DNA from: Mobula hypostoma
Taxonomy: Eukaryota
NCBI RefSeq assembly: GCF_963921235.1
Contig: NC_086097.1
Coordinates: 74,774,001-74,838,000, forward strand
DNA: 64,000 nt
Direction: 5' to 3'
The notes beneath the pieces were generated by a model that was not told the DNA's origin, searched no databases, and worked only from the letters and a program-made list of their open reading frames with translations. Made by a program: the position numbers and the translations under genes. How positions within the stretch are numbered: the first letter of the stretch is position 1; each line of letters starts with the position of its first letter. Shown here in pieces: positions 1-64,000 of the stretch.

Positions 1-110
1 CAACACTGGTGGCCCACAAGATTGTGGCCTCACTCCGTTACTCTACTCCCTTTACACTTGCAACTGTGTGGTCAAATTCTACTCAGTCAAGTTTACAGAT
101 GATACCATCA
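1..110 (+). mobile_element. Rex1/Babar-like LINE RT fragment (5' piece, interrupted)
   Basis: Translates as NTGGPQDCGLTPLLYSLYTCNCVVKFYSVKFTDDTI, a decayed GAPQGCVLSPLLYSLYT..KFADDT RT core. Confidence 0.75.
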
Positions 111-149
111 TTTCATCAGACTCTTATGCTGAAATAAGTTTATAGCTGG

Positions 150-2803
150 GAGTTTAATGACCAAGGATACACATTGTATCAAAAGGATAGGCAGGAAAGC
201 AGCGGGGATGGCATGGCTCTGTTGGTAAAAATGAAATTAAATCATTAGAAAGAGGTGACATAGGGCCGGAAAGTGTTGTATCATTGTGAATAGAGCCAAG
301 GAACTGCAAAAGTAAAAAGACTCTGATGGGAGTTGTATACAAACTCCTAAACAGTAGTAAGGATGTTGTCTACAAATAACAACGGGAAATAGTAATTGCA
401 TGCCAAAAGAGTAATGTTACAATAATCACGGGGGATTTCAATATGCAGGTACATTGAGAAAATCGGGTTGGTGCGGTATTTCAAGAGGGAGAATTTCTAG
501 AATGCCTATGAGATGTATATAATATTGTATCATTTCTTAATGCATGCATTACTAAATGACAATAAAAGAGGACTGCTTGTCTTCATAATCTAAGATGGCT
601 TGTTAAAGCAGCTCATGGTTGATTCCACTGGTGGATCAGCTATTCTGAATTGGCTGTTGTGCAATGAAGGGGAATTGATCGGAAAGCTTAAGGTAAAAGT
701 ATCTTAAGGTAAAAGTGATCATAATATGATTGAATTCACCCTGAAATTGGAGAAGGAGAAGCTAAAGTCAAATTTATCAGTATTACAGTAGAGTAAAGGG
801 AATTCCAGAGGCATGAGAGAGGAGTTGACCAGAATTAATTGGAAAAGTAACACTGGCAGGGATGACAGCAGAGCAGCAATGGCTGGAATTTCTGGAAGTA
901 ATTCAGATCACACAGGATATATGTATATCCCAAACAGGGGGAAGTATTCTAAAGGCAAGATGACATGACCATGGCTAACAAGAGAAGTCAAAGCCAACAT
1001 AAGTGAGGGCATATAATAGAGCAAAATTTAGTGGGAAGTTAGAGGATAAGAAAACTTTTAAAAACCAATAGAAGGCAACTTTGAAAAATCATTAAGAAGG
1101 TAAAAATGGAATATGAAATTAAGGTAGCCAATAATATTAAAGGGGATACCAAAAGTTTCTTCAGATACATGAAGTGTAAAAGAGAGGCAGGAGTGGATGT
1201 CGGATTGCTGGAAAACGATGCTGTAGTGGTAGTAATGGGGGACAAGGAAATGGTGGACGAAATGAATAAGTACTTTGCATCAGTCTTCACCGTGGAAGTT
1301 CCAGGTGTCAGGGGCTGTGAAGTATGTGAAGTTACCATTACTAGAGAGAAGGTTCTTGGGAAACTGTAAAGTCTACAGGTAGATAAGTCACCTGGAACAG
1401 ATGGTGTACACCCCAGGGTTCTGAAGGAGGTGGCTGTAGAGCTTCTGGAGGCATTAGTAATAATCTTTAAAGATTCGTTAGACTCTGGAATGGTTCTGGA
1501 AGATTGGAAATTTGCAAATGTCACTCCATTCTTCAAAAAGGGAGACAGGCAGAAGAAAGGAAATTATAGGCGAGTTAGTCTGACCTCAGTGGTTTGGAAG
1601 ATGTTGGAGTTCATTGTTAAGGATGTGGTTTGGGGATACTTGGAGGCACATGATAGAATAGGCCATAGTCAGCATGGATTCCTCAAGGGAAAACCAGAGG
1701 GGAATCGGTTGATGTTGAGTACTCTCATTTTCAGAAGGTCTTTGACAAGGTGCCACACATGAAGCTGCTTAACAAGTTACAAGCTGTAATATTACAGGAA
1801 AGAATCTAGCATGGATAAAGCAATGACTGATTGGCAGGAGGCAAAGAGTGGTAATAAATGGAGTCTTTTCTGGTTGGCTGCCAATGATTAGTGGTGTTCC
1901 ACAGGGGGCTGTGGTGGGGCCGATTCTTTTTACGTTATACATCAATGGTCGAATTGATGGCTTTGTTGCAGAGTTTGCAGATGGTACAAAGATAGGTGAA
2001 GGGACAAGTAATTTTGAGAAGGAGAGAGGCTACAAAAGGACTTAGATTAAGAGAATGGTTAAAGAATTAGCAGATAGAATACTATGTTGGGAATAAGGAA
2101 CTAAGGAGTCCTTGTGCAAGATTTTGTAAAGGTTAATTCGCAGGTTGAGTCTGTTGAAGCCAAGTTGAAGGCAAATGTGATGATAGCATTCATTTCAAGA
2201 GGACTAGAATATAAAAACAAAGATGTAATTTTGAGGTTTCATAAAACACTGATTAAGCCTTACTTGGAGTATTGTGAGCCGTTTTGGGCCCCTTACAATA
2301 GGAAGGATGTGCAGAAACAGGAGAGGGTTCAAAGGAGGTTCATGAAAATGATTCCAGGATTGAATGGCTTGTCATATGAAGAATGTTTGCTGGCTCTGAT
2401 CTGTATTCACTAGAATTCAGAAGAATGAGGTGACTTAGTTGAAACCTATTGAATGTTGAAAGGCCTCAATAGAGTGGATGTGGAGAGGATGTTTCCTATG
2501 GCTGGGGGGATCTAAGACCAGAGGACACAACCTCAGAATAGAGAGGCACCCTTTTAGAATGGAGAAGAGGAGGAATTTCTTTAGCCTGAGAGTGGTGAAC
2601 CTGTGGAATTTTTTCGCCACAGGCATCTCTGGAGACCAAGTCTTTATGAATATTTAAGGCAGACATTGATAGATTCTTGATTGCTCTGGGCATGAAGAGA
2701 TATGAGGAGAAAGCAGGAGATTGGGGTGAGAGGAAAAATGGATCAGCCATGATGAAATGGTGGAGCAGATTCTGCGCCTATACATTATGGTTTTCTGGTC
2801 TTA
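150..2803 (+). mobile_element. CR1-clade LINE, 5'-truncated, decayed ORF2 (APE C-terminal part + RT) with 3' tail
   Basis: Contains GDFN (~431-442, APE) and ORF fragments DWKFANVTPFFKKGDRQKKGNYRRVSLTS, SGVPQGAVVGPILFTLYIN..FADGTK and RGLEYKNKDVILRFHKTLIKPYLEYCEPFWAP. The 3' end reads gatcagccatgatgaaatggtggagcag...ggtctta. Stops, frameshifts and deletions throughout. Confidence 0.92.
516..592 (+). mobile_element. 77 bp insertion (likely LINE 3'-end remnant) inside CR1 with 5 bp target-site duplication
   Basis: AGATG flanks both sides (511-515 and 593-597). The insert contains aatgacaataaaa. Removing it restores CR1-like gaatgcctatgagatggcttgtta. Confidence 0.65.
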
Positions 2804-3680
2804 TATGGTGGACCATATCTCAGTTAATGTTAAGTTGGACTACAGGAAGGAGGTAGAAAGTTTAGTGACATGGCGTCATGGCCACAACCTTTCCCTCAAT
2901 GTCAGCAAAACAAAAGAGCTGTCCTTGCCCTTGGGAAGGAAGGGTGGTGCAGATGCTCCTGTTTACATCAGTGGTGTCAAGAGGGTTGAGAACTTCAAGT
3001 TCCTAGGAGTGAACATCACCAATAGCCCACCCTGGATCCAACCACACAGATACCATAGCCAAAAAAAAGCTCACCAGCATCTATACTTCCTCAGGAGGGA
3101 AAAGAAATTTGGCATGTTCCATTTGATCCTCATTTAATTTCTTATCAATGTACCTTAGAAAGCATCCTATCCGGAAGTGTCATGGCTTTGTATAACAACT
3201 GCTGTGCTTCTGTCTGCAAGAAACTGCACAGTGTTATGGTCACTGTTCAGCACATCACAGAAACCAGCCTCCCCTTCCCGGGTTCTAACTTCTCACTGCT
3301 TCAGTAAAGCAGCCAGCATAATCAAGAACCCCGCCTAGCCCAGATACCTGCTTCCTTCCCCTTCCCATTAGGCAGAATACAAAAGCCTGAAAGCATGTGC
3401 CACCAAGCTCAAGGACAACTTCCATCCTGCTGTTATAAGACAGTTAAACAGGTCCCTTAGTACAATAAGATAGACTCTTGACCTCACAATCCACCTCATT
3501 ATGACTTTCAGCCTTATTGTCTACCTGCTCTGCACCTCCTCTGAAGCCATAATGTTTTATTCTGCACTCTATAATTGTTTTACTTTGTACTGCCATGATG
3601 CACTGTGTAATGAATTGACTATATGAACAGTATGCAAGACAAGTCTTTTGCTGTACCTTGATACATGGGACAATAATAAA
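2804..3680 (+). mobile_element. Rex1/Babar-like LINE, 3' part of RT and 3'UTR
   Basis: Encodes YRKEVESLVTWRHGHNLSLNVSKTKEL..VKRVENFKFLGVNITN..KKAHQHLYFLRR, with a 3' end near gacaataataaa. Confidence 0.85.
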
Positions 3681-4149
3681 TTTATAAATTTACCAAAGGT
3701 AATTTACAAAATAGTTTAGAAACACAGCCACTCATCAGTCACTGATATTACATTTTCTGCTGGGAGATATATTTATGCAAAAGATATATGTCCTCCAGAA
3801 TAATATCAAGCACTGTTAGCTTCAACTCAGTCCCTAAAGCAAAAGTGACACTTGTGTGATAAGCTGCTGATTTTCTTTGTGCATATGAGTACATAAAGCA
3901 TTGGCATGAGTAGCCCTATGAAATTCCTTTTTTAAAAGTCATTTAGAGGAGAAATATAAAGATACAAGATATATTGAAATTGCAGTCCATCCTCTTTTAA
4001 CCTACATACATAAGCAGTCACTTGGGCTTGCCCTCAGTATTCATCCAGAGGACTGTGACATTTTTATGCTTTATATGCTTCAATCTGAGTGGTAACCAAT
4101 CTCCAAGACATGCTGTAAGTCCACTTTTACCCTTGTGTTTTATGTCTCA

Positions 4150-4700
4150 TGCTCAATGGAGGCTAACACTAGAGACATCAGTAAATCTGCAGCGTCCAAA
4201 TGTATAGAGCAGGTGACTGATGCATTGTTTGCCAGAGGTAGCACTTTAACTTTCCCCATGGACATCTGACAACAGCCTGAGAGACCACTGCATTTTTCAA
4301 GTAGCAAGGTTACCCAAGGTCCAGTGTATTATTGATGGTACCCAAATGGCCCTATGTGCTTCTGTGTACAATAATTGTTCATTCATGACTGCAAAGGATT
4401 GCCCCACTATTAATGTGCTACCATGTGCACACATCCATGCAGGTAAACATCTGCAGCTTAAGCAGCATTTTTCATCCCTTTGTTTTTATGCCACCTAGAA
4501 AGAGAAGTACAAAAATTGGTTCCCAGGAGATTCATTCTATGTCCAACAGCTCAAACTGACAAGCTTCCATTGCTACTGTGGCCAGACAAAATAATGTCCC
4601 CACATCCACCAAAGCTATCATCAAATACGTTATTGTTTGCTGAAAACAGTAAACCAAATGTCTCCCTGCAACAACAGGATCGCAAAATAGATCTTGGTGA
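4150..4700 (+). mobile_element. Fossil PIF/Harbinger (HARBI1-like) DDE transposase fragments
   Basis: Collinear decayed motifs: ISKSAASKCIEQVTDALFAR (~4176), FQVARLPKVQCIIDGTQMAL..FMTAKDCPTINV (~4295-4417) and NWFPGDSFY (~4514). Compare the family motifs GFP.V.GAIDCTH, NRKGFHSINVQ and WLLGDSGY. Confidence 0.7.
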
Positions 4701-7700
4701 GGTTAGAAAGCTATGCATATGGAAGTAACAGGAAACAGTCAGTGAAGAGCTGACCTGCAGGAGAAAGCTCATGTTGAATTAATTGGTACTGAAGCATGCT
4801 GGTCAACTGTCAATACTTTTTTTTTACAAAGCTCAGTCCCTATCTGCTCAGTAAGGAGCAATGCTTCCAATTTTGCCAAATCCTGAGGAATAAGTCATCA
4901 CCTTCACTGACTTGATCTCCAACTGAGCTGCCAGAGATAACAGCCCTTGGCAAACTCCAGCTGCATGACAAGAAACCTCTATGGAGGTGGTGACATTTAA
5001 AGTAAGTGCCCTTCCTGTGCAGGTGATCTGTGTCTATGACTATCGTTGTTAATCCTCTTGGTGACAGTGTGTAATTGGTTTATATGAGACGGTAGGTGTC
5101 TACAAGATGCACAATATCAAGACAATCCTCACAAAGCTACAGGCTCCAACATGTCTCTACCTGCAGCATTACCTTAGCTAAATTGTTCCTACCCACTTCA
5201 TAGCCAATTACTACAATGAGCATAGTGGTGGAAGAGTTCCCAATACTTTTATTTTAATCCCATTATCAGTAAAGCCATAATTTTTTTTCCTGAAAGCTTT
5301 TTGGCAGTTTGCCCTTGGCATTTTTCTAACCTACAGTTTGCTGACCTTGCCTTGATCTCCAGGGTTAGCCTGATTTACACACCAATGACATGCTTCTCTG
5401 TATCAATAATGCCACTGTTTGGTAGCTTGCCATTTAGAAGGAATTCCACCACCTGCCATCTACTAAGTACATATTGATATTAAGGTTAAGGCATTATAGA
5501 TCCTTAAGTGCTTCTTCCAACTAGCTGTTGTGGAGAAGGGTGGGTTGGAAAACAAATATCTTCTGTGCATGCCCCTTCCCTAGGATTCTTAAATGCTTTC
5601 CTCTCTGATAGGTGTTGTCCATTTACCATTCATGTCATCACTCATGCCACAGGCAGGGTCAACAAACTGATGCTTAGAAGAATGTCAATGACAAAGCTGG
5701 CAAAATGAGGATCTCATACTTGAACCAATCTCTGAATTATTTGGGACCATTCCTATACAATGGTAGGTCTAATCCAGATAGAAATGTCTAAATATGAAAG
5801 TAGTTAACACTTGTCTGCTAACAGATTGAAATGAGGAAATACTTGCAAATAGTTCAGTTGAAATTCTGTTTTGAGAAGGAAGTACAAAAAAAGTTTTAGC
5901 AATATTATTAATTATACATCTTCAAATGACAAGAGAGGCTGGATCAAAGAGAGAGGAGCGAGCAAACAGGAAGGTGATGAGTGATTATGAAGTGATGACA
6001 GTGAGCCGGGCTAGAAAATAGAGTGAGGAAAACATACCCATGCTTCCTGAATACCAGTCAGTTCTGTACTGAGCAAATTAAGTTGCAGTGGGCAAGGAAT
6101 GTTCATCAGCATGGATCAAGCTGGCTGTTGTGGATTATATTTAGGAAACTAAGGTCATTCAGAGATTGGCTGGTGACCTTGAGGGAAAAGGTAAGGCCGG
6201 AGCTGGTTTTTCAGCATTCTCTCTTACATTTTCTGTTGATTTCATGTCAGTACAAGATGGTCCTCAAAATCTAGCACATGATTCTTGACAGACAAGTTTA
6301 ACTACATTAGTAAAATTAAATACAATTATTCAGAAGTAAATCTGTAACCAGGAAAGAAGAATGCTAAATTATTATGTCAGAAACTTGGAGGTTTTAGGGG
6401 TAGCTTCCCAATGAGAATTGAATTGCACTTTAGTATAATTAACTCTTTCATCACTTATTATATAGAAAATGGGAAAGGCAGATAATGTGGATGTAGTAGT
6501 TACTGTGAAAGCTATGAATGTGAAGGTATCCTGTCCTGCTTTTTGATTAACCATTTCATTTGTTTTTTTTTGCTCTCCTTGCTTGTTGTTTAGGTAAGTT
6601 ATTCGAGGTGGTGGTTGGTGAAGGAGAACAGGCAGGGTTTAACCAGTTGTTCAAGCAGCTGGCCATTTTACTGCAAAAAATAAAGTCAAAAGTTCAAGTC
6701 ACAGCCAGCCTGTCACTCGCTGTCACTCACTTCAGGAACTGGCTCTGATCTGCTTTCTGCCTGATGACCAGATGACTTTACTCTGGGCCTTTTCCTCTCC
6801 ACTGGTGACTGAGATGAGTGTTGCTCAAGACACAGTGAATGGTAAACTCATGTTTTGTAGGCCCCAGCTCCTCTGACCCTCCTTTTGACAGCATCCCGGA
6901 AGAAAGGAGTGCATTGAGTATTATAGGGAGCAGGTTAAAAAAAAGTGCTAGCACTGTTTTTCCCTTTCCGCAATGTTCCTGTTCTGTGGTGACTGCATTT
7001 TGCGTATCACCATAGCCAGGAAGAACCTATGGCTCTTGCCTGATCTCTCCTCTCATATGAAGGGGTGTGGTATTGAAACAACAGTAAATATTTGAGAGTG
7101 CAAGCCAATCTTGAAAGTTTTAATTTAATGTTGATTCATTTGTTCTTCTCTCTTAGGAAAATGATTTGGCAAACATTTCCACAGTGCATCAGCATACATA
7201 TATATTGTGCTGCCTATAATTTAAATAGTTCCAAATGTCTAAGGGTCTGAAGGCAAGTCTAAAGTGGAATAGATAGCTGGGATGTTACATGAGTAAACAT
7301 TGAAAAGGTGGGAATAAATTATCAAGAACCTATGTTCATTTAGCTAGTTACGCTCTAAAACACTGTAACGTACTTCTGTGTCCATTTTCCAACTCAATCA
7401 GTTACTGAATTCACTTATGAAATAGTCATTTAAGATTAATTTACTCTGATATCAAAATTTAAAGAGCTATGTACAGTGCTACTTTTCATGAAGGGTAAGC
7501 TATCCCCCGCCACTAACTGTTATTAGAAAACTATATATTGCTGTCAGCTGCGGTCTTCAAAGCTTAAAAAAGTTCCTGACACCAGCTATTGCTTTTCAGC
7601 ACCAATGCTTCCAGTTGCTAACTAGGTCTCCTCAATGCTAAATGCAGCTTCACAGTAAAACTTCCTCTAGCATCCATTTCCAGTACATTACTATTTTCTG

Positions 7701-9915
7701 TCATTGGTATTAAGGGTTTGGTACTTGATATTGCTACCTGATACCATTTGTTTTAAAACTTTTTAAAAAAGATTAAATCAAATGTTTGAATGTTGTTGTC
7801 ATTTAAACATTTCACTTAATGTTAAATGTCTCCTTATTTTTTTTTAAAATACCAGGGGTTGTTTAACATGGTTTCGAAAAACCAAGTTTTTTCTTTGTGA
7901 ATAAAGTAGTCTGATCTCATTCTGTCACTCCCCATTGTGTGGATAGAAAAAGGACTAACAAGGCTCCCAACATTTTTTTAAATCTGTACCAATGTTTATG
8001 CTTTTCATCAAAACCTATAAATTGTTTGCTTAAATTGTCAGACAAAACAATCATAAGACTGGGATTCCATTACACAAAGATACCAGTAAAGTTACTCTGG
8101 ATCACATTTTCCACTGATTTTTTTTGATTGAAGGCATAGTTTTCACACTTGCACTGGCTGTAACTTTGAATGAAATGTTATTTGTAACTAATTAATATCA
8201 ATGTTGTAAATAGCTTGTAACATGTCCAATAGAGGCAATAATTATTCACAATATTATTAGCACAGTGGTAACATTTTACCTGATTTTTCCGTAAAGCACT
8301 TTGTCCAGTAATTCGAATTTTTGTGATTCTTTTGTTGCATTACCCGATCTGAAAAATCATTATTTCCGTTAGTTTACTGAGTTTTTAGTTCTTCTTCTGG
8401 CTGTTCGTTTTATGTTATTTTATTCTGCTTTTCCTCCCAAATTAGACGTGTACTGATTCAGTTGTGTTAAAACAGCTAAAAGAAAATTGGATGTTAAATT
8501 GGTTGAGAATAAGTTAAATTGAATTTATTTAAACGTTTCGGAAATAAAAATAAAATGTTGCATTACAGTTTACAAAATAGTGTTCTATATTACTAGAAAT
8601 TGTTTATTTTCCACGGGAGATAATGCCGCAGATTATATCTTCAGTCGTTCCAAGGTAAAACGTGCTACATCTTCACTGTGAAATACGTCTATTTATTTGC
8701 TGCACCGTATTGAATAGGGTATCTTGCACAAGTACGACGTTATCCTACAAACCTCTACAATCACTAAAGTATGAACGCTAACAATAGAATGTACCAGTCA
8801 TATGAAATGAGTGAGTCGTGTTGTGATCCTCACGGTTTTCGCGAAACAAAAATGCTTTTAAGTGATCTGGAAGGTCGTAGTGAAGTGCCAAGACTGATAT
8901 ATAAACTCCGAGTGCTGATAACGCCCTTGTTATTTGCTTATTATTTTAAAGCAACTTGGTGGCTAATTTTGACCAATCCTTGGGAAAATGACAGTTGTCC
9001 TCAATGGGTAATAGGAATGTACTTTGAACATTTGAATACGTTATCATAATTGTATTCAAACAAATCTTGCCTAGATTGTTTTTTTTACCGTGGCTTAGAA
9101 TTGGATCAGCCTTTTATAATTTTTTTAAAAATTAAACTAAACGCAGTGTTTTGTGCAATTTGTTGATTTATGTTCACGGCGGTGTTGTTGGAATTCGTAC
9201 TTTGCAAATAACAGGACATTTAAATTTAAGTGAAACTGGACGCCCACCTTTTTTAAAAAAGTCTTCCCTTCAGGACAGCATTCAGTATTAAAACATTGCT
9301 TGGCCAGGTATGTATTTTATTGATAAACTATATTTGGACTAATTGCACAGGTGAACACGCCTTCCCGAGAGATTCGACGGACACTATGGTTCGCTGATGT
9401 TCCAGAATATTAACTTTCAGCTACGACGCCACGGGCTGCCTTCAGGTAGAATGTCAGTAACTTTGCACTGCAGAAATCCGGTCGATTCCTGAACGTGCGA
9501 TTTGCAGCCATTCCAACCCACCCAACCCCTCTCAAGCCGAAGGTTCCAGAGAACCGCAGGGTTTCCATTTGATTGTAAAGAAAGTCGCGACTGCACCTTG
9601 ATAGGCTCAGTACACACTAGTTTTTATTACAGTGGGAGAAACCAAATGTTAAAACTATTAAGAGTATTCCTGAAAGAAAAGTGGTAGGTTTCTAAAATAC
9701 CTGTGTCTGCATTTCAACAAATTCTCGCGTGCATTTTGTGGTCGGTTGTGTGAGTGTGCGTGTGTGTGATGCGCGCCCGCGTGTGTGCACGTAATTGAGG
9801 AGTAAAACTGCCGTGATCACCAGCATTAGGAGCGCACCGATTGCCGTCCACTGCTCTGCCCCACGTGCTGGGCTGCAGGTCAGCTTCACGGCTCCGTTCG
9901 CTGCGGCCGGGTGCG

Positions 9916-9929
9916 TCAGTAGGGGGCGC
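9916..9929 (+). promoter_or_regulatory. Candidate CTCF binding site
   Basis: TCAGTAGGGGGCGC matches the consensus CCASYAGRKGGCRS at 13/14 positions. An upstream TGCGG (9902-9906) resembles the TGCAG upstream module. Confidence 0.55.
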
Positions 9930-12900
9930 TCGGATGCCGCTCCCTCCACTTGCTGTGTCCTGCGACCACCAGTTCATCGCTGACGAATATTCATTTCCCC
10001 CATCCAGATCCCGAGCGCAGCCCAGCTCTCCATCCAAGATTTTACTTACACTTATCATGAAATCTTTATGCAATTAATACCCGCATTAGCCACCAACTAC
10101 CCGCGGGATATTTATAACCTTTTTATTCTGCATTGAGGGGAAAAATTGAATGCTTGCTAGGTAATAACAACGATTTAAAACGATAAATTATCAACGTTTT
10201 TGCGCCTGTTAGTTCCGCTGGTTCGAACACGATTTATTTGCTGTGCACTGCGACTCCTGGAGCTATAGTTGTGTGTTTTTTTTTCACGGAATTGGTCAAA
10301 TGTTGACAACCTTTAAGACATATAAGACCCAAGATTAGTGATGAGAAACTAATGAGGAAAAAGAGGGTCTTCATCTAAACTTCGCACCCGAGGCTTCTCA
10401 TTAAATCTGAACAGATTGGATATAGCCAAGATTCCTCAGCTGAAAGCTGCAGGCTCAACTTTATCTCAAGTTTTATATGTTGCTTCTTTTGTTTTTTAAA
10501 AAAATACATTTTCATCAGTAAAGCAAAAGGCAAACTGCAGCGTCTTTTGCGGAGCGGGAGGGCGATTCGATCGCTCGGTCTTCCCTTGAGCAGTGTGATT
10601 TACTAATTAGAATATTTACATCATTAAGTCGAGGAGAGCGAGGAAAAATATCCGTCATTCATTTCTTCTAGACTAGAGGTAGACACACTGGAGAGTGTGC
10701 AACCGTCTCTAATTCAAAAAGGCAGTCGGGCAGAAAAGGCTGTGAACAATATCCTGCTAGTTATTAATCAGTACTTCTAATAGCTCGGCGCTTTGCGTGT
10801 TGCAGCCGGCTTTAATATTTTTTGTAATATTGATAGTGAGCATTCTTCGCATAAAGCGCTATACACTTTTGATTGGCCATGCGAGTTTATAAATCATATT
10901 GCTAATGGGGAAATGATGTCCGTTTAAACTTTATTTGCATTTATTTGTAAAATTATTTTCAATTATAATTTTTTAAAAACACCACTGTAGAAGCACTTTT
11001 GAATAACGAGTGTGTTGTTGAGTCAGTACATCGGAAGAGTTTTAATGATATTCGTTCCTCTGCATTTCTTCTTTATGTTTATTGCAAATCAGAGTCTCCA
11101 CAGAGCCAGAAACGTTACCTATAAAGATGGAAAATACTACAAATAATATCTAGGCTTCATTCATTACCTCCATCTCCATCCTCCGGCCTTGGTCAAAAGC
11201 AAATAAGAGTTGGCATTTACGCACTAGGGATAATTATGCAAAATATTTCGGAGCTTCCTGTGGGGAATAATCTGTTGACGCTTATTTTTATTTTTTTTAA
11301 CTTGTTCGATATAAGAACGGAGATACAGTAATCTGATTGTGCCGCCCGGAAATCCACATTTACTGATGAAACAATGATTGTACTTCAGGAATACAGGCTC
11401 TTTCAGCATTCCTGTCATTTGCCTCTTATCTTTAAGCTAACGGTTTCAATTATGATAACGCAGTAACATTACAAATGCCGACATCCCGAATCATACTGTT
11501 TACATCCACATTGCAAGGTAATGTATTTCAAAATGTCTTCATATATAATCCGTTGGATAAAAGCTCATCCAGCCTCCTTAAACAGATAAAGGAGATAAAA
11601 ACGTGACTCAAGTCAATTCTATTTCCCGCGAGCCCCAATTGAATGGTTTACATGATATAAGTTGTCTTTTGCACTGGTTTCAATATTTCTCAGTGCGGTT
11701 TGCTATGTTGTTACATACTGTCTGCATCAAAGTGTGATCTGTATGCAGAGACAAATATAGACTGATGTCACTTATATTTGTATATTTTATGACCAATATA
11801 GAATACTATCGGCTTCAATTTGCACTTTTTTTTCCTTTACTCTTCAATAAACTGACGTGGTGCCCAATAGGTAACGATATACGCTATTCCTATAGTTACG
11901 CACTGGGAGATAATCCATTGTATTCACAATAAAATGACTGGAGTCCAATTTGCAGGAAGATACAGTGAAGACCGATTTTGAAACCAATATATTATGTGCA
12001 GGTTGAAGAAGAAATGAGCTGGAAGCAAAGCAAAACCTGATCTTAAAGACGGTCTGACATTTCCGGGAACAATCAAAAACTATTAAACAAGCATCGTTGC
12101 ACTGAGAAAAAAATACCAATAAGTCTACAACATCCAGCTTAGGTCAACAGGAATAATAATTTACCATACCGACGGATATATAAAGATTTCTAAAGCACAT
12201 CAGCAGTGAAGCAGAAATTTGGATTTGACACAAACTTAATGTAAACCTCGGTACTCCCGTTGCCAGTTCTTGCTCTAACCGTAACGGCTTCCGACTGAAG
12301 GCAATTCAGTGTTAAATGTGACCGCACAGCGGATGCAAAACATATAAAAAGGGCGAAAGATAGTCATTTTTTCGGCATGACATCGATTTCGCTTAAGGAA
12401 AGCGCATTGAATGGTAATATATAGACTCAGAGTTCAATTGACGTGTGATAAATATGCAGCGCTGCTTTTTCTTCCAGTAGGATTTCATTCCGCAGATAGT
12501 TAAAATGACCCAAAACATAATATTAAAACGAGTTAGTCTGTACTTTGGACTAATATTCTAATTAGGATGTGTCTTCAAGAATAACTTGTCACAAAGTCAA
12601 ACTTGTCGATTAGTGTCAATTGTTTTGAAAAAAAATACTCGCATTCGTTTTCAACTGGTAAATATTTTAAGGAGATCTATCAAAGAAGTACCCCTGAGGC
12701 CGAAAAAGAAGCCTTCCTTGGACATAATTAAAGAATACGCTTAACTACTGATAGTTTGAAATCAAGGCTAGCAGATTTTATGGCAAAACAAAATGTATTT
12801 TAGGCGATCCCGTGCGCACGCACGCCGAGGGTCACTCCGGTGAAGTCCGAGCTTTTATTTGCATTGATTTAGTTGGGCCCTGAGATAATAGCTAAGTATC

Positions 12901-14824
12901 CTCAGAGAAAGCGTTCACAGGTAATTTGTCATAACTTCCGTGAGAGGCGGTAACACAATCCGAATTGATTCTTATTCTCCTGTTCATGTTGGTTATCTGC
13001 GGACTTTTCAGACATCGGCACAGTAACCTTCTTGGATTTCTGAAACTGAAGCTAAGCCCAAACGTGAATCGAGTTTGTAAAGAGATTTTTCTTTTGCTTA
13101 TCTTTTGAAAAGAGCAAAGAAGTTTTGTTTTGTTGGAGGCGTTTGCCGATTATCCCATGCCTGGCTCCTGTTTTCATTGATCATTCCATATGAGATAATG
13201 CAATTATAAACATCAATAGGAGGTTGCTGCGGGAATCATTATCTGGTGACAGTGATAAATGATCTCCAGAAATAGCGGCGTTTTCTCTGACCCACTCTGG
13301 GCTCTAGGGGTTGGGATACAAGGAGTCTCCATAGTAACATGTTTACAGCTAAAATGGTTGGTTAAAAATTCCAAAATGCAGAAAAGTCTTTATACAGGCT
13401 ATTCAAATTTACAGCTTTTTTCCCCTTCGCTGGTTTTAACACGTTCTTAAGTGTAAACGAGTCTGTAGCAACAGAAATTAAGCGTTAGGCCTGGTCATTT
13501 ATTTCCCTAATATTTTAGTCTGCGTCTGGCAATCAATTCTTAAGAAATGTGATGACTTTTCTTGTTTTTATTGGTGAAAAAAATAGTTTTGCATTTGCAG
13601 TTGTCAATTATGTAAATGGTATTTTTTTTGTACTTTGATTTTTATAGATTTCTTCGCTTAAGTTACTTTAGTGGAACTGCTTGTTTCATTTTAATCAATT
13701 TCCCCGAGAATACATTTAGCCGTGTAGTCGATACCAAATCTTTATCAAACTTTCCGCTTTCTGAGATCCTACCAGGCAATCCAGCGAACAGCATCGTTCC
13801 CGTCAGCACAAAACGCCGTTTTTTTTTCTGGACAAATATATCAACTTTGTATTTGCTAAAAGTCTTCAATCTTGCACATTCTACTCAACACAAATACACC
13901 CCCAATAAGGATTGCTAAATGGCTTTTCCATATCAGGTGAAAATCAAACCACCTAACAAACAGGTTTAAAAAGCACGGAAAGATGCAATAGAATACTCTA
14001 AACTCACCAGATTTATTCGTCATCCTTTGTGATTTTAAAGTTTAGAACAAATGGGCTAAGAGGACCTTCAATTTTGAACGGCAATCCAGTTTTTCCATTT
14101 TGCACCATTCATTGAAATTAATAACTTGACCTGCAAGTCGGAGCGCACTCCGTTCAAGAAGCAACTACTATTTAAATTTATTAACAAACACACAAGTGGA
14201 AAACAGCAATTCCACCTTAGATTTCAGGTTAAAATCGTTTGTTATAACTGATTAACCCCCAGACCCTGATGCAACGATAGGCATATGTCTCGTATCTCTC
14301 GCCCATCATTTTTTTTTAAGTTCATTAACAATAAAGTTAAGAGAAGAAATATATTTCCCAATTGGGCGCAGGCGCTGTTCTTACACTTACAACGGGTCTC
14401 GCTGCACTTCAGAAGGAGGTACGCCAGATAAACAGTGGGAGCATTCAGAATGAAATTAAATGCAGGGGTTGATGAGGGGAAGTATGGTTACGAACATGGG
14501 CACTTGGCCTCGGATCTCGAGACTGATCACTTTGCAAAAGGGTTGTAAACAAAAACCCTCCCTGTGAGTAAATGAGCAAGAGAACGTTCTAGGGACTCTT
14601 TGGGAGGGCCCAGCAAAGATGAAAGAACAATGAGTCTGAACCCGCGAATTAGTTTGATCATTGGAATCTAGGTTTCAACAGAAAAGGCAGCAAGCGCCTT
14701 TACCATGACTGAAACTGCGACATCTCCTAAGTTTCGGGTCGGAGGGAAAAAAAATGGATCGGGATATGAAATGAATATAACTTAATTCCTAAGCAGGGGA
14801 GTTTCCAAAATGTTATAGTTAAGC

Positions 14825-14838
14825 ACAGCAGATGGCGG
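14825..14838 (+). promoter_or_regulatory. Candidate CTCF binding site
   Basis: ACAGCAGATGGCGG matches CCASYAGRKGGCRS at 13/14 positions. Confidence 0.45.
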
Positions 14839-15002
14839 GGTTGGTTCCTGCAGCTTGCAAACTGGAATTGCCACGCTGAAGCATCTTTCCCGCAACCCAA
14901 AATATTCAGCACAATTGTAAAATGTCTAAACATTCGCCCGTTAACCTCTGCATAACACGTTTACATGGTATCAACCCAGGCTGATTTTTTTTTAAATAGA
15001 CT

Positions 15003-15008
15003 TTTATT
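15003..15008 (-). terminator. Distal polyadenylation signal AATAAA (possible extended UTR)
   Basis: Minus strand reads cttAATAAAagtctatttaaaaaaaaa. Further AATAAA hexamers occur at 15431-15436 and 15470-15475. Confidence 0.4.
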
Positions 15009-15924
15009 AAGAAGCTCTGTAAACAAAAAGGAGAAACCTCCAGGGTTTTAGATACAATATAACTCACGTCAAATGCTGGCCAATCTGTCTTTCCATATTT
15101 CCATAAATACCATTATTCCCCCCACCCGCCACCATACTGACTTTGCAAAAGTTTTGGGATAATTCGGTCCGTTTGTTCTTTACGGACGGGGGGGGGGGTA
15201 GATTCGGTTTGAAATTAACTGATATTTTGCATCCTACCACTGAGAAGTAGATGGGGGGGGTGGAGCGAGTTAGATGGGGGAAGGCGTGCGACTGGCCCCT
15301 TTAAAATGAGCTTCCGTGACGTTTACCAGTGAAGTCAACTTCTGGGATTTGTAATGGATGAAATCATCTCAACACGCAGAGACAGAAAATTCTGGAAAGC
15401 TGGATACGTCAGCTGGTAACATTTTTGAACTTTATTAAACCCCATACCTGTGACCAAGATATTGGTAAATTTATTGGGAATCTTAGTCTGTTGATGAATG
15501 TTGTGTACAAAACGCTGTATAACACAAGTTTTTTTTTGTACAGAAGATACCCTGTGTATATATATTATATAAACCCTCTTAAATACTCCACAGACTTCTT
15601 TCAAGTGAACCTAGGTGCCCCAGTTCTTGTTTCCCGGAAAGAAAACAAATTCTTCCTGCTTTTGAATCAAATAGTGGCCATGTCTGAACAAGTGGCAAAC
15701 ATATCTTCCAAATATGACCAGCTTCTAGGATCAAACATAAAGCTTCACATCAACTGCTTGTTTTCAGCAGCAAACAATGTGAAGGAACCATACAGGACTG
15801 AACTAACCCAACAATAATGAAAATAAAACAGAAAAAGTCCTGTAGCTGCAGACACTTCCTGTGGAGTCCATTGGAAAGTCTCAAGAAAGCTGAAGTCATT
15901 CCAGGTGTGTTATCAAACAGAAAA

Positions 15925-17005
15925 AAAATCTAAAAATGAAATATTTATTACTGCATTTGTGACTGAACACCTTTTAAACATACGTCACAGTCCTCATACA
16001 AGTATTTATGTAATCTGACAAAGCTCGCAAGGGAAACAGCATTTTCTTCTAGTGACACGTGCTGATAACAGTAAGGAATTCATTGACATACAATACCAAT
16101 TCCACAGCAGATTTGATACTAGCAAAACATTCGTCATTTCTCATTGAGGTAAACACATAGATATCTAACATGTAACAATTAATATACTGAACTCTCTGTA
16201 CCAAGTATGTTACAGTATTTTTTTGTAGCCATTGCTTGTTCCAAGCAGTTTGAGTTCATTTAAAAAGGTCTTTCTTTTGGTTCAAGACCAGCTAAAGGAT
16301 ATTTCATTAAGAAAATTCTACCCAAGAGCATTCTGAATAGTTTGTGTGACAAAATTTTCTCAATGCTGTGACCCACAGCCATAGGAGGAAGCTGCTACTT
16401 CATCTTCAGTGTTCCATCAACAAGCTCTATGAAGAAGAGTCAGTCTAGGACATGATCAGACACAGGCCCTTCACTTGGATCGAGCAGGTCCTATTCAATC
16501 CAGTAAAATCAGGTATATGAGTGCATTCATAAAACTTTTCACCTAGTACCACATTCAAGGAAGTCTACAGATCTTCAATTAAGCTTCTTCCTCTATGGCA
16601 GCTTGGCTGGACTTGGACAACCTGGTCAGAAACACGACTCCATTTGCTGTACGAGGACAACCATTTTGGGAACAACACACATAGTGTGGAAAAAGGATAA
16701 CTTTCTTTCTAAAAACTATTGGAAGCAACAGAAATAGAGTGATCAACAGAAATGTACAAGTTAACTTAGTTCCTATATTTATGCTACAGTAGTAATAAAT
16801 CTTTCAGTCTTTTCCAGAGGAACTTAACATTGGAGATAAGTTCAGGTGAAGAAGGCCTTTGACGTCACATTGGCCTTGGCTTGTCATTGGTCCTCTGTTG
16901 ACGTTGAGAGAAAACAAAATCACAGCTCGTCTGGAATTCCATTAAGTGTCAACATCTGTTCAAAAGTTAGTCTTACATTTGTGGTTCTCTTTTCTTTCCC
17001 TTATA
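15925..17005 (-). other. MEIS2: MEIS2 3'UTR (core, to first strong poly(A) signal)
   Basis: Follows the TAG at 17006, is transposon-free, and ends near AATAAA at 15944-15949. Several blocks resemble the mammalian MEIS2 3'UTR as I recall it (not aligned). The cleavage site is approximate. Confidence 0.75.
15944..15949 (-). terminator. Polyadenylation signal AATAAA (probable main MEIS2 site)
   Basis: Minus strand reads gcagtAATAAAtatttcatttttagattttttttctgtttg: the hexamer is followed by U-rich/GU-rich downstream sequence. Confidence 0.7.
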
Positions 17006-17292
17006 CTATTGGGCGTGGATGTCCATAACCTGCCCCCCCACACTGGGGTCTACAGGATTTAACATTGTGGGGCTCTGTGCTGACATTGGCATTCCAGGGT
17101 GAGGCGGGGGTCCTCCATGCATCATCATGGCCGGGTGATGTGGGTGGCTTGAGAGATAGGAATGCATTGGGGGTCCATGTCTTAACTGGGCAGGGTGCGG
17201 GGTCATCTGGGGAGGAGTGTAACTTGGCTGTGCCATACTCATACCCATAGGACCGCCCTGAGATACATAGTCCCCTGGCATGCCTTGTAAAC
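17006..17292 (-). CDS. MEIS2: MEIS2 terminal exon coding part (long Pro/Met/His-rich C-terminus, c/d-type isoforms)
   Basis: gtcttttcag|GTTTACAAGGC... gives GLQGMPGDYVSQGGPMGMSMAQPSYTPPQMTPHP...VGGQVMDIHAQ* (ORF 17006..17314). It is in frame with the 19906 donor when the cassette exon is skipped. Confidence 0.96.
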
Positions 17293-19544
17293 CTGAAAAG
17301 ACAAAAATACACAAATGTAATATGTTAACATTAAAAAATATCTACAAAACTTATCCTTATGTCTTTATAGTTGTTTGTATGTGGTCAGGACACATACATC
17401 TCTATACATATTGGATTGCAGTTATATTGATATATTACGTATTGATGTATTACATAATCACATGAATTTTCTAATAATAAATCACACTAGACAAGTCAAA
17501 ATGATTAATTTAATCACCATGTGTTCAATCTTACTTATGGGTCACAGGTTCATGAAAAAGAAGGATCAAGTTTCAGGCAGAAAGAATACAGGGAATGACA
17601 GGAAAAAAAGAAAATTAAGTAAAACCAGAGAAGAGATTATTAAAAGAAACATAACATGTGATCAGTGTGCAGAAGATCTCTTGCACTTGATATCCCTCTC
17701 TTTTATCACTCCGTGTATCCAAATTTTTTAAAAAGTCTTTTCAGGAAAATTGGTGAAATGGTTTCCTAGTGTATTTTTTGAGTTTTTTAAAAAATTTGAG
17801 TCATGCATTTTGTTTGGACTCCTTGAAGCACAGAAGGAAGCTGGGGGATTGGGTGTGTGTGGGGGGGGGCGGTGAGGTCATATCTGTCGGTCTCAGAGTG
17901 TGGCATGTGGGCATAGTGAGAACGACCTGTCAGTAAATGTCAATCTGATCAGATCACCCATCTTGCTACAGCTAATCTTAAGATAAAGTAATTGGCGATC
18001 AATGTCGAAATCATAGGTTACAATTTTAGCTCTCTTCATCGCCTAGAACTTACCAACAGAATTGCGCACAGATTTTTTTTTTGATACCATAAACTGGTAT
18101 CTAAAGACCTGTATACTGTTGTCATTGTGTTAAGTAATTCTGTAGAGGAGTAGTAACCACACTGGTACAACCATACTGAGACAATAACACAGTCTGCACT
18201 GTGTAATATGTCCAACTCAATTCTGTTTATTCTAGCACAGCAGCATGCTCACTGGATGATGATAATTAAGTACCAAATATACCATATTGTCTGGCTGCAT
18301 AATCAAATAAAGGGAGGATAATATTGTTTGTATTAAGCCATTAATGTAATTGGTTATGAAGCATAAAATATGTTATGTAATTAAACAGACCAGAAATTAT
18401 ATGGCCTATATTAAGAATTATCCAAGCTGAGAAAATGTTGTCTCAATGACTGTTTTAGGGAACATTGCTTTTTACATTTCTTGTTGACTGCATCAGAGAA
18501 GGAAGGGCAGAAGGAAATTGACTCCATTGCTGGTACATTATGGTAACCCCCTCAAAGATCTTACATGAAACTATGAGCAATCTAAAACAATCCAGTCAGG
18601 TGACTGCAGGAAAGATCATTTGCTGACAACAGAATATGCAAGAAGACTGAAGGCGATTTAATAGTGAAATAGCCTGCTCCTATTTTAGATGTAAGCATTC
18701 GACTCAATGTTCACAAAGAGTTTCAGTAAATAAAACCTCATGGTCTGATGCCTCAACGATGTGATGTATTGGTGTTTGCTGTATCTGAATTCCTCAAACA
18801 TCACAGACATTGGACACACTCCAGCTGATGGATTACTTAGACTGCAGCCAATCAGCTTCACTGGCAAATCCATTCCTTCACTTGCAGTCATCTCTTAATA
18901 TCTGCCACTGGTTCTCTTTACTTTCCTGTCTCTTTTGTTTAAATCTCCCGCAGGACGTGATGGATGTGCCTACATGGGGTGGAGGGAGGGGGGAGAAACT
19001 CCAATGAGGGAGACGCTGTATTTCCAATGCCTTACATCCAGACTGTAGATTGCACACTGCAACATTTCATCTTTACATAAGATAATTTGTGAATCAATCG
19101 TTTCCTGACAGATTTATGTCACTCAAAGGACAGTCTCGCTTCTTGCTTATATCGTTTCATGAAGCCTGGTTAATTTCTCTTAAGTCAATTGGGTGCCCTT
19201 AAGTTGTTTCTTTTCCCCTAAATGTCCCAATTGCTCATCCACTGCTTGAGTTTGAATCTCTAGGCTTCATAATTAATCCAAATGACTTCAGACCTAATTT
19301 GCACTAGATACTGTAAATTAGTTATCTGACCTTTTGCAGTTTGAGGGATGGTGTCAAATGCCATGAGATAAATAATTACAACTGGCCCTTCACTGGAACA
19401 GCATGCAAATTCGGGCAAGGCAAAAAAAAATGGAGGAATGGGTGGGTGGGAATTTTTAAAAAATGCACTACAGTAATAGACAGAATAAACAGCCTAGTTG
19501 TACTTACTTCCCCCGTGCTTTGCGATTGGTTAACTAGATGAAGG

Positions 19545-19640
<96 letters not shown>

Positions 19641-19905
19641 TCAGCAAGGTCGACTAGTAGATAGTGAAAAAGACCCCTTTTAAATTTTTTTTTTGTATTT
19701 TAGGATCCGTGGGGTGGACAAATTCCTCACAAATCTCTTGTCTGCAAGATTTGTTTCCCCTTGGGTGCAAAGAAGACAGGCAAGGCAGGCAGCAGGCAAG
19801 GAGAAAAACCTTGTGATGGTAGGACATGACAGGTGACGTGGATGAGAGGGGGGGAGGAAGTGATGATGCCTCATTTAAAATGTGGGCCAACTGCATTTGG
19901 CTTAC

Positions 19906-20016
19906 CAGCAGGCCGAATTCCCATATGTTGCTGACCATCCAATACAAAGCTTCCCATTGGCTGGCCCTCTGGACTGTATGCTGCTCCTTGGCTTACTGAA
20001 GGATCAAGAAGAAAAC
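19906..20016 (-). CDS. MEIS2: MEIS2 coding exon with two alternative acceptors (111 bp from 20016, or 90 bp from 19995)
   Basis: caatcag|GTTTTCTTCTTGATCCTTCAG|TAAGCCAAGG...CCTGCTG|gtaagc gives (GFLLDPS)[30 protein letters not shown]. The optional GFLLDPS insert is characteristic of MEIS2 rather than MEIS1. Confidence 0.95.
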
Positions 20017-22027
20017 CTGATTGTAGTCAAACGTAGACACAGAGGAGAAAGAAAAGACATACCAAACAATCAGCAGTTACTCCTGAAACAGCAAACACAA
20101 TACGTTGTCGCACAAAAAAACATGAATGGAATTAAAGAAATAAATTAAGCCATCAACCATTACCCCACAACCCAGCATCTCTCCAGATTTGAACATTCTT
20201 AGCAACTCAAAGGTGCAACTTTATATTGCAAAGGTATAAACAACGGTAGCTCCTCTCCTCAATGCCTAGAAGATCTGGGAACTTATTTTGTCCAAGGGTA
20301 AGATTTTTCCCCTGCTTGTGCTGTCAATGCCTCTTAAATTAAAGATTACTAAATCAGGCATTGTGCCCTGATTGTCCCCTGATAATTAACTGTGACTATT
20401 GTCTACACCTTCTTTAATTGCACTCTAAGTATGAAGACATCCAGCCTAACATTTAGTGGATTTATTCAATCAATACCATCAAATTACATAAAACTAAGAA
20501 TAGTGTTATGAATAGTACGCAATTTATGATGATTAAAAATAAATTAAACAGACAGTTCCTTAAATCTCTAACTTATTAAATGCATGCTGTAGTACGGCTT
20601 TGACATTTATAGCCCAGATTGATAGGATCAGTGATTTTCACAGCAAAATGGAAGGCCACTCAGCCCATTATGCCTAAGGCAGCTCCATACCCCTACACCT
20701 ACAGCTGTTCAATTCTTCTTTTTACACTCAAAACTGTAGCTTGTGGTGAGTTCCCTCACCTCAGCCAAGGAAGGAACATTAAAAATAGTTTTCCCGGGTT
20801 TGGGAACAGGAGGGAAAAATTGGGAAAAAAAGCATCCAAGCCTACCCGTCCTAGCTTCTTTCCAATAATCTGTTCTTGAGTGTATGTGTGTGTTGATTTT
20901 GGGTAATGATAGCATTGGGTTTGACTGCGATGCCTCTCACGCATGAAGAAACTTGGGGAAGGTACTCAGAAGGCACCTGTGGATCCAAATCCCAGTTAGA
21001 GTCAGTGCCTTCCAGAGTGAGAGAGGAAAACTTTCTCCACACCATCTTGAATTTACTGAGTTTTGTCATGCAGCTTTGAGGTTAACTCTTACTCCCCTGA
21101 CAAATAAAACCAAATTTCTTTCTCGCTGTCAAAGAAATTCAGACTTTAGCCCCTGCCCATCCTATCCTGTTCACAGCACAATAACAATTCTGATCCCCAA
21201 GAAGTACATTTGACAAGTTGTACACAATTCACAGAAATAAGAAGCACTTTACATATTGAAGTAAAGCAGCGGGTGTAAATCAACATCAAATCAAAGCAGT
21301 GTGAGTGACAATAAAAGACTTCAATAAAGCTTCCGGCAATGCAGAAGCACACAACTCCATGGTCTGCACAACATGCTTACAGACTTAAATTTGTATGTGA
21401 GCCAAATTAAAACGAGTGATTTGACTGAAATTAAACATTCTTACCAGAAAGATTAAAAAAATAAAGAAAATAATTTATACTGGTTAATGAGGGACTATAT
21501 TTTCTTCTCCTCGTCAAATAGTGTATGAAAGGGAACACTATTTGATACTCAGGCTTGTATTTTATTTTAGAATTATTAACCAGGGTATTGTGTTTCAGTT
21601 TATTTTAACCACAATCATTTTAAAGGATACATAGCTATAATTAACAGTAAAATAAACAGCAGCAGGGGCATAATAACAGTGCATTTTCCCAGGAGTTGTG
21701 AGCAGTAAGGAAAAGCACCAGTGGCTGAGAGAGACAACCAGTGATTTTGCAGCAATAGCACCCACTCAGCAAACTATTTGTGGTGCAAGTATATTTGCCC
21801 AATTACCATCATTAACAAGAAATCAAAGCAGCTTTGGGAAAGTGAGGGTGGAAATTCCAGTTGGTATCAGTTAGTGAGGTTTCCCCCTGCACTGGAATTC
21901 TGGGTTGTTAGCTCTCCCAGAATGCCTGGCTGCTGGGTTTATTTACCAGGTGAAGGAACTCCTGATGAATAACTTGATGAAGATTTGTGCCTGCGGGACT
22001 TGAATACAGTAACTACTTGAGACTTGC

Positions 22028-22086
22028 CTGCTCGATTTGACTGGTCGATCATGGGTTGTACTATTCTTCTCCTGGCATTAATGAAC
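22028..22086 (-). CDS. MEIS2: MEIS2 coding exon (59 bp), homeodomain helix 3 / C-terminal end
   Basis: gtttgtcttag|GTTCATTAATGCCAGG...AATCGAGCAG|gcaagt gives (W)FINARRRIVQPMIDQSNRA. Phase matches the upstream exon (TG+G = Trp). The donor is GC, not GT. Confidence 0.97.
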
Positions 22087-24685
22087 CTAAGACAAACAGG
22101 AAAAGGGTTGATTTTACACCTCAATTTGAAAACACACTTAATTTTTTCTCATTTTGATTTATTAAAGGCACAGTAAAATCAGCTGCTCGCTATGGCATCT
22201 GTTGATTGCAAAGTCTTCTTATGGTCAACCATTTTAATATATTTAGTGTTTAAGATGAAATGTCTGTCTGCACAAGAGGCACAAACATGGTAAAAGTTCA
22301 TTGCTTCAGCTAGCTTGCTTTCTTCTGAAAGAAATTGTAACACCCCTTCCAGCTGTCTGTAAATGAAGACCAGGCTTTGCCACTCTCTGCTTTCACAAGG
22401 TATTGTTATGTCAGCAAGCCCATCAATTAGGCTGTCTGAAGTTTTATCACCACAGCAGCAAATAAGTGCCGGTACAGAAAGGCTCCTGCTCCTTCACAGC
22501 TCCTGCAGTTTCAGACTGTAAAGTCAAGGGGTCATTTGGAGGTTAGCGACTGGCAACAGTGACCTTTTCAACTGAGATTTCCACACCCAGGGCACAAAAA
22601 AACAGTTCATGCCCACCAGCAATGGAGGCACTAAAAAATGTGAGTGAAGGTAGACAGGCAACTTCGTTCCACGGGTCAAAACATACACTTTTGATTTTGT
22701 GATGAAAGATACATACTGTATGCACTTTGACTCTGGGTAATAAAGTGGTGCAAAAGGACCTAAAATGGAAGTGGAGCCCCCCAGTCCATTAAGAGCTTAA
22801 AAAGTAATACTTTTCTAGAGAACATATTGTTATAGATTCTTATATATTAAAAAAAAGTTTGACAATTTCTGTGTGCCATCAAAATGCTGCAATTCAGGAA
22901 AAATGGTGCCAAGTTTGCATTTTGCTTCTGGTTTGACCAATACAGTTTGATGGTCCATCACTGTTACCTGAAAGTTGCCACTTTCTTGTTCTTCTCAAAA
23001 AGCCGGATAAAAATTACATTGCGAGAGCTATTTGAAATTAATCATCGCAGGTCTGGCTTCAATTTAGCAGCCACACCTCTTGATCCCCTCTCAACAACCA
23101 CCACCCCCACCCCTGGAAAAAAAAGCCTTTACATTTCTTGCTATCTAAAACGTTAGCAATCGCTATGCAGGGGCCAAATGTTTGCATTTGAAATGGAGCC
23201 AAACTACTCTACTCCACTGACTTTTATGTCCAACTTAGAGCAAGAAATACAACTCATGCGAATGGCATGTAACAAATGTCTCATAGCTGTGAAATTGGGG
23301 GATGGGGAGGAAAAAACAAGAATGAACCAGGAGCCCAGAAAAAAGAACTGTACAATTCTATGACAGATTTCTGATGTAAAATAGTCATTGTCAAACACAT
23401 TATTATTTTTCTAAAGTAAGCACTCTTCTTTCAGAATGGACCTTCTAACGGAACCGCAATAATCTTGCCAATATTTGAGCAAGTGCATTATAAAATATTT
23501 TCTATCAATATACTAATTATTGAAGGGAAGAATCCTCTAAAGATTCGCATTTTATCTTGTTGTCAAAAAATGTCACCCAACACAATTACTTATCTTGCCT
23601 AAGCTCTAGTTGAAAAGCTGCTTCAGGCATTAAAACTAGCTAAGCAACTGAAGAAAGAGATGTTCTTCAGGGAAATGGTGAGGGTCCTTTTAACAAGCAG
23701 TGCAGATATCATTAAATCAAATCATCAGTAAACAAACATCTGTTCCACAGTCAGAATGCACAAAGTGACCCTGTGCAGAATGAGAACAATTCAGTTACGA
23801 TTACCAGATCCAGACGGAATTCAGTTTACCCCCATGTTCGCACTTGCCATTATTGAAACACAGGATGAAACAAAGTAATATTAAGTTTGTGTGCAGATAC
23901 AGTATCTGCAGATGTATTTCTGACTTGAGTCAATGGACCTTGAATACATGTCTAAATGGAGGTCTCGTGCAAAGAAACAGGTCAAAACAAACACCCACTG
24001 CAGATTTAATTTACAAGTTTTATAGGAAACGCTACAACTGCAATATTCAAATAAAAACTTTCAGATGAGGCATTAGCTTTTTGGTTTTTTTTAGTTGGAT
24101 CTGAATCATTGTCAGTTGTTGGACTTCCATCCCTAAGTTCCAAAGTCTAATTGCTGCCTTTCCTGAGGTTGAATCAGCAGTTTATTCTCACTGAGGCCAG
24201 TAGATGGAGTATTTTACAAAAGCAGGGCTTTTCATCCATGCGGAAAGACAAACTGGAGAATAAGACCAATCCGTTGAACTTTGGCCAGTTACAGGGCAGC
24301 ACTGACGGCCTGAATGCTTGACTGCCAGTGAGGGTGCTCCAAAAATTGCAAATTGTGACACATGACAGGCAGAGACTAAGGTTAACGCCTATTAAAGATT
24401 AATTGTGCACCCAGTTTTCTTCTCAGTGATCCTTGAGCAGAAGGGGATGGGGGGGGGAGGTTGGGACGTAGGAGTGTGGGAGAAGAGAATTTAGATGGGT
24501 CCAGCTCTTTACAGATGAACAAATTTACTGGGGTAGAAGATTCAATGGTGACTTTCAAAGAAGAAGTATACATTCTTTAAGAAGGAAGAACTCCACGGAA
24601 AGAGGGGGAAATGGGACTATCATATTGTCGTCCACAGCCAAGTTGCTCTTGTTTGCCTCCTCAACTGCAATGTTTCAGTAATGTA

Positions 24686-24873
24686 TAGAGTCATAGAAAA
24701 ATACAGCACAGAAACAGGCCCTTCGGCCCATCTAGTCCATGTGGAAACCATCTAAACTGCCTACTCCCATCAACCTGCACTGGGCCCATAGCCCTCCATA
24801 CTCCTACCATCCATGTGCCTATCCAAACTTTGGTTAAACATTGAAATCAAACTTGCATGCACCACTTGTGCTG
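24686..24873 (-). mobile_element. CR1-type LINE 3'-end fragment
   Basis: atagagtcatagaaaaatacagcacagaaacaggcccttcggccca... is the reverse complement of a CR1-like 3' hairpin/tail. A related copy lies at ~59988. Confidence 0.7.
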
Positions 24874-25379
24874 GTATGACCTTATGCAAATAAAATTGTA
24901 AATAACTCTTGATAGTAAATGCTGGCAGTTATCTTCCTTTGTTGTTCTAAGATTTATATCTGTTTATAGCACTCCTTTCCCTGGACCGTCCTCCCCATTT
25001 TCTCCTGTGCAATTAAATCTAAGCAATGTGTCCGAGAGGGAAGAGAGAACAGTCTTCTCCTTGGCCACTGTTGACATTAGTTCTGGGAGTATGGCTGAAA
25101 GAAATAGGGGGATTAAACCTGTCCCATTAATATTCAGTGTCACCAAATAGGGCTGGTGCAACATGTGATACCACAGCATTATCACAGCACTTTGATTTAT
25201 TCAGCACACATTATATCATTATAGATAAAACTACCTGTCCAGGCTGAGCAAACCCATTATCAAAGGAAGGCTACCACCCACCCTCCTTGTAAACTGAACC
25301 TAAAATGATATTCCGAGTTGTATATATTTGCACTCTAGTCTAATATTCAAGTAGCAGTCATTAATGATACCCTCTGTGT

Positions 25380-26087
25380 CTTTGACAAAGATAAGCTACC
25401 CATTTGCTTTTCTCTTGACCTTTGGCATGACTGACCATGCCACTTTCCTCCACTACTGTTCAACGGGGCAGGGTAAAGCTTAGCCAATTCCATTCCTATT
25501 TGCAACAAAGCTAAAGAGTTCTTTCCCTCTGCATTTCCGGTACTTACATCTGGTCTCTCACTCTTTCTTATTGTCCACTGCTGACATCATCTGAAAGCAC
25601 TGTGTCCATTTTTATGCATTCACCGATGACAACCAACTCCACCTCAGTGCTGCCTCTCTCATCTCTGACTTATCAGAGTGCTTGTCTGATATCCACTACT
25701 GCATCAGCAGAAACCTACCCCACCTCATTTTTAGGAATTACCAAGGCTTTGATTCCTGTCAGAAGCTCTCTACCATTTTTCCTACCTTCATCAATCTCCT
25801 TAGCAACCACGATGGAATTTTTGACCCCAAGATGAGTTTTGGACTGCAATTTTGCCCTTAGCAAGTGTACTGATTTCTAATTGGCCTAAGCTCACCTGTT
25901 GTATCCCTCATTCAGACTCTTTGCTACTACTATACCTGAACTACACATTCCTTTTAGGTGTACCTTGTTTTACCCTCCAAAATGGAGCTAATCCAAAGTT
26001 CTGCTACATACGTCTGTTTGCACACTGTCTCTGTTCGTGCATTGGATCCTGACTATGCAATACCTTGTTTGAAAATTCTCATCTTCA
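25380..26087 (+). mobile_element. Old L2-like LINE RT remnant (resumes at ~26912-26970 and ~27475-27720)
   Basis: Decayed LLDL..DH..L and DII.KH.VHF..TDDTQL-like segments, plus L2-like 3' sequence tttgaaaattctcatc / caaaatccttccatgg split by younger insertions. Confidence 0.55.
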
Positions 26088-26911
26088 GAATCAGATTCAG
26101 ATTTATTACCACTGACATATATTGTGGTAATTGTTGTTTTGCGACAGCAATACAGTACAGTACATTAAAAACTATAAATTACAATGAGAATATATATATA
26201 TAAATTAAACAAATAGTGCAAAAAGAGAACAAAATAATGAGGTAATGTTCATAAATCTGATGGCAAAGGGGAAGAAGCTGTTCTGAAAATATTGTGTGTG
26301 TATCTTCAGGCTCCTATACCTTCTCACTGATGGTGGAATGAGAAGTCGGCACATCCTGGATGGTGACAGTCCTTCATGTTGGAAGCCATCTTTTTGAGGC
26401 AATGCATTTTGAAGCGATCCTCAATGGTGCGGAGGCTAGTGCCCATGATGGAGCTGACTGAGCTTACAAACATCTCTAGCTTTTTCTGATCTTGTGCATT
26501 GGCATCTCCATACCAGATGGTGATGCAACAAGTCAGAATATTCTCACGCTGTAGAAATTTGCTGGAGTCTCTGGTGACACACAAAGTCTCCTCAAACTCT
26601 TAATGAAATACAGCCACTGATGTGCCTTCTTCATTGTTACATCAATATGTTAGGCCCAGGACCTGAGATGTTAACACCCAGGAACTTGAAGCTGCTCACC
26701 CTTTCCAACACTGACTCCTCAGTGAGAGCTGCTGTATGTTCTCCTGACTTCCCCTTCCTGAAGTCCGCAATCAATTCCTTGGTCTTAATGATGTTGAGTG
26801 TAAAACTTTTGTGACACCACTCAACCAGCTAATCTATCTCACTCTTGTACTCCTCCTTGTCACCATTTGAGATTCTGCTAACAATGGTTGTGTTATTGGT
26901 GAATTTATAGA
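26088..26911 (-). mobile_element. Rex1/Babar-like LINE 3' fragment
   Basis: Minus ORF ENILTCCITIWYGDANAQDQKKL and RRYRSLKIHTQYFQNSFFPFAIR. Tail agaatcagattcagatttatt on the plus strand. Confidence 0.85.
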
Positions 26912-26979
26912 TTGCTCTCAAATTCTTCAAAATCCTTCCATGGTCTATAATCTCCTCCAATCTTTTCTTTCCATGGGAT

Positions 26980-27465
26980 GAAAACTCAAAGACCCTGGAA
27001 ATGTTCTACAGCTGTGCCATGGACAGCATTATAAATGGTCGCATTATAAACCTAGTATGGAGTCTCCAATGCATGGGACCAAAATAAGCTGCAGAGGGTT
27101 GTAGACATGGGCACTAGCCTCCCCACCATTGAGGACATCTTCAAAAGGTGGCTCAAGAACACTGCATCCATCTTTAAGGACCCCCACCATCCAGGACATG
27201 CTCTCTTCTCATTGCTACCATCAAGGAGAAAGTACAGGAGCCTGAAGACGCACACTCAATTTTAGGAATAGCTGCTTCCCCTCTGCCATCAGAATTCTGG
27301 ATGGTCCATGAACTCATGAATACTGCCTCACTATTTTGCTCGTTTTGCACTATTTATTTTTTTAAAATATCTTATTGTAACCTATAGTAATTTTTATGTA
27401 TTGCACTGTACTGCTGCCACAACATAACAAACTTCACAACATATGTCAATGACAATAAACATGAT
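26980..27465 (+). mobile_element. Rex1/Babar-like LINE 3' fragment (same family, opposite orientation)
   Basis: Shares catgggcactagcctcc..accattgagga and caccatccagga with the reverse complement of 26088-26911. Ends at gacaataaacatgatt. Confidence 0.85.
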
Positions 27466-29304
27466 TAATATTTATGTCCCTCAATTTTAGCCTACCGAGT
27501 ATTCCCAAACTTAATTGCTCTAACAGTGGTAGCCATGTCTTCAGTGCCAATGTTTTTGAATGTTTGGAAAGTCTCCTCAAAACCTTTTCATCTTTTCAGA
27601 CCTTCCTTGGAACCTACTTGTCTGGACAAAAACTTCTGGTCACCTGCCCTAGATTTTCCACAAGCTGTTTGTTACAAAATTTGTTTGATATTGTGCTTTT
27701 GAAGTGAATTGAAACTACATATAAATACAAGTTGTTGGTACATTGATTAACATAGATCATGGTTGACACTTTGATTTGAATCAACTGGAAAAGTAAAGCA
27801 CATCCACATGTGACTATCTGAAACATAGACCTCTGCTGTAAAGTTCAATCAGATGCTTACATTTGAAAATCATCAGTTTTATTTAAATTGTGCTTTGTGC
27901 TGTAATGTTGAGAAAATGTGGTTCACTTCTTTGTCGGGGCAGGAGAGGTGCTCCCAGTATTCAAAGGGTTGTAAGTATAGTGTAAATTAAACTTCAGAAC
28001 TTTTGGTGTCCACACTTGCTCATTTTGAGCATTGTAACCTTCTCTGTACTAGACTCACTGGCAGGCTAATGTACTGTGTTCCTTTGGGAGTTGATTCAAA
28101 GCTCTGTAGCTATACTCCCTTTTATCAATCAGAATACGGCCAATTGAGATTATCAGACCAGGCAGATAAGACTGTTTTTTCTCCTCCCAAGAGCCACTAA
28201 TGGTGTGTGCACATGACACACACAAAAAAAACTCCAGATGAGGAGAGATTCATGCTCTCCTATATCACATCACTGAGTAATGCACCCTCCTCTTACCCTT
28301 CCCCCATTCATCTCTCCCTGGCGTACTCCAAGTAATGGGCTGGACTAAATTACTAGGTTTTTCTTTTTACCCCCAACCATTTTTATTATTTACATCTGGT
28401 AGTCTCCTTATTATAAAGTCTCTCTTGCTCCCTTCGTACACAATTGCACACAGAGCTGCAAACCATTATAGTCCCTCTCAGCATGGGAACTTCATACTGT
28501 CTTCAAACAAATAATTACAGGCAAGGTTAAGGGGTCACAGAGAGGTCATATCTTTGGATACTCATCAGAATGTTTACATTAGTACCAACAGAGGTTCATT
28601 TAACATGCCGAGATTTTAAAAATGCTTCCACTGTGGTACAAATGCAGCAGGAGCAATTTGAAATGCCAGACAAAAATTTGTAACGCCAACTTCCAAGTAC
28701 CTAATCTTGAAAAGTTTCCATTTCCTCATGTTTAATGTATTCACCAAATGATCTGGACAACACTAGTAGTTCCCCTGCCATTACCATTAAAAAAGAACAC
28801 CCTAATCTGCATGATGCCTCTGTATGTAGGGATAGCATTCCTCTACATTTGTGCCCAACTTTGATTGAACTTAAATCTCCTTTACTCATATCATCCTACT
28901 TCATTGACTCAACACCACACCTGGCAGCTTGCTCTTATTCTCAGCAATTTTGCCGTGAGAAAGCTTGATGCCTAACTTTATTTATCTGGAACAGAGCCCA
29001 AATTAGATAGTCACTTCTCCTTGAACAAACTCTCTTCCAAACGAGTTGTTTAACCGGTTTGTAAAATCTTGTAGCTGATAACTGGAATCCAGCCTACAAA
29101 TGCTATGCAAATTAAGTTCTGTCACAGAAGGAACACTTACACTGACAAGCACTGCATTGGTAAGCAAAATTTTAATTCACTTCCAAGTGCAGGTTAGAAT
29201 GCAAACTGATTTTTTTTCTGCTATACTAAAATCGAAATGTTTGAAGCAAATGGTGCAAGAATTATTGACCTTTGCTGAAATTTCTACCGATTGCAGTTCA
29301 AACC

Positions 29305-30012
29305 AAGATTAAAGATTGTTTAATGCCATTTCCTGTACACAAGTGTAAAGGAGAACAAAGTAATTGTTACTCCAGGTCCAGTGCAACACAAAAAGATAAA
29401 GAAAACAATAATAATATAAGAAAACACAATAAATATAAATATATAAGGTAGCTTATATATATATTGATTGAATGTCCATAAAGCGGTGCTAGGCACAGAA
29501 CGTAACTGTGCATTAGGTTACTGACAGGAAATGATTATGTAGTGGTGGGCTAATGGGTGGAGGTGTTGATCAGCCTTACTGCTTGGGGAAAGTAACTGGT
29601 TTTGGGCGTGGTGGTCCTGGCGTGGATGCTATGTAGCCTCCTCCCTGATGGGAGTGGGCCAAACAGTCCGTCAGCAGGGTGGGTGAGATCCTTCATGAGG
29701 TTACTTGCCCTTTCCAGCACCTTTCTATATATACATCTTTGAGGGCAGGTTGGCTGTTGCTGGTGATGTATTGGGCAGTTTTGATGATCTGCTGTAGAGC
29801 CTTCCTGTCTGCTGCAGTGCAGTTTCCATACCAAGCAGCGATGCAGCTTGTAATAATGTGCATCTGTAGAATGATTGAGTATAGATGTGCATAGTCCAGC
29901 TCTCTTCAGTCTCCTCAGAAATTAGAGGCATTTGTGAGCTTTCCTGACTATCTAGGATGTGTTCTGGTACCATGAGAGGTTGGGTGAGATGTGCCCTCCC
30001 AGGAATTTGAAA
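29305..30012 (-). mobile_element. Rex1/Babar-like LINE 3' fragment
   Basis: Minus ORF RASNLMKDLTHPADGLFGPLPSGRRLHSIHARTTTPKTSYFPQAVRLIN, typical of the Rex1 ORF C-terminus. Confidence 0.85.
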
Positions 30013-30789
30013 CTAAAATAACATGTAGATATTACTTCTGCTTTGGCAAGCTTACAGATTTAACTAGCTACCAGAGAACTTGTAAACTTGCTTCTTCTTG
30101 CTTTTTCTTGGGAGAGTTAGGAACACCATGACTCAAAAATATTAAGCAGCCTTCCCATTACCCATGTAAATTATTTCACAGAAACCTGGGAGTGAGTGCT
30201 TGAACTTTTCTGTATTTATCATCCAGTAACTCAATAACCTATAAGCACAAACTCTCCTTGCAATTTTCTTGTAGTTTGGATACATTGACCGTTGAACTAA
30301 ATATCCTATTTAGCAAAACTGGCTCAAAGAATTGAGGCTTAGCATGTTAAAGAAACATCAAGTTAGGGAGTGATTTGATGAAGTTTGTAAAGCTACAGAC
30401 ACATTTTTGTATTATGGCAGAATCAAGGGTTATAGAACTCTGGTAGGACATTGGATTATAGATCTTAACAAATGGCACAGCAGCATTGAGGACATTCTCT
30501 AGTCCTACCTCTTAACCTTCTCTGTAGAAACCTTATATGGCTGTTCACAGTTAGATAAATCTTTATTGGCACTTTGTAGGTTATTGAATGGGAAAACCTC
30601 AAGAGATGCTTCTCCCCCGAAGGCATTATTTTGCCCTGGACCACTTAGCTTCTTTCTCCCATGGCCAAGCAATGTCACGTGACTACCCTCAGTCAGTTTG
30701 ATAAGGTAGCACAATCATATCAGGAAATCTAAAATATGGGTTCCATTTTCTCTGTTTACTATGAGCAAAAGAAACAATATGCCAAACCA

Positions 30790-31245
30790 TCACATTACAT
30801 TTGAGTACAAAAGCAAAGATATCTTACTACAATTATATAAAATCTTGGAGAGACAACATCTGGTGTATTTAGCACACTTTTGGTCTCCCCTTGTAATAAA
30901 AAGATAGCTTGCTTTACTTTAGACTAAATGCAGCAAAGTTTCAATAGACTGATTACATTGATTCCTGAGATGGCATGTCTGTCATATGAGGAGAGACATT
31001 AGGCTGATCTTCTATTCTCTCAAAGTTAGAAGAATGAGATGTGACCTCTTTTAAGTGTGCATATGGTTCTAGAATCAGGATTCACAGTCTCACACAAAAG
31101 ATGGCTGAAATGAGAAGAAATGTCTTCACTCAGAGGGCAATGAACTTCTGGGATTGCTGAAGGCTCAGTCATTGTGTTTAAAACTGAGATCCATAAGCTT
31201 CTGGATTTTAAAAGAATCCAGAGATAAGGGGAAAGGACAGGAAAA
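30790..31245 (+). mobile_element. Old CR1-type LINE 3' remnant
   Basis: Encodes FEYKSKDILLQLYKILERQHLVYLAHFWSP, homologous to 2200-2290. Also contains gagaagaaatgtcttcactcagagg. Confidence 0.75.
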
Positions 31246-32416
31246 GATTGTATAAGGGTTGAAGCACTAAATACCCTCCTCTTACCCTTTTCTTTATGTC
31301 AGAAAATGAATGGTAGTTTGTGCATAAAATTTAAATTCATACTTATTAACGTAATAGATAGGAATAAATTCCCTTTAACACTCATTTTGACATTATGTAG
31401 CAAACTGAAGAAAACATTACTCTAATTCTTTGCAAAGTGACTGATTTCTCTTGTAAATTTTATCTTCCTTACATAAAACTTTAACCACCTTTCTTAAGGG
31501 AAGACCTTTTTATGTAGCATCTCCGACAAGCTAACAGTACTTACTTTTTGGAACTCAAATACCATAAATAGTATGGTTTGGGAGATGTTCATTCAATCCA
31601 GCCTGTTACTTCCTAACGCATATCCTCATAGGATTTATACCCAATACTGCATCTGGGTAAGGGTTGGGGGACTGTTACGTTAAAACTGAGCTCTTTGAGA
31701 CAATCATACTAAAATGCTTAATATTAATTGTGCCTGGGAGTAAACCCGTATCAGGCTTATCCCTGTAATTCTACAGTAGTATAGATTGGACTTAAATTTG
31801 ATGGTGCTGTTTTTCTGTTATCCAACAGGGACTGAAACCTGAGGATGAAGAAAGCTTTCCTCCAATTCAATGAGGTAAGTCTACTCTGTGATTAATACAT
31901 CCCTCTCTAGCACTGGCCAAGAAGTGATTGTGCACTATAAATAACATGCTTGATGCTTGTACAACACTGCAGTAGCAGCCAACTCAGTCATCACCCCACC
32001 ATGCCCACCAGTGGCATTCAACGTCCAAATCAGTGTGAAGGGTGTTGTGGGATGGGACATTTAGAGCACATGGCACAACTGGGCTGCTTATGGAAAGCAG
32101 CTGGTCTGTTGGTTTCGAGTTCCACCAGATCTTTGGTAGAGGTGGGGTGGGGTGAGTGTGGGTTCAGCTGGCTAGAGATCAACACCTGGTAGAGGATGGG
32201 GCTTTGGAGGTAACAGAGTTAAAGGCAGTCAACAATTCAAGGTGTTTGTGAGAGATATTTGGGGGTTTGGAGGATTTTGAAGCTGGCAATTATGAATTCT
32301 GTGGAATCAGGGAATTGGCAATAAAGAGATTGTGGGATTGGGACTAACTGATGGGTAACACAGATTGGAGAAACTCAAGGAGCAGAGGGCAATAGTACTG
32401 CTATTTATTCCAATCC

Positions 32417-32497
32417 CTGTTCGGCACGAACTAGAAGGGCTGAGATGGCCTGTTTCCGTGCTGTAATTGTTATATGGTTATATGGTTATGGTTATAG
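32417..32497 (+). mobile_element. Very short CR1-type 3' end with (TATGGT/TATATGGT)n tail
   Basis: ttcggcacgaactagaagggctgagatggcctgtttccgtgctgtaa followed by a repeated tail. CpGs are retained, suggesting a young copy. Confidence 0.65.
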
Positions 32498-32674
32498 GTG
32501 AGCATAACCAAGGCAGTCAGTCCTCGGAACATCTACAGGAAGAAGAATTGTTTCAGTATGTGAGGCCTACTTAATTACATGTGGTACCTTGGTCTTCTGT
32601 ATTATGAATTTTGAAGTGATAGACTCCCCAACAACATATTCACTGGATCTACTGCAGTTCCACGGACTTGACCT

Positions 32675-32905
32675 CCACCATGAACCTGTGGAATGCTCCG
32701 CCACAGACTGCGGTGGAGGCCAAGTCCCTGGGTATATCTAAGGTGGAAGTTGATCTTCCCTGATCGGTCAGGACATTATAGAAGATGGCAAGGAGGCAGG
32801 TGTATGGGGTTGAGTGGGATCTGAGATCAGCCATGATGGAATGGCGGAGAAGATTTGATGAGCTGAATGGCCTATTTCTGCACCTATATCTTAAGGGCTT
32901 ATGGA
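32675..32905 (+). mobile_element. CR1-type LINE 3' fragment
   Basis: gaacctgtggaat...gatcagccatgatggaatggcggag...ggcctatttctgcacctat is similar to 2597-2790. Confidence 0.8.
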
Positions 32906-34902
32906 CTGTTTACTACTCCTTAACAGGGGCTGTTGAATGACTGGGCAGGGGTCTCAGAACTATGCAATGAACCAATCATAATGAAACAACTCAGACCATA
33001 ACAATTGTCTCCTTGGGAAACAAGGTCGGCGGTTAAACCAAAGGATGGAAGCTGAGGTATTCTTTGCCAGGAGACTGACAAGGCACAGCTTTACTGTTTT
33101 GATCTCCCTTTCTGCTGTGGTTAAGCAGCAATCTTGCACCAAACAGACGCCTTGCTGAGTGCTCCTATTCATTCACGGCAGCTTTTTTGATGGACTGCTC
33201 AGTATTAAGGGTGTATCATATTTCTTGGTCCAAAGTTAGGATGTTCTGTGCTCCTGTTAGTTGCCGGGATACATTCAGTTTTGACACTAATAATAGGGCA
33301 GCACCAATAGCATGTTTTCACAAAATGCCAGATGTACATTTAAACAAACTGCAATCTAATTTGCTCGAACACTTGATGCCAAGTCTCAAAGAGGAATGTC
33401 CACCCACAGAGTAGGAGTCCCATGAGTCACTTCTAAGCCAAAGAGTTTTGAAACTTAAACATTGTCAAAAATAAAACTGGCTCGTGAAGGCCGCCAAAGA
33501 TGATTTGATTTTGGTGGTATAGTTTATTTTATCATTTTATGTGGCCATGAACTTGTTGACATAGGTTAGCATAATGCTAGCAACATCTCCAGAGACAAGT
33601 ACCTTATGCGAGGGTTGTTCTGCCACAACTCAAATCATTACTGCAAAGTGCCCATGACTCAGTTTGCACTGTGCCTTTTTTTCAAAGGACTAATTGTATA
33701 GTTCACATGACTGAGTACTAAAGGCAATTACCAGTAGGCAAAGCCAAGAATAAAATGCTAGGAACAATTTGAGACCAGTCTTCAGCAGGTTCATGTGATA
33801 ACAAAACATGAACTCAATTATGCTCATTCTTGGATCTAAAGGCCAACCCCAGGAATAATGTCTCCACATTATTACCATTATGCATTTTCTTTATAATGGA
33901 AGGGTTACCACAGCACTAAAGGTAATAATATCCAAGTGGTACCTTTAGAAGAAAGATACATTGATTGAATCCCAAAGGTTTTGTTTCATGTAGCGGGCAC
34001 GTAGAATTAAATTCAGACTATTAGCGATCTTGAGCTTGCATTTTCTCTACAAAAGTTGTACGTGAAGCTCACTCCAACTTTAAGTGTGCTGTCATACGCA
34101 AAGGAAATGTGAGAAATTGCACCACGAGTTCTTAAGTGCAGAATGCCAGAATGAAAACCTGTCAGCAGCCCAAACACTACTGACAATTTCTCCTGTATTT
34201 GTCAATGCAGCGACAGTGAAGGCACCCCACAGTAATCCATCATGTATCCCGAGAGATGAGATGAGGTGCCATATAAATGCAAATTCTTTTTATCTTTTTC
34301 TCATGATATATATCAAGCAAAAAATCGAGATGACGAGCGTATTTTGATCAGGTCCTAACTTGTTCTTGATTCATTCAGGTACAACCTCTCCTGTTTTGTG
34401 CAAATCTGGGAATGAGCAATGTTCTTGTCAATTCTGCACATGATATGGAGGGTGAACCAAGTGTATGTAGGCAAATTCTTTAGATCATTGTGGGTACTTT
34501 GAATGTTTACTATCAAAATAAACGTCATCAGATTAAAAGTCAACTGAATTTGCAGAAAAATATTTATAGAACTAGAATGTCATCAGAAAACAATAATTTG
34601 TGCTGCAGAATTAACTCTGCCTTTACATTATGGCAAGCTCTAAGAACCCACTCACTAAAATCACATTATATTATAGGATCACACCCAAATAGAAAAGATA
34701 AATATAAACAGAATGAAAGGAAATCAGCCAGACTCAATGCTTTAACAAATTACCAGTATTCCTACCATGAGGATATTACAAAGCTCCAGTGAAATACATG
34801 ATTGTTTACAAGACAGTGGTAATTGATTAAAGATCAATTTATTATTTTATAATGCAAACTCAATGTTCTAAATTAAATTGGAAAAATACTAATAAAATTA
34901 TA

Positions 34903-35515
34903 CCATAAGACTTAGGAGCAGAATTAGGCCGTTCAGTCCATCGAGTCTGCTCCACTATTCAATCATGGCTGATTTATTATTCCTCTCAATCTCCTTCTCC
35001 TTCCTTCTCTCCATAACCTTTGATGCCCTTACTAATCAAGAACTTATCAACCTCCACTTTACGTATACCCAGTGACATGGCATCCACAGCCATCCATGGC
35101 AATGAATTCCACACATTTCCACCCTCCTGCTGAAGAAATTCCTCCTCTTCTCTGTTTTAAATTAATGTCTTTGTATTCTGAGGCTAGGTCCCCCGGTCCT
35201 GGATTCTGTCACTATCGGAAACATCCTCTCCCAAGTACATTCTGTCTCGGCCTTTCAATATTTGATGACTCAATGAGACCCCACTCCCACCACAGTTCTT
35301 CAAAACTCCCGCGAGTACAGGCCCAGTGGCATCAAATGCTCCTCATACATTAACCCTTTCATTCCCCGTATCATTCTTGTCAACCTCTTCTGGGCTCTTT
35401 CCAAATCCAGCACATCCTTTCTCAGATAAGGGGCACAAAACAGCTTTCAATTCTCCAGGTGAGGTCTGACCAATAAAGCCTCAGCATTACATCCTTGCTC
35501 TCATATTCTAGTCCT
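34903..35515 (-). mobile_element. CR1-type LINE 3' fragment
   Basis: ccataagacttaggagcagaattaggccgttcagtccatcgagtctgctcc... is the reverse complement of the 2200-2790 type sequence. Confidence 0.85.
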
Positions 35516-35964
35516 TGAGGCCAAGGTTGCTCAGTTCCACACTGGCTGCAGTGGGAGATGGCAGTGGGGGTGGTTTTAGGAAGCATCCTGTGCAAGATCT
35601 GCAGACTCTGTCAGGATGGGCAGCTGATGCACAACAGAGCACATGGATGGCTTGACACTGATGGTGACCGCTTCATCTGCTTTTTGCCTTTGGGTCTGCT
35701 TACATCGCAGTGACAAAGTGCTCAGTGCCTTACCTGACACACTGTCTGTTTTGAAACGGAACAGGCGAGGGTGAGGAGGTTTCACTGTTCTCAAGAATAT
35801 CCTTGAAGAATTTTCTCTGCCCCTCTGGAAATCTCTAGCTGTGACCGAGCTCAAAGAAAAGTGCTGTTTTTAGGAGAGTAGTGTCAGGCACATGGACAAT
35901 GTGAGCTCCCAGCAGGAATGGTTGATTGTGATATGAACCCTGTTACTGGGGTTGTGCTCCTGAT

Positions 35965-36290
35965 TTGACCATCACCTCCCTTCGGTTCCCCACCTCTTAC
36001 TCTTTAATCCATGGTCCACTGTCCTCTCCTATTAGATGCCTTTTTTTTTCAGCCCTCTACCTATCACCTCCCAGTTTCTTACATCATACCCCACCCAGCC
36101 ACCAATCCACCCCCCCCACCTCGTCTCACTTAATACCTGCCAGCCTGCACTCCTCCCCTCCCCCACCTTCTTATCCTGGCTTCGACCCACTTCCGTCCTA
36201 GTCTTGATGCAGGGACTCAGCCCGAAACGTTGACCGTTCATTTCTCTCCATAGATGCTGCCTGACCTCCTGAGTTCCTCCAGCATTTATG
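35965..36290 (+). mobile_element. Penelope-like element terminal fragment
   Basis: A pyrimidine-rich tract, then gatgcagggactcagcccgaaacgttgac...agatgctgcctgacctcctgagttcctccagca. This matches the reverse complement of 40850-40940, which abuts the GIY-YIG ORF. Confidence 0.75.
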
Positions 36291-38272
36291 TTGCCTGAGG
36301 TCTGGGTTCTGTTGCATGGGAGCAGGTCAGCATCCGCAGTGTGCAGAGAAATGCCCCCCACTGGCACACTGCTTTCCTCACCGGGTGTGGGAAACGAGCT
36401 GCGGTTCTACAGGAGCGATGGCAATGTTTCTGAACAGCTGCCTGTTCTCCACAAACAGGGAGATTCTTCGCCGCAGCAAACTGCGCTCCTGTGTGGATGG
36501 GCTCCTGTTAGCCCATGAGTGGCTTGTTCTCCTTCTGGAGGAAGGACATGGCTCAAGGGAGCTTGTCTCTCTTCTGATAGGAGCAGAGGCACAGGCCCCA
36601 CTCTCTCTCTCCCTCTCACTGCCTTATCATTGTCAGCAACGTCCTGACCAGGCAGCACGGAGGGGGCAACTGTGTGGCGGTGAGCAGTCGCCAGTGTTTC
36701 GGAGGATGCCCGCCAGCTCAGGGGGTTGAAACAATGGCAGTTGGTTTGTGTATCAACAGAATGTTGTATCACTGTCTGCGTAGTTTCTTGAGAGCAACTG
36801 CAAGATTAACACTCTCTTCACCAAATGAGCTTGTACCTCCCAGGCAACACACACACTGACACTCATAGCTGACCATCCCAAGCTGCTCCAGTCTGACCCC
36901 GGAGCCTGAGGCTGCCTCACCTAAGGCAACAGCCTCTCCTGGGCCATCACAGGTGTCCATACAGATCCTTAAGGGAAAGAGACAGCCTTCTGACTGAGGG
37001 GTAGGGGAAAGGTAATTATCGCCGTAAGACAACCCGGTTCAGGTGCTGCAAGTTCAGTGACACAGCGTGGAAGGCTGAAATGCTGCCGCTTAAGTGAACC
37101 TCAGCTAGAATCTCATGGGCGACTTTTAATTCAATGCTCTTTCTTTGTGGTATCCATCAGCCTGAAACAGGTGGTTGGCCCAGCCCGCTGATCAGCAGGT
37201 TATGTGCATGCTCTCATTTGCAATGGTTACAGTGCAAAGAGAGGGCGGTCACTCCAGCATCCTTCCACCTGCGAGAGAGAAGCCGATCTGAGGTGAGTTC
37301 AATGGCATGGAACTACGCAGCAAGATATGAAGGATGTTTATGCATTGGCCGGGGTCTCCTGTCTAATTTTGATGGACAATATTAGTGGTAACAACAGGAG
37401 CGAGATTGACTTGCCTCACAGTGGGGAGCGTCTTTATGAAAATTGGCAGTCAACTGTATCTGTGCCTCTTCCATATTGATGGGAGATGAGGTTGTAGATG
37501 CAGAACAGGGGCACCCCACCCCCCGCCACACCTGCAGCACCCTCCTTTTCTCCCTAGTTCAGCTGCCCTGTGTCCCTCAGACTCCAAGGCTTCTTCCTCC
37601 AGTGATGGCTGCCATCTTCAATCAGCTCGACTATGCACTGTAAAGTACTGATGCAGGCAACAACACCTCAGCCTTGGGCAGTTTCCCCTGCAATGCAGGC
37701 AGGCAGTGGTACCTGCTATAGTCAGCAGACATACTGGAATGAGCAGCCAAAGAAGCAGAGGACCATCCTGGAGCCCCAGGAACCCCTGATTTAGTCCATT
37801 AGCCATGTCCTTTGCCTCTGATAAATCAATTTCCTTCCCAATCTCTGCTCAGCTCCACCTCGCATTTTACAACTCCCTTTTGCTTACTTATTATATATAA
37901 AACTGTACTGTAATGTTTTCAGATTCCCTTTCTCGTTTGTAGCCATGTTTGTTCGTGTTTCTCCCCTCACTTTTTTCCTTTAGTTGTTGCTAATTCAGAG
38001 AACTTATGGTTCTTCCATCAAGTACTCCAATGTGGCTTTTGTTATTCTATGCAACCTCCCTGCAAATTTGCTTGTCTGCCTCCCACTAGAACACGGGTTC
38101 CCAAGCTCTTCTGTTCCATGGACCCCTACCATTAACTAAGAGGTCCACAGAGCCCAGGCTGGGAACCCCTGCACTAGATGAAGGTCTATGGAATAGTCCC
38201 AGTGATCTTACTGATGTCAGCCTTAAAAGGCGAATATAATGCTCAGCAGATGATCTGAGCAAAATACAAAAG

Positions 38273-38278
38273 CTATAT

Positions 38279-38312
<34 letters not shown>
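38273..38312. repeat. (TA/CA)n microsatellite adjacent to a Penelope-type terminal fragment (38313-38450, minus)
   Basis: tatatacatacacacacacacacacacacacacacaca, followed by cagcatctattgaaggg...agacccttcatcaagact. Confidence 0.85.
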
Positions 38313-38315
<3 letters not shown>

Positions 38316-40816
38316 GTGCAGGTTGGACAGCATCTATTGAAGGGAGTAGTTGATGTTTCATTCTAAGACCCTTCATCAAGACTGTAAGGGAAAGGGGAAG
38401 AAGCCAGAATAAGAAGGTGGGGAAGTAGAAAGAGTACAAGCTGGTTATTGTGGAAGTAAACATTTTAGATCTGAGCATGTCTGTGCTTCCTGCACCAAAG
38501 CACTCACCCGTAGTGGCCAACAATGCTCACTGTGGCACCTCCGGTAATGGGAGGACCAGCAGAGACACCACTGAGACACCCACTGAAATGGCGTGTAATT
38601 CTAGCAACAAAAAGCTCCATGTTAGAGTTAGCAATCTTTGTGGACTTTGGGGATTGTTTGAGTGCACAACGAGTTCTGAGATTGCCCAGTCAGGTTTCAG
38701 CATAAATGTCAGGAGAAGGGACAGCTGAGCTTGTTGTGCTGCATCACAGCGGATGTGTCATGTGGAGCTCCGAGTTCTGGCGACATGGGCACTGCATGAA
38801 GGGTGAGGCCACTCACTGCACATCCCTTGCCAGGGTACATCAGATACACTGAGATGGGTGGCAACCATACGTGAGCAATCCAGCTTTGCCATTGAAATAT
38901 TTTTGCATGAACATGATCTACTGTCAAGATTTACCCTGGGTAAAATGGAACTTGGATGGGGTGCAATCCAATTTATAGCCTGTGTGTACAAATATTGAGG
39001 TGCCTGCACAGACAGCATCAATCTTGGGGAGGAGTATGAATGTACAAATGCAATTACATTGGATAACCTGCTGCAAATGTACACGTATTATAAATCCTGT
39101 GTGGAGAAGTGAAATATTCATATTAGATAAGAATTAAGTAACCAGAGATTCTGCAGATGCTGGAAATTTACCTAAAGTATGATTGATACGAATGCACAAG
39201 AAAACTCCGCATTGGGTAAGAATGAAGTGAGTGTACTATATAGCACTTATGTCAGGTATGATCAATGTCAGCATTTAAAGCAGGAAATCTAGGTGAAGAC
39301 ACAATCAAAGCACCCATTAATTCCAAGGTAGGGAATCCTTTGTACCACAGTATTAGACACAGATAATATATCTTTCACAAAAACACTCGTGTCTTACAAT
39401 TCTCTCAAACCTAACAATTGTCCATTCATTCCCTGACAAGCAAGCAAGTCATTGAGGATCTCTTTTGATGATGCAGATAGGGTGTATATGGGATTTGGGT
39501 TGGTGCTTATTGTTTTCTTCCCTGCTGAAATGCCAGACTTTCTGTATTTTGTAAACATAAATGCCTTGTCAGGCTCATTGTGGGCCAACATGGCAGAGCC
39601 TGTGTCAAGTTAATGGCACATAATGAATGGTCTCACCAGCCATCAATTCCGCATCCCCTGATGTAGTGCGAAGGCACCATCACATTGTCCTACCTATCCT
39701 CCTACATGAATTGCACCAACATGTGTGGTCATAACTAGATATCAAAACGCAAAAGCAGCGATACCCCACAATGCCAAAACATCAACACAGGCAGCCTCAG
39801 TCCGAGGTACTGAATATACAAAAACTAAGGGTGAACACTGTTAAGCTGTCAATGTTTGAACATCCAGCTATATATACTGTGCATCTGAGGCAAAATAATA
39901 GTATGCTCAAAGACGTTTCCAGATGAAGGGTCTTCAACCTTAAGTATTAACTCTGTTTCTTTCTCCACACATGTTGCCTGTCTGTCTGAGTGCTTTCAAC
40001 AGTTTTCTACTTTTTTTTAATTCCTGGTGTCTTAGTTGGTGATAGGTATTGGACTACTTCATCAGCAAGGTGCCACTTTCAAACCTCAGCTGGGGCTACT
40101 ACTGACTGTAATTAGGCAGACTACAGTCCAGTAAAACTAGACTTAACAACTTTGGGCTAAGGATGCAGACAGTTATCCTGGTTTTCTGTTCTAGGCTGTA
40201 TTACAAAGGCAAAAAGGGATTTGGTTCAATAATGTTACCCTTTAGGTTAAATATTGGGAAAAAATTATGATGAACCCAAGCCCATTGATCCTTCTTCACC
40301 TTGAGGTTCCTGAGTGAAGCCTTTTATAACCTTCATCTGAAAGTATTTTAAAAAGCAGTTCTCATGGTGGTTGTTACAGGAACGTGCTTCTTCTGCTATC
40401 TGTCTTTAACAATTCTCTGGGGTTTAATGGGAGCAGCTGAATAGGGTTGGCTGCTGCTTACATTGGAAATCTTCTCCCATTTACATCAGACTTAATATGC
40501 TGAGACCTGCTGAGATCTGGTCTAGGTTTTCTCTGGGGTTCTATGAAGATCACAACACAACTGAATCTAATGAAAGATGACTTTAATATCTTCCTTGTGA
40601 ACCTTAATCTTCAGCTAAATACAGCAGTTGCTTCACCATAATACACTTTAGTTTCCATTTGCTATTAGTTATATAATCCTTTTGCAGGGACTTAGGATAG
40701 GAGGTACATGACAGCAAATGAAGGTGAGTGAAGTGACCCCCTCTGGTTCAAGAGCCTCATGGTTGACGAACAGTAACTGTTCCTGAACCTGGTGGTGTGG
40801 ATTGGTGGGCTATCCT

Positions 40817-41605
40817 AAACACAAAATACTCTGCAGATGCTGAGGTCAAAGCAACACGCTGGAGGAACTCAGCAGGTCAGGCAGCATCTGTGGAAACGAA
40901 CAGTCAACGGTTCAGGCTGAGACCCTTCGTCAGGACTAAAGAGGGAGGGGGCAGAGGCCCTATAAAGAAGGTTGGGGGGGGAGGGTGGGAAGGAGAAGGC
41001 TGGTAGGTTCCAGGTGAAAAACCAGTAAGGGGAAAGATAAAGGGGTGGGGGAGGGGAAGCAGGGGGGTGATAGGCAGGAAAGGTGAAGAAGGAATAGGGG
41101 AAAACACAATGAGTAGTAGAAGGAGGCGGAACCATGAAGGAGGTGATAGGCAGCTGGAGGAGGGGGCAGAGTGAAACTGGGATGGGGGGAGGGGGAGGGA
41201 ACTACTGGAAGTTGGAGAATTCAATGTTCATGCCAAGGAGCTGGAGACTACCCAGACGGTATATGAGGTGTTGCTTCTCCAATCTGAGTTCGGCCTCATC
41301 ATGGCAGTAGAGGAGGCCATGTACGGACATATCCAAATGGGAATGTGAAGCAGAGTTGAAGTGGTTGGCAACTGGGAGATCCTGTCTATTGTGGCAGATG
41401 GACCGGAGGTGCTCAACGAAGCGGTCCCCCAATCTGCGTCAGGTTTCACCGATGTAGAGGAGGCCGCACTGGGAGCACCAGATGCAATAGATGTCCCCAA
41501 CAGACTCACAAGTGAAGTGTTGCCTCACCTGGAAGGACTGTTTGGGGCCCTGAATGGTGGTGAGAGAGGAGGTGTAGGGACAGGTGTAGCACTTACACTT
41601 GCAGG
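40817..41605 (-). mobile_element. Penelope-like retroelement 3' fragment with GIY-YIG endonuclease
   Basis: ORFs 41439..41642 and 41202..41432 give CKCYTCPY..RQHFTCESVGDIYCIWCSQCGLLYIGET*RRLGDRFVEHLRSI..PVANHFN..H..LRLEKQHLIYRLGSLQLLGMN, a GIY-YIG domain with one in-frame stop. The terminal repeat sequence follows. Confidence 0.9.
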
Positions 41606-44600
41606 GAATTGCATTGCTATCCAGTGTTTTACCCCCAGACATTTTTATGGTTTGTTCCCCTCAAAGAATACTCAGTCTTGCACCTGTAATAATTTGATAA
41701 GTTTAGCACTCAAAATGTTATCATTTTCATTGATAAGATATTGAAAAAGTACAACTGTAGAGCTAGGTTTGCATGAAAGGTTATGAATAGGCATGTTTAA
41801 TTTTATCTACTCTATCTTATCTGCATATTCCTGACATCTTCATATGTTTGTCTCATTCATTCATAAAGTAATTTTCAGCCTCCCTGAAGTACTAATCATA
41901 AATTAACCAGAACAATTTGCCTTGTATAAAGAAAGTAATTTTAGATGGCTATTATTTCATTGATTTTTTAATTAAATATGTTAATATTTATATCTTTTTA
42001 GATTTATCAATATTTAGAATTCCTCAGATTAGTTGCCTTTTAATTGGTATATAATTACAGTTCTAATGCATTGATTAGCCTTGTTTTAATAAACATTTTG
42101 TGCTCTAAAAGTACTTGAACTAATGTAATGAAAAGAAATCACATACAAGAGAATTGCAGTAAAGTTAATTAAACTGCTATCAAGGGTTTTTGTGGTAATT
42201 ACTTAGAATTTTTGAAAATAAATGTGCTTCAAAACTTCAAATACAGCATTTAGTGCAACTTGTAACTTGATCTAGCAAGCCTTTCCCTAGAGCTGAAATG
42301 AAATATGTTTGATAAAAATAGTTGTAGAATAAACTAGGCGTCTATCGCTTATTAACTTTTAAATGTAACCTTTTGCGTGGGCAAGTATGTATTTTTAGTC
42401 TTGCCATAGAATAGAAGGTGTGAGGCACAGTAATTACAATTGTAGAGAATACAACAAATTAAATAATACCTTGACTGAAAACGTGGGAGTGACTTCACAA
42501 CTGAATAAAAATAAAATAATTTGAGCCTCATCGTCAACACCTTTGTTCATTCCACAGGTAAACTCAATGTGACAATGGTTACAAAATTGCTCAATAAAAC
42601 AAGAATCACTTAGCAGCAGACCAAGTTTTGAGAGGAGAAAACGAGTTCTTCCTACATTTGGTTATACAAGAAAAAGGTTCATGTAATTTATTATTTCCAA
42701 ATTTCCTTTTGTTATTTCAATTAAAGTTGTAATAAATTTTATTATTGATCTTCTAAGAGATAATATGGTCCAGTTATCATCAGCAGTAAGCCAGCTGTTA
42801 GCTGTCTATCAACCACCTGAAGTGGACAAGCAGAGCAGGAGCAAGAATGTCATTCCTTTGATCTGGCAAAGAGCAGCTGCTGATTTATGTACTACGACTT
42901 TGTTCTTCTGTTCTATTTTACTTTCTTTCCTTAGGCAGAACCATGAAATCTGGTGGAAAACTGCATTGTTCATTGCAACATCAACAAGCTCTGACAACTG
43001 CAACAGGCTTTCGTTGGCTCCGAGACAGCTCTCAGGCATCTCTTCTGATGCTCACCTTTCGAGATTCAGTTGTTATTGTTCAATTTAACTTCTGTACATT
43101 GAATGGACTGTGGCCAACACGCCTGGGGCATAAACACACCTGTATGAAAGCAGCCTTATTGTGGCAACCATCTCGTCCAAACTGCATACATACTACCTAT
43201 TTCCATACTAAGAAAGAATGCTCCATCCTCCCCTATGGCAAATCTTGCCTGAAGTGTACTTCATATTTCTGCTGACCTCTAAAGCCTTATCCACAGTCAG
43301 AGCATTTTTCCTTTTTTATTTATTAAGGCTATAAGACTTAAAGAATGGGGATTAGAGGGGTAACCTTATATTTGGCTGTCTGTCAGTCACAAAACAAAAA
43401 TTCTCTCAGGATCCATAGAACAAATCAGAATGAAGATTTCTTACTGGGATTAGCTCCATTAAGCCAGACCCAAAAATGCTACCTTGACATGTATATTGCT
43501 GAGGTGAAATCAGCTCCTCGCCCTTTGCATATGTCACCATCATACAGCTTTCACTCTAGGTGCAGCACTAAACTGGCTTGTAATTTACAGAGTGCAGAGT
43601 AAATGTTTCTGTGAAAAGATTTTTGGTAGGCCCCAGTGAACGCTTCTCTGTGTAGATAAATCTAATGCAGTTAAGTTGCTTTACTATTAATCATCTGTGA
43701 TGATGAATTCTAAACATAATCAATAACTGACTTTTACACAGCCGTGTTAGATTACTTGATTGGATTAGAGATTATATTAATGGATTTAATAAATCCTGAC
43801 CATGTAGAGGGATGAGTCTCAATTCTTGTATTAAATACAGAGCAATCTGGAGACAATTATAGTTTTACAAAAACATTGTGCACAATAGAAGCAACTAGAA
43901 AATGGGTTATTAATGTGAACTTTTTTTATATTACATAAAAGTAAACAATATCTATTTTTCCATCTTATAGTTGGCTGCTCAGCCTACCTTACAAATCCTT
44001 GAAATCACTAGTTCAGGTCAATAAACTGAAGTGCCCGACCTCCAACTACTCCTGCAAGTGTCATTTGGAATAAGAGCAGTGAATCAGGAACAGAGTGGAG
44101 AATATCTCAATTACGGAACTGATTGACTCCACAGAGAGTTGTTGCTCTGTCATTACAGTAGTAGACAGTGAGCAGCCTGCATTGTGTATTAGCAGAGTTT
44201 AACATTATTTGCAGTGGAACAACATCAGGGCAATTCTATACAAGGGTGAAGTGATAATTATTTAATCAATATTGTGCAACATCATTTCTACATTCAAAAG
44301 CCCCTACTCAGACTTAATACAATATACCAATTTCATTTTGCCTTAGCTTCTAAACTATTTACATAAGAACATATCTGCAAATAATGATCTTTAGCAACCA
44401 AATTAAAAAGTGCAACTATAGACTTCATTGGATTTAGACTTCACTTTATTGTATGAACACTGTGAAATATATTTTAGGATAAATTGCAAATGAAATGCAA
44501 ACACTGAACAAAGGATCCGGATCAGAGCTAAATCTGTACCTATTGGTAGAGCACTGGATTAAAACAACAGCCCAGCTAGATTTCTCCCAGATCCCAAGGC

Positions 44601-47600
44601 AAAACCCACAAAGCCGAACTGTCAAAAAAACGCAAATGAAAGAAGATACTGGTTGCAGAGTGGTGTGTCAGGTTCATCCCTCAGGCCACTGAATCAAGTT
44701 TTTCTGAGTCATATGACATTAATAGTAGTGCTTTCTCTATACTCATATTAAACCTCAAGTCTGTGTGTATGAAAGCCACTCTCCTGCAACTACTTGTTTC
44801 AATTTATAATGGAATTAAGAGACCAGACAAAGTTCCACTTTAAAATTTCTTTAAACTTTTTATATGCACTTATAAATCAAATATCACCATTCTCTTGTGT
44901 GTTCTACGTCAAACCTAGTTTGACAAAATCAGTATTTTCTGACTCTTGTGCTAAAACTTGTGTTCATCTTTTTTAAAAAGTCCACGTTATTAGCCTGAAA
45001 CAATTTGTCCAAATGCTTCAGACTCGGAGCAGATGAATAAATGTGTCACTGTCTTCCTTGTATCTTTATGACTAATGTGCATTTTTCAAATTAACAACTT
45101 CTCTGCTTGCTGAAGTCACATATAGAGGATTTACATAACACTGCATAATATCAACATAATTAATGCCCACATTCAACAACAATGTCATTAAACTATGTCA
45201 ATACATTAGTTTTCCATAAAAACCATGAATAATTTGAGCATGTTCAGGCCAGGTTAAATGATACTATTTGAACTAACCTAAAGGGGGTGCTATTTTAAAC
45301 TTCCCCACTGGATTTTTCTACTTGCTTCATACCCATCATGACAATGAGTATCAAACAAGTGAATGTATTTCAGCATTTACAGGGGGACAGAAGGAGTCAA
45401 CCTACTTTGATAAAACCTGCATAACCAAGCAAATAATAAAAGATAATGGATAACCTTGAAGTGCTTAAGTTCCCAAATTTCTCAATATTTAATGATGTCA
45501 TCTTTTTTGTAAAGTTAATGGACTTGGATATAATGAGAAAACAGAGGAGTACTTTTTAAAGCAGATTCTAAACTGTAGTTAATCATTAAAGGTACAACAA
45601 AACTGGGATATCATTTGAACAGTTGGCACATATTTATGTGAATATTTAGCTATTTCATTCCCCTTTGCAGACTGATAATGGTTTGACCAATAGAGACCAA
45701 GGTTTCACACACAGGGGATCAGAAACTGATGTCTAGACCTAACCACTTAAGACAGGTGACTATTAGTCCTAATCCCAGTGGTGACTACCTCTTAACTATC
45801 TGTCTGGTCTGCATTAATATCTGGAGAATTTTTTCTAAACCAGTCAATTTACAAAAGGTGCCAATTTAAGCCATTACAACTGTACTGCACAGATTAATTT
45901 TCAGTGAAACAAAAAAAAACTTGGCAGTCATAAGCAAAAATAAAAGCCAGCCAATGAACAGTTTTCTTCCTGACTATTAGAAATTGTAGAGTAGCAGTCA
46001 ACCGTTAACAGATTAATTGACACATTCATTAACAAACTGCAGTCTCTATCAGATGGTCCAATCAAGTTTGATAACATCAGTCCTTCTGTGGAATCCTCTT
46101 TAATACAATTTATCTTCACCTTCTACCAAACACAGTGCTCTACCTTAAATGACTGGATGTCACAAGCTGACTATCACTGGATTTATTGCGACTTATAGCC
46201 TCTATGAAATGCAGTCTCACTAGTGAAGCTAGCAGGTATTTCGGCTGGTAAACAACTACACTCATTTGAGATCTTTTTTAGACCATTTGCTCTCCTTTCT
46301 TTCCAATATCAGAGGGTTAATTACTTCCCTTTAAAAAAGTAGCATTTTTGCATTTTCTGTATAATAAAAACAGTGAACATACATAATATGCTGTGCATAA
46401 TGGAAGGAATCTAAAAGTGAATTGATCATTCTGGCAATTCTATCCAATTGTACCCCAGGAGGAGGATAAGTTTGAAAAGTTGCCAAGTAGAGCAGGTCAG
46501 CCAGTGGTTTCTGCCCTACCAGGCATAAAAAATTCTTGCTAAACACCCAGGACTCTGAGGATGAGCACTGGGCTGGAAGAGAGTTTAACCATATTGTACC
46601 AAGTGCTGATTAAAGAGGAAAATCTGATCTCATCCACAGAAAAAAAAACTCACAGTAGCTTCAGTGAAGTTTTCTCTCAATTCTGTCATGTTTTGGAGAA
46701 GGAACATCAGCAACATGTGTAGGGCAATTTAACACCCCTCACTCCTACATTGCTGTTCAATTAGATCCCAGCTAGTCTTCACTTCAATCCTTTTTATCTG
46801 ATGGCTCAATTTTACTCAATACCCTCCCTTTTCAAAATTCCATCAATCTCAGTTTCCAAAACTTCAGTTGGTTCATATCCATTCCTTTGAGAGAGACAGA
46901 ATTCCAAATTTCTATGTCCCAATGAGTTAAACAAGTTTTCCCAATTCTATAATTCGAGGTCCTATCATTTTTAATGCCTCATCAATGGAAATAGTTTTCC
47001 TCTATCATGTCTGTCAACTCCTTCCAATATTTTGAACATCTCAATTGCCCACAAGCCCACTGAAGTCACAAATCCTCATTTGGTGGAATTTCTTTTGAAA
47101 GGAAGACTTTCACAGAAAATAAATCCTAACTAATTACAAATTTGACTTCAAAGTTATAATGCTTTTTCATCAATTCTGGTTGAGATTTCTGTTAAAATCT
47201 GAGTTGAATACATTCAGTAGAGTATCATATTGTACTGAGTATGGGCATCCTTGGCATAGCATCGTAAAATATTGCAGCAAATGTGAGGCTTAGTGATGAG
47301 TGCTTGAATGCTGGAAGTGGACATACTTCACAGAGTAGATTGGATTTGATGAAACCTTGAAATTATAGAATGCATTGTGTGTTGTATTTCAAGTTAAACC
47401 CTTTAACACTGAAGCTAACTGGGGGACTAAAACAATAAATCTGACAGTATGGACAGGTGTTGCTGTGAAGACTTCTATATTCCACATATAAAAAAGTAAC
47501 AGCTAGTGGAAGTATTATCCTATTTGGCTATTCAATAAAGTAGTTCTCAAACTGAAATGCAAAGAACTTAAAGAGCTGATAAAGCTGATATCACCAGAAA

Positions 47601-49369
47601 GAATATATTATTTTACAAAATGAAATGCAGAGCATTTGCTGGTAAAAACAGATACTCCTTCCTCTCTCTAAGCTGTCTAAAAGCACAGCCTACCAGACTA
47701 CTTTTCATATCTGCTTTCACGATTTTATTTTGATATTATTTCTTCAATGGTTTGCTCTGAAATATCAGACTGACTGCTTACTCCAACCCCCTCCTCAACC
47801 ACCCCCCCATCCGCCCTCAATTGTTCCTTTTTATAGCCTTTGATGGCCTTTTCATCTGAGTGATGCAGTTCTTGGTCACAAATCTCACTGCTATTCCACT
47901 GTGTGACATCTTCACTCGTTTGCTGCTGCTCATTAACAAACAATACTGCTGTGAAATTGGTTTAATGACAAAGTAATAAAATTGCTATTCAACTCACAGA
48001 TTGCCCGAGGCTCTTCAAGCTCCTACAAGGCTTACACTGCCTTGCCAAGATGCATTAAGCTGCTTATTTGTGTTCACTGCATCCTTCACTCTGTTTTAGT
48101 CTATTTTTCTCTGTCTATATCCAATACTGTTTCCTTGCTGCCATCCAACTTAAAATTAAAGTTGATTTATGCATGTAACCTATGTCACTTTGACTCCAAG
48201 TTTGCTACATCACATGACTGGTACTATAGATATTCATTAAAAAAACATGGCCTCTCAAACAAAGGGGAAAGAAGTTTTAAAATACAATTTATCTCAACTT
48301 AAGCAGATAATTATAACCTGTCTCTAAGCAAATATATAATGTTTCCAGAGTCGTTTTCTATGATATCATAATACCTTGCTCACAAATATGAAAGAGTCTG
48401 TGTCAGAAGAGACTTCATCAGTTTTTGTTTACAGAACATTGATTTGTGCTAGTGATGTCATCACATTAACAATGCTACTGCTTGGCAGGAAGTGGTGTGG
48501 TTGCATTTAATATGTCCACGATAAATAGAAATGTACTGTGTATTTTACAGAAAGGATGCCTTGACAATTTTCTTTAAAGGAGAAAGTTAATGTAAATGCA
48601 TTATGGCTGATGCTCTCTAGAGAATATGAAATAAGCACTATTGTTTGGTAATGGAAGAGGCTGTCTCAACTGCCCCCAGCATCATATCACGTCCCCTTAT
48701 TCCACAAGATGACACTGCTCCTTTAAATATCAGCTTGCCTTCTTGCTTGGACTATTTGAAGATTTTATTAATACAAGATGTACGCATACCTACAGAGCTG
48801 CTTTTCTGCCACCTGTTTTTCATAACCACTGCCCATTTCTAAAACTTCTTGCTTACCATTTCTGGAGGCCACAACCTCCCTATGATTTACTATTGATGGA
48901 CAAGAGTGAAATAGCCAAAACACTATGTAACAGGTGGGTAATTCTAATTATAAGCAGCTAACATGTTTATTGCTTATAATGTAAGCGACTCTATGAGTAA
49001 TTTGAGCTTTTATTCTGTTTCCCAAAACAATCCTTCTGAGGTTCTTAAAGCAGTGGCTTGGTTTGAAACTCCTCGATGTATGGAAGGAACATTACGCAAG
49101 AGCTTTATAAGAGAGCGATATACAGCAGGCATGGGGAAGGAGGCAAATGGTCAGAGTGGGGAGAGATGGAAAGAGGTAGGTACATGGTTGAATAAAAGTG
49201 TTTTAGAACTTTATTTTAAACCAGGCAGAAAGACTATCAGAAAGAGCAATATGGGGAGTGAGTTTCAGATCAGGCTGAAGAAGAGCCAACCAATTGTGGA
49301 ACTGAGAAAACAAGAGCCAAAGTGCAAATCGATACTGAAGGGCAGAAGGGATAGTCGAAACAGAATGTG

Positions 49370-49610
49370 AGGTTTCCAAGGAACTGCCTGAACACTGAAT
49401 TTTGTCGATATCTGCCAAAGACTGCCACGGATTGCTTCATTTGCTGCCGAGTTACTAATGGAACTGAATATTGTGCAATCGTTAGTGAACACCCCCAATT
49501 CTGGAATTTTATTAGAAGGAAGATCACAAGTGAAGCAGCTGAAGGTGGCTGGATCTAGTGCATGGTCGTGAGGAACTCCACTGTGCTGGGATGAATGACC
49601 AATGGCAACC
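49370..49610 (-). mobile_element. Old LINE RT remnant (CR1/RTE-X-like)
   Basis: SGVPHDHALDPATFSCFTCDLP..LGVFTNDCTIFSSI is a decayed GVPQGSVLGP..F..FINDLP..FADD. Confidence 0.7.
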
Positions 49611-49935
49611 ACAACCATTTCCTTTGTGTACATATGATTCCAACTACTGGAGCACTTCCTCCTTGCTGTCTACTGAACTGTAAAACTGCCGTACCTTTAA
49701 TTCCAAAAGAGTAGATGGCAACCTCCCTGGTCTTCTGGCTAATATTTATCCCTAGAATGACATTACTAGAGGACAGATTTTTTTTGTGATTTTCACATTG
49801 CAGCTTGTGAGTGTTCTCTGAATGCAACTAACTGTCACATTTCCTTTACAACAACAGTGACAAAGACTGACTGTATTTTTCAGATGTCCTGATATTATAT
49901 AACGATGCTATATAAAGGCAGAAAGTGTCAGCATA

Positions 49936-50060
49936 AACACAAGAGATTCTGCAGATACTGGAAATCTGGAGCAACATACACAAAATGCTGGAGAAACTCA
50001 GCAGATCACATAGCATCTATGGAGGGAAATAAGCAGTTGACATTTCGGGTCAAGATCCCC
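49936..50060 (-). mobile_element. Penelope-type terminal fragment
   Basis: acacaagagattctgcagatactggaaatc...aaaatgctggagaaactcagcag...gcatctatggaggg matches 40817-40900. Confidence 0.75.
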
Positions 50061-52289
50061 AGCAGAGAGGAAAACAGAGTTAATGTTTCAGTTAATAATC
50101 TCTTATCAGACATTGCATAAGTTTGGGTTTCAACCATTGTGAAGTTTCATGTTGCTGGAGTCAGGGGAAGATCAATTGTTTGTAGACACTGGTTGGAGAA
50201 CAGAATGAATTTTGCTGATGTTGTGTTATCTTGGATAAAACATTTGGCTTATTTAAGGCTTCCCCTTCAGACAAGCATTTGAAACAGAGCAGAGTCAATG
50301 GGCCAAATGGCCTAATTCTGCTCCTATGTTCTATAGTCTTATGGTCTAAGCAACAGCTTAAGTTTTAGAAAAAGAGGTTGTAAGATAGTGATGAATGCTC
50401 TTTCAGTACCTGATCTCAGACTTTTGGATAACATAACTGACATGAAATAAACCACAGAAGTAAAAACAATAGCAATGAAAGTAATTGGCTATTTTATTAC
50501 AAACTATTGATCTTGGGTTCAATGATAATAGTCTTATCTTTCAGTCAGTAGGCTATGGATTTAAGCATACCTCAGGTGGACTTTACAAAATTACATGATC
50601 TGAGATGATCCTAAACATGCAGTAAGTCTTCTCCGGGTACACTGGCCAAAATGTATCCCTTAACCCATAAACCCAGTAGATTATTTGGTCAATTACGTCA
50701 TTGATCTTTCCTTCAAACTGACAACTACATTTCCCTAACATATTCAAATGCAGACAAGGTCTGAGATTCATGGATGGAGAGCTATGGCTTTGATAAGGAA
50801 GCCTTTCTATGGATCAATTCTCAGCGCACATGAGCAGTTAGTTGACAGGATGCAACAAAGACTTCAAAATTGGCAGTGCTCAGGAAATGCAATGGAACAT
50901 GATAGTCTAGCTAAGTTCAGGTGCGATAAGTTCTGAAAGAAAACATTTTAATACATCAACTGAAGGGAGAATTGGAATGGAACTAGCAACTGATGTTTGC
51001 CTTTTTCCCTCTAGGTCACCATTAAGATTGATATACACAAAAGTAGTGATTATCATGATATCGGAAGTGTTAGTTAAAAGAAAAGTAATAGTTTCTTGTT
51101 GATAAAATACACTCCTAAGAAGTCAGGGTTAACCCTTGGCCTTGGCACAACAACCCAACAACAATGCAAGGTGCAGATTAGCTGTCAATTAGCATTATTA
51201 AAATGAGGCAAATCATATCATCAGCACAATGTTTCAATTTTACCCATTGCCTTTAGGTTACACAAGACACTAGTGTAGAATTAAGGCAGTTATTATAACC
51301 TTTTGTGACATGCTTCACGATATATTGGCTTCCCACTTGTCTAATTCTGTAGTTGCTGTTCAGAAGTCTGTAAGTGGAATCCATGTGCTGTTTGCATCAT
51401 CACAAGTTGGAGATGTAGCAGATTGCAGTATAAACACGCTGGGGTATAAGTCACTGAACTCTAGTGTTCCTCTCATAGCAAATTGATAGCATAATTTTAT
51501 TATGCTCTGAACAATGACTACAGGGAATGTGCAAGATCTGCACGGCTCTACATATAATCCATTTGACTAAATGTAACACTTCCATTAGATGAGTGTATAA
51601 TGAAAGCAGTACTGGATGCCAGCAAGGACTATAACATTTCAGTTTTCAGATCTTGTCAAAAGGGCACACAATAAATCATACATATAGCTTATTAAATGTC
51701 ATAGGCAGGTGATCCAACAGGGAGCACAAGGAGGGTGCTTATATTGCAAGATGACTTCGCTGTCATGTGATATGTATTCTTCAGAGCACTAAGGTCAGAA
51801 ATCCTTCACATGGATTTTAATAAGCTACTTATTACCGTCTTTCAATGCTAATTATTTGATATATCCTTTTGGTAACCATCTATTAATATTGAAGTGGTAG
51901 CCATATTTTAACAATGATTGGGTAATAACAATCATTGTTCATTTTTATATAATTGATAATGCAATTCTGCTGAAGAAGTGGCAAGATTCTTCTGTTGGGG
52001 AGAATTTAAAAAAAGATCTTTGAAAAATTTGACTACTAATTTCTACTCTATTATAATATGTTATTAGGACAAAATTGAACTTTTTACCTTTATAATGAAA
52101 GAAGGTGACTTCAAATTGCCATTGCAATATTACACCCTCATAGGTGATTGCAAAAATCTATTAAATATAACATTACATTTTAAAGTACAGTTTATTATAA
52201 ATATCTTCAGATTCTTCACTTATGCCAAATTTAACTGTCGATCAAGTATTAATTAGAAATCATATAGCAGTGAAAAGAAACCTAGAAGT

Positions 52290-52860
52290 TAAATTATAAG
52301 CTTAATTGTGGGTGCAGGGAGGCAGATAAATGCTGTAACTACTGTATGTGAACAGGTCAAAGGACTGGTGTTCTGAGGTGAATGTGTCAACTCCTGACAC
52401 CCCAATGCCATTCCACCCTCTCCTATCCACAAGTCAGGAGTATGATGGATATTCCCCATATGTCTGATGAACATAGCTCTAACAACATTCAAAGAACTCA
52501 ATGTCCTCCAGGATTATGCACTGCATTTGATTGGCACATTAATTTCCTCTATCACTGGTGCACTACGCACATTTTCCATATGATGCACAGGAGTAACTCG
52601 CCATGCCTTTTTTAATGGCACCACCCAAATCAATAACATCTACCACCTAGAAGGCCATGGACACCAGGCACATGCAAACCTACTAACTCTAACCTGCTCA
52701 ACAAGTCACGCATCATCTTGACTTGGGTCAAAATTTTCTAACTCCTTCCCAACTGCTCTCTAGGATCAACCTCACCATAAGGACTGCAGTGGTTCAGGAA
52801 AGTGGTTATGATCACATTTTTAAGGGCATTTAGGGTTGGGGAAATACTCATTGAATTGGT
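52290..52860 (+). mobile_element. Old LINE 3' remnant (clade uncertain)
   Basis: Decayed QVRSMMDIP-like segment (compare QVRS.MEYSP in LINE RT C-termini), followed by a typical 3' sequence. Confidence 0.5.
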
Positions 52861-55324
52861 AAATAAAAGCTCCTATCTCTTTGTCTCAGACACAACTCTA
52901 TTTTCAAGCATTATCAATTCTGCTAGCATTAAGAGAGAGAAATAAAATTGCCAGTTTTTTAAAAATTTCAGTTGCACAATATGCAGTTTACACACTGTTG
53001 TATTCAACCCAGAAAGATAAACTGAATCTGTACACTAATGCAAAATTTGGTGTCTGTCATCATTCATTATATAGAGAAGGATAAGATAAATTTCACACCA
53101 TATGCCATTAAATACTGATTCTTGCCAAAAGCCACTACAATATTTTCCCATGAGTCACAACTGAATCCAAAGATGTTTTCACAACAATCAGATAAACTTA
53201 AAAAGAAACAGTAATTTGACACTACTGAGGAAAACCTCAGTCTTCAGGTATCATGTGATTTAAAATCCCATACAGTACTAAAATTCCCCTAAGTGGGCAC
53301 ACCCCAGAGAATTCAGTAAATCTTTCTTTCTAAATATAGAACTGAAGCAAAAGACAAAAGTAAAAATGCAGCTCATTATACATAAAATAGTCCTTTATTT
53401 TGTTCTTTATTATTGCATAGAAACGTGACTAACTACTTTATCCTGAACATTGCCCAGAATTCTTTTTTATTGCCTTTTACAATTGAAAATTAAGCAAATG
53501 CTAAAGAATTGCAAACATGGTTTCAGCTGTCTGAAAATGATGTGCCACTTGCGATATCAAAACAGAGCTTCCTTCTGACCTCTCCAAGCCTTAATTGTGC
53601 GGCTGAGACAAAGGAATGATTCAGCATCCCTTCATCTGGCTGCTTGAAACTAAAAAGGGCTGCATCAGTCCACTGGCACTGGCCATTAATTTCCTGATAT
53701 CAAATGAGAAAGCTCTTCAAATTGATCACAGCACTTCTGCAAAACACTCTTTAGCTTGGGAAACAAGAACTGGAATGATTTTTTTTTAGCTATTTAGGAG
53801 CCTCTTTCTATTTTTATAAGTGTGCAATCCCTGCACTTTATGATGTCTAATGGGACCATGATCTAGCACTTGATATCACATGTCCAGTGTTTACAAATGT
53901 ACACACTTGCATCACCTTTGACTTTCGGTATGGCAATCAAGACTGTACATCTAATTCTTGTTTCAGAAATGGGAGTGTCAGCTGATCACTGTGAAGCTTT
54001 TGATGTCTGAGTGGCTGAGCTCTTAACATTGTCAGTTCTTTAGGAAATATTCAATTATTAATTGGGTACAAAATGTACTATATCTAGCACAATATAAACT
54101 GGCAAAATTAAAGTACTCAATTGCTTTAAATGTTATCTAACTCACTGGTTTCAAGATACCATTTCAAAGATCGATACAATTATTAAATTCCGTGAAATGT
54201 GTATTTTCGATTCAAAACAATTCAGTAATTTTTTTGGTCTTCAATACTGCAGTTTATTTCTGCATAAGCCTGCCTGACAGAATATAAGCAACTCAATTTT
54301 CTGCTCTGTAGCTAGGCACATTGCCTTTTACATAGTGCTAGCATGAAAAGGCAGTGGCTAAGCTTTGGTTACTGGTGTAATTGAAATGCTATCCACACTA
54401 TAGGGTGCATTAAAGTCAGATAACAGCAGTTCCTGTGGCCAATTTAAGTAGCTTGACTTCCCTAGGAAAAAAAAAAATTGCCTGACAGATAAGGCAGACA
54501 AACTGGCTAATTCTCCAGGCATGTCTCTCATTGTGATCCTAGAAAAATGAGAAAAAAATGAATCACAGAACCACAAAATCAATTGACCCTCAGGTTGCTC
54601 ATCAGGCACGGAGTCCGATAAACCTAAAAGCTTCGTTAATGTCTGCCTGCCTGTATCCCACAGATAGAGCACTTTGTAAATGAACCTGCTTTGATAAATA
54701 TATTAAGGAAAGCTGCGAATAAAAGGAAAGTCTTCTCATTTGTAAATACAACCTCTGCTACATGGAATTATAATGATAAAATGGGGTTCCATGTAATTAA
54801 GTTTGTATAAGACCTGAAATCCGTGCAAATACCTTCCCTGAATTTTGAAAGGAAACTGTCAGTTCAATTAATCTGAACATCACCCGAGAATGTACTGAAC
54901 AAAATTAAGCTGCAGATAAAGCCCGGGCCAGTATTTTGATAAGTAATTCCTGTATCATTTCTTTGGTACTGTGATCATTTCATTTAATCCAACCTCCCTA
55001 CGTCTCCCCCACTACCATTCAAAGTTATGTGTTAAGCTATCTACAAAGGGACAACTAGTATTACTGCTGTTGCAGTAATCCACCATATCACACATGTAAA
55101 ATGGGAAAAAATGTATACTTTTACAAACATGATCAAAAAAAGAAAATCAATATCCTATTCTAAATACAATTTCAAAATGGGACAATGTAAAGCCTTCTAT
55201 CTAGCATACCAAAATCAAAGTTGCATGTCTGTGTGCCAAATAATTTTGAGTCTCCAAAAAAAGGGGGCTAGTTACAAAGCAAAGCACCTTCGAGAGAGGG
55301 ACAGAAGCGGGGTAAGTCACTCAC

Positions 55325-55401
55325 CAGTTGTTCACTTGTAGGATTGTGAGTCCCGTGTCTTGGGCTAACTGTTTCTTCTGCTCCTCTGATGGGTACGGAT
55401 G
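55325..55401 (-). CDS. MEIS2: MEIS2 internal coding exon (77 bp), homeodomain TALE loop and helix 2 to start of helix 3
   Basis: Minus strand reads tttgtgcag|CATCCGTACCCATCAGAG...GTGAACAACTG|gtgagt, encoding [26 protein letters not shown], the Meis homeodomain sequence. AG acceptor and GT donor are canonical. Too short for the ORF track. Confidence 0.97.
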
Positions 55402-58400
55402 CTGCACAAAATAATAAGCATTAGCCATGAGTAGCTTGGAACCACAAAACAAAATCTGGCACTGATTAAACTCACTCTAACTACAGAGGGACAGTGTCTC
55501 ATTAAAAAAAAAACCTTTGCAAGGAAAGAAAGCAATGCTCATCTAATATGGATTTTTAAAAATGAAATGAATTATTTTGATTGCTGGGTGTTGACACTTT
55601 TTTGGATCAGCCTCCAGCCCTTTTGAAAGGCATGTAATTGCAGGAGGCTTTCCTCATCTTACCTTGTCCATATTAGTAATGACCCCTTGCTACTGCTAAA
55701 CCACTAATAGTTTTCAGCAGAGGCGAATGAAATGAATAGGATGAATCTAAATTCACAGTTGGTAATTTGCATTGTATAAGGCTGCCTTAGCCTCTTGGAC
55801 TGCTCTTGGTCATCAATCCTTGGTTGTCAGGTGCTGCACTACGCCACAGTGATAAATATGCTTCCTAACACCAGAATCCATCCAAACAATGTGATTGTCC
55901 TTTATTTTACGCTCAGTAATGAAGATACTTAATGGCTGATAAAAACAAGGATGTTTTGCGGTAAGAGGAGGGAGTAAAATCAAGAGGTTTACATAATAAT
56001 TCTGAATGGGACATGTTTTGGAATCATTTCTTAGTAAACCTCTAGTGGCACAAGACTGCAGCCACAAATGTACTAGTTATTATGTGTTGTCAAAATACGC
56101 CTTTCCCTTTTCCACCTAATTCATCAATATTAGCTCTTTCTGCATTGAAGCTGGTACAAATGACAGTGAAATGTCAGTATAAAACCAAGGCTAACTACTG
56201 TAGGAGAAGCAAAGCATCTTCAGGTAATGCAGTTACACTATATATATGGCCATTTGAAATCTCTAATTCAGTCATTTCTGCCATAGCCATCCTGTAGCAA
56301 TTGAGGTTTCCCAGTGGAATACATGCTAGAATATAGTAACAATGATGATGGATCACCTCATCACTGTGGAACCAGACTGTGGTGAATTAAGGACACAGGT
56401 CATAGGTTTGGCTGTCCTCAAACCACTCTGCACTGATGAAGCTTTCAGAGGTGTGAAATGGTAGCTACACAAGTATGTATTTTAACCAGATACTAATTTT
56501 CATCTTTCCTGCTACACATACAGAACTCTGCCCCTTAGTCTTCTTGCTAGCAATGAAAATGATTTTACACTAAATACTGTCTACTAAATTCCATATTGGA
56601 TATTTTTTTTTGCAGAAGATTAAGTGTATAGTCAATTTATGCTGCAACTAGATGTGGACCTAAGTATTACTGCTTCCTGGCAGCAGCTAAACCAGGCAGG
56701 ATTGTTGCATGACTCACCGAGGCTCATAGACATGTACTACTAAACATGGAGAGAGAGCAAAGCACAGGCACTCAAATCACAGCAAATAGCTTTATTTGCT
56801 TGCTGCCTCACCACGGCTTACAGGCTGCACAATAACGATTATGGAAGCCCCAGTGAAAGGCCATCACTATGGTGAAATAAAACAGTTATCATTTCTTACA
56901 CTTCAAAGGCTGGGATCATAAGCCAGTAGCTGTGTAATGTTGCTGTGAACAGGGTTCCCCCACATACAAAAAAAAACAGTTGCTGCCCCCTCGACAATAG
57001 CTGGCTTCGCTGCTGTTTTCCCCTGGCATCCAGCCAGATGCTGGTTTGGTACACCATTAATTTATGTTCACTGAGTTGGTGCAGGTCTATTGCAATGCTT
57101 TTCATCAATTTGCCTTCCAAGTTGAGACTGTGGTCTGCCAAATTCTGAGCTAATATGTTGAAAGCATTATACTGAATGTGATCAGTGAAGTTAAGGTAAG
57201 TTTTTGTGGTTCCCCAATTTACTAATGCATGTATACTGCGTGCAGATTCAAATACCCACTCACTGCCAGAGCCCGTGCCTTTCTCACAGAAGTGAAATTT
57301 TCACTGAATATCGGTGATATTCTACAAATTACTGCTTTGTCATAAATTCATGAAAATATACAGTATCTGCAATCAGCATGCACTCTGAATAAACATCAAC
57401 ACCAATTTAATGGCTTGTGCACACATTGTAAACCAGAAAGCCTCAGTGGAGGCAAATCCAGATAAATCAAACTCAACCTCACACAGGCAAGAAGAAATTG
57501 GGCTTTTATTGCGGTTTATTTAATTCCACAAAGTAAGCACAACTTTTTAGCGCAAGGATATGAAGTAAATGCATAATATACATTTTGCTATGCACGATAA
57601 CATAGTTGTTAGCACACTTGGACTCAACCTCAGATGAAGATTAAAATACTGTGTGCAAAATTGATTAAAACCAAATACCTTGTGTCCCAGTTAAGCTGCA
57701 CATTTGATGTTCATGTGGAACGAACTTCCACGCCATACCAATACTAAATATCTGGTGGAACTCTGTCAATTTTGCAGATACCGCTAATTCAGTGTAAGTT
57801 GCAAATTCACTGGGGCAACAACAAAGCAAATGGAGGGTGTAACCGTAACTGTCCCCCACAACCATGTTTAAAATCCACTATGTGTGTGCAGTTTAACAGG
57901 GACGCTGTAGCTTCCAGTGCACCTCATATTAAATGCTTTTCTCTCCAGTGGCTGGAATAAAAAAGGCAGAATGCAAAGATTACCCACAGGAGGAATAAAA
58001 GGCCAGTTTAAACCACCTACTGCTCCTCACTTTAAACAAAACTGAGAAAAAAACACTCAATAGAAGGAATCAGCATAATAGATCCCAAGCACTGATGACC
58101 AGAGATGACAGTTCCATCCTGTCCCCTAAATTACTGGATCAGTGTAGCCAGAATTTATGAGAGTCAGACACTGGACCTCACATAGCTCACATATTAGACC
58201 ATTAGGCATCTAACTACCTCTGAACAATTTCAATGCATTATCTCTCCTTCTCCCTGGGGCACAAACTTCACTCTTCCATACTTTTAATATATTTTGTCTG
58301 CACGAAGCAGATCGAGTTATTACATGCTAGCAGAACACAGCAAACACTAGTATCCTGCCTGTACGTTTAGGAGCTGATTTCAGCATGTCTACTGACTGTA

Positions 58401-59094
58401 AAACAGCATACACAGCCACACAATAAACTTTATCTGGGAGTGGTTTTTATACTTCTGAGCTACAACTTGATTTGTTTTGGTGCTGACTGTAGATCAAACT
58501 CTTTCCTAGAAAGAGGGTTCATTATTTTTGTTTACAAGTCATGCACATACGGAATCCACTTATCTTAATTTCATAGAAAAGCCTGCAGTAACCACAAATA
58601 GATGAGTGGTTTCCACATGAATTAACTCAAGTCAGTGGTTACGAGGCATTCCATCAGAAATCTTTGCATTCAGCACATCAAATAAACAACACAGTCATGC
58701 AACAGAACAATGGACTGTCTACAAAAATGATCCAACTATCACTACCAAGCCAGCTTCGGTGAAAAGCGCCATAGTCCCATCAACAGAATACTTGCAGTAA
58801 GTCAGTTTGCAAATTCTGCTTATTAAAATAAGATCAAAAGTTCCTTCACAGGTACAAAATGAGCCACAGATGTAATGTTTCCTCTGATCAGCTGCTTAAC
58901 CAATGTGAAGCTAATAAAAGAAGTGTACTCTCTATCTGTACAAGGTGATCATGGAAGTACACCCCAGGCTTGACACCTTAGATTATTTTGTGATCTCACT
59001 CTGCGATACAGTTTGAGCTTCAAAATAACGAAAGCCCACAGTTCTGATATTTGCCCATTGCAAGATATAGCTCTCACATGATGACAAACCAACA

Positions 59095-61420
59095 GTCTGT
59101 GAAGAATTCAAACAGCATCTCTGGAGGCAAAAGAATGATCAAGGCCTTACATCAAATCTGAGAATACACAGGGAGGACAGCAAGTATAAAGAGGTGAGAG
59201 GGAGGAGTGAGCGGAGGCTAGAAGGTGAGAGGTGGAACTAGATAATGGAAGGATGATGGGCAGATGAAGCCAGGTTGGGGACGGGATAGAAAAGGTGAAC
59301 CAAGGGAGAAGAAAACCAGGAAGGGTCTCAGCCCAAAATGTAGACTGTACTCTTTTCAATAGATGCTGCCTGGCTTACTGAGTTCCTCCAGCAGTTTGTG
59401 TGTGTTGCTTGGATTTCCAGCATCTGCAGATTTTCTCTTGTTTGAGGTAGGTATGTGGGTGGTGGGCCAATTGAAACAGGTAAGGAAGGATAATAAGCCT
59501 TGTGATGATGGGGGTGTGGAGAGATGGAAAAGGTGAACAAAGGGAGGGAGAACCTGGGTGGGCTGGTGGCACTGGCAAAGGAACAAGGAGTGTAAGATAT
59601 CTGAATTTGGAACATTTAATGTTGAAGCTATTGGGCTGTAGTCTACGCAGATGGGATGTGAAGTACCATTCTTCCAGTTTGCAACTGGCCTCAATGTGGC
59701 AGTGGAAGAGGCTAAGGACAGATATGTGAGTGTGGGAATGGGAAGGAGAATTGAAGTGGCAGGCAAGCAGAAACTTGAACAGAGCACAGGCAGAGATAGA
59801 TGAGTGGACCAGGGAGTCATGGTTACACAGAGAACACAAATAGAGGTGGAGAGGGGAAGATATGGCTGGTGATGGGACCCTATAGAAGCTGATGCAAATG
59901 GTAGACGGTGATATGCTGGATGTGAAGGCTAGTGGGGTGAGAAGCAGAGGAACTCTTCCTCTGTTCTGTGAAAATCGAAATCTGTTGATAGAGTCATAGA
60001 GTAATACAGCATGAGAACAGGCCCTTCAGCCCAACTCATCAATGCTGACCATGGTGCCCACCAAGCTGGTTCCATTTGCCTGAGTTTAGTCCATATCCTT
60101 GGAAGCCCCTATCTATGTATTCCTTCAAATGCTGGAAATCTAAACAAAAACATAAAATGAATACTCAGCAGGTCAGGGAACATCTCTAGTTTGCTTCAAC
60201 ACTTGTCATAGTCAAGAAGGGAAAGAGACACCACAGGGGAGAACAAGGCAAGAGAGACAACCGGAAATCCCATCAGAAGGCAGAGTAGGACTGTTTCAGT
60301 TTGGGCATTTCTAGAGGAGAAGTAGCAGTGAATTCACCAAGTGAGTGAAAATCAAGTCAATTGTAGATGGTGGAAATATAAGCAAAACATAAGATATTGG
60401 AAAATAATCTGTTCTGTCTGCTGGGGGGGGGTGGTGTTTAGAAGATAGGGTGTGAGAGTAGAGATGTGGGAAATTGAGGGAATGTGTGTGAAAGGTCCAT
60501 CAATTATGGGAGAGGAGAAGCTACATTTCCCAAAGGAGAAGGACACCTCAGAAGTCCTAGAATGGAAAACCTCATCTTAAGAACCCAGTGTGGAGAGAAA
60601 AAGAGAAAGACAGGTATAGGGCCTTACAAGAGATGGGGCGGGAGGAGATGTAGTCAAGTTAGAGATGGGAGTTTGTACGTTCATAGTAGATATTAAAGGA
60701 TAGTTTATTTCCTGAGGTAGTCAGAGGGAGATACAGAAGAGGGAGAGAAGTGTCACAAAGAATCCAAAAATAATTCAGGAGTATTTGAGTCCAGAGTGGA
60801 AGTTGATGGCAAAGGTGATACAAATGACAAATTCCACATGACCACAGGAAGCAACAGCAATGTTGTTGATGCAGTTAAGAAAAAGTTGGGGAGGGGAACT
60901 AGAACAGTTTCAGAACAAAGGCTATTCAAAAGGCCAACAAAAAGACATACATAGCTGGGAGCCATGTGGGTCCTTATGGCAATATCTTTGATTTGCAGAA
61001 TGTGGAGGAAGAGAAGTTGTTCAACCAGTTCTGCAATGTGGATAAAAGCGTTACTAGAGAAGAACTGGGTGAGTCTTTGTTCTTGAAAGAAGCAGTGGGG
61101 ATTGGAGGTGTAGAGTGACTGTATACCCATGGTGAAGATGAGGTGGCTGGGACCAGGGAAATGGAAGTCGTTAAAGTAATGCAAAGCATGAGAGGTCTTG
61201 GATGTAGGTGGGAAGGGACAGGACTGAGCAAAGGTATAACACAATAATGTATACAGCCTCTTGTGTCCACCCTACAGATTGAAGAAATATATGAAATAAG
61301 TAAATCATGAAGTCAGGACTGGTTGGTGAGGGAGAGGTGCGGAGAAAATCCGAACAGATAAATGTGATGAACCTTGGGTAATTCTTCAACATGAGAGATG
61401 CGATGTAAATGCTGGCGGTA
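59095..61420 (-). mobile_element. Fragmented Penelope-like element (RT + GIY-YIG remnants) with inserted repeats
   Basis: RT motifs HLIFTMGIQSLYTSNPH and QIKDIAIRTHMAPSYVCLFVG (60753..61244; compare T.DV.SLYT.IP and GVAMGT.M.PSYA). GIY-YIG tail ACHFNSPSHSH..KLEEWYFTSHL (59375..59839). An oppositely oriented terminal fragment lies at 59320-59440 and a CR1 3' piece at ~59988-60130. Confidence 0.8.
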
Positions 61421-64000
61421 GTGGCTATGGCAACAAAGCTATAACATGTGTTGTATATTGGCAGGGGGCATTTGAGTTGAATGACCTGTTTCCATGCTGT
61501 AAGTTTGAAGTTCTTGGATTCAAGTTAAGAGTCTAACTTGAATCCCTGCATTATGAAGAGAGTAATAAGTGCACTGATATTTAAAATAACTTAGCTGAAA
61601 AATTATGAAAATCTCACCCTAGTACTGTACTTTTGACATAAATGTTGGCAAACAAGCAGAAAGTGAAGCAAGTGATCATGTTTAAAATTTAACCAAATCT
61701 TACCAATTTCATACCAATCTTCAGGTATTATGTGAATTCCATGGTATCTGGCATGCAACTGAAAATACACGAAATTGTTTTTGGCAGAAGGGTTTGAAGA
61801 CCTTTATTCTAAAATTGTAATCTTAACAACAAAGCTGCAAAGTTGAATATAAGGTCTAAATATCCCATAATTTCACAAATGGGAAAACGGTCAGGATAAG
61901 ATTTATTCAGTTTTGGGCCATTGTGTTGCCTCAAGTATATTTGTTGGCTGATGAATAGCCAGAATCAAAAGCTAACACAGGAGAGGGGTGCAGGTTGGTG
62001 AGAATGGAGGCACTATAGAAGGAGGTAGCGTGCAGGAAAATCCTGATCAGGGAGGCTGTGATGGAGAAAAGGCCTTAAGAGTTGGTGGAGAGAACTGCTG
62101 GTGGTTGTGATGAGGAGCTTCAGGCAACGCAAAATATTGCCAAAACAGTTTTAAACCCTTGTCAGATTATCTTAGTTCAAAAGCTTTGAACTTGTGACAC
62201 TTGTCTCTAGTAATGAGTCCTAAAGCTTGCCAGCAGTAAAGCGGAAGTCAGAAAAAAATGTCAAGGTAATGGCAGATGATAATCCCAGTAATCAGCAGGA
62301 TTTGCAAAATTTAATCCTGGATTCTTATAATCAAGTCACGAATTTGGGACTGCAAGGCAAACATGATGTTACTCTGTGTACGGTGATAATGGCATAGTTT
62401 GTATGATGTCACTGTATACTACTTTAATGGCTTTATTCTGTTACAGTAGATTTAGCGAAAGTACCGAAGAAAGTGGACTTACTTCATCAATATTGACACA
62501 ATTCTATCCTCACAGAATGAAAGTTTCATGTCTGAACTCCTGATACAATTTTGTCTGAAGGAAATGCAATGTTTGCTCTTGTGCTAAATAGGAACCATTT
62601 AATGTCAGTGGAGGGTGGAAGTTGGAATTAAGAGGTACTATGCAATGAAAATTTGTATTCTTGGGCATGGTACACCTGATTCTTGGGACACTCATGAAAG
62701 GGATGCACATAAGCCAAAGTCCTTAGATATAGAAGGATTAAATTTCAGAAGATTATGTTTCTATTGGGGAATATCAAGGTTTAATAGCCAAGAATGATCC
62801 AACCATTCATCATAGCTGTGTAGCTATAAAGCTGAAGAGCCTTTCTACATCTAATGTGGAAGATCAGTACAGGTACTGGACAAGCTGCTTAGCACCCTCC
62901 TGGCATGGAGAAATTCTTTGATAAGCCCTCGGGAAGCTGCATTCCATTTAGGTCTTGATGAACCTGACTTACTACAGTCTCTGTGGATCTATAAATGTAA
63001 ATGGTGATTTGAGTAACGGTTACCCAGCTAAAGCGAATGTAATTTTGTACAAACTCAGTTTATATCCAAAATGCTTTAAAGAAACAGCTCGCAAACTGTC
63101 ATTCCTACCACATAAAATAAAAGCTATTAAGGGGATGATAAACAAATATTTTTGAACATGCATGCATAACATATATTTGAATTCTTACCTATTACTGCTG
63201 ACCTGAACTAACAGTATTTGCTTCTTTTCTCTCATTAGTGGTTTTCCCAGTCTGGCCTAACAGGAAGTCTAAAGTGATCCTGACTCCTCCCTGGAGGCTG
63301 TTCATCAGCTAGCTCAGCTTACAGCAATACAAAATTAGTAATGTGCAAGAGCTGCAATGCATTAGTTTTTATCAAATTATCTTTTATTACAAAAGATAAT
63401 AAAAGAGCAACTGTTCTGCCATATCACGGCTGAGGCTACTGATCTTTTATGTCTCTTTGTTATTAGCATGACAATACAGATCTTCAGCCATTGTGATCAT
63501 TACCAACTCCAGTAATGCTGACTAAATTGTTGCGCACACCAGCAGGTCATTAGCCTTTGAGCTGGATATATAATAGGCCTGAAACAGATTTGATAAACCT
63601 CAGGTTCTTTCTTGTTGACAAGTGTCTTCATTCTTTTCAACAACTTTCAGAATCACACAGAAAGAATGGAGGGGCAAGTACTATCTGGGCCAGCCCAAAT
63701 AACTTAGAAGGCACATGCTGAATTGCATTCGACTAAAAGTGGAAGGCAGCTGTGGGTTTTTAGTTCGCCAGAATAGTTAATAAAGTAATCAAGCTATCAA
63801 GTGCAGGCTTTGACCAGCAGGCACTAGCTTTACTAATGCCTTCAAACTAGGCACTGATTGTAACAATTCCTGGGGAGAATAATCCCTTTTTTTGATATTA
63901 GAGAGTAAAGAAAACTCAGTTACTCTTGTTTCCTCTACTGTGTTGAATAGCAATAATTGCACTCATAATAGTGAAGGATTACTGTATGGTGAAGTTGTGA

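Follow-up and report, generated by a model that had tools for sequence, protein, structure and literature searches.

The window, by which is meant the whole 64,000-nt stretch of Mobula hypostoma DNA (a cartilaginous fish; NC_086097.1) that was analysed, contains the 3' end of a gene which exon residues and synteny with CDIN1 identify as MEIS2; the same evidence rules out MEIS1, an identity suggested by one exon extension. CDIN1/C15orf41 (PF14811), which faces MEIS2 tail to tail, has exons 22-54 kb to the left of the window. A CpG-retaining domain follows the MEIS2 poly(A) site on the side facing C15orf41, in keeping with the position of the RING1B site at the 3' end of mouse Meis2; this placement beyond the poly(A) site, claimed in the first-pass annotation, is supported, as is the identity of the gene. 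There is no support for the suggestion that the domain spans the whole interval from MEIS2 to CDIN1, the last CDIN1 domain exon being about 30 kb off.

17006..17290, minus strand: last coding exon of MEIS2 with the stop codon, assigned from exon residues and CDIN1 synteny
15944..15949, minus strand: AATAAA, likely the main MEIS2 poly(A) signal, matching the end of the human-fugu 3'UTR element CRCNE00001063 (19 of 20 letters against 15933-15952)
15431..15436, minus strand: second AATAAA, a predicted signal, 23 bp from the domain edge
8290..15408, no strand: CpG-retaining domain 3' of MEIS2, a putative germline-unmethylated valley (fitted edges; MEIS1 twin)
9330..10122, no strand: GC-richer core, comprising two Gardiner-Garden segments

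The 7121-bp domain holds 244 CpGs at a GC content of 39%, which is that of the background, and its edges at 8290 and 15408 come from a blind two-change-point fit of CpG. The first-pass annotation had claimed CpG retention between CpG-poor flanks and had named CpG o/e as a means of checking it; on this measure the domain stands well above both flanks (0.89, against 0.14 on the left and 0.21 on the right). The probability of G after C is 0.177 within the domain and 0.040 outside it (Fisher p 1e-69, for edges picked from the same data), and the TpG/CpA excess falls from 1.29-1.31 outside to 1.08 within, so that high CpG o/e and low TpG excess together form the sequence trace of low deamination. 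Of 548 between-species differences, the 40 listed are all outside the domain; in the flank, 7 of 22 transitions are at CpG, compared to 18% expected. In 39 evenly spaced genome tiles of 10 kb, the best 5 kb averages a CpG o/e of 0.38; a single tile matches the level of the domain (0.88) and is a young L1 LINE, and the runner-up reaches 0.61. The domain is not a classical CpG island: it contains no Takai-Jones segment (500 bp with a GC content of 55% or more and an o/e of 0.65 or more), and its three Gardiner-Garden segments are all short. At 7.1 kb, and adjoining the developmental transcription factor gene MEIS2, it has the multi-kb size of a broad non-methylated island or methylation valley.

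A genome search which skips very common words finds the domain to be single-copy, and comparison with the sampled genome tiles yields no interspersed-repeat match in it, which rules out a young-repeat or tandem-repeat origin. The repeat-free tract extends well beyond the domain.

3693..24674, no strand: tract without interspersed-repeat matches, from comparison with genome tiles

This tract is 21 kb long, and the longest repeat-free run among 38 non-satellite tiles is 4.6 kb (tile length 10 kb). Because the tract is three times as long as the CpG domain, the absence of repeats is not peculiar to the domain; the earlier description of a transposon-free domain is accurate as to repeat matches, but not as a property of the domain alone. 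No Rfam match was obtained within 3700-24700, no ATG ORF of more than 20 aa occurs in the spliced RNA pieces examined, and the candidates of a protein-coding gene or an Rfam RNA in the domain came to nothing. The accompanying statement that no credible gene is present stands for proteins, but spliced non-coding RNA traverses the domain on both strands.

A second CpG domain of similar composition is located at the MEIS2 promoter, about 107 kb from the 3' domain and with none between, and MEIS1 likewise has two, at its promoter and its 3' end. The four domains have GC contents of 39-42%, o/e values of 0.84-0.93 and 33-41 CpG/kb, compared to o/e peaks of 0.38 and 0.40 in the interiors of the two genes, where other conserved intronic elements show no CpG gain. 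The 3' and promoter domains share no sequence similarity at E 0.01. Long developmental genes do not as a rule carry such a 3' island: a single-copy 3' CpG domain was found in none of the nine informative controls among 14 genes examined (three of PAX2/5/8 type, one EBF, three PBX, the PKNOX gene on C96, and MEIS3); the five excluded genes (three EBF, one PBX, one PKNOX) had a stop that was not located or less than 1 kb of downstream DNA available. At the PKNOX control, the peak (o/e 0.84) is a tandem repeat rich in GC; at MEIS3, which has no CpG domain, the best tract (o/e 0.62) is 57% repeat.

The 3' twin at MEIS1 is 6.3 kb long, has a CpG o/e of 0.93 and occupies the same relative place (G000:C22:71731334-71737617). 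Two elements, A and B, are collinear in the two domains, 2557 bp apart at MEIS2 and 2578 bp apart at MEIS1, and are similar non-coding sequences at paralogous genes in the same orientation and order, as is expected of duplicated conserved non-coding elements.

13184..13277, no strand: duplicated conserved element A, 86% over 95 columns to MEIS1 C22:71733391-71733484 (genome-wide E 3e-19)
13247-13252 and 13253-13262: adjacent Meis and stringent Pbx-Hox motifs of element A
10589..10627, no strand: duplicated conserved element B, 35 of 39 letters identical to MEIS1 C22:71736062-71736100
10290..10314, minus strand: part of human-fugu CRCNE00001068 (all 25 letters match, as in none of 100 shuffles)
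10385..10430, minus strand: probable counterpart of CRCNE00001067, by-eye comparison with approximate edges

The motif definitions are those of PMC3261376, and both motifs are present, by eye, in the MEIS1 copy of element A, which is the human-fugu element CRCNE00001705. Pbx-Hox motifs show no domain-wide enrichment (1.26/kb, against 1.30 in the right flank), Meis motifs are fewer in the domain, and it contains no DR2 or DR5 retinoic acid element. A profile of element A has no match below E 5 in 130 kb of MEIS3 DNA, so that MEIS3 is without this element as well. The presence of a MEIS1 twin with common elements implies that the arrangement predates the MEIS1/MEIS2 duplication, which strengthens the earlier proposal that it is ancestral to jawed vertebrates; the twin and the conserved enhancer-like elements had themselves been overlooked at the first pass.

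The human-fugu elements also connect the domains to mammals. CRCNE00001066 and CRCNE00001068, published as elements downstream of MEIS2, map inside the MEIS2 domain in conserved order, human CRCNE00001066 matching element B in 24 of 25 letters, and elements 1704 and 1705 are found in the MEIS1 domain. Since such elements lie inside both domains, the region is the orthologue of that part of mammalian DNA 3' of the gene in which passages of two reviews (PMC8594714, PMC4672759) place the mouse RING1B-binding site (Kondo et al. 2014), beyond the poly(A) site of Meis2. The proposal that the domain is the counterpart of the mouse RING1B-bound region is in this way supported in part, for orthology with the human 3' region and for the existence of the mouse site as given in the reviews. 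In the portions of the published human-fugu list that were compared, element A is on the MEIS1 side only and element B on the MEIS2 side only, while the Mobula genome retains both copies of both. Elements CRCNE 3283-3465 were rejected as coming from other loci; the searchable files of the paralogous CNS table of PMC3595034 contain one MEIS pair, located elsewhere; and of the ten lamprey matches to the MEIS2 region from a trace search of 2009, none lies within elements 1063-1068. Within the domain, the core at 9779-13894 has diverged by 3.1% from organism F and the left flank by 5.0% (p 3e-5); the outer parts of the domain, at 5.7% and 6.1%, are no better conserved than the flank.

The best reading is that the domain is likely a germline-unmethylated and Polycomb-bound island with Pbx-Hox/Meis elements that predates the MEIS1/MEIS2 duplication; CpG retention together with the MEIS1 twin suggests that it is likely a control region that escapes methylation and that arose before jawed vertebrates. 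On the present analysis, the MEIS2 domain, which has a homologous twin behind MEIS1, is probably germline-unmethylated and is predicted to bind Polycomb and to tether the 3' end to the promoter, as has been reported of mouse Meis2. The CpGs would have survived because they are unmethylated and hence not deaminated; CxxC and Polycomb proteins would be recruited by the unmethylated CpGs, in the manner of broad non-methylated islands; while a gene is off, its promoter and 3' islands would meet; on the departure of Polycomb, the Pbx-Hox/Meis motifs of element A may act as an enhancer or autoregulatory input; and the spliced RNAs may be by-products of open chromatin or read-through. Counting for this reading are the composition and edges, the exclusion of a young repeat, the likeness of the four MEIS1/2 domains, the twin with its collinear elements, the negative controls, the human-fugu elements, the constrained core, the position of the mouse RING1B site and the frequency of H3K27me3 at broad non-methylated islands, given in passages of PMC3583005 as 45% in mouse ES cells and 89% in frog. 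Counting against a Polycomb island is the GC content, which resembles that of the AT-rich, CpG-rich DNA which gains methylation in mouse ES cells according to part of PMC4204011; the spliced RNA on both strands, which fits a lncRNA unit, the motifs unenriched domain-wide, the flank-level conservation of the outer parts, the lamprey result and the state of MEIS3 also count against it.

The transcripts bear on the first alternative, in which the domain serves mainly as promoter island for a lncRNA that is expressed in germ line or embryo and lies downstream of MEIS2, H3K4me3 and transcription prevent methylation, and any Polycomb binding or looping is incidental. Three canonical joints were found in runs X9 and X14, which are only guessed to be RNA, X14 being flagged as probably DNA, and none in the DNA runs X11 and X15.

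10918..11118, minus strand: exon of spliced non-coding RNA in MEIS2 sense, from X9 and X14 joints with GT-AG ends (left edge is a contig end)
14391..14495, minus strand: upstream exon of MEIS2-sense RNA in run X9 (right edge is a contig end)
14008..14151, minus strand: alternative to that upstream exon, seen in run X14 of organism B (depth 4; the shorter side of the joint has 27 letters)
9351..9445, plus strand: internal exon of antisense spliced RNA, in one run (X9)

The acceptor of the exon at 10918..11118 is in use in two organisms and two studies, the upstream exons of the MEIS2-sense RNA are near the right end of the domain, and lncRNA starts make up 9-15% of intergenic non-methylated islands in passages of PMC3583005. 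The contigs, however, contain no start site and cannot show one, the sense RNA may be MEIS2 read-through, and the antisense RNA starts outside the domain, its upstream exon ending at 6190 and its next exon (31829-31874) lying within a MEIS2 intron. Moreover, one promoter would seldom take up as much as 7 kb, and the elements common with MEIS1 do not include the splice sites. Spliced RNA on both strands leaves room for a lncRNA role, and it lends real support to the lncRNA promoter that the first-pass annotation had offered as an alternative, but it is compatible with the island reading rather than exclusive of it; a domain that is mainly a lncRNA promoter is unlikely.

It is also decidedly unlikely that the domain is a Pbx-Hox/Meis enhancer cluster, demethylated through factor binding and TET, that is, an ordinary regulatory or autoregulatory region with no Polycomb tether. 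Element A retains its adjacent motifs at MEIS1 and MEIS2 alike, and in the human copy at MEIS1 too, and the constrained core is what such a cluster would predict, but somatic demethylation would not be expected to keep germ-line CpGs over 7 kb, and the other conserved MEIS1/2 intron elements have no CpG gain.

A CTCF-anchored loop or boundary that closes MEIS2 at its 3' end is improbable, although two CTCF-like motifs point into the gene.

9916..9929, plus strand: CTCF-like motif towards the gene, one mismatch to a CTCF consensus
14825..14838, plus strand: CTCF-like motif towards the gene, one mismatch to a CTCF consensus

Random tiles lead to an expectation of 0.11 such motifs (P ~0.006), and 0 of 300 shuffles contain two, but the pair was spotted after the fact. 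At one mismatch, the MEIS1 twin contains no such motif and the MEIS2 promoter domain no convergent partner, in conflict with the convergent motifs of a CTCF loop anchor; CTCF, in addition, protects merely a few hundred bases. An origin of the CpG richness in a mobile element, whether young or exapted, or in local GC-biased conversion is largely refuted and hardly credible, for although the other CpG-rich tracts met by chance here are a young L1 and a GC-rich tandem repeat, the domain is single-copy, free of repeat matches and at background GC, has a paralogous twin and contains human-fugu elements.

Returning to the Polycomb-island reading, a more far-reaching version can be offered tentatively: before the first vertebrate genome duplication, a single ancestral Meis gene may have been bookended by two unmethylated Polycomb islands, MEIS1 and MEIS2 would have inherited the 3' tether-plus-enhancer module with its 2.6-kb core spacing kept for >450 million years, and the elements would later have been split between the paralogs in bony vertebrates. 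Defining Polycomb response elements in vertebrates is difficult, and their turnover is believed to be fast; if the reading is true, the domain would be a dated, position-fixed example, and an undescribed promoter-3' Polycomb loop would be predicted at mammalian MEIS1, a concrete prediction for a blood and limb regulator, with two short elements that can be tested in reporters. A non-promoter island that has kept its position in sharks and rays, in mammals and at both paralogs would be a natural test case for the capacity of low-GC, CpG-retaining DNA to recruit Polycomb and to tether a promoter. The element class and the mouse example are already known, so the surprise is limited; what is new here is the MEIS1 twin domain with two collinear common elements.

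The likeness to the mouse Meis2 RING1B site is one of position and orthologous region, the ray domain having a GC content of 39% and being known from its sequence, and a MEIS1 twin with common elements is absent from the review passages on the mouse site. Like the broad non-methylated islands and valleys described in parts of Long 2013 (PMC3583005) and Li 2018 (PMC5806489), the domain exceeds 5 kb and belongs to a developmental transcription factor gene, but those are mostly at promoters or gene bodies, whereas the domain is wholly 3' of its gene. Meis1 and Meis2 have 21 entries each in a mouse valley table, which lists genes rather than coordinates and therefore does not demonstrate a 3' valley at either. 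Zebrafish islands, in the PMC3583005 passages, have background GC, and the MEIS2 domain likewise keeps its CpGs at background GC, with conserved elements inside. The duplicated elements at MEIS2 (McEwen 2009, PMC2781166; Parker 2011, PMC3261376), in the portions available, resemble A and B in being common to paralogs, and resemble A in the adjacency of Meis and TGATNNATKR motifs; those of them that were tested differ in being located in or beside C15orf41. Finally, in the available part of bioRxiv 10.1101/2021.01.18.427085, orphan CpG islands at poised enhancers are distal CpG-retaining DNA adjoining conserved factor sites, as here, and are proposed to tether these enhancers to CpG-rich developmental promoters as an ancestral vertebrate mechanism; the position of such islands is seldom conserved beyond clades, especially in anamniotes, whereas the MEIS2 domain is larger and is apparently conserved from cartilaginous fish to human and across paralogs.

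The domain 3' of MEIS2 comprises 7121 bp with 244 CpGs, and has a CpG observed/expected ratio (o/e) of 0.89 at a GC content of 39%. Its flanks, which the first-pass annotation had called CpG-poor, have ratios of 0.14 (left) and 0.21 (right), and the edges given in that annotation were recovered by a blind change-point fit at 8290 and 15408. The TpG/CpA excess, used here as a mark of deamination, falls from about 1.3 outside to 1.08 within. The domain is not classed as an island by the Takai-Jones rule, and its CpG level is matched in one of 39 evenly spaced 10-kb tiles, the match being a young L1 element. L070 holds a young, nearly full-length L1, in which pieces of both ORF1 and ORF2 are present and CpG o/e is high, and L071 a pyrimidine-rich satellite over 10 kb with a higher-order period of roughly 3 kb. 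Used as a query against the genome, the domain finds its own locus, a single match at MEIS1 and a weak match of 47 bp. The domain was also said to be transposon-free; a search for interspersed repeats within it, run against genome tiles, gave no match, but this feature is not peculiar to it, because the repeat-free tract (3693-24674) exceeds it on either side.

The window corresponds to G000:C1:74774001-74838000. The MEIS exons in it lie on the minus strand (last coding exon 17009-17290), tail to tail with CDIN1/C15orf41 exons left of the window. The gene is identified as MEIS2 by MEIS2-typical residues and by this neighbour. At about 21960-22030 (minus) the second homeodomain exon extends in frame through its donor to a stop, resembling a truncated MEIS1 isoform. 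The gene spans about 112 kb (window 15415 to G000:C1:74901593), versus about 211 kb for MEIS1. CDIN1/C15orf41 appears as a MEIS2 neighbour in a passage of PMC2781166. Two putative poly(A) signals precede the domain:

15944-15949, minus: AATAAA, agreeing with the end of human-fugu 3'UTR element 1063
15431-15436, minus: second AATAAA motif

The domain therefore begins 23-540 bp beyond these signals, downstream of the MEIS2 poly(A) site as had been claimed.

The paralog on contig C22, identified as MEIS1 by its residues, has a 3' domain of 6284 bp with an o/e of 0.93, beginning at the first downstream AATAAA. Two elements recur in both domains in the same order and orientation, spaced 2557 bp apart at MEIS2 versus 2578 bp at MEIS1:

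13184-13277: element A, 86% identical to the MEIS1 copy
10589-10627: element B, 35/39 identical to the MEIS1 copy

Both genes also have a 14-16 kb promoter domain with the composition of the 3' domain, and between the two domains CpG o/e never exceeds 0.40. MEIS3 has a promoter domain and lacks a single-copy 3' domain, and none of the nine informative control genes (14 examined) has a comparable one. The twin, the shared elements and the controls point to the 3' CpG domain as a trait of MEIS1 and MEIS2 derived from their common ancestor. The two chromosomes are both large and both carry paralogous homeobox clusters, which by paralogon schemes would favour a split at the first genome duplication. 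Further non-coding blocks shared by the two genes lie at 16666-16769 and 18294-18434 (3'UTR, last intron). Behind PKNOX on C96 is a GC-rich, CpG-rich tandem repeat (L114:5500-7700), beside a frame that resembles a Helitron N-terminal part.

In the parts examined of the human-fugu list (supplement of PMC3261376), three elements listed after 1063 fall in the domain with their order kept, and two others fall in the MEIS1 twin:

1066: element B, 10589-10627, 24/25 letters
1067: in the domain, matched by eye
1068: in the domain, 25/25 letters
1704: in the MEIS1 twin
1705: in the MEIS1 twin, equal to element A

In these parts A occurs at MEIS1 only and B at MEIS2 only; a loss confined to fugu could account for this division. 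In both paralogs of this genome and in the human MEIS1 copy, A has a Meis motif next to a TGATNNATKR Pbx-Hox motif. In lamprey, none of ten MEIS2-region matches falls within 1063-1068. In a comparison with organism F, 127/4116 sites (3.1%) differ in the core (9779-13894) and 161/3189 (5.0%) in the left flank; divergence in the outer parts of the domain is 5.7% and 6.1%.

Spliced RNA across the domain fits the alternative that it is a lncRNA unit. Three joints with canonical ends occur in two runs guessed to be RNA (one flagged as probably DNA) and are absent from two DNA runs. For MEIS2-sense RNA, two organisms share the acceptor at 11118 and splice to it from separate donors (14391, 14008). 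An antisense RNA overlaps the 3' end of MEIS2 as well as one of its introns:

6090-6190, 9351-9445 and 31829-31874, plus: exons of the antisense spliced RNA, the last in a MEIS2 intron

The spliced pieces tested hold no ATG frame of more than 20 codons, and the RNA may instead be read-through from MEIS2 or CDIN1 (CDIN1 for the antisense RNA). Run X9 also has a contig that covers element B at MEIS1 (G000:C22:71736062-71736100), so the twin may be transcribed, or X9 contains DNA.

The domain is rather probably the 3' member of a pair of islands belonging to one gene, and would harbour elements of enhancer-like character. CpGs kept at background GC would be the expected trace of germ-line non-methylation. 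Polycomb preferentially targets broad islands at developmental genes (PMC3583005) and helps to keep valleys unmethylated (PMC5806489), and a tethering of distal islands to CpG-rich promoters has been put forward (bioRxiv 2021.01.18.427085). The mouse precedent invoked by the first-pass annotation is upheld in passages of two reviews (PMC8594714, PMC4672759): RING1B binds a site beyond the Meis2 poly(A) site, which is near the promoter in the off state and brings the midbrain enhancer together with the promoter before the gene is activated. Against the two-island reading stand the spliced RNA, which fits a lncRNA unit, and the methylation in mouse ES cells of DNA that is both AT-rich and CpG-rich (PMC4204011). 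Two CTCF-like motifs in the domain are oriented into the gene (P about 0.006, at one mismatch to the consensus used), with neither a MEIS1 counterpart nor a convergent partner.

The element class and the mouse example are already known. Literature titles and abstract openings, a weak guide with subscription papers mostly outside their scope, mention no MEIS1 3' twin or cartilaginous-fish counterpart, and the available parts of PMC13047888 and PMC4901126 do not mention MEIS. The domain is real, and the claim about its age and paralogy is new and testable. Zebrafish non-methylated islands, as described in part of PMC3583005, likewise retain CpGs at background GC, and the domain resembles them.

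Follow-up and report, generated by a model that had tools for sequence, protein, structure and literature searches.

The 81-nt segment that directly follows the end of homeodomain helix 3 in the MEIS2 gene of Mobula hypostoma is the segment that Irimia et al. 2011 (PMC3140891) named Meis “exon 10-prime.” We consider it very probable that this segment is an ancient stretch of coding sequence lying between a GC and a GT donor and that it serves here as a rarely used option, which would add a 27-residue linker, predicted to be disordered, after the MEIS2 homeodomain. The feature as such has already been described, and what is added here is modest: an intact copy in Meis2, from a lineage that had not been sampled, a coding-type pattern of substitution between paralogs, and arguments from the sequence against a branch ending in polyadenylation. 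The genome keeps exon 10-prime intact in both Meis1 and Meis2, which makes rays and sharks a good place to measure its inclusion and to test the motif it encodes. The puzzle on which such measurements bear is that, according to the main text of PMC3140891, a segment conserved from cnidarians is nonetheless rarely included and often lost in vertebrates.

The window analyzed, a stretch of 64,000 nt, carries the gene on the minus strand, and all features given below lie on that strand. The constitutive exon 10 (22028..22086; 59 nt) encodes the end of helix 3 and runs directly into exon 10-prime (21947..22027; 81 nt, 27 codons), the product of which is basic and then rich in Ser and Pro. The upstream donor, CAG/GCAAGT (22020..22030, with intron position +1 at 22027), and the downstream donor, CTG/GTAAAT (21939..21949, with +1 at 21946), are in the same phase, and the 81 nt between them are open in frame. 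Reading on past the GT donor yields two more residues and then a TAA stop (21941-21939), which falls inside an AATAAA hexamer (21938..21943). The original prediction had given these donors, their 81-nt spacing, their shared phase, and the TAA within AATAAA, and all of its coordinates hold. At the other end of intron 10, the acceptors at 20016 and 19995 open, respectively, exon 11-prime (19996..20016), an alternative acceptor extension of 21 nt (7 aa) that has already been reported for Meis2 in the text of PMC3140891, and exon 11 (19906..19995), 30 residues of which were compared with Meis2 proteins. Each acceptor gives an open product with either donor, so that four in-frame joins are possible. 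The long intron 9 (~33.2 kb) precedes exons 10 and 10-prime, the short intron 10 (2011 nt) follows them, and intron 11 measures 302 nt; the sizes of Meis introns 9-12 in Table 1 of PMC3140891 fit the flanking introns found here. Exons 12a and 12b, at 19603 and ~17292, are both present and open, and the known C-terminal switch is thus intact.

Donor strength was taken as the number of matches to the U1 consensus over 11 positions. By this measure the GC donor, which had been called weak, has 9/11 matches against 8/11 for the GT donor, which is mismatched at +5, and is therefore not the weaker of the two. The upstream GC donor is likely to be the major donor and the downstream GT donor the minor one.

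We assign the gene to MEIS2 on the basis of the Meis2-type sequence of its exons 11 and 11-prime; over exon 11, 30/30 residues are identical to 10 Meis2 records, compared with 22-24/30 for 8 Meis1 records. Two other paralogs are present in the 3.48-Gb genome, Meis1 (locus L002) and a Meis3-like gene. In exon 10, the Meis1 paralog encodes the same residues in 19/19 codons (dN 0). Both L002 and a further Meis1 locus, L004, which is teleost-like and was named by peptide resemblance, have the same GC first donor and the same 9-nt second donor at +81. In the Meis3-like paralog the first donor is GT and a segment homologous to 10-prime is missing, in agreement with what the main text of PMC3140891 states for all Meis3. 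Intron 10 of the Meis1 paralog spans ~28 kb (G000:C22:71699170-71727160), as against 2 kb in the present Meis2; Table 1 of PMC3140891 lists 1.1-1.8 kb for the orthologous introns of human, mouse, chicken, and fugu Meis1.1.

In the main text of PMC3140891, exon 10-prime is described as arising from an alternative 5' splice site of the tenth exon, with an upstream donor that is GC in 46% of the genes studied. Non-bilaterians are reported there to have a single exon and nematodes to include 10-prime constantly, while amphioxus and hemichordates include it substantially and vertebrates very little; it is excluded in 27/27 human and 6/6 mouse ESTs, and RT-PCR was carried out on it in other vertebrates. 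The same text counts at least nine losses, among them all Meis3, records for Meis2 a loss in zebrafish, Xenopus, and mammals and an interrupted 10-prime in chicken, describes an intermediate donor at 42 nt in hemichordates, and leaves the “mode of function” of the segment open. The equation of our segment with the alignment of their Fig. 1C is indirect, being based on the 42-nt hemichordate donor and the loss in Meis3, both of which match the wording of the paper. Among our records, the hemichordate isoform P0089 falls short of P0008 by 14 residues (42 nt), the same difference as in the text of PMC3140891, and this ties the published segment to the present one. The two are also alike in the GC upstream donor, in the coding meaning, and in the pairing with the 21-nt extension of exon 11; they differ in that the sampling described in that text includes no cartilaginous fish, in one of which we find 10-prime intact in Meis2. 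The guess that the extension might be conserved and previously reported was right. Its direction has to be reversed, since no exon was extended into an intron; an ancestral stretch of coding sequence turned into an option in bilaterians.

The main text of PMC3140891 contains neither the word “shark” nor any mention of polyadenylation. A search of titles and abstract openings found no paper on the function of 10-prime or on Meis splicing in sharks, and the literature search found none on a GC-AG alternative splice site in Meis2. The portion of PMC5630039 at hand treats a different Meis2 event, and the main text of PMC13379096, a study of mouse Meis1 by long reads, has no occurrence of exon 10, intron 10, retention, splice site, or polyadenyl.

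A protein search with exon 10 plus the extension as query returned 202 matches. The figures that follow refer to the best 120 of the 202 and, as these were chosen by similarity to the query, the counts overstate general conservation. The nearest of the named proteins come from rays and sharks, as would be expected if the locus is that of a cartilaginous fish. The helix-3 motif is present in 119/120 of the matches listed, and among these 119 the core columns are kept by 116 (V6), 113 (V8), 108 (F9), and 110 (K10). The peptide following the homeodomain is retained in corals, sea anemones, Hydra, nematodes, a tardigrade, molluscs, hemichordates, and vertebrate Meis1 and Meis2, the last two being the genes in which the original prediction had suggested looking for it. 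Over the first 16 residues, 14/16 are identical to the Saccoglossus, tardigrade, and Nematostella records and 12/16 to those of Hydra and Trichinella. In five coral-type genomic loci the position of the first donor reads GA and the frame runs on, indicating that there is no intron at this point; by sequence comparison, exon 10-prime is thus homologous to sequence within one continuous exon in cnidarians. Across 58 distinct genomic loci, the segment is kept with GC (3) or with the non-donor GA (5) and absent with GT (49) or GC (1), an association that amounts to a trend rather than a test because many of the loci are related; the three vertebrate loci that keep 10-prime all have GC at the first donor. 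In a metagenome scan, from which 80 of 159 loci were kept, L004 was the only vertebrate-type locus with 10-prime, and the scan yielded no DNA of a Meis2 ortholog.

Use of the segment as an insert is indicated by 29/120 of the listed matches, all of them named vertebrate proteins, in which the 27 residues are spliced to exon 11. A thirtieth candidate, P0077, turned out on inspection to match by chance and is not counted. Three ray Meis2 records are identical to the present peptide (27/27) and are joined to both acceptors; together with the published 10-prime, they support the normal splice and the +27-aa insert that had been predicted. Elsewhere, identity is 24-25/27 in sharks (two), 21 in sturgeon, 23/27 in a turtle and two birds, and 17/27 in wolf, and exon 11 stays at 30/30 in the same Meis2 records in which 10-prime varies. 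The Meis2a isoforms of rays and sharks in RefSeq/UniRef (XP_059811702.1, XP_059811711.1, XP_051880896.1, and XP_043553936.1) have the same 27-residue insert with either acceptor (27/27 in rays, 25/27 in bamboo shark), all as annotation models. Within the shark and ray cluster 1, 3 of the 15 members listed carry the insert and 12 are without it, and ray isoforms that are identical but for the insert exist as annotation. Several Meis2-type records, namely P0044 (wolf), P0016, P0023, and P0027, keep the 27-codon length and the open frame with a drifting peptide; for mammalian Meis2, “degenerating” may be a better description than lost, given the still open frame in wolf.

The substitutions within the segment follow a coding-type pattern in the comparison of the two paralogs. 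Between Meis2 and the Meis1 paralog L002, dN is 0.159 and dS 0.651 (dN/dS ~0.24; Fisher one-sided p=0.0037), third positions hold 10/18 of the mismatches, and the +1 frame has stops. Identity to L002 per 27-nt bin is 18-24/27 inside 10-prime and 4-9/27 just past the second donor. Against L004, dN/dS is 0.50 and not significant (p=0.18), and L002 and L004 compared with each other give 0.57; codon-level conservation, which the original prediction had proposed as a check, is significant in the comparison with L002 and not significant in that with L004. Both pairs tested have a smaller dS in 10-prime than in exon 10 (0.65 vs 1.50; 0.54 vs 0.80), and some of the constraint may therefore lie at the RNA or DNA level.

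This lowered dS would also suit an alternative that we regard as improbable, namely, that the segment is a vestige at the DNA level, with the protein option almost never made and the sequence conserved mainly as splicing enhancers for the GC donor or as a cis-regulatory element. The main text of PMC3140891 describes vertebrates as including 10-prime very little and losing it repeatedly, which is in line with such a vestige, as is wolf Meis2, which keeps the length and the donor while its peptide drifts to 17/27. The third-position bias and the ratio of 0.24 relative to the paralog speak against it, as does the match of the peptide to cnidarian and nematode sequence, in which it is constitutive. 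The flanking intron has evidence on both sides: a 16-nt stretch of intron that L002 and L004 share beyond the second donor would favor a regulatory element, whereas the present Meis2 has no significant match to either Meis1 locus in the intron past the second donor (139-830 of 1000 shuffles were as good).

The 16-nt match is exact, lies downstream of the second donor of L002 and L004, at ~30 and 50 nt, and was equaled in 1/1000 shuffles within 100 nt and in 19/1000 within 300 nt. It is a candidate splicing or cis-regulatory element and was not found as such in Meis2 of the present locus. An ACTAAC hexamer occurs at 21878-21873, ~70 nt beyond the second donor; it resembles a QKI or branch-point motif and is a possible regulator of donor choice, such a hexamer being expected at times by chance.

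We favor the reading in which exon 10-prime is a seldom-used coding option, and propose that it might operate as follows. The two in-phase donors and two acceptors could give rise to four in-frame mRNAs, among which the GC donor would win most of the time, with low inclusion as the outcome, as published for other vertebrates. The GC in place of GT would soften the first donor enough for the second to compete; the Gly at this position is encoded with either GC or GT, and the protein sequence thus does not require the GC, which may be what lets the second donor compete. The minor isoform from the GT donor would be longer by 27 residues, placed between helix 3 and the activation region. Their conserved hydrophobic-then-basic core and Ser-Pro tail might constitute a short linear motif that tunes the downstream activation region, for which an extra contact with DNA or importin and kinase sites are candidate actions; the NLS suggested in the original prediction is likewise a candidate role.

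A motif of this kind fits with the predicted disorder of the insert: in an AlphaFold2 prediction from a 60-sequence alignment, pLDDT stays <50 over 10-prime and no secondary structure forms there (P0126 residues 365-397, an identical segment). On the same prediction we rejected the idea that the homeodomain fold continues into the insert. None of the 19 matches among solved MEIS structures reaches beyond the residue preceding 10-prime. The R-[RK]-x-[ST] motif, a PKA-type site, is present in 88/119 relatives among the matches listed and absent from the present peptide, making a PKA-type role less likely for this Meis2 and weakening, for this copy, the idea of a phosphorylation patch.

The AATAAA over the stop codon had been taken as a sign of a third outcome, a truncated MEIS2 produced through intronic polyadenylation. 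On this account, U1 bound at the second donor would cover the hexamer and, when the donor is free, cleavage would give a MEIS2 ending two residues past 10-prime that would retain DNA binding and be without the activation region. We think it quite unlikely. The overlap of hexamer, donor, and stop is real, and the stop is common to the Meis1 paralog; from the sequence, the hexamer is nonetheless likely a by-product of the donor. At +6 and +7 the second donor has T and A, which pair with U1 and in frame read TA-N, which is a stop or Tyr. The TAA would hence arise because the donor keeps these two bases, and AATAAA needs one further A, which is missing in L002 (with a stop after 10-prime) and L004 (with Tyr there), both Meis1-type. 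The hexamer is present in 1/3 of the vertebrate loci with DNA that keep 10-prime. Among the 120 matches listed, 9 end at the stop, which would favor truncation, and 7 read Tyr or Trp instead, a mixture that would follow if the donor were constrained just to T at +6 and to A or G at +7. Of the 9, 8 are ORFs without a name or an assigned homeodomain family, lie on short contigs, and were likely called through unspliced sequence.

The surroundings of the hexamer are likewise poor for cleavage. Poly(A) sites characteristically have a U/GU-rich downstream element and an upstream UGUA. The minus strand of the window has 69 AATAAA hexamers, 4 of them within the 2011-nt intron 10, which makes the presence of one by itself nothing unusual, and the one at 21938 is near the lowest of the 69 in its downstream U fraction (0.15; 4/69 at or below) and in downstream GU/UG/UU steps (5; 5/69 at or below), with no TGTA within 60 nt upstream. 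Neither its conservation across the three loci compared nor this U-poor context supports the truncated product. Retention of intron 10 would place the stop upstream of later exon junctions and would likely lead to nonsense-mediated decay rather than to protein.

Gating of intronic polyadenylation by U1 is known as telescripting. The present arrangement, known from sequence alone, is like it in having a poly(A) hexamer near a 5' splice site and differs in that the paralog does not share the hexamer, downstream of which there is no U/GU-rich element. The main text of PMC3140891 reports that Meis has repeatedly been truncated at the C terminus, by other routes. The truncated MEIS isoforms in the portions of PMC3140891, PMC13379096, and PMC3157405 at hand, with exon 12a inclusion or without a homeodomain, also change or remove the C-terminal region, but through cassette exons or loss of the homeodomain and not through cleavage in intron 10. 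The literature search found no paper supporting the switch, nor one on MEIS1 intronic polyadenylation that gives a truncated, homeodomain-bearing protein. In three teleost Meis1 models (P0079, P0159, and P0161), the frame continues past the second donor and terminates within intron 10; though annotation models, these are the best lead to a real truncated form. In its widest version, the proposal would be that cartilaginous-fish-like Meis2 has a U1-gated switch, which either splices in the ancestral motif or cleaves to a dominant negative with an intact homeodomain and no activation region, with the teleost read-through models representing the same outcome in another lineage. We regard it as a long shot.

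There is next to no likelihood that the segment is a chance open frame with a cryptic donor in an ordinary intron: an open 27-codon frame is by itself common (23.6% of 20,000 random intron-9 positions), but an open frame that ends, within 30-150 nt, at an in-phase GT donor with at least 8/11 U1 matches is found at 0.23% of 20,000 positions, and chance is refuted by the homology across animals and the end of paralog conservation at the donor, besides the RT-PCR in other vertebrates in the main text of PMC3140891.

A few further records deserve mention. In three Meis2a models of Mobula birostris (P0019, P0151, and P0153), the frame shifts inside 10-prime and stays out of frame through exon 11, which reflects either an indel carried by M. 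birostris or a mistake in the assembly. The Narcine record P0155 ends early within 10-prime. A metagenome contig, L014, has two tandem copies of exon 10 ~140 nt apart, each with an acceptor and a donor, possibly a pair of mutually exclusive exons.
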